In this document: positions 1 to 28,860 of the stretch, piece by piece
Layout: each line of letters opens with the position of its first letter
Position numbering within the stretch: the stretch's first letter is position 1
Source: an uncultured Myxococcales bacterium
GTDB lineage: Bacteria > Myxococcota_A > UBA9042 > PHBI01 > JACKFB01
DNA: 28,860 nucleotides
Assembly: GCA_964577445.1 (NCBI GenBank)
Contig: CAZNZH010000002.1
Coordinates: 1 to 28,860, forward strand
Direction: 5' to 3'
Notes under the pieces: generated by a model
The model's database searches: none
What the model was told of the DNA's origin: nothing
The model's input: the letters and a program-made list of their open reading frames with translations, nothing else
Made by a program: the position numbers and the translations under genes

Positions 1-2050
1 CCTGGGTCTGCCGGTTCAGCTCCTCCAGCTTCTTCATCGCCTCCTCGACCTTGCCCTCGCGCAGGAGCTTCCGGATCTCCTCCGCCTGGTAGCTTATGGA
101 GCTCATGTTCTTCTGCGTGTCGCTGGGATCCTGCTGCATGTTCTGGTTTTCATAGGGGCTTTTCTCCCCGAGCTTCCCGAGATCCTTCTGCATCGCCGCC
201 AGCTTCTTCATCAACTGGTCGAGCTTCCGCTCCGCGTCCTTCTTCAGCGCGTCGGTCGGCGCGTCCCGCATCTGCTCCAAGAGCTTCATCAGGTCCGCCT
301 GGGCATCCAGCAGATCCCGCCCGCTCTCGAGCAGCCGATCCTTGCGGCCCTGGTCCAGCGCTTCTTTTATCGTCCAGATGGCGTTCTCCAGCTCGGTGGT
401 GCCCTCGTCGTTGAGCGCCACCAGCACCGCGAGCAACTCCACGGGCCGCCGGGTCATGCCCTCGCCCGACCCCGCCTGCCGCAACTGCGCCGCCTCCTGG
501 TCGTAGTGCGTCGTCAGCCGCCCCAAGACCGCCGCCAGCGACTCCTGTAGCCCCTCGGCCGCCAGCACGTCGGTCGCCAAGGCCTCCACCAGCCGCCGAA
601 AGCTCTCGAGCGCCCTGCCGACCACCGCCGACACACCCTGCTGGGCCGCCACATAGCGAGGCACCTCCAGGGTATCCTCGCCGTCGATGGGGCTCTCCAG
701 CCGCTCCGCCAGCCCCGCCAGCAGCTCGTCGATCAGCCGCTCCATGTCGGCCAGCCGCTCCTCGTGCTCGGCCTCGGGGCTGTGCATCGTCAGCCGCCGC
801 ACCCCCGACTTCCCGACCCCCGGCCCGCTGACCGAGTTGCGGTCGGTCGCCTCAAACCACACGTCGACGCCATCGCCCGGCTCGAGCCCCAGCGGCCCGA
901 TCGCCAGCACCTCGTTGCCCCGAGCACTCCGCTCGCCCGCCGCAGCCCGCAAGAGCTTGCGCTCCGGCTCACCGCCATCTCGGCTCACCACCATCTCGAT
1001 GCGGTCGAGCCCGTGGTCGTCGATCCCTTCATAAAGGAAGGACACGTCCTCATCGGGGTGCACCTCGAGGTCGGCCTCCGGCAAGAGCAGCCGGATGTCC
1101 GGCGCGAGGTCGGCCCGCGCCTCGATGCTGCGCCAGCGGCTCTCCCGCGACACCACCCCGTCCGCCCCGGTCAGCAAGAAGCGGTAGCGGTCCGAGCTGC
1201 CCACCCGAAACAGCCCCCGGACGACGCCGCCCTCCTCCAGCTCGACGGGCCACCGGGACTCCGGGTCGCTCTCGAGCTCCATGACCGCCGAGGTCGCGGG
1301 TTTGAGCGCCTTGCCGGAGAAGCTCACCTCCGTGCCCGTCACCGCGCTCACATCGCCGCTGGACCGCGCGACATCCCGCGGCTGGAGATCGAGATACGCC
1401 GGATAGACCAGATGCAGCGCCAGATCGCTGACCGCGACCTCGACGTCCTGCACGCCGGGGTCGGCCGCTTGAGGCGGCGCCGCCACCAGGGCGCGGGCGC
1501 CGTCGGCAAAAAACCCAGGGCTCAGCGCCACCGCGGCCAGCCCGCCGGCGACGACCGCCCCGGCCAGCCGCGCCAGCCGCCGCCGCCGCGCGGTGTCCAC
1601 GAGGCCGTCCGCGGCCCCCGTCTCGAGCCGCCGCGCGGTCTCCGACGCCGTAGCCCGCGCCAGGCTCTCGGAAAACCCGGGCCACGCGTGCACGTCGCCG
1701 GTCCGCAGCGCCTCGCCCGCCTGCACCGACGTGATCAGCCCCGAGTTGAGCCCGCCGACCCGCGCCTCGACCCAGCGGGCCAAGGCCTCGTCGCTGGCCC
1801 GGCCGTCGCGCGGTCGCCGCCACAGCACCACGGCCGCCACGGCGCCGCCGACCAGCCCGGCGCCGATGGGCAACCAGCCCCAACGCCCCGGGCCGGCGCC
1901 CAGCAGCCCCGCCACCAACAGCCCCGCGAGCAGCGCCAGCCCCACGCACGCGACCGCCGCCCACACCGCCTCGCCCGCGCCGAGCCCGTCGAGTCGGCGC
2001 CGCAGCCCGCTCAGGTAGTCGCTGATTCGCTCGATCGGGTCCTGGTTCAC
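1..2050 (-). CDS. DUF4175-like membrane protein (N-terminal TM helices, Ig-like domains, long coiled coil); 3' end runs off the left edge
   Basis: Not in the ORF track. Translated by hand from GTG at 2050 (GAGG RBS just upstream): MNQDPIERISDYLSGLRRRLDG, hydrophobic helices, LARWVEARVGGLNSGLITSV, LHLVYPAYLDLQPR, DLAPDIRLLLPEADLEV, DDHGLDRIEM, VWFEATDRNSVSGPGVGKS, then a Q/E/K-rich helical region (LREGKVEEAMKKLEELNRQTQ). The frame stays open to base 1. Confidence 0.75.
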   Translation of the reverse strand, partial: MNQDPIERISDYLSGLRRRLDGLGAGEAVWAAVACVGLALLAGLLVAGLLGAGPGRWGWLPIGAGLVGGAVAAVVLWRRPRDGRASDEALARWVEARVGGLNSGLITSVQAGEALRTGDVHAWPGFSESLARATASETARRLETGAADGLVDTARRRRLARLAGAVVAGGLAAVALSPGFFADGARALVAAPPQAADPGVQDVEVAVSDLALHLVYPAYLDLQPRDVARSSGDVSAVTGTEVSFSGKALKPATSAVMELESDPESRWPVELEEGGVVRGLFRVGSSDRYRFLLTGADGVVSRESRWRSIEARADLAPDIRLLLPEADLEVHPDEDVSFLYEGIDDHGLDRIEMVVSRDGGEPERKLLRAAAGERSARGNEVLAIGPLGLEPGDGVDVWFEATDRNSVSGPGVGKSGVRRLTMHSPEAEHEERLADMERLIDELLAGLAERLESPIDGEDTLEVPRYVAAQQGVSAVVGRALESFRRLVEALATDVLAAEGLQESLAAVLGRLTTHYDQEAAQLRQAGSGEGMTRRPVELLAVLVALNDEGTTELENAIWTIKEALDQGRKDRLLESGRDLLDAQADLMKLLEQMRDAPTDALKKDAERKLDQLMKKLAAMQKDLGKLGEKSPYENQNMQQDPSDTQKNMSSISYQAEEIRKLLREGKVEEAMKKLEELNRQTQ

Positions 2051-2076
2051 CGCGCCCTCGGGCCTGGGGAGGCGCC

Positions 2077-2105
2077 ATGATCCGAGTGCCGCGCCGCGGG
2101 GTCAA
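2077..2105 (-). promoter_or_regulatory. sigma70/SigA-like promoter for the DUF4175-like gene
   Basis: Minus strand TTGACC-N17-GATCAT, ending 26 nt upstream of the GTG start. Confidence 0.5.
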
Positions 2106-2239
2106 CTGCGGAGGCACCGGCGACATGGTTCTGCGCCGGCCGATGTTGCCGGCCCGGCCCCGCTGTGCTGGGATGTTCATCGCGCTGACGCGGGCCCCAA
2201 CGCCTCAGCGCGAGTTCGGCAGCGCACGCTACGAGCCAG

Positions 2240-2265
2240 TGAATATCGACCCGCGGGCCACGTCA
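2240..2265 (+). promoter_or_regulatory. possible ECF-type (autoregulatory) promoter
   Basis: TGAAT-N16-CGTCA upstream of the sigma gene, resembling the general ECF AAC...CGT pattern. Weak match. Confidence 0.3.
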
Positions 2266-2292
2266 GGTCGCCCATGGTTGGAGAGACACATC

Positions 2293-2880
2293 TTGGGTCA
2301 CGAAGATGATCGCGAGCTCGTCGAACGCATCGTCGCAGGCGACCACAAGGCCTTTCGGGTCCTGGTCGAGCGGTATCAGCGCCGGGTCTACTCCGTCGCG
2401 TTCGGCATCGTCAGAAACCCCGACACCGCGATGGACGTCACCCAGGATGCGTTCGTCAAAGTTTACAAGCACCTGCCGAACTTCAAAGGCGACTCCGCGT
2501 TCTACACGTGGATGTACAGGATCGTCGTGAATCTCTGCATCGACAAAAAGCGCAAGGCCAAGCGGGCCGCGGAGGTCGACTACGACGACGCGATGTCCCA
2601 CGGCGCCCATCGCTTCACCAACGGCCCGACCCTGGCCTCGATCCACATCGACTCACCCCAAAAGGCGCTCCAGCGCCAAGAGCTGCGCGAACACATGAGC
2701 GAGGCGCTCGAGACGCTGAGCGAACCGCACCGCGAGATCCTCGTCCTGCGCGAAGTGGACGGCCTGTCTTACGAGGAGCTGTCCGACGTCCTCGAGATCC
2801 CCAAGGGCACCGTGATGAGCCGGCTCTTCCACGCGCGGAAGAATTTTCAGGCGGCTCTTCAAGGGTATCTGTCGTCATGA
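2293..2880 (+). CDS. ECF RNA polymerase sigma factor (sigma-70 family, RpoE-like), about 195 aa
   Basis: Region 2 (DVTQDAFVKVYKHLPNFKGDSAFYTWMYRIVVNLCIDKKRK) and region 4 (LSEPHREILVLREVDGLSYEELSDVLEIPKGTVMSRLFHARK). TTG at 2293 after GGAGAG is preferred over the ORF-track start at 2077. Confidence 0.93.
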   Translation: MGHEDDRELVERIVAGDHKAFRVLVERYQRRVYSVAFGIVRNPDTAMDVTQDAFVKVYKHLPNFKGDSAFYTWMYRIVVNLCIDKKRKAKRAAEVDYDDAMSHGAHRFTNGPTLASIHIDSPQKALQRQELREHMSEALETLSEPHREILVLREVDGLSYEELSDVLEIPKGTVMSRLFHARKNFQAALQGYLSS

Positions 2881-2933
2881 ACCGTAGCGCACAGCCTGCT
2901 CAAGCTCTGCTATCATCGAGGTGGTCATCATGA
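2877..2933 (+). other. 18-codon mini-ORF bridging sigma and anti-sigma
   Basis: ATG 2877 overlaps the sigma stop (ATGA). Its own TGA (2931-2933) overlaps the anti-sigma ATG at 2930 (ATGA). Peptide MNRSAQPAQALLSSRWSS. Confidence 0.3.
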
Positions 2934-3592
2934 ACTGCCAGGAACTACAGAAGGTCCTGCTCCCCTTCGCCGACGGCGAGCTGGGGGCCGAAGAGACCGC
3001 ACGGGTGCAGGCCGCGCTGGCGGATTGCCCTGACTGCGTCGCCGAGCTCGCCGAGCTCGCCGCGGTGCGATCGCTGGCTCGGGAGGCGTTTGAGGCCGAC
3101 GTGGCCGACGTGGAGCTGGACGGCGTGTTCGACGGCGTCATGGCGCGCCTCGACGCGGAGGGCGCGCTGCGCGGGGTCGGGGCGACCGCAGCGACGCAGA
3201 GCGCTGGGCAGACGGGCGCCTTCGAGCGCTTGTCTGGGTGGATGGGCGAGTTTTTCCGGTTCGAGCGACCCGTAGCGGCCTTCGTGATGGCCGCCGCCGT
3301 GGCCGCGCTCGTCGCGAGCGCCATGTTCTCCCAAGGCGACGGGCCCTCGGTGGTCCCGGGTGGCGCGCCACAGGTCGCGGGCGGGCAGCCGGCGACGACG
3401 ACGACGACGACCCACCCGCGCCGCGACATGGAGATCGAGGTGGTCGCTGGCCGAAACGCCGCGTCGGTGGAAGACTTCGAGGCCGCGGACGGCAAGGTGG
3501 TCATCGACCATCAGAACGACCCGGACACGCCGATGGTCGTGTGGCACATCGTGGACGAGGGTGCTACGACCACCCCTGAGAAGGGCCTGTAG
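2930..3592 (+). CDS. Transmembrane anti-sigma factor (zf-HC2/ZAS-like N-terminus), about 220 aa
   Basis: MNCQELQKVLLPFADGEL...ALADCPDC; one TM (VAAFVMAAAVAALVASAMF); GAGGTGG RBS; lies directly after the ECF sigma. Confidence 0.85.
   Translation: MNCQELQKVLLPFADGELGAEETARVQAALADCPDCVAELAELAAVRSLAREAFEADVADVELDGVFDGVMARLDAEGALRGVGATAATQSAGQTGAFERLSGWMGEFFRFERPVAAFVMAAAVAALVASAMFSQGDGPSVVPGGAPQVAGGQPATTTTTTHPRRDMEIEVVAGRNAASVEDFEAADGKVVIDHQNDPDTPMVVWHIVDEGATTTPEKGL
3394..3411 (+). repeat. (GAC)6 trinucleotide run encoding a poly-Thr linker
   Basis: gacgacgacgacgacgac, within PATTTTTTH of the anti-sigma. Confidence 0.8.
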
Positions 3593-3611
3593 GCCACCGG
3601 AGGAGCTGAAC

Positions 3612-4079
3612 ATGGGCATCACGCGTCGGACGTTCGTGCTAGGGGCAGCGCTGATCATCGGCGGGCTCGGCGTCTCTGTCGGCACGCCCGCGCGCGCTGG
3701 CGGCGGCGGCACGGCGACCTTCGACGTGACCGTGATTCAGGCCAGCAAGTCCGAGGGGGCTTCGGACCCGGCGCTCGGCAAGCTTCAGGCGTACCTGCAG
3801 AAGTCGTTTGCGGGCTACAAGAGCTTCAAGCGCCTGGACTCGCGCGCGCTGGCCGTCGCCCAGGACGCGACGGGCAAGATGCCGCTGCCCGGCGGCAAAG
3901 AGCTGGAGCTCAGCTACCTCGGCACCTCGAAGGGGTTCGTGCGCGTTCACCTGACCGTCGATGGGCTGAAGACCACGGTCAACGTCAAGGACGGTGGGCT
4001 CTTCTTTCAGGCGGGCCGCGTGCTGGAAGGCGGCATCATGGTGCTGGCCATCGGAGCCCAGAGCGGCGCCGCCGACTGA
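3612..4079 (+). CDS. Exported hypothetical protein, third gene of the ECF operon, 155 aa, Tat-like signal
   Basis: GGAGGAG RBS. MGITRRTFVLGAALIIGGLGVSVGTPARA has a twin-Arg motif and an ARA cleavage site. Beta-rich mature domain. Confidence 0.8.
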   Translation: MGITRRTFVLGAALIIGGLGVSVGTPARAGGGGTATFDVTVIQASKSEGASDPALGKLQAYLQKSFAGYKSFKRLDSRALAVAQDATGKMPLPGGKELELSYLGTSKGFVRVHLTVDGLKTTVNVKDGGLFFQAGRVLEGGIMVLAIGAQSGAAD

Positions 4080-4156
4080 GCGCCGCGCGTGCCCGAACCG
4101 CTTGATCGCGCCGTTGAAATATGGCGCAACGGCTCGCGACCGACCGGTGGGATCCG

Positions 4157-4185
4157 TTGACAGAGCTTGGGGCTGCGTCTAAGGT
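4157..4185 (+). promoter_or_regulatory. sigma70/SigA promoter for the TPR-PEGA/FGE operon
   Basis: TTGACA-N17-TAAGGT, 33 nt before ATG 4219. Confidence 0.65.
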
Positions 4186-4218
4186 CCGGGCTCGTCCCCA
4201 CCCTCGCGGGAGCCGTTC

Positions 4219-5361
4219 ATGCCGACCGTCCTCCGCCTCGTTGCCGTAGCCGCTCTCTTCGCGGTGGCCGTGGCGCACCCAGCGCCCGTCCACGCGGCCG
4301 AGCCCACCGAAGAGGCCAAGCGCCAGGCCGCCGACTTCTACATGGAGGCCCAGCGCCTCTTCGATGCCGAGCTCTACTCAGCGGCCATCGAGAACTTCAA
4401 GAAGTCGCAGGAGCTCTACCCGGCCTCGGCGACCCTCTACAACATCGCGAAGTCCTACGAGCGCTTGGCCGACTCGCAGAACTGCGTGGAGTACTACCAG
4501 GCCTACCTCGACGCCTTCACGGCCGAGAACGGCACCCCGGCGCCGGACTCGGTCGACGTGCGCAACAGCATCACCAAGTGCCGCTTGGGTGCCAAGGTCG
4601 AGGTGCGCATCGACTCGAAGCCGCCGGGCGCGCAGATCCGCATCGACGACGCGTCGAAGCTGCTGGGCCAGACGCCGTACTCGACGCGGATGGACGCGGG
4701 GACCTACACGTTCTACCTGGATCTGACTGGGTTTTCGCCCATCAAGCGCGAGGTCGTCGTGCGCCCCGGCGAGCCCCTTCAGCTCGTGTTTGAGATGGAG
4801 AAGTTCCGGCGCGTGGGCACGGTCCACATCGGCTCGAACATCCGCGGCGCGACGATCTTCATCGACGGCCGCAACATCGGCCTGACGCCCTACGGCGAGG
4901 AGATCCAGCTCGAGGAGGGGCTCCACCAGATCACGATGAGCAAAGAGGACTACAACACCTACTCGACCGAGATCTCCGTGGTCGCGAACGAGGCCTACAA
5001 GGTGCGCGGCAGCCTGTTTTTGCGCGAGCGCCAGAAGACGGCCAAGGGCCCGCTGGGCTGGACCTCGCTGGCGCTGGGCGCGGCGATGACGGTGGGCGGC
5101 GTGCTGTCGGCCAAGCAGGCGGACACCAAGTTCGCCGGCACCAAGGAGTTCGACGACTGGGCCTTCCGCGAGAAGCTCGGCTATGGCCTCGGCGGCGGTC
5201 TCGGCGCGCTGGGGTTGGCGCTCATCATCTGGGAGTACGCCGGCGGCAAGAAAGTCAAACCGAAGGACAAGCTGTCGGGCGGCGGGCCGCAGCCGGTGTT
5301 TACCCCCTTGGTCGGCGCGAATCCGAACGGCGGATTTGCTGGCGCTCGCGTGGATTTTTAG
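4219..5361 (+). CDS. TPR + PEGA domain exported protein, 380 aa
   Basis: Signal peptide; TPR-like helices (AAIENFKKSQELYPASATLYNIAKSYERL); two PEGA repeats (IDSKPPGAQIRIDD, IGSNIRGATIFIDGRNIGLTP); Gly-rich hydrophobic helices; terminal strand ending in Phe. Confidence 0.85.
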   Translation: MPTVLRLVAVAALFAVAVAHPAPVHAAEPTEEAKRQAADFYMEAQRLFDAELYSAAIENFKKSQELYPASATLYNIAKSYERLADSQNCVEYYQAYLDAFTAENGTPAPDSVDVRNSITKCRLGAKVEVRIDSKPPGAQIRIDDASKLLGQTPYSTRMDAGTYTFYLDLTGFSPIKREVVVRPGEPLQLVFEMEKFRRVGTVHIGSNIRGATIFIDGRNIGLTPYGEEIQLEEGLHQITMSKEDYNTYSTEISVVANEAYKVRGSLFLRERQKTAKGPLGWTSLALGAAMTVGGVLSAKQADTKFAGTKEFDDWAFREKLGYGLGGGLGALGLALIIWEYAGGKKVKPKDKLSGGGPQPVFTPLVGANPNGGFAGARVDF

Positions 5362-5378
5362 CCGTGAAGGGTGATGCG

Positions 5379-6476
5379 ATGCGACGCCTGATTCTAAACG
5401 CGATGGTGGCCTGTGGCGCTTCGGCCGCGGCGTTGGGTGGCTGTGCTGAGGGCATGGTCCCGCCGCTGCCGACCGAGATGGTCGAGATCAAGAGCGGCCT
5501 GACCTACATGTTCGGCCAGTCGGGGCCCTGCGTCCTCGAAGGCAAGGTCGACCCCTGCGAGACCGCCGGGCGGGTGCCGACGATCTACCCGCAGGTGCAG
5601 GTGACGCTGGCGGCCTTCGCCATCGACAAGCACGAGGTCACCAACCTCCAGTACGAGTACTGCGTGGCGGCCGGGAAATGCAGCAGCCCGCCCTTCGACA
5701 ACGCGGTGGCGACCGAGCAGCAGGACTACTACGGCCGCGGGCGCTTCGAGCAGTTCCCGGTGGTCAACGTCACCTGGCAGCAGGCCAAGGATTACTGCGA
5801 GTTCGTGGGCAGGCGGCTGCCGACCGAGTTCGAGTGGGAGCGCGTCGCCAAGGGCAACCCCGACGAGGGCAAAAACCGCATCTACCCCGCCGAGGGCGTC
5901 AACGTGCTCTCGGACTGCCGCAGCAGCGACTTCACCTCCAGCGCGTGCCGAAACGACCAGCTCATGGACCGCACCGACCAGCCGGGAAAAGACATCGTCA
6001 TGGAGGGCGGCCAGGGCATCAACCACATGTTCGGCAACGCCTCGGAGTGGGTGGACACGCAGTACGCGCCGAAGGTGACGACGTGCAAGGAGAAGCTGCC
6101 GCCACCCTGCATCCAGCGAGCGGAGTGCGACACCAAGCCCGCCGATGAGCAGGCTCAGTGCAAGCAGGACAGTAAGTTCTGCGAGGCTTGCGTGCAGGAT
6201 CCCAGCGGCAACGGCACGCTGCCCTGCTTCTACATCTGCGAGGGCACGGCCCAGAGCACCCCCTTCTGCGTCGAGTACCCGCCGGGCGTCTCGGTGTCCC
6301 TGGAGTCCCTGACCGCGACGCTCGCCGACGGCCCGCTCGGACCGATGATCCGCGGCGGCAACGTGCAGATCAACGCCGAGAACGGCTGCCAGTTCCGCAG
6401 CGACTACCGCCTGAACTACGCGAACACCGACGACACCAAGTTCAACGTGGGCTTTCGCTGCGCCAAGACGCTCTAG
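5379..6476 (+). CDS. FGE-sulfatase (SUMF1-fold) domain lipoprotein with Cys-rich insert, about 365 aa
   Basis: Lipobox LGGC. Motifs FAIDKHEVTNLQY, FPVVNVTWQQAKDYCEFVGRRLPTEFEWERVAKG, MFGNASEWV, IRGG and C-terminal VGFRC. Confidence 0.85.
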   Translation: MRRLILNAMVACGASAAALGGCAEGMVPPLPTEMVEIKSGLTYMFGQSGPCVLEGKVDPCETAGRVPTIYPQVQVTLAAFAIDKHEVTNLQYEYCVAAGKCSSPPFDNAVATEQQDYYGRGRFEQFPVVNVTWQQAKDYCEFVGRRLPTEFEWERVAKGNPDEGKNRIYPAEGVNVLSDCRSSDFTSSACRNDQLMDRTDQPGKDIVMEGGQGINHMFGNASEWVDTQYAPKVTTCKEKLPPPCIQRAECDTKPADEQAQCKQDSKFCEACVQDPSGNGTLPCFYICEGTAQSTPFCVEYPPGVSVSLESLTATLADGPLGPMIRGGNVQINAENGCQFRSDYRLNYANTDDTKFNVGFRCAKTL

Positions 6477-6493
6477 CAAGCCGCCGAGCGCGG

Positions 6494-6517
6494 GCGCTCT
6501 TCAGACGCTGAGGGCGC
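6494..6517. terminator. Imperfect hairpin between convergent genes, possible terminator
   Basis: gcgctcttcag-acg-ctgagggcgc in the 54-bp gap. No U-tract. Confidence 0.3.
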
Positions 6518-6530
6518 TCATCGGACGCCG

Positions 6531-8528
<1,998 letters not shown>

Positions 8529-8646
8529 GGGCTGGGTGAGCTCCGCGGGTCGAGCGGCTGGCGCGAGCGGGGGCGAGACGCCGCGCGCCGGTGTGGGACG
8601 GCCGAGCGGAGGCTTCGATCTCGCGAGGGGCCAACGCCGGGGATTG

Positions 8647-8675
8647 TTGATCCATCGGGGCCGTGTGCATAGCCT
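8647..8675 (+). promoter_or_regulatory. sigma70-like promoter giving a probably leaderless transcript
   Basis: TTGATC-N17-TAGCCT. The -10 box ends 8 nt before ATG 8684, and no RBS is visible. Confidence 0.45.
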
Positions 8676-8683
8676 GACGCACA

Positions 8684-9961
8684 ATGGGGTGCTTCACCAG
8701 GATCTGGGCCGGGCTGGCGCTGCTGGGCGTGGCCGTGGGCGGCTGCGGTGGCGGCGGCGACGCGGCGTGCACCGACGCGAGCTGCGGCCTCACCGAGGTG
8801 TGCCGCGCCGGCCAGTGCGAGCCGGTCCAATCGCCTCAGGCCAGCGGGGATCTGGGGCGCTTCACGCGCGTCGCGCTGCGAGCGGACGGGCGCCTCGTGA
8901 TCGCGACCTACGACACGAGCTACACCAACCTCGTGCTGCGCACCGAAGAGAGCGACGGCGCGTTCACCGATCGCATCGTCGCCGGCTGGCGAATCGAAGA
9001 CCACCACCCCGTGGACGCCGACGCGGGGCGGTGGCCCTCGGTCGCCGTGGCCGCGGACGGCGCCGTCCACTTGACCTGGTACGACGGGTACGCGCACGCG
9101 CTGATGTGGGCGCGCTACCCCGCGACGGGCGAGCCGCTGGTGGAGCTGGTCGACGGGGGCGGTGACTTCGACCGCGGCACGCACTCGAGCTTGGCGCTCG
9201 GCGAGGACGGCCGCGTCCACGTCGCCTACCGCGACCAAGGGCGCAAGCGCCTGCGGTACGCCGAGCGCGCGCCCGGCGGCGGCTGGGAGAGCCGCGACAT
9301 CGACGGCTGCCCGCGACCCGACGGGTGCGGCGACGTGGAGACGAACCGGGGCGAGTGGGCCGCGCTGGGCTTGGTGGCTGGCGAGCCGCGCGTCGCCTTC
9401 TACGATCGAGCGCGCGGGGACCTCGACCTCGCGGTGCGGGACACCGCCGGCGCGTGGCGGGTCAGCGTCCTCGACGGGTGGGACCCCATCACGGGCATGG
9501 ACACCGGCGACGTCGGGCGATTCGCGAGCCTGGCGCTGGACCCGAAGCGGCGCGTCGGCGTCGCCTACTACGACGCGACGCGCGGCCAGCTCCGCTATCT
9601 GGCGCCGACGGGGGCCAGCAGCGGGCCCCTGCGCGTGGACGACGGGGTCTACGCGGACGCGGCGACCGGCAGCATGCGGCACAACCCCGTCGGCCAGCAT
9701 GTGGCGCTGCGCTATGACCCGCAGGGCGTCGCGCACATGGTCTACCTCGACGCGGGGCGCCTGGTTATCCGCCACGCCACCGTGAGCGGCGTGGCTGTCA
9801 CCGGTGTCGCGGACCTCGCCGGGTTGGCGCCAGGGGGCCACCTGGACTTCCAGATCGCGCCCGACGGCCGGATTCGCGGGGCGTACGGCGCGTGGCGCGG
9901 CGACGGGAGCTTGAGGACCCGGCTGGCGGTCTTCGACGTGCCCGCGGCGGGGTCGCCGTGA
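8684..9961 (+). CDS. Lipoprotein with small Cys-rich domain and 7-bladed beta-propeller, 425 aa
   Basis: Lipobox VGGC; CTDASCGLTEVCRAGQC; seven repeats of the type G-x(3)-SLAL-x(3)-G-x(2)-HVAY-x-D (for example GTHSSLALGEDGRVHVAYRD and GRFASLALDPKRRVGVAYYD). Confidence 0.75.
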   Translation: MGCFTRIWAGLALLGVAVGGCGGGGDAACTDASCGLTEVCRAGQCEPVQSPQASGDLGRFTRVALRADGRLVIATYDTSYTNLVLRTEESDGAFTDRIVAGWRIEDHHPVDADAGRWPSVAVAADGAVHLTWYDGYAHALMWARYPATGEPLVELVDGGGDFDRGTHSSLALGEDGRVHVAYRDQGRKRLRYAERAPGGGWESRDIDGCPRPDGCGDVETNRGEWAALGLVAGEPRVAFYDRARGDLDLAVRDTAGAWRVSVLDGWDPITGMDTGDVGRFASLALDPKRRVGVAYYDATRGQLRYLAPTGASSGPLRVDDGVYADAATGSMRHNPVGQHVALRYDPQGVAHMVYLDAGRLVIRHATVSGVAVTGVADLAGLAPGGHLDFQIAPDGRIRGAYGAWRGDGSLRTRLAVFDVPAAGSP

Positions 9962-11502
9962 TGGGGCGCAGGCTTCGCAGGTGGCGGGCGCTGGCCTTGG
10001 GCACAGCGGCGGTGGCGGCTTGGGCCGGCGCCGGGGGGTGCGCGGCTGGGTTTTGGGCCCACGGGCTGAGCACCGAGGCGCCGACGAACACCCCGGCGAC
10101 CGCGAACGGGATGGTCCTGGTCATGGGTGAGGCCGGGTGGCGCGTCGCCGCGCAGACCATCGCGAAAGACCTCGGGCAGGCCTATCCCGACGGGCTGATC
10201 TTCGACGCTGGCGCACAAGGGAGCGCGGTCGCCGTCCCCGACGAGTCCACGCTGACGGTCGGGTTCGAGGCCGCCGCGCTGCACACCGGGCCGGTGGAGC
10301 TCCAGGTGGATCCCTTGGGCGTCGTCCTCGAGATCGCGACCGCTCTACAGCCGCTCGAGATGACGGTCGAAGCGGGCGGGCGGGCCCTGTGTGAGGTGAC
10401 CGTCGGGTTCGAGCACGGCCTGCTGCGCGGGCGGCTCGCGTTGACCCGGAGCAAGCTGGGGCGGATCCACGCGGGCGGGCTGAGCGACGTGACGCTCGAC
10501 GCGCCTGAGGCGACGATCGATCTCAGTGATTGCCCGGACCTGGCGGCGGCCTCCGGGGCGAGGTTCACGGATTCAGCGGACCCGGACCTGGCCCAGGCCC
10601 TGCTGGACGCGGTGGGGGCTGAGGCCTTCGCGGCGCTGGGCCCCACCCTGGCGGACACGGTGCCGAGCGCTCTCGGGCTCGACGTGTCGTCGGACGCGAC
10701 CGCTCAGTTCATCGATGGCGTGGGCGAGGGCTGGCTGCGCGCGCGCGTTCGAGCGTCGGAGGCCGAGCAGGGAAACTGGTGGCAGATCGCCGGGGGGCGC
10801 CTCAACGTGCCCTACGCGGTGGCCATCGAGGCGAGAGGGCACCCTTGCGCGGTCGGGGAGGTGCTGGCGCCGCCAGCGGCGCAGTCGATCCCCCAGGTCG
10901 CGGCGGACGCGGCGCTGCTGCTCGCCGACAATGTGCTCGCCTACGCCGTCTGGGGGCTGTGGCGCTCAGGCGGGCTCTGCGGCGAGCGCGCCTCCCGCGA
11001 TCTCCGGTGGCGCGCAGACGAGCTTCTGCCGGGGTGGCCGGCGCTCTCGGCGCTGCCGGCGGACGCGGCCATCACCCTGCGCGTCTGGCCCGACGCGCCG
11101 CCGCAGGTCGTCATCGACACGAGCGCGGCGGGCCCGCGCGCGCGGGTGGCCATCCCGCCGTGGACCCTCGAGCTCTACGCCGACATCGACGGGGCGAGCG
11201 TGCGCTTGGCGACGCTCCGCGCCGGACTCGAGGTCGTCGCCGGGCTCGAGGTCCGCCCCGACCGCTCGGTGTGGCTCGCGCCGGAGTCGGTGACGGTGAA
11301 CGCCACCGGAGCGCAGCCGGGGCTCTTCGCGGCACCACAGCCCGAGATCATCGAGCGGATCGCAGGCCCGCTGGCCAACGCCATCGTCGCCGCCCGCCCG
11401 GTCTGGTGGCTCCCCACCTTCCCGTTGGGCCCCCACGACGTGGTGTCGCACGAAGCGGGCTATCTGGTTTTCGCCTCGCGACCGGCCGGGGGAAGCGATT
11501 GA
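9961..11502 (+). CDS. BPI/LBP/CETP-like (TULIP fold) putative lipid-binding lipoprotein, about 513 aa
   Basis: TGATG overlap with the previous gene; lipobox AGGC. Segments resembling BPI/LBP: NGMVLVMGEAGWRVAAQTIAKDL, ALLLADNVLAYAVWGLWRSGGL, LRVWPDAPPQVVI, and terminal HEAGYLVFAS. Confidence 0.6.
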   Translation: MGRRLRRWRALALGTAAVAAWAGAGGCAAGFWAHGLSTEAPTNTPATANGMVLVMGEAGWRVAAQTIAKDLGQAYPDGLIFDAGAQGSAVAVPDESTLTVGFEAAALHTGPVELQVDPLGVVLEIATALQPLEMTVEAGGRALCEVTVGFEHGLLRGRLALTRSKLGRIHAGGLSDVTLDAPEATIDLSDCPDLAAASGARFTDSADPDLAQALLDAVGAEAFAALGPTLADTVPSALGLDVSSDATAQFIDGVGEGWLRARVRASEAEQGNWWQIAGGRLNVPYAVAIEARGHPCAVGEVLAPPAAQSIPQVAADAALLLADNVLAYAVWGLWRSGGLCGERASRDLRWRADELLPGWPALSALPADAAITLRVWPDAPPQVVIDTSAAGPRARVAIPPWTLELYADIDGASVRLATLRAGLEVVAGLEVRPDRSVWLAPESVTVNATGAQPGLFAAPQPEIIERIAGPLANAIVAARPVWWLPTFPLGPHDVVSHEAGYLVFASRPAGGSD

Positions 11503-11527
11503 CAGCGACGCGAGGCGCCCGTAAACC
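11499..11527 (+). promoter_or_regulatory. sigma70/SigA promoter overlapping the stop codon of the BPI-like gene
   Basis: TTGACA-N17-TAAACC. The TGA stop (11500-11502) lies inside the -35 box. Confidence 0.55.
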
Positions 11528-11627
11528 GAGGCTTGGCCCGTCGAGGGCTGGCGGGGACCCGTCCGGGATGAACCGCGTGGCGTCGCGGGTTGGGCAGCCG
11601 GCGCTCTGGTGGCCGTGGGAGAAGACG

Positions 11628-12347
11628 ATGCGCGCATGGTTCGCGACCTTCACAGGCGCTCTTTTGCTGACGATCCCCGCGATGATGCCGGGTGGTGAGC
11701 CCGCAGCCGCTGCGGAACCCACCGGCACGGTCATCTATGAGGGCAAGCTCCAGGACGCCAAGCGAAACCCCGTCGGGGGGGTGTTTCCGCTGACATTTTC
11801 CCTGCACCAGGGGCCGAAGGGCGGCAAGTCGCTGTGGACCGAGAGCCACTTCGTCGCCGTGGACAGCGGCCGCTACGTGACGCGGCTGGGCGAGAAGCGC
11901 CCCATCCCGCCGAACGTGGACATCGCGCAGATCTACCTCGCCGTCTCGATCACCGGCGGTGACGAGATCGTCCGCGAGCGGCTCGATCCCACCGCGCGGA
12001 CGGAGCCGGAGGCCGCGGGGCCGCCCGGGCGGGGCGACGCAGCCGCGCCGGGCGGGCGCAAGGTGGTGGACTACGCGGAGACCGCCGGGCTCGCCTACGA
12101 GGCCGAGCACGCCAAGGTCGCCGACCGGGTCGGGTCGATGAGCGCCGCCGACATCGAGGAGAAGCTCAAGGCGAGCAGCGGTCGGGTCACGCTGGGTTCG
12201 AAGACGCGCTTCACCGCGCGGGCCGGCGGCGAAGGCGGCGTGGCGTACGAGGTGAAATGCCCCAAGGGTTACGTGGTGACCGGCATGCGCGGCGGCTCGG
12301 GGCTGTACCTCGATTCGGCGCAGCTCATCTGTAGCCCGCTGGAGTAG
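11628..12347 (+). CDS. Exported miniature fibre/adhesin-like protein with jacalin-like C-terminal repeat, 239 aa
   Basis: GGAGA RBS; signal peptide; YEGKLQDAKRNPVGGVFPLTFSL...LWTE...VDSGRY...LG domain; YAETAGLAYEAEHAKVADRV fibre-like repeat; tip AGGEGG...CPKGYVVTGMRGGSGLYLDS. Confidence 0.6.
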   Translation: MRAWFATFTGALLLTIPAMMPGGEPAAAAEPTGTVIYEGKLQDAKRNPVGGVFPLTFSLHQGPKGGKSLWTESHFVAVDSGRYVTRLGEKRPIPPNVDIAQIYLAVSITGGDEIVRERLDPTARTEPEAAGPPGRGDAAAPGGRKVVDYAETAGLAYEAEHAKVADRVGSMSAADIEEKLKASSGRVTLGSKTRFTARAGGEGGVAYEVKCPKGYVVTGMRGGSGLYLDSAQLICSPLE

Positions 12348-12350
12348 GCG

Positions 12351-13553
12351 GTGCACCGGACGCACGGTCGCGCGCGCTCTGCGGTGTGCCTGCTGGGGCT
12401 GGGGCTCGCGCTGGTCGCCACCGCCCCGCCGGCGTCGGCGCAGTCGGACACGGACAAGGCCAAGGCGGGCGCGCTCGTCGAAAAGGGCCTCGAGAAGGCG
12501 CGCGACGGCAAGTTCGCCGAGGCGGTGCCGCTGTTTGACCGAGCGTTCAAGCTCTATCCGCATCCCGAGATCCTGCACAACCTGGCGCGCGCCCATGAGG
12601 AGCTGGGGCAGCTTCCGCTCGCCCTGGACGAGTTTCGCCGGGCGCTGGAGATGGACAAGGACTACACGTTCGCCGGCGACGCCCAAAAGCGCGTCGTCGA
12701 TATCCCGGCGCGGCTGCGAAAGACCCACGGCCTGGTGCGCGTGACCTCGACGCCGGCCCAGGTGGAGTTGACCTTGAGCGTCGACGGCCGGCCCTTTGAG
12801 GCGCACCTGGTGACGCCGGCTGAGCGCTGGGTGCCCGCGGGCCGGCTGAAGGTGAGCGGCACGCGGCCCGGATACGTCGATGGCGCCGAGGAGATCGACG
12901 TGGTCGCCGGGTCGGAGCCGAACGTGGAGCTGGTGCTGCCGCCGATCGCACGCAAGGGTTTCATCGCGGTCGTGACGACGGTGCAGGGCGGGACGATCCG
13001 CATCGACGGCGAGCTGGTGGGCGCCGCGCCCCTCGAGACGACGCCGCTGGCCGCCGGAGTTCACACGGTGCGCGTGGAGGCGAGGGGATATCAGGCCTTT
13101 GAGGAGCGCATCGTGGTGGAGCCGGACCGCGAGATCGTGGTGAAGGCGACCCTGCTACGGCTCGGTGGCGGCCCAGGCGACACGGAGCGCTTGGGGCCCA
13201 AGCCGACGCTCGGCGCGGCGCTCATCGGCGGTGGGCTTGGGGTGGCCGTCGTCGGCGCGGTGCTTCACGGCTTGGCGTTCAAAGACGCCAAGGACGCCAG
13301 CGAGGTTGACAACAACCCCCTGTCGACCGCGGACGACGCGCGCTTTGATTCGTTGAAGGGAAAAGCTGAGACGAAGCAGGCTGTGGCGTTCGCGTCCTAC
13401 GGCGTCGGCGCGGCGCTGGCCGGCGTGGGCATCTATTTCCTGGTAAGAAAGCCCCGCGCAGGCCAGAAGACCGAGGCGGCGGCGCCGCGGTTGACCCCGG
13501 TGGTCGCTGTCGAGCGCGGCGGGCTGGGTCTCGGCGCGCGACTCTCATTCTGA
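12351..13553 (+). CDS. TPR + PEGA domain exported protein, 400 aa (same architecture as 4219..5361)
   Basis: GTG start; signal peptide; TPR (AVPLFDRAFKLYPHPEILHNLARAHEELG); PEGA repeats (VQGGTIRIDGELVGAAP...AGVHTVRVEARGY); hydrophobic hairpin; C-terminal GARLSF. Confidence 0.85.
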   Translation: MHRTHGRARSAVCLLGLGLALVATAPPASAQSDTDKAKAGALVEKGLEKARDGKFAEAVPLFDRAFKLYPHPEILHNLARAHEELGQLPLALDEFRRALEMDKDYTFAGDAQKRVVDIPARLRKTHGLVRVTSTPAQVELTLSVDGRPFEAHLVTPAERWVPAGRLKVSGTRPGYVDGAEEIDVVAGSEPNVELVLPPIARKGFIAVVTTVQGGTIRIDGELVGAAPLETTPLAAGVHTVRVEARGYQAFEERIVVEPDREIVVKATLLRLGGGPGDTERLGPKPTLGAALIGGGLGVAVVGAVLHGLAFKDAKDASEVDNNPLSTADDARFDSLKGKAETKQAVAFASYGVGAALAGVGIYFLVRKPRAGQKTEAAAPRLTPVVAVERGGLGLGARLSF

Positions 13554-13564
13554 ACGGATCACCC

Positions 13565-14317
13565 GTGCAGCGTTTTCGTACTGCCATCATCGTCGGAGCC
13601 TCCTCGGGCATCGGCCGCGCCATCGCGCGTCAGCTAGCGGCTGGCGGCACCAGGGTTGCGCTCCTGGCCCGCCGGCGGGGCGAGCTGGCCGAGGCCCAAG
13701 CCGAGATCGCCACGGCGGGCGGGCACGCCATCGTGCGAGTCCACGACGTGTGCGACACCGACGCCATCCCGGCCCTCTTCGACGATCTCGTCGCCGAGCT
13801 CGGCGGGCTGGACCTGCTGGTCTACGCTGCGGGGGCTCTGCCGGCCGTGGCCGAGCACGAGTACGACTTCGAGCGCGACAGGCTGACCATCGACGTAAAC
13901 CTGCTGGGCGCCATGGCGTGGCTGAACCCCGCCGCAGCGCACATGGAAGGCGCCCGTGCGGGGACGTTGCTAGGCATATCATCCATTGCTGGAGAGCGCG
14001 GCCGGCGCGCCAATCCGGCATATTGCACTGCGAAGGCGGGGCTGACGACCTATCTGGAGTCGCTGCGCAACCGCTGCTCGCGTTACGGCGTGGACGTCGT
14101 CACGGTCAAGCCGGGCTTCGTCGACACCGCCATGAGCGCCAATCTGGCAGGCCATCCGCCGGGGCTCGCCCCCATCCCGGTGGAGGTGGCCGCCCGCCAG
14201 TGCCTCGCGCTGGCCTCGGGCGGCTCGCGCGCGGGCTATGTGCCCAAACGCTGGGCCCTGGTCGCCTTCATCGTGCGAAACATCCCGTCGTGGCTGTTCC
14301 GCCGCACCAACGTGTGA
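13565..14317 (+). CDS. dprE2: SDR oxidoreductase, DprE2-like (polyprenylphosphoryl-2-keto-pentose reductase), 250 aa
   Basis: GASSGIG Rossmann motif; SSIAGERGRRANPAYCTAKAGL (YxxxK), closely like the equivalent segment of mycobacterial DprE2; VKPGFVDT; adjacent to a DprE1-like gene. Confidence 0.75.
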   Translation: MQRFRTAIIVGASSGIGRAIARQLAAGGTRVALLARRRGELAEAQAEIATAGGHAIVRVHDVCDTDAIPALFDDLVAELGGLDLLVYAAGALPAVAEHEYDFERDRLTIDVNLLGAMAWLNPAAAHMEGARAGTLLGISSIAGERGRRANPAYCTAKAGLTTYLESLRNRCSRYGVDVVTVKPGFVDTAMSANLAGHPPGLAPIPVEVAARQCLALASGGSRAGYVPKRWALVAFIVRNIPSWLFRRTNV

Positions 14318-14321
14318 CCCG

Positions 14322-15788
14322 GTGAGGCGACGCCCCGGCGCTGTGTTGCCGCTCCCCAACGGCCCGCGCGCGGCGCTGGACGGCTTCGGGCGCGCCGTGG
14401 GCTCGGCGGCGGTCCTTCACGCGCCCCAGAGCATCGACGCCCTCAAGGCGCTGGTGTCGCAGGCCGCCGCCGAGCGCATCCCGCTGGCCTTTCGCGGCGC
14501 CGGCCGCAGCTACGGCGACGCGGCGCTCAATGGCGGCCACCTCGTCATCGACACCCAGAAGCTCGACCGCGTGCTCGCCTGGGACCCCGAGTCCGGCGTC
14601 ATCGACGTCGAGCCCGGCGTGACCATCGAGGGCCTGTGGCGCGCGACCATGGCCGACGGCTACTGGCCCTGGGTGGTCCCCGGGACGATGTTCCCGACCA
14701 TCGCCGGCTGCGTCGCCATGAACATCCACGGCAAAAACCACTTCCGCGCGGGCCCTTTTGGCGAACACGTCCTCGATTTCGACCTGCTGACGCCCGCCGG
14801 CGAGGTGCTGCGCTGCTCGCGCGAGGACAACGCCGACGTCTTCCGGGCCGCCATCGGAGGCTTCGGGATGCTCGGCGCCTTCACGCGAATTCGGCTGAAG
14901 CTCCACCGCGTCCACTCGGGAAACCTGCGAGTCGAGGGCCTCGCCGTCCCCAACCTCGACGCGCTCTTCGACGCCTTCGACGCGCGGCTGCCCGACGCCG
15001 ACTACCTCGTCGGCTGGACGGACTGCTTCGCCCGCGGCAAGAGCCTCGGCCGCTCGGTCATCCACGCGGCCCACCACCTCGCCCCGGGCGAAGATCCCGA
15101 CAGCGCGCGCACCCTGGACCCCCACGCCCAGGATCTCCCCGACCGCTTCTTCGGCGTCATCCCGCGCGGGCTGATGTGGCGGCTCTTGCGCCCATGGGTC
15201 AACGACGCCGGCATCCGCATCGTCAACGCCACGAAGTTCGCCTCGTCGCGCCTCCTCGATCGGCCCGGGCGCACGTTTTTACAGTCCCACGTGGCCTTCG
15301 CCTTCCTGCTCGACTACGTGCCGCGCTGGCGCGACGCCTACGGCTTGGGCGGCTTCATCCAGGTGCAGCCCTTCATCCCCGCCGACGGCGCGCGCCAGGT
15401 GATGCGCCGCATCCTCGAGACCTGCCACGAGCACGGCGTCACCCCGTACCTGGGCGTCTTCAAGCGCCACCGCGCCGACGAGTTCCTGCTGTCCCACGCG
15501 CTGGACGGCTACTCCATGGCGATGGACTTCCGCGTGACGGCGAAAAACCGCGAGCGGGTCTGGAGGCTCGGCCAGGCCATCGGCGACCTCGTCGTGGCCA
15601 GCGGCGGCCGCTTCTACTTCGCCAAAGACGCGGTCGCGCGCCCCGAGCAGGTCCTCGCCAGCTTCGGCCCCGAGCGGGTCGCCGCCTTCGCCGCGATCAA
15701 GCGCCACCTCGACCCCAGCGGCCTGCTCTCGAGCGAGCTGAGCCGCCGCGTGCTGCCCGCCCTCCCCGTGCTCGACGACCTGACCTAG
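14322..15788 (+). CDS. dprE1: FAD-linked oxidoreductase, DprE1-like (polyprenylphosphoryl-ribose 2'-oxidase), about 488 aa; start uncertain
   Basis: RGAGRSYGDAALN, VVPGT, IHGKNHF, GGFGMLG, GFIQVQ, GYSMAMDF, GGRFYFAKD and DPSGLLSSELSRR all match DprE1 family motifs. Confidence 0.8.
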   Translation: MRRRPGAVLPLPNGPRAALDGFGRAVGSAAVLHAPQSIDALKALVSQAAAERIPLAFRGAGRSYGDAALNGGHLVIDTQKLDRVLAWDPESGVIDVEPGVTIEGLWRATMADGYWPWVVPGTMFPTIAGCVAMNIHGKNHFRAGPFGEHVLDFDLLTPAGEVLRCSREDNADVFRAAIGGFGMLGAFTRIRLKLHRVHSGNLRVEGLAVPNLDALFDAFDARLPDADYLVGWTDCFARGKSLGRSVIHAAHHLAPGEDPDSARTLDPHAQDLPDRFFGVIPRGLMWRLLRPWVNDAGIRIVNATKFASSRLLDRPGRTFLQSHVAFAFLLDYVPRWRDAYGLGGFIQVQPFIPADGARQVMRRILETCHEHGVTPYLGVFKRHRADEFLLSHALDGYSMAMDFRVTAKNRERVWRLGQAIGDLVVASGGRFYFAKDAVARPEQVLASFGPERVAAFAAIKRHLDPSGLLSSELSRRVLPALPVLDDLT

Positions 15789-15898
15789 GGGCTGAAACCC
15801 CAGTCGGCAGAGGCGCGACCACCGAGCCGGCGAGCTCCCTCCGATGCTCTCTATTTTCCGTGAGCCCCGGTCTCACTGCCCGTTGGCACGAAGGGTTA

Positions 15899-15922
15899 CG
15901 GTCGCCCTCCACGGGGCGACCG
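15899..15922. terminator. GC-rich 9-bp hairpin downstream of the dprE1-like gene
   Basis: cggtcgccc-tccacg-gggcgaccg. No clear U-tract. Confidence 0.4.
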
Positions 15923-15929
15923 CGCGTCC

Positions 15930-15958
15930 TTGCTGCGGCAGATTGCGCCGTGTATGGT
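15930..15958 (+). promoter_or_regulatory. sigma70-like promoter for the FG-GAP/ASPIC gene
   Basis: TTGCTG-N17-TATGGT. Confidence 0.35.
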
Positions 15959-16117
15959 GGAAGGTGAATCGCCCTCGGTCACATGGATAACGCGTAGAGG
16001 CGATGCTGGCTCGCGGCCCGCTGCGGGCCACGGAACCAAGAGGTGGGGACACGCAGCATGGGGGCAGCCACGACAGAGGCGAACCTGCGTGGCGGTGACT
16101 GCGCTAAATCCAGGTCT

Positions 16118-17944
16118 GTGCGCGCCCGCTGGGATGCGCCCCGACTCGTTGCTGCGTGCGCCGTGGCGCTCTTGGTGGGGTGTACTGCTGCGGGGCCCTC
16201 GGTCAGCGGACCGGAAGTCGATGCGGTCGAGGTCGACGCCGCGTCGCCACCGTCGGATGCGCTGCTCGACACGTCGCCCGAAAGCACCGGCGACGCCGGC
16301 CCGCCGGATGCCGTCGAACCCAGGAGCATTCTCGACGGCCCGAACGACGGATGCCGGGTGTGCGCCCCGGCGCCCGTCGCGAGCCCGGCCAGCCTCGTGG
16401 CGTACGGGGACCTGCGCCTCAGCGCGCTCTCGCCCAGCAAGATGGGCGCGCGCTGCCTCGTCGTCGAGGATCTGGATGGCGACGGAGCGCTCGACTTGCT
16501 CTACACGACCCATGGCCAGCCGCCGAACACGACAGCGACGATTGTCTGGGGCCCGATGACGAAGGATTCGGATCAGAGCACGGTTGAGATTCCGGTCGGC
16601 TCGTACTCGATCTGGAGTTGCACGGCGTTCGACATCGACGACGACGGCGATCTGGATATCCTTATCGGGTCCACCTCGTCGATCCTCTCACTTCGCACGG
16701 TCGCACCTCGCACTTACGTCGCGACGACGGACGTTGTGGAGTTCAATCCCTCGGCCCCCCTGGTGCCAATCCGCTTCATCATGCCGCTGGACCTCGACGG
16801 CAAGCCTCCGTTGGACATCGTGGCCGGGGGGTCGGGGGAGTTCATCGACTGTTTCGCCTTCTCGCATCCGAGCGACCCGGGTCACGGCGAGAACGTGTTT
16901 CTCAAACCGCTGTTCGAGCTGGTCGGATGGTCCGCGTGTTCCATTGCCGACGGTAAGGGCGAGTTTTGGCGCGACGAGAACCGGCCGTGCGCAGCGAGCG
17001 CGAACGGGCAATGGCTCGTCTCGCACCAGAGCGACTTCAACCTGGATGGACGGCCGGAGGTGCTACTGGGTGAGGACTTCGGAACCAATGCGTTGTTCGT
17101 GTCGGAGAAGGGGCGGTGGGTCGAGTCCGCCGCGACCGCGGGCCTGGCTGAGCCCACGCACACCATGGGAATCGCGACTGCGGACTTCGACGGCGATGGA
17201 CGCAACGACATCTACATGACCGATGTGGGCCCGGATCGTCTCCATCTCCAGAGCACGTGTCGCACGTTCGAGGACGCGTCGCTGATCTCGGGGGTGGCGG
17301 TCGCGACGGATCGCACCATAAGCTGGGGTATTGGCGCAGGGGACATCGACCACAATGGCGCCGTAGACCTCTTCGTCAGTAATTCATTGGTCGCAGCGCC
17401 CGGTGCTTTCGTTACGCCCGCCAACACGGAGACGGCGAGCTGTTATTGGCCCGAGCGCGCTCCGATTCAGTTCCATTCGCTTTTGATGAATCGGGGGGAC
17501 GCGACATTTGCCGCCACCGAGATACCGCACCTGCCCGGCTACCGCGCTGACTGGGACCAGATCAACGTAGCGACCGGAGACCTCGACGCGGACGGAGACC
17601 TGGACTTTGTTGTGGTCGAACACGATCAGCCGGTCGCCATCTACTGGAATGACGTGCCCAAGGCGGGTCGATGGCTACAGGTCGTGGCGCGGGACCTCCG
17701 TGGCCGGCCGGTCCTCGGCGCCACGGTGGTGGTCCGCCACGCGGGAGGCGGCGAGCGCTTTCGGGAGCTGACGGGCCAGTATGCGGTATCGGGTCACTCG
17801 GCGATTCGAGCACACTTCGGCCTTGGCGACGATCCCGCTCCGGTCGTCGTGGAGGTACGTTGGCCGCACGGCGCCGTCACGACCGTCTCGGGCGTGGCCG
17901 TCGACCAGGTGCTGCAGGTCACCGCCGACTCGGCGAACCCCTGA
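16118..17944 (+). CDS. CRTAC1-like lipoprotein: seven FG-GAP/VCBS Ca-binding repeats plus ASPIC/UnbV domain (ORF open from 16043)
   Basis: DLDGDGALD, DIDDDGDLD, DLDGKPPLD, DFNLDGRPE, DFDGDGRND, DIDHNGAVD and DLDADGDLD; C-terminal WLQV...GATVVV...AHFGLG...VEVRWP. GTG 16118 gives a 22-aa signal ending LLVGC. Confidence 0.85.
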   Translation: MRARWDAPRLVAACAVALLVGCTAAGPSVSGPEVDAVEVDAASPPSDALLDTSPESTGDAGPPDAVEPRSILDGPNDGCRVCAPAPVASPASLVAYGDLRLSALSPSKMGARCLVVEDLDGDGALDLLYTTHGQPPNTTATIVWGPMTKDSDQSTVEIPVGSYSIWSCTAFDIDDDGDLDILIGSTSSILSLRTVAPRTYVATTDVVEFNPSAPLVPIRFIMPLDLDGKPPLDIVAGGSGEFIDCFAFSHPSDPGHGENVFLKPLFELVGWSACSIADGKGEFWRDENRPCAASANGQWLVSHQSDFNLDGRPEVLLGEDFGTNALFVSEKGRWVESAATAGLAEPTHTMGIATADFDGDGRNDIYMTDVGPDRLHLQSTCRTFEDASLISGVAVATDRTISWGIGAGDIDHNGAVDLFVSNSLVAAPGAFVTPANTETASCYWPERAPIQFHSLLMNRGDATFAATEIPHLPGYRADWDQINVATGDLDADGDLDFVVVEHDQPVAIYWNDVPKAGRWLQVVARDLRGRPVLGATVVVRHAGGGERFRELTGQYAVSGHSAIRAHFGLGDDPAPVVVEVRWPHGAVTTVSGVAVDQVLQVTADSANP

Positions 17945-18028
17945 ACAGCGAGCGGGCGGAGGCAACGGAGCCCCAGGTGTGCCGCAGGCAGGACGGAGCG
18001 ACCTTCAGGGTGGCCGCGACGTCGATGG

Positions 18029-18529
18029 TCAAGGGCTCTTGCCGGGGCGCACCAGGACGGGGAATTCGACTGTCGTGGTCTCGGTGAGGTCGGGTGCGGT
18101 GGTCTCAAGCCGGAGCACGAGCTCGCGGTTGGCGAAGAGCTCATAGGGCTCGGTGACCAGAAAGATGTTGTATATATACGCGATTCCGCTGCTCTCACGT
18201 GTCACGGAGCGCGGCCTGCGGAAGCGCAACTCCGCCAGCGCGATGTCGCCCTCGTAGAGTCCGATGACATACACCGCCTGGTCGAACGGATAGTTCTCAA
18301 ACACCGCGGTGAGCACGACCATCCACGAGCCCTGGTGGCCGAAGACGAGCGAGAGTTCGTCGTGCGGCCCGAGGAGATCGACCTCGCTGGGGTCCTCCGA
18401 TCCTGGAGGCTGGGTGCCGATGCGCACGATGGTGCCGATATCGGGGGCCCCTGCGCTGGTGCCGTCACAGGCGCCGACCGCGAGCCACGCCAAGCAGATG
18501 GCGACCCTTGCAGTGTACCGCGTCCTCAT
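18029..18529 (-). CDS. Hypothetical lipoprotein, 166 aa
   Basis: Lipobox VGAC; LVFGHQGSWMVVL motif; beta-rich mature domain. Confidence 0.7.
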   Translation of the reverse strand: MRTRYTARVAICLAWLAVGACDGTSAGAPDIGTIVRIGTQPPGSEDPSEVDLLGPHDELSLVFGHQGSWMVVLTAVFENYPFDQAVYVIGLYEGDIALAELRFRRPRSVTRESSGIAYIYNIFLVTEPYELFANRELVLRLETTAPDLTETTTVEFPVLVRPGKSP

Positions 18530-18680
18530 ACCCGCTCACCCTACGCCGCCCAGCCAGATAACCGCCAGTCGGGGCCCAAACCCATACGCGAGCGAGCCCA
18601 CCGACCAGGCCGGCATGCACGCCCGACGGGAGGTTCATGGGTCAGGCCGCGAGGACCAGTCGCGGCGAAAAGCGAAGCCC

Positions 18681-19025
18681 CTACTCCTTCGGCTTCGGCC
18701 TGTACCCCGCGCCGCGCAAGACGTCGCTGATCCCGCCCTCGTCGGCCAGCCACTGCACCTCCTGCCGGGTCAGCCGTGCCACGTGACGCACGCTCAGATC
18801 CGTGCGCTCCACCCGGACCGACCAGCGGTCGCCGATGGCCCGCACCTGGAGTCGCAGGGTGCCCCGCTCGGCGCCGCCTTCGATCTCCGCCGCCAGCGCA
18901 CGCAGGTAGCGCGACAGCGCGAGCGCGGCGCGATTGTCCGGCTCCTCGAAGAAGTCGAAGTTGCGGTTGCGCGAGAGCTCAATCCCCTCTTGCCGCAACG
19001 CCTCCAGACGATCGATGGCTCCCAT
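18681..19025 (-). CDS. Small hypothetical protein, 114 aa (hidden at the 3' end of a spurious long ORF)
   Basis: MGAIDRLEALRQEGIELSRNRNFDFFEEPDNRAALALSRYLRALAAEI...LTRQEVQWLADEGGISDVLRGAGYRPKPKE. Natural protein composition, fills an otherwise empty gap, and has its own promoter. Confidence 0.65.
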   Translation of the reverse strand: MGAIDRLEALRQEGIELSRNRNFDFFEEPDNRAALALSRYLRALAAEIEGGAERGTLRLQVRAIGDRWSVRVERTDLSVRHVARLTRQEVQWLADEGGISDVLRGAGYRPKPKE

Positions 19026-19056
19026 TCGCACTGCCCCGCGCAAGCACCGATGGACG

Positions 19057-19085
19057 AGTCTACCCAATTGCGCGCGTTGTGTCGG
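19057..19085 (-). promoter_or_regulatory. sigma70-like promoter for the 114-aa gene
   Basis: Minus strand CCGACA-N17-TAGACT, 31 nt upstream of ATG 19025. Confidence 0.45.
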
Positions 19086-19112
19086 CCTTCGCGGTCGTGT
19101 CACCCTCTCGGC

Positions 19113-21563
19113 GTGCCACGCCTGACCTACGCCATCGCCAGCCTGTGGGCCCTCGCAGCCTGCCAGGAGGTCAACCACCCTCCCTCCCTGGTGCTGGTGG
19201 CGGATCAGTTCGTCCTGGTCGGCGAGCGCCTCCAGATCCAACTCATCGGCGCCGATCCCGACGGGGATTCCTTGGAGTTTGCGGTCGAGGGCCTGCCCGA
19301 CGGCGCCACGATCGCGCCGCAGAGCCCGATCACGGCGACCCTGACCTGGAGCCCGACGATCACCGACACCGAACCGGGCGGCACCATCTACAGCGCGCGC
19401 GCCATCGTCCGCGACGGCCACGGCGGCGAGTCGAGCCAGGCCTTCTCGGTGAGCGTCTTCCCCATCTTCGGCACGCCGAGCTTCGATCTGCCGGCCGGCA
19501 TCGCGCTGAACCTCGCGCGGGAAGAGACCCTGGAGCTGGCGGTCCGGGTCAAAGACGACGACTCGACCGCGGTGGCCCTGAGCCTCATCGAAGCGCCCGA
19601 GGGGGCGGTCCTGTCGAAGAGCGAACCCAAGGCGGCGATCCTCTTCTGGCGGCCGAGCCTCACCCAGCGCGAGCAGACCGTGCACCGGCTGATCTTCGGC
19701 GCCGACGACGGCCAAAACGGCCTGGTGACCCACACGCTGCTCGTCGTGCTGCTCAACGCCGAGGTGGGCGCCGGCTGCACCGGGACCCCACCGCGCGTCG
19801 AGCACACGCCGCCGGGCGATACGTTTTTGGGCGAGGGGCCCGTCGCCTTCGAGGCGCGGGTCACCGACAGCGAGTCGACGGTGGCGTCGGTGGAGGTGGG
19901 CTTCAGCCTGGGCGACCCGGAGGCGGGCCTGGAGACGCTGGCGATGCCGCGGCAGCAAGACAAGAGCGCGCTCTTTGGCGCCACCCTCGCGCTCGACGCC
20001 CTGCCCCCGGGCGGCGCGCTGCTTCGGTACCGCGTGCTCGCCCGCGACAACGACGACCCCGTCGGCCTCGCCTGCGACCAGTCGACGCGCCTGCCCAAGA
20101 CCGGCTGGTACTCCGTCGCCGTCTACCCCCCCGACGCGCCCGCCGGGGCCTGCCTGAACGACGCCGCGGAGCCCGACGACACGCCCGCCGAGGCCCCGGC
20201 GCTCTCAGCGGGCCGCTTTTCCGACCGCCGCCTCTGCCCCGGCGACGTCGACACGGCGCTGCTCTCGGTGGCGGCCGGCGAGCGGCTCACGGTGGTCCTC
20301 ACCCGCGCCCCGGCCCACGGCCTGCCCACGCTGACCCTGCGCGACAGCGCGGGCGCGCTCATCGCCGAGGCCTCGGGCGACGCCCCCACGCTGCGGGTCG
20401 AGGACGCCAGCGGCCTGGCCGGCTCCCGCGTGCTGACCGTCACGCCCCCCGACGGCAGCGACACCGGCCTCAGCTACACCCTCGACGTGGCCTTGACCTC
20501 GACCCCCTGCGCGGACGACAGCCTCGAGCCCAACGACTCGCCCCAGGCGGCCGTCCCGATGGCGCTCGGCCTGTGGGACGGCGGCGTGCTCTGCGCCGGC
20601 GATCAAGACTGGTTTCGCTTTTCCCTCGCTGCGGGCGAGCGATTTGACGTGACGCTGGACCACGACGCGAAGCTGGGCGACCTGGATCTCGAGCTGCGCG
20701 ACGCCGCCACCGGCGCGCTCTTGGACGCCGCCCGCACGCTGTCGTCGCTGGAGGTGCTGCGCTACACGACGCCCACGGCTCGCGCGGTGCTCCTCGGCGT
20801 GCTCGGCTACCAGGACGCGGGCAACGCCTACCGGCTGACGACCGAGCTCCGCGCCGCGGGCACGGTCTGCGCGGAGGACATCTTGGGCTACCACGGCGAC
20901 CCGGCCCTGGCCGTGACGCTGATGAGCGGGCTCTACGAAAACCTCATGAGCTGCCCCGACGCGCCGGACTGGTTCGCCGTCGAGGTCAACGGCGGCGAGA
21001 CCTTGACCGTGCTGGCGGAGACCGAGGGGGCGCCGTTGGAGCTGGCGATCGCGACCTCGCCCACCGCAGCGCCAGCGGCCACGGGGCGCGCCGAGCCGGG
21101 CGGGCTGGGCGAGGTCAGCCTCGTGGCCCCGAAGGCCGGCCGCCTGTGGTACCGCGTCAGCAGCGCGACCGCGGCCGGCTACGCCTTGCTGCAGGACATC
21201 GCCGACCCCAGCGGCCCGTGCCAGCCCGACCGCTTCGAGCCCAACGACAGCGCCCAGACCGCCAAGCCGCTCAGCCCCGGCGTCCACACCCAGCTTCGCC
21301 TCTGCTCGGGCGACGACACCGACGCCTTCGCCGTGACGCTCGCGGCCTTCGACCTCCTGACGGTGCTGACCGGGCACGCGGGCGGCGGCTACACCGATCT
21401 CCAGGTGCTGGACCCCGCGGGCGAGGTGGTCGAGGACGCGCTGGACCTGGGCACGGGCGCTGAGCTGACGCTGCTGGCGCCGGAGGCTGGGGAATACACG
21501 CTCCTCATCATCCCGTTCGAAGCCCAAGGGCTCGCCTACGACCTGGCGGTGCTGGTCGACTGA
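19113..21563 (+). CDS. Large lipoprotein with cadherin/He_PIG-like Ig domains and PPC (pre-peptidase C-terminal) repeats, about 816 aa
   Basis: GTG 19113 gives MPRLTYAIASLWALAAC. NHPPSLV...ADPDGDSLEFAVEGLPDGA; four modules opened by C-x-x-D-x-x-EP(N/D)D-like motifs followed by LC-x-x-D-x-D-(W/T/A)F. The ORF-track extension to 18309 overlaps two real minus-strand genes. Confidence 0.8.
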   Translation: MPRLTYAIASLWALAACQEVNHPPSLVLVADQFVLVGERLQIQLIGADPDGDSLEFAVEGLPDGATIAPQSPITATLTWSPTITDTEPGGTIYSARAIVRDGHGGESSQAFSVSVFPIFGTPSFDLPAGIALNLAREETLELAVRVKDDDSTAVALSLIEAPEGAVLSKSEPKAAILFWRPSLTQREQTVHRLIFGADDGQNGLVTHTLLVVLLNAEVGAGCTGTPPRVEHTPPGDTFLGEGPVAFEARVTDSESTVASVEVGFSLGDPEAGLETLAMPRQQDKSALFGATLALDALPPGGALLRYRVLARDNDDPVGLACDQSTRLPKTGWYSVAVYPPDAPAGACLNDAAEPDDTPAEAPALSAGRFSDRRLCPGDVDTALLSVAAGERLTVVLTRAPAHGLPTLTLRDSAGALIAEASGDAPTLRVEDASGLAGSRVLTVTPPDGSDTGLSYTLDVALTSTPCADDSLEPNDSPQAAVPMALGLWDGGVLCAGDQDWFRFSLAAGERFDVTLDHDAKLGDLDLELRDAATGALLDAARTLSSLEVLRYTTPTARAVLLGVLGYQDAGNAYRLTTELRAAGTVCAEDILGYHGDPALAVTLMSGLYENLMSCPDAPDWFAVEVNGGETLTVLAETEGAPLELAIATSPTAAPAATGRAEPGGLGEVSLVAPKAGRLWYRVSSATAAGYALLQDIADPSGPCQPDRFEPNDSAQTAKPLSPGVHTQLRLCSGDDTDAFAVTLAAFDLLTVLTGHAGGGYTDLQVLDPAGEVVEDALDLGTGAELTLLAPEAGEYTLLIIPFEAQGLAYDLAVLVD

Positions 21564-21613
21564 TCCGCACCCGGGCGCGAGCGCGCTGCGGCGCCAGGAC
21601 GGACGGCCCGTCG

Positions 21614-21642
21614 TTGTATGGCCTCTGTGGCGGTGCTACGGT
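21614..21642 (+). promoter_or_regulatory. sigma70-like promoter with extended -10 for the DUF4159-VWA-uvrC unit
   Basis: TTGTAT-N17-TACGGT, with TG at the extended -10 position. Confidence 0.5.
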
Positions 21643-21666
21643 CCGCCCGACGTGGAGGAGACATCG

Positions 21667-22437
21667 TTGAATCGCCGGCGCTTTCTGCAGGCATCGCTCG
21701 CCATGGGGGCGCTCGCCGCCGCGCCTTCACGGGCTCGAGCGTTGGGTGCGGACCAGGATCTGCGCGTGGCGCGCATCCGCTACGACGGAAACTGGAACGT
21801 GAACAGCGGCGCCGGATCCACCTGGGCCGAGGAGGTGCGGATGCGCACCTCGGTGCAGACCAGCCCTCAGGAGGAGACGGTCGGCCTGGAGGATCGCCGC
21901 TTCGGCGACCGCCCCTTCGCCATCCTCGCTGGCGACCGCGACTTCGCCCTGCGCGAGGGCGAGCAGGCGGCGCTGCGGCGCTGGCTGGAGCTGGGCGGCC
22001 TGCTCTTCATCGACAACGCCGGGCAGACCGAGCCGTCGGAGTCCTTCGACCGCGCGGTGCGCCGGGAGCTGGAGCGCCTCTTCCCCAAAGAGCCCCTGAC
22101 CCGCATCTCGCCGGAGCACGTGCTCTATCGCTCGTTTTACCGCCTGGACTACCCGGCCGGACGCGCCATCCGCAAGCCGTGGGTCGAGGGCCTCGCCATC
22201 GGGCGCCGCTACGGCGTCATCCTCAGCCACAACGACGTCCTGGGCGCCCTCGCGCGCGACCCCAGCGGGCGCTTCATCGCGACACCCACCCCCGGCGGCG
22301 AGAGCCAGCGTGAGATGGCCATGCGCTTCGCGGTCAACGTGGTGATGTACGGCCTCTGCCTTCATTACAAAGACGATCAAGTCCACCTCGACTACCTGCT
22401 CCACAACCGCAAGTGGAAGATCCGGCGGCCGGAGTAG
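21667..22437 (+). CDS. DUF4159 family protein with Tat signal, 256 aa
   Basis: GGAGGAG 6 nt before TTG 21667; MNRRRFLQASLAMGALAAAPSRARA; LRRWLELGGLLFIDNA, EHVLYRSFY, AMRFAVNVVMYGLCLHYKDDQVH. Confidence 0.85.
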   Translation: MNRRRFLQASLAMGALAAAPSRARALGADQDLRVARIRYDGNWNVNSGAGSTWAEEVRMRTSVQTSPQEETVGLEDRRFGDRPFAILAGDRDFALREGEQAALRRWLELGGLLFIDNAGQTEPSESFDRAVRRELERLFPKEPLTRISPEHVLYRSFYRLDYPAGRAIRKPWVEGLAIGRRYGVILSHNDVLGALARDPSGRFIATPTPGGESQREMAMRFAVNVVMYGLCLHYKDDQVHLDYLLHNRKWKIRRPE

Positions 22438-22442
22438 AACGC

Positions 22443-24818
22443 GTGCTCGCCGTCGCCCAATCGACCGCGCAAGACGCGGCGCTGCCCGTCATCCAGCCCG
22501 CCATGCAGACCGTGCGCGAGCTGGTGCTGCTCGGCGCGTGGAGCCCGTGGGTTCAGGCGCTGGTCGTCGTGTTGGCCCTGGGCATCCTCGGGCTGACCTT
22601 CTACAACTACCGCGGCCTGCTGCCGCGATGGCGGCGCGTGCTGCTGGTAGCGCTCCGGGCCGCCATCTTGGTGATGCTGCTCGCGATGTTCTATCAGCCC
22701 GCGATCCTCGAGGAGAACACCGCGCGCGGGCGCAATCTGGTGCCGGTGCTGGTGGACCTCTCGCAGTCCATGGGCCTGCCCCACGGCGAGCAGACGCGGC
22801 TCGAGCTGGCGCGTGAGTTCGTGCGCGACCACGACGCCCTGTGGGAGCGCTTGGGCGAGGGCAACGACCTCGTCTTCCACGGGTTTGGCCAAGAGCTGTC
22901 GGACCTGCCGAACCTCGTGACCGACCCGGACGCCCTGGCGGCGCTCAAGCCCGAGGCCCACCAGACCCGGGTGATGGAGGCGCTGGCGCAGTTGCGCGCG
23001 CGCTACAGAAACCAGGACCTCGGCGCGGTCGTGGTGCTCAGCGACGGCATCGACACGACGCCCGCGGCGCGGCGGGCGCGGCTGGACCCGGCGGGCGACG
23101 GGCTCATCCGCGAGCTGGACGCGCCCATCGTGACCTTCACCCTGCCCGACGACGGCCACCTCAAAGACATCGCGGTCTCCGAGATCATCGCCAACGGCTT
23201 CGCGTTCGTGATGAACGCCACCAGCCTGGACGCGGTGGTGCAGGTGCACGGCTACAGCGAGGGCGACCTGGTGGCGCGGCTTTTGGAAAACGGCCGCGAG
23301 GTGTCGCGCCAGACCATCGCGCTGGTGACGGGCCAGACCGAGTACACCGCCACCTTCGACTTCGTGCCGCGAAAGCTCGGCAAGCAGGTCTACGGCGTCA
23401 CGGTCGAGCACCTGCCCGACGAGATCTACGGCCAGAACAACAGCCGCCAGGTCATCGTGAAGGTCATCCGCGACAAGGTGCGCATCCTTCAGATCGTGGG
23501 CCAGCCGAGCTGGGACGAGCGCTTCTTGCGTAACCACCTGAAAGAAGACCCGAATATCGATCTCATCAGCTTCTTCATCATGGTCAGCACCGACAGCTTC
23601 CGCCCCATCTCCTCCGCCGAGACCTCGCTGATTCCCTTTCCGGCGCAGGAGCTCTTTGAGGAGGAGCTGGGCGGCTTCGATCTGGCGATCTTCCAGAACT
23701 TCAACTACGGCCCGTTCAAGACGCGGGAGTACCTGCCGGCCATCGCCCAGTTCGTGCGCGACGGCGGGGCGTTTTTGATGATCGGCGGCCCGAAATCGTT
23801 CAGCGCGGGCGGATACTACGGCACGCCCATCACCGACGTGCTGCCGGTGGAGATCCCGCCGCGCTTCGGCGACGAGCGGCGAGAGGACGAGGCGAGCTTT
23901 CGCGCGCAGCTCACCGCGGCGGGCACCCACCACCCGATCACGCGGCTGATGCTGGACCCGGCGACCAACGAGGACGTGTGGGATAACCTCCAGGAGCTGC
24001 AGGGCGTGAACCTGGTGACGCGGGCACGGCCGGACGCGGTGGTGCTGGCGACGCACCCGGCGCTCAAAGACGACCAGGGCGAGCCGATGCCGGTCATCGC
24101 GGTGCGCGAGGTGGACAAGGGGCGGTCGATGGCCGTGACGACCGACAGCATCTGGGCGTGGAGCTTTCAGGCGGGCAACGCGGGCAAAGACCCGCGGCAC
24201 TTCGACACCTTCTGGTCCAACGCCATTCGCTGGCTGATCAAGGATCCCGAGATGGATCTGGTGCGCGTGCGGGCCGTGCGCGAGCGGGTGAGCGTCGGCG
24301 ATGAGGCGCGGGCGACCGTCGAGGTCTACCGGCCGGACTATCAGCCGGCGGCAGGCCAGGCGGTGGAGGTGACGATCCGGCGGCGCGACGCGGGCGCGGG
24401 CGAGGGCGAGGGCGAGATCGTCATGCGGGTCGACGACGGCAAGACCGACCCGGACGGGGCGCTGGATGTGGCGTTTCGCGTGGAGAGACCTGGTATTTAT
24501 GAGGTCGAGGCGAGCGCGTCGGTGGTCGCGGGGCGGCGCGCCGTGGGCACCGACCTCTTCGTCGGCTCCGAGGTCGACCCGGAGCTGGAGACGGTCATCG
24601 GGGACGGGCGGCTGGTGAAGCTCTTGGCGCAGGCCTCCGGTGGGTCCGTGCAGTCGCTGGCCACCGCGGAGCCGAAGATCGAGCCGCACCCGCCGCGGGT
24701 CACCCGGGTGATGAGCCGGCGCCACGACGAGCTGTGGAACGCGCCGTGGGTGCTCGTGGCCCTGGCACTCCTCTTCGGCGCCGAGTGGTGGCTCAGGCGG
24801 CGCTACGGCTACCTGTGA
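22443..24818 (+). CDS. Membrane protein with VWA (MIDAS), Ig-like and class I GATase-like domains, about 791 aa; start uncertain (22413, 22443 or 22503)
   Basis: Two N-terminal TMs; VLVDLSQSM...T...VVVLSDG; DEIYGQNN...VKVIRDKVRILQIVGQPSWDERFLRNHL; FVRDGGAFLMIGGPKSFSAGGYYGTPITDVLPV; VDKGRSMAVTTDSIWAW; C-terminal TM followed by EWWLRRRYG. Confidence 0.8.
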   Translation: MLAVAQSTAQDAALPVIQPAMQTVRELVLLGAWSPWVQALVVVLALGILGLTFYNYRGLLPRWRRVLLVALRAAILVMLLAMFYQPAILEENTARGRNLVPVLVDLSQSMGLPHGEQTRLELAREFVRDHDALWERLGEGNDLVFHGFGQELSDLPNLVTDPDALAALKPEAHQTRVMEALAQLRARYRNQDLGAVVVLSDGIDTTPAARRARLDPAGDGLIRELDAPIVTFTLPDDGHLKDIAVSEIIANGFAFVMNATSLDAVVQVHGYSEGDLVARLLENGREVSRQTIALVTGQTEYTATFDFVPRKLGKQVYGVTVEHLPDEIYGQNNSRQVIVKVIRDKVRILQIVGQPSWDERFLRNHLKEDPNIDLISFFIMVSTDSFRPISSAETSLIPFPAQELFEEELGGFDLAIFQNFNYGPFKTREYLPAIAQFVRDGGAFLMIGGPKSFSAGGYYGTPITDVLPVEIPPRFGDERREDEASFRAQLTAAGTHHPITRLMLDPATNEDVWDNLQELQGVNLVTRARPDAVVLATHPALKDDQGEPMPVIAVREVDKGRSMAVTTDSIWAWSFQAGNAGKDPRHFDTFWSNAIRWLIKDPEMDLVRVRAVRERVSVGDEARATVEVYRPDYQPAAGQAVEVTIRRRDAGAGEGEGEIVMRVDDGKTDPDGALDVAFRVERPGIYEVEASASVVAGRRAVGTDLFVGSEVDPELETVIGDGRLVKLLAQASGGSVQSLATAEPKIEPHPPRVTRVMSRRHDELWNAPWVLVALALLFGAEWWLRRRYGYL

Positions 24819-26725
24819 GCGCGCGCGAGCACCTGCCTGACTGGCTGGCCGAGCGGCTGGACACCGCGCCGCGCTCGCCGGGCTGCTACCTCATGCGCGA
24901 CCGCGACGGCGCCATCGTCTACGTCGGCAAGGCCAAGGATCTGCGCGCGCGGCTGGCCCAGTACTTCACGCCAGGCTCCAGCGACACGCGCTTTTTCGTG
25001 GGGCTGCTCGACCGCGTGCTCGGCGCCATCGACCTCATCGTCACCCAGAACAACAAAGAAGCGCTCGTGCTGGAAAACGAGCTGATCAAGCAGCACCAGC
25101 CCCGATTCAACTTCAAGCTGCGCGACGACAAGACCTTCCTGTCCATCCGCATCGGCAAAGAGCACCCCTGGCCGCGGGTGGAGGTGGTGCGCCGCAGAAA
25201 GGCCGACGGCGCCGACTATTTCGGGCCCTACGACTCCGCGACCGCGATCCGCCACACGCTCCGCGTCGTCAACCGCCACTTCGGCCTGCGCACGTGCCGC
25301 GACGGCGAGTTCAAAAACCGCGTGCGGCCTTGCCTGGAGTACCAGATCGGCCGCTGCCCGGCGCCGTGCGTGCTGCAGGTGGACCGGGCGGCCTACGAGG
25401 AGCGCATTCAGGACGTGCGGCTGTTCTTGTCGGGTCGCGGCGACGCGCTGGTGGCGCGGCTGCGCGAGAAGATGGAGGCGTCGGCCGAGGCGCTGGATTT
25501 CGAGCTGGCGGCGCACTACCGCGACCAGATCGCGGCCATCGAGCGCTCGCTGGAAAAGCAGACCGTGCGGCTGCCGGGCGACGAAGACATCGACGTGGTG
25601 GGGCTCTACCGCGAGGGCGCCCGCGGCGTCGTGCAGGTCCTGGAGCTGAGGCGCGGCGTGCTGCGCAGCTCGCGCAGCCACATGCTCAAGCAGGTCGAGC
25701 TGCCCGACGAGGACGTGCTCGACGACTTCCTCACGGCGCGCAGCCAGAGCGTGGCACCGCTGCCCGACCTCATCCTGACGCCGCTCGAGCTCGCCGACGC
25801 CGAGACCTGGGGCGAGCTGCTGAGCGAGCGGCGGGGCAAGAAGGTCCGGGTGCATTTTCCGCAGCGCGGCACCATGCGGCGCCTGCTCACCATGGCCGAG
25901 GACAACGCCAAGCAGGCCTTCAACGCCAAGGCGAAGTCCGAAGGCGACGCGCTCGAGACCCTGGAGGGCTTGGAGCGGCGGCTGGGCCTGTCGCGCCCGC
26001 CCGTGCGCATCGAGTGCTACGACATCTCGCACATCCAGGGCGACGAGACGGTGGGCTCGATGGTGGTGGCCACCGACGGCGTGCTCGACAAAAAGGAGTA
26101 CCGGCATTTTCGGCTGCGGGGCCAGACCGCGCCTGACGATTTCTTCTCGATGCAGCAGGTGCTGTCGCGGCGGTTCAAGGTGCGGGCCGAGCGCGGCGAC
26201 GACGCCGCCGGGCGGCCTGATCTCCTGCTCGTCGACGGCGGCAAGGGCCAGCTCGCGGTGGCGGTGGCGGTGCTCGACGAGCTGGGCATCACCGGCGTCG
26301 AGGTCGCGAGCCTGGCCAAGAGCCGCGTGCTCGACGAGGACGGCCACGTCGCGCGCCGGTCGCGCGCCAAGCCGGCCAGCGACGTGGCCGACCGCTCGCC
26401 CGAGCGCGTCTTCCGGCCAGGCAGGAAAAACCCCGTGATCTTGCACGCCAACTCGAGCGAGCTCTTCCTGCTACAGCAGCTCCGCGACGAGGCGCACCGG
26501 TTCGCCATCACCTACCACCGAAAGCGGCGCCAGAAGCGCACCCTCACCAGCGCGCTGGACGCGGTGGCGGGCGTGGGCCCGGCGCGGCGAAAGGCGCTGC
26601 TGACCACCTTCGGCAGCCTGGACGGCATCCGGCGCGCGAGCCTCGACGCGCTGGCGGCCTGTCCGGGCGTCAGCCCACAGCTCGCCCGCGCGATCCACGA
26701 GGCGCTGGGCGTCTCCGCGGCGTGA
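24815..26725 (+). CDS. uvrC: Excinuclease ABC subunit C, 636 aa
   Basis: GIY-YIG (PGCYLM...YVGKAKDLRAR), four-Cys cluster motif (C...PCLEYQIGRCPAPC), UVR domain, RNase H-like domain (RIECYDISH, DGGKGQL), HhH tail. GTGA overlap with the upstream stop. Confidence 0.97.
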   Translation: MSAREHLPDWLAERLDTAPRSPGCYLMRDRDGAIVYVGKAKDLRARLAQYFTPGSSDTRFFVGLLDRVLGAIDLIVTQNNKEALVLENELIKQHQPRFNFKLRDDKTFLSIRIGKEHPWPRVEVVRRRKADGADYFGPYDSATAIRHTLRVVNRHFGLRTCRDGEFKNRVRPCLEYQIGRCPAPCVLQVDRAAYEERIQDVRLFLSGRGDALVARLREKMEASAEALDFELAAHYRDQIAAIERSLEKQTVRLPGDEDIDVVGLYREGARGVVQVLELRRGVLRSSRSHMLKQVELPDEDVLDDFLTARSQSVAPLPDLILTPLELADAETWGELLSERRGKKVRVHFPQRGTMRRLLTMAEDNAKQAFNAKAKSEGDALETLEGLERRLGLSRPPVRIECYDISHIQGDETVGSMVVATDGVLDKKEYRHFRLRGQTAPDDFFSMQQVLSRRFKVRAERGDDAAGRPDLLLVDGGKGQLAVAVAVLDELGITGVEVASLAKSRVLDEDGHVARRSRAKPASDVADRSPERVFRPGRKNPVILHANSSELFLLQQLRDEAHRFAITYHRKRRQKRTLTSALDAVAGVGPARRKALLTTFGSLDGIRRASLDALAACPGVSPQLARAIHEALGVSAA

Positions 26726-27928
26726 CTACGGGGCGGCGGGCGGCGCGGGGTCGGTGGTCTTGGCCCCCTGGGCGAACCAGGCGCAGACGATCTCGCGCTC
26801 CTCGTCGGTCATGTGGGTCACGTTGCCCAGCGGCATCACGCCCGTGCTGACCTGGGCGTTGATGCGCGGCGCGTAGCGGGTGATGTCGGCGACGCTGTCG
26901 TAGACCACTCCCTGGGGCGCGGTGGTGATGCCCGGCCAGGTCGGGGTCGCCGAGTGGCACCTCTGGCAGCGCCCCTCGAGGATGCCGCGGACGCGCGAGA
27001 AGGGGACCGGCGTGTCGGCCCAGGCCGAGCGGCGCGGCGCCGAGGCGAAGACCAGGGCGACCATGCCCGCGGCGGCCAGGGGCAAGAGCCAGTCCTTCCG
27101 CACGCCCTGACCCTTCAGGTTGAACCAGTGCCGCACGACGCCGCCGATGGCGCCGAGGGCCACCAGCACCAGCCAGCCCTGCTTGTGCCCATAGGTCATC
27201 GGGTAGTGGTTGCTCACCATGATGAAGAGCACGGGCAAGGTCATGTAATTATTGTGAAGTGAACGTTGCGCCGCCCCCTGGCCCAGGCGCGGGTCGGGGA
27301 CCTGGCCGGCGACCATCGCGGCGACGGCCTTGCGCTGGTTCGGGATGATGACGAAGAAGACGTTCAGCGCCATCAAGGTGCCGAGCATCGCACCGACGTG
27401 GATGTAGGCCGCGCGGCTGCCGAGGGTGTGGGCGAGCCCGTAGGCGACGCCGGACGCCAGGGCGAAGCCGACCGCCGCGAAGGGGGCGCCCGTGCGGCCC
27501 AGCGGCGACCGGCAGAGCAGGTCGTAGACCACCCAGCCCACGACCAGCGTGCCCACACCGACGCCGATGGCGGCCCCGGACGAGAGCTCCATCACGCCGC
27601 GATCCACCATGAAGGTGCTGGCCTGCATGTAGTAGACCAGCACCAGCAGCACGATCCCGGTGATCCAGGTGAAGTAGGCCTCCCACTTGAACCAGTGCAG
27701 GGTCGGGGGCAGCTCGCCGGGGGCGTTTTCGTACTTGGCGACCTCGTAGAAGTGCCCGCCGTGGATGGCCCAGAGGTCGCCGGCGACGCCGGGCCGCCCC
27801 CCGGCGGGGCCGCGGACGTGGTTGTTGAGCCAGTTGAAGTAGAAGCTCGCGCCGATCCACGCCGCGCCGAACACGAGGTGCATCCAGCGCGCGACCAGCG
27901 CGAGCCACTCGGTGAACTGAGGTTCCAA
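26726..27928 (-). CDS. puuD: Urate hydroxylase PuuD (membrane cytochrome c urate oxidase), 400 aa
   Basis: TTG start after GGAG; RWMHLVFGAAWIGASFYF, WAIHGGHFY, LHWFKWEAYFTWITG, NVFFVIIPNQRK, RSLHNNYMTLPVLFIMVSNHYP; C-terminal heme motif CQRCH and MPLGNVTHMTDEER. Confidence 0.92.
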   Translation of the reverse strand: MEPQFTEWLALVARWMHLVFGAAWIGASFYFNWLNNHVRGPAGGRPGVAGDLWAIHGGHFYEVAKYENAPGELPPTLHWFKWEAYFTWITGIVLLVLVYYMQASTFMVDRGVMELSSGAAIGVGVGTLVVGWVVYDLLCRSPLGRTGAPFAAVGFALASGVAYGLAHTLGSRAAYIHVGAMLGTLMALNVFFVIIPNQRKAVAAMVAGQVPDPRLGQGAAQRSLHNNYMTLPVLFIMVSNHYPMTYGHKQGWLVLVALGAIGGVVRHWFNLKGQGVRKDWLLPLAAAGMVALVFASAPRRSAWADTPVPFSRVRGILEGRCQRCHSATPTWPGITTAPQGVVYDSVADITRYAPRINAQVSTGVMPLGNVTHMTDEEREIVCAWFAQGAKTTDPAPPAAP

Positions 27929-28259
27929 CGCGGCATCTCCTGACCACCTGCGCGGTGGGGCGCGGCTCGCTCCCGAGTCTGGGGGATCGAGTCGCGGCCG
28001 TCCAACGCCTGCGGGCCCGAGATGGTCGCGGGCGGAGACCGCCGCGGCCCACGCCGGGTCGAGCTCGAGCCTGTCGCGGTATCCCGCCGCGATGCGCTCG
28101 GCTAGGAACCCATCGGAGCGCTCAGGGCGCCGCCAGCGTGCGCTAACGGGCTGAAATCACTGCTTCCGAGCCGTCGGAGGCGGCCGTCACCGGGTCGGTC
28201 GTCGTCATGGGCCGCTTCGCAGAGCTGCCCGAATTCACACGCCCCAGGCGTCATGATCG

Positions 28260-28314
28260 CTGCCGCAAGACAGCCGTAACACGTTGAAATCAAAGCGTGT
28301 TCGCGTTGCGGCAG
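28260..28314. repeat. Nested inverted repeat between the VOC gene and puuD
   Basis: ctgccgcaa...ttgcggcag (9 bp) enclosing aacacg...cgtgtt and a central TTGAAATCAA palindrome. Confidence 0.7.
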
Positions 28315-28318
28315 GCCC

Positions 28319-28699
28319 CTAGTCCACGTCGATCTGGATGAAGCGCAGGCGCGTACCCACGGGGTCGATGATGTCGAAGTAGGGGCCCCAGGCGGTCTCC
28401 CGCTGCTCGCCGATGATCTCCGGGGCTCGCTGGCTCATGACCCGGTGAACGGGAGCGAGCTCCGGGACCTCCAAGAGGACCATGGCGTTGACCGTGACGC
28501 CGGGCAGCTCGGGGAGCGCGTCCGGCGAGGCGAATCCGATGGCGCACGTCATGTACGCCACGATGAAGAGCGCGCCGCTTCCAGCCTCCCCGGTCTTGTC
28601 GGTCACCAACTCGAACCCCAAGCTCTCGGTGTAGAAGGCTTTCAGTGGTGAGGGGTCCTCGACGATGATCAGGGACATGATGTGGTCGGGTATGGGCAT
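28319..28699 (-). CDS. VOC/glyoxalase-like protein, 126 aa
   Basis: AAGGAG RBS before ATG 28699; LIIVEDPSPLKAFYTESLGFEL...ETAWGPYFDIIDPVGTRLRF. Confidence 0.85.
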   Translation of the reverse strand: MPIPDHIMSLIIVEDPSPLKAFYTESLGFELVTDKTGEAGSGALFIVAYMTCAIGFASPDALPELPGVTVNAMVLLEVPELAPVHRVMSQRAPEIIGEQRETAWGPYFDIIDPVGTRLRFIQIDVD

Positions 28700-28860
28700 G
28701 GGAGGGCTCCTTTTCGATGGGCCTTTGGACGTCCGAGGCTGTGCTGCTGGCGGCGCTACAATCCGCGGATCCGCCGGATCTTGCAGCATTGACGCCGGAA
28801 GTCCAGCGGGGACTGGCGCCCGGCGGCCACGGGGTCAGCGAACACATGGGGCGAGGTGGG

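Follow-up and report, generated by a model that had tools for sequence, protein, structure and literature searches.

In humans, double-TULIP proteins sense LPS (LBP), kill bacteria (BPI), and transfer lipids in plasma (CETP and PLTP), and a locus in an uncultured Myxococcales bacterium raises the question of whether this bacterial lineage encodes a counterpart of these proteins and, if so, what such a protein would handle. The characterization of bacterial double-TULIPs has barely begun: DUF4403 is a prediction, and what is known of TipA comes from one 2025 preprint. We analyzed a 28,860-nucleotide stretch of DNA (GenBank assembly GCA_964577445.1, contig CAZNZH010000002.1, positions 1 to 28,860 of the forward strand; hereafter the window), in which an initial annotation made from the sequence had proposed a two-domain, membrane-tethered lipid/LPS carrier that might harvest lipids from prey or carry them across the envelope.

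Identification of a conserved lipoprotein gene

The open reading frame on which that annotation centered, at positions 9961–11502 of the forward strand, is a real, conserved gene, and we assign it to a predicted BPI-like double-TULIP lipoprotein. It translates to 513 residues followed by a stop codon, its GC3 of 0.86 is what coding frames in the window, with its ~70% GC, typically show, and its orthologs (60–84% identity) have N termini that agree with the ATG start at 9961. This ATG shares one base with the stop codon of the upstream gene (tgATG). A search for RNA runs found none. The family as a whole comprises ~65 clusters, and all members with a source name are from Myxococcota. The family is new and unannotated; bacterial lipid carriers of this kind are already known and little studied.

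Read from the sequence, residues 1–26 form a signal peptide with a basic n-region, a hydrophobic h-region, and an A-G-G↓C lipobox at its end, which would make Cys27 the lipidated residue (positions 9961–10041, forward strand). Conservation agrees with this reading. Cys27 never varies in A1/A3 and reaches at least 90% conservation in A2. A pattern search recognizes a lipobox in 38 of the 48 full-length family members, and visual inspection recognizes one in most of the others, with AGG↓C in the window protein and VGA↓C, LGA↓C, LTA↓C, LAG↓C, or LGG↓C in orthologs. The membrane tether claimed in the initial annotation is thus supported, as a cysteine behind a lipobox is kept in nearly all core members.

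Cys27 is followed by a tether of ~22 residues (residues 28–49; positions 10042–10107, forward strand) that shows no secondary structure and a pLDDT <50 in the structural model. A survey of N termini revealed a conserved aromatic-W-x-x-G motif just after the cysteine, FWAHG in the window protein and PWGxG in most relatives, and W32 within the tether shows at least 90% conservation. Lys does not occur at +2 in the family, and Asp occurs there in one member only; in M. xanthus, a +2 Lys marks inner-membrane lipoproteins (PMC3222651). Because the +2 residue is neither Asp nor Lys, we infer that the 513-residue lipoprotein is not retained at the inner membrane, so that its destination would be the outer membrane or the cell surface.

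Predicted structure of the 513-residue protein

The AF2 model features two barrels, each built as helix, long β sheet, and helix, with a central sheet between them: the order strand, helix, four to five very long strands, and long helix occurs twice, with three strands in between. The model was computed from an alignment of 6 sequences and has a mean pLDDT of 66 (41–51 for the other four of the five models), with the barrels alone at 70–90. The N-terminal TULIP barrel, placed at residues 50–240 (positions 10108–10680, forward strand) from the model secondary structure, the full-length Foldseek matches to BPI/LBP/CETP, and the conserved cysteines, is predicted to comprise a strand (51–55), helix A (57–74), long antiparallel strands (97–190), and helix B (208–238), and it includes the invariant residues C144 and C191. 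The central region (residues 241–316; positions 10681–10908, forward strand), delimited by the model and by conservation, holds the invariant residues H294 and C296 as well as three strands (243–250, 257–265, and 280–291), the putative counterpart of a BPI-like central β sheet, where the confidence of the model is lowest. The C-terminal TULIP barrel (residues 317–506; positions 10909–11478, forward strand), supported by the model, Foldseek, conservation, and sub-threshold similarity to the BPI/LBP C-domain, is predicted to consist of a strand (317–322), helix A' (323–338), strands within 370–453, helix B' (461–477), and terminal strands (494–505), with invariant G337, C340, W376, and P377.

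Foldseek searches of the PDB returned LBP (4m4d) as the best match (2.5e-15), followed by BPI (1ewf and 1bp1; 5e-15 and 1e-14) and CETP (2obd; 7e-13). The BPI matches have TM values of 0.53–0.60 over ~505 columns, and the LBP/BPI/CETP alignments extend over ~505–525 columns. OrfX/P47, SPLUNC1/BPIFA1, Takeout, and JHBP come next, and the best 45 matches are all TULIP proteins. A tandem TULIP fold, on which the initial annotation had staked its proposal, is thus what the model predicts, with its elements in BPI order and LBP, BPI, and CETP at the top of the matches. Along the strands, hydrophobicity alternates with a mean of 2.22, versus 1.05 ± 0.20 (maximum 1.80) for the null, and helices A' and B' are amphipathic; the alternation along the strands supports a predicted apolar face. 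Judged from the model, the 513-residue protein is probably a lipid-anchored, extracytoplasmic double TULIP, a bacterial structural counterpart of BPI/LBP/CETP, for which we propose lipid handling in partnership with the β-propeller protein described below.

Tests of sequence similarity to vertebrate BPI and LBP

Searches with the 513-residue protein gave no relevant match in Pfam or NCBIfam, with none to PF01273 or PF02886 at E ≤ 10, and PDB-wide sequence searches likewise gave no relevant match, whether started from the single protein or from profiles. Across 39 family members, one matches PF02886 (LBP_BPI_CETP_C) at a sub-threshold E = 0.021, and none matches PF01273.

The initial annotation had singled out four segments as BPI-like, and all four are found where it placed them, in the order seen in BPI and at similar spacings. 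Motif 1, GMVLVMGEAGWRVAAQ (residues 50–65; nt 10108–10155), lies in the N-terminal barrel, and motif 2, LLLADNVLAYAVWGLWRSGGL (residues 319–339; nt 10915–10977), motif 3, VWPDAPPQVVI (residues 375–385; nt 11083–11115), and motif 4, HEAGYLVFAS (residues 497–506; nt 11449–11478), lie in the C-terminal barrel, all on the forward strand. Their proposed counterparts are residues 4–19, 255–275, 317–328, and 443–452 of mature BPI, using a BPI sequence verified against 1bp1_A, and the spacings between motifs are 269, 56, and 122 residues in the window protein versus 251, 62, and 126 in BPI. In the model, motif 1 maps to strand 1 and helix A, motif 2 to strand 1' and helix A', motif 3 to a strand early in the C-terminal barrel, and motif 4 to the two C-terminal strands, as in BPI. 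Motifs 1 and 4, each taken alone, have no significance.

We then turned to targeted HMM comparisons in both directions. An HMM of the vertebrate BPI/LBP C-domain scored at least 6.5 bits with 4 of 70 family sequences, compared with maxima of 6.2 bits in 3,500 shuffles and 1.1 bits in reversed sequences, and its alignments coincide with motifs 2 and 3 (helix A' and the PP strand); the BPI N-domain HMM found nothing in the family. The family HMM, run on vertebrate BPIs, reached up to 13.9 bits versus a maximum of 4.2 in 2,060 shuffles, with co-linear pieces covering motif 1, the strands of the N-barrel, and motifs 3 to 4. With hhalign, an alternative alignment to BPI is co-linear over 414 columns, at non-significant probabilities (≤4%) in a test in which the positive controls failed too. 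These reciprocal tests point to a weak resemblance in sequence to vertebrate BPI/LBP, co-linear and above shuffled controls.

None of the 39 members matches PF14356 (DUF4403) even at E ≤ 10, whereas DUF4403 controls rebuilt from Levine's supplement score this profile at E = 1e-51 to 1e-56. HMMs from verified DUF4403 sequences gave no signal above shuffles in either direction, and hhalign against DUF4403 returned a probability of 1.8% in an underpowered test. The sequence signal of the family appears to point toward BPI/LBP, not DUF4403, and it raises the speculative possibility that few bacterial families stand closer to animal BPI/LBP/CETP than this one from Myxococcota. The link to vertebrate BPI/LBP, weak and reproducible, bears on possible bacterial roots of the animal family.

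Genomic neighborhood and a predicted β-propeller lipoprotein

Directly upstream of the TULIP gene, and translationally coupled to it, is a gene encoding a 425-residue lipoprotein (positions 8684–9961, forward strand), described here from its model, Foldseek matches, and overlap with the TULIP gene, with a Cys-rich N-terminal stretch and a confidently predicted seven-bladed β-propeller. The model has a pLDDT of 90.6 and a pTM of 0.87. By fold, it matches best the Photorhabdus fucose lectins PLL/PHL (E ~1e-13) and, after these, sialidases; the lectin likeness of the propeller is generic, at ~13% identity, and a weak similarity to BNR_4 is also present. The upstream stop and the TULIP start overlap by one base in the window and by four bases in three other loci (L001, L002, and L006). 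The propeller gene adjoins the TULIP gene in every locus examined, down to 23–34% TULIP identity, and homologs of the two share contigs and are neighbors wherever locus tags exist. The propeller lipoprotein is a candidate partner or adaptor of the TULIP protein.

Together, the TULIP and propeller genes belong to a conserved module that also includes genes for a Ser/Thr kinase, a ~240-residue secreted protein, and a TPR-PEGA protein. The secreted two-domain protein (239 residues; positions 11628–12347, forward strand), which has no family match, begins after a 125-nt gap behind the TULIP gene and occupies the same position in L001–L007. It is followed by a TPR-PEGA envelope protein (positions 12351–13553, forward strand; Pfam TPR and PEGA), the last conserved member of the module, whose position is also kept in L001–L007. 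Divergently oriented on the other side is a Ser/Thr protein kinase that has, in addition to a transmembrane segment, a PEGA-like ectodomain (positions 6531–8528, reverse strand; Pkinase E = 1e-49). Its likely start is M53 of the longest open reading frame, which extends to 8684, and its orthologs are called at 656–661 residues. In L001, L002, L005, and L007, the kinase gene borders the module; in L006, where PEGA was flagged, it lies close by. This synteny comes mostly from related Myxococcota, and shared ancestry could partly explain the gene order. A DprE1/DprE2-like pair is also found among the neighboring genes.

Comparison with known TULIP proteins

The window protein resembles LBP, BPI, CETP, and PLTP (PF01273 and PF02886; 1BP1/1EWF, 4M4D, and 2OBD) in length, at ~460 folded residues, in its predicted extracytoplasmic location, and, according to the model, in a two-barrel architecture with a central sheet, each barrel pairing helices A and B with a long, twisted antiparallel sheet. 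It is lipid-anchored, whereas the eukaryotic proteins are soluble and secreted; it has no Pfam match at the gathering threshold, is strongly acidic without a cationic N-domain, and its gene shares an operon with that of a β-propeller lipoprotein. In BPI, the single disulfide, Cys135–Cys175, ties the last strand to helix B; the invariant C144, C191, C296, and C340 of the family do not fall on this disulfide in alignments.

The novelty implied by the initial annotation proved overstated, as two bacterial precedents exist. DUF4403 (PF14356) proteins were predicted by Levine in 2019 to be full-length BPI-like double-TULIP lipoproteins of diderm bacteria, with a 20–25-residue linker, Asp rarely at +2, and a predicted outer-membrane location (PMC6791001). 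One bacterial double TULIP has been solved, TipA of the TipA/TipB pair of Bdellovibrio bacteriovorus (Bd2538/Bd2539), a lipid-binding protein opened by an adaptor from its own operon (2025; bioRxiv 10.1101/2025.09.09.675085). The present family shares with DUF4403 the lipoprotein signal, the 20–25-residue linker, the predicted pseudodimeric double TULIP of ~450 residues, and the rarity of +2 Asp, and differs from it in lacking a PF14356 match and in being, where named, from Myxococcota only.

Compared by description, TipA is likewise a BPI-like double TULIP with BPI/CETP/LBP as its nearest structures, a translationally coupled partner, and a deltaproteobacteria-like lineage. TipA, however, is Sec-secreted, has ~570 residues, and dimerizes via an inserted hairpin, whereas the window protein is a 513-residue lipoprotein in which a search for the TipA-type hairpin motif found none. 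The partners differ as well, a small downstream C2-like β-sandwich for TipA and an upstream 425-residue seven-bladed propeller lipoprotein here. More distant are OrfX1-3/P47 of Clostridium botulinum, second-tier TULIP matches (E = 1e-7 to 1e-6) with much poorer superposition (TM 0.2–0.3) and other domain arrangements. E. coli YceB is also a TULIP outer-membrane lipoprotein (PMC6791001), but it has a single TULIP and is absent among the Foldseek matches listed. To these precedents, the locus adds an unannotated family, from Myxococcota wherever named, that every curated profile misses, and its conserved, coupled β-propeller partner suggests that adaptor-assisted double TULIPs may recur as a design.

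Proposed mechanism and alternative functions

In the mechanism that we propose, the protein would undergo Sec export and lipidation and reach the outer membrane or cell surface, where the double TULIP would be suspended from the membrane on its ~22-residue tether. [quoted passage not shown] At the outer membrane, the pair would thereby extract, hold, or pass on a lipid or glycolipid. The strongly acidic surface argues against capture of the cargo through a cationic site that grips lipid A phosphates, as in BPI.

A sharper version, which we put forward as speculation and regard as rather unlikely, is a two-component outer-membrane device in which the propeller reads the sugar head group of a glycolipid and gates or docks the TULIP that holds its lipid tail. 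Example cargoes would be a polyprenyl-phospho-sugar from the neighboring DprE1/DprE2-like pair, a glycosphingolipid, or an LPS precursor, and the device might have a connection to the neighboring Ser/Thr kinase with its PEGA-like ectodomain. If true, adaptor-gated double TULIPs would have evolved a second time, independently of TipA-TipB. An expressible TULIP-propeller pair also offers a way to study how unusual lipids are moved at the diderm outer membrane. If the protein is merely another lipid-binding lipoprotein, the gain would be mainly annotation, with ~65 clusters of "hypothetical protein" labeled as BPI-like double-TULIP lipoproteins.

Many Myxococcota are predators, which lends some appeal to the idea that the protein is a predation factor like Bdellovibrio TipA or a permeabilizing BPI, acting on outer-membrane vesicles or the cell surface to destabilize prey membranes and strip lipids. 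The window protein has an Ala at +7 after the cysteine (CAAGFWA), and +7 Ala is an extracellular-matrix sorting determinant in M. xanthus (PMC3222651), but close orthologs carry S, T, or W at this position, so that the Ala is not kept. With neighbors that are housekeeping-like envelope and signaling genes, without hydrolases or toxins, and with no TipA-type hairpin motif, we consider a predatory role doubtful.

A functional analog of LBP/BPI, which would bind LPS or lipid A and extract or shuttle the LPS of the cell itself or of prey, is less probable still. LBP and BPI are themselves the best fold matches, the host is a diderm and so has LPS, and the partner propeller resembles sugar-binding lectins and could in principle read LPS glycans. 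BPI and LBP, however, bind lipid A through a cationic N-terminal tip, whereas the 513-residue protein has a net charge of -27 (-18 to -49 across the whole family), its N-domain has a net charge of -17 (family mean -15) versus +14 for the BPI N-domain, and only 2 lysines (0.4%) are present in the mature protein. Because these proteins are strongly acidic and BPI is cationic, BPI-style LPS capture is unlikely, and the BPI N-domain HMM gives no signal; of the "lipid/LPS carrier" proposed initially, the LPS half is therefore disfavored.

We give similarly little credence to a role in ligand sensing or scaffolding, as a subunit of an envelope complex of PEGA/TPR proteins and the Ser/Thr kinase, in which the pockets would bind a hydrophobic signal and the protein would be no transporter. 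The kinase with its PEGA-like ectodomain and the TPR-PEGA protein stay beside the pair even in distant loci, and single TULIPs that bind hormones or carotenoids (JHBP, Takeout, and β-carotene-binding protein) are among the fold matches; Takeout and JHBP bind terpenoid hormones. The kinase, however, is encoded on the opposite strand, and to our knowledge, every characterized double-TULIP handles bulk lipids.

That the BPI-like fold is an artifact of a shallow, low-confidence prediction (mean pLDDT 66, with four of five models at 41–51) and the true fold some other β-rich one, an idea to which the lack of backing from any database-wide sequence search lends some weight, is very improbable given full-length, co-linear matches at E ~1e-15 to one rare fold, 45 top matches that are all TULIPs, independent sequence tests that favor the same family and register, and barrels at pLDDT 70–90.

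A predicted tandem-TULIP lipoprotein

Across a window of about 70% GC, frame-specific GC3 picks out a coding frame at 9718-11502 on the forward strand (GC3 = 0.86). The gene studied here (TULIP gene, 9961-11502, +) lies within this frame, and translation from the ATG at 9961 yields a product of 513 aa. This start is supported by its overlap with the upstream gene, whose stop codon shares one base with the ATG (tgATG), and by agreement with the N termini of five orthologues. The initial annotation had recognized four BPI-like segments in this protein: an N-terminal segment (motif 1), a second-barrel segment (motif 2), the PP strand VWPDAPPQVVI (motif 3), and the terminal HEAGYLVFAS (motif 4). 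All four are present, at residues 50-65, 319-339, 375-385, and 497-506, in the same order as their BPI counterparts (4-19, 255-275, 317-328, and 443-452) and with spacings that match within about 20 residues. The human mature BPI used as the reference was checked against PDB 1bp1_A and is identical but for the crystallized variant residue.

Modeling with AlphaFold2 used a 6-sequence alignment, and only one model of five was confident enough to use (mean pLDDT 66, pTM 0.58). Its barrels mostly score 70-90, whereas confidence is low for the signal peptide and linker and for some of the central region. The model places a strand (51-55), a helix (57-74), very long antiparallel strands (97-190), and a long helix (208-238) in an N-terminal barrel, three strands between 243 and 291 in the central region, and a strand (317-322), a helix (323-338), long strands (370-453), a helix (461-477), and two terminal strands in a C-terminal barrel. 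This order of elements equals that of BPI-like double TULIPs (PMC6791001; 10.1101/2025.09.09.675085). In Foldseek searches of the PDB, the best match is LBP (4m4d, 2.5e-15), joined by BPI (1ewf and 1bp1, 5e-15 and 1e-14, TM 0.53-0.60 over about 505 columns) and CETP (2obd, 7e-13). The next tier comprises Clostridium botulinum OrfX1-3/P47 (1e-7 to 1e-6), and then come the single-domain TULIPs SPLUNC1/BPIFA1, Takeout, JHBP, latherin, and β-carotene-binding protein; the earliest non-TULIP match appears at rank 46 with a probability of 0.02. Because a poor model would not yield such a pattern of matches, the predicted tandem-TULIP fold is well supported, and the initial annotation made the correct structural call, a notable outcome for an assignment based on four short motifs.

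Family extent and similarity to BPI/LBP

Searches of Pfam and NCBIfam with the TULIP protein and 39 relatives gave no usable family; the protein itself matches zero Pfam families at E ≤ 10 and yields one meaningless NCBIfam match. PDB sequence searches with the single protein and with two profiles (A1 and A2) likewise returned nothing relevant. A search of an index of 5.8 billion proteins yielded only five relatives, at 60-84% identity, and those with a named source come from Myxococcota or "Deltaproteobacteria" MAGs and are annotated as hypothetical. With HMMER, an exhaustive profile search over 1.84 billion cluster representatives delineates a family of 65 clusters, 46 of them at E ≤ 1e-10 and most with lengths of 470-515 aa; here too, the few named clusters are Myxococcota MAGs, and MAGs are the sole known source of the family.

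A single member of the 39 scanned matches PF02886 (LBP_BPI_CETP_C), at E = 0.021. As this value spans 24,736 models, it corresponds to a small per-test probability for one pre-specified model, even with 39 sequences. We also built BPI HMMs from mouse LBP and 102 vertebrate BPIs. With the C-domain HMM, family sequences reach 11.0, 8.9, 7.0, and 6.5 bits, compared with a maximum of 6.2 bits in 3,500 composition-preserving shuffles and 1.1 bits in reversed sequences, and the alignments fall on "SDYFFNTAG..G.L" (helix A') and "P..k..l.vs.PPhl", which correspond to motifs 2 and 3. Reciprocally, the family HMM reaches up to 13.9 bits against BPIs (maximum of 4.2 bits in 2,060 shuffles). Its co-linear pieces take in motif 1 (the N-terminal strand plus helix A), the remaining N-barrel strands together with helix B, and, in the C-domain, the stretch that runs from motif 3 through motif 4. 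The BPI N-domain HMM alone finds zero matches in the family.

Profile-profile comparison with hhalign, run without secondary-structure scoring on shallow alignments, was underpowered. It gave probabilities of ≤4% for the family against BPI (as a single sequence or a 103-sequence alignment), against DUF4403 (nine sequences), and for one half of the protein against the other. These negatives carry no weight because the positive controls (BPI-N versus BPI-C, DUF4403-N versus DUF4403-C, and DUF4403 versus BPI) failed too. One alternative alignment, itself non-significant, runs co-linearly for 414 columns and matches up each of the four motifs. Taken at the level of sequence, the family appears to have a remote, sub-threshold but reproducible similarity to BPI/LBP, one that falls short of family membership by curated criteria.

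Membrane anchor, cysteines, and charge

The TULIP protein begins with a signal peptide (residues 1-26) and an AGG|C lipobox, which in the orthologues takes the canonical form L/V-x-G/A|C. Cys27, the residue predicted to be lipidated, does not vary among close relatives and reaches at least 90% conservation across 39 sequences, and an N-terminus survey found a lipobox in nearly all core members. The conserved signal peptide, lipobox, and cysteine bear out the earlier assignment as a lipoprotein. In Myxococcus xanthus, Lys at position +2 marks inner-membrane lipoproteins and Ala at +7 marks matrix lipoproteins (PMC3222651). Among the surveyed core members, +2 is never Lys and only once Asp; Ala occupies +7 in the TULIP protein and is absent from that position in its orthologues. 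We infer from these residues that the protein probably sits in the outer membrane. Nearly all core members (P0007-P0058) also carry an aromatic-W-G-x-G motif, [P/F]-W-G-x-G, 3-6 residues after the lipidated Cys (window 10042-10065, residues 28-35). It falls within an otherwise flexible tether and might serve at the membrane interface or in partner docking.

Beyond Cys27, four cysteines (C144, C191, C296, and C340) are invariant across 39 family sequences, consistent with two disulfides formed in an oxidizing compartment. We considered whether C144-C191 might be the BPI disulfide C135-C175 and rejected this, as no alignment brings them into register. Family-averaged hydrophobicity shows strong alternation along the predicted strands (2.22 versus a null of 1.05 ± 0.20), and helices A' and B' are amphipathic; such alternation would be expected if one face of each sheet lined an apolar interior, and is not proof of it. 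The TULIP protein has a net charge of -27, within a family range of -18 to -49.

A conserved module with a propeller lipoprotein

The gene immediately upstream (8684-9961, +) is translationally coupled to the TULIP gene and encodes a 425-aa lipoprotein that no Pfam family covers. Its AlphaFold2 model, from a 36-sequence alignment, is a confidently predicted 7-bladed β-propeller (pLDDT 90.6, pTM 0.87). In the PDB it comes closest to PLL/PHL, lectins of Photorhabdus that bind fucose (E about 1e-13, TM up to 0.75); sialidases and further propellers active on glycosides rank next. Distant sequence relatives carry BNR_4. Directly after the lipobox, the propeller protein is Cys-rich, with conserved C29, C34, C40, and C45, and it has an invariant C209/C215 pair.

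Propeller and TULIP homologs occur on common contigs, with neighboring locus tags where these exist. The gene order is kept in six independent loci, including ones whose TULIP relatives are only 23-34% identical to the window protein, and reads Ser/Thr kinase (opposite strand), propeller lipoprotein, TULIP lipoprotein, secreted protein of 239-264 aa, and TPR-PEGA protein. The module kinase has a transmembrane segment and a PEGA-like ectodomain; locus L006 is an exception in that three intervening genes place the kinase about 4 kb upstream. The secreted protein in the window (11628-12347, +; 239 aa) is conserved. Its N-terminal domain of about 90 aa, marked by Y.G...D....P..GvFPLtF......GG...WTESHFVAVD.G.Y..LG, is joined through low-complexity Pro/Ala sequence to a C-terminal domain in which C212 and C236 are invariant; searches gave neither a family nor a PDB match. 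Between window and locus L005, the TULIP protein shares 34% identity, less than the propeller (45%), the 239-aa protein (53%), and two downstream enzymes, an SDR and an FAD oxidase (61-65%), making the TULIP gene the fastest-evolving of the syntenic block.

We infer from the gene overlap alone that the TULIP and propeller genes would be co-transcribed, since a consensus scan of 8300-13800 found no promoter or terminator, and none of the RNA runs searched contains the TULIP gene or the window. A divergent intergenic region of about 155 bp (8529-8683) separates the propeller gene from that of the kinase, whose translation probably begins with M53 at 8528; the consensus scan detected no σ70-like promoter in this region.

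Only the closer loci share further flanking genes: an ECF sigma/anti-sigma pair, a PEGA protein, an FGE-sulfatase-domain protein, and the SDR/FAD-oxidase pair. The SDR (13565-14317, +) is DprE2-like (NF053786, E = 1.7e-33) and the FAD-linked oxidase (14238-15788, +) DprE1-like (NF053785, E = 2.5e-83), both below the curated cut-off. The mycobacterial DprE2/DprE1 pair is the decaprenyl-phospho-ribose 2'-epimerase, and the pair here would act on a lipid-linked sugar. An ether-lipid (AGPS-like) reading was rejected, as NCBIfam favors DprE2/DprE1-like proteins. The pair adjoins the module in the window and in loci L001, L002, and L005, and not in L006 or L007. The surroundings are rich in PEGA genes, with a PEGA lipoprotein-like protein (4219-5361), the Ser/Thr kinase (6531-8528, -), and the TPR-PEGA protein (12351-13553), and an ECF sigma factor and zf-HC2 anti-sigma pair lies upstream (2077-2880 and 2921-3592); together they suggest an envelope-signaling region. 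The best NCBIfam match of the FGE-sulfatase-domain protein (5364-6476, +) is the T9SS ring lipoprotein GldK/PorK (E = 1.2e-17, far below cut-off), a similarity that probably reflects merely the common FGE-like domain.

Relation to known bacterial double TULIPs

Proteins of this kind are already known from bacteria: predictions of BPI-like double-TULIP lipoproteins date from 2019, and the structure of a bacterial double TULIP that has an operonic adaptor followed in 2025. DUF4403 (PF14356) proteins are predicted to be full-length BPI-like pseudodimers (Levine 2019; PMC6791001), mostly lipoproteins with a 20-25-residue linker and a rare +2 Asp, and hence a predicted outer-membrane location (PMC6791001). 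We rebuilt nine DUF4403 sequences from the supplementary alignments of PMC6791001, two of which were confirmed against PF14356 (E = 1e-56 and 1e-52). PF14356 matches none of the 39 family members scanned, and HMM searches between the family and DUF4403 in both directions gave nothing above shuffles; the two therefore share an architecture but are distinct sequence families.

Caulton et al. solved TipA of Bdellovibrio, a BPI-like double TULIP that is secreted, has lipids inside, and dimerizes via a hairpin. The next gene, overlapping by 4 nt, encodes TipB, a small β-sandwich of C2-like fold that opens TipA; the authors further report numerous bacterial double TULIPs with fused domains in AFDB50 (10.1101/2025.09.09.675085). 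TipA is absent from the PDB fold matches of our model and is compared here by its published description only. New here is a distinct unannotated family, found in Myxococcota wherever members are named. The family is strongly acidic, it is encoded in a conserved four-gene module alongside a propeller-lipoprotein partner, and its sequence signal leads toward animal BPI/LBP rather than DUF4403; these features are new as well.

Proposed function and alternatives

We propose that the TULIP protein is lipidated, sorted to the outer membrane, and held there on a tether of about 22 residues, where its two apolar barrels would accommodate the hydrophobic part of a lipid or glycolipid and the propeller partner would act as a docking, recognition, or gating subunit. 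The logic would be like that of TipA-TipB, but the partner has a different fold and the gene order is opposite. Given the DprE1/DprE2-like neighbors, one could speculate that the cargo in the closer lineages is a polyprenyl-phospho-sugar.

Other, less likely readings would make the protein a TipA/BPI-like predation factor or a ligand-sensing subunit of a kinase/PEGA complex, whose candidate components are encoded in the same module. The initial annotation proposed a lipid/LPS carrier, and an LBP-like LPS carrier would fit the predicted fold; that the family is so acidic speaks against lipid A as cargo and against its electrostatic binding in the manner of BPI/LBP, the N-domain here having a net charge of -17 versus +14 in BPI. 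That the fold is a modeling artefact would fit the single usable model of five, but is opposed by LBP, BPI, and CETP leading the Foldseek matches ahead of any non-TULIP protein.

Distant relatives and occurrence

Distant TULIP relatives form two groups. Their gene neighborhoods are unrelated to the module, and the BPI C-domain signal is clearer in them than in the majority of core members. One (P0060, P0061, P0066, and P0068; loci L009/L010) consists of Sec-secreted proteins of about 550 aa with net charges of -64 to -76; at the C terminus of P0061, a stretch rich in Cys, Gly, and Ser precedes a hydrophobic helix and a final RRRR, an arrangement resembling MYXO-CTERM. We rejected the possibility that these are TipA itself, as the TipA hairpin motif was not found in them. 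The other (P0064 and P0065; locus L008) comprises Cys-rich proteins of 1,330-1,390 aa with a TULIP-like region at about residues 350-580. A locus scan with a 12-sequence family alignment returned three loci only. DNA nearly identical to the window is present in metagenomes that several studies obtained from biofilters, activated sludge, soil, sludge, and landfill, and the nearest named genome is a Myxococcota MAG (isolate BC1.85), with about 70-94% protein identity over the block.
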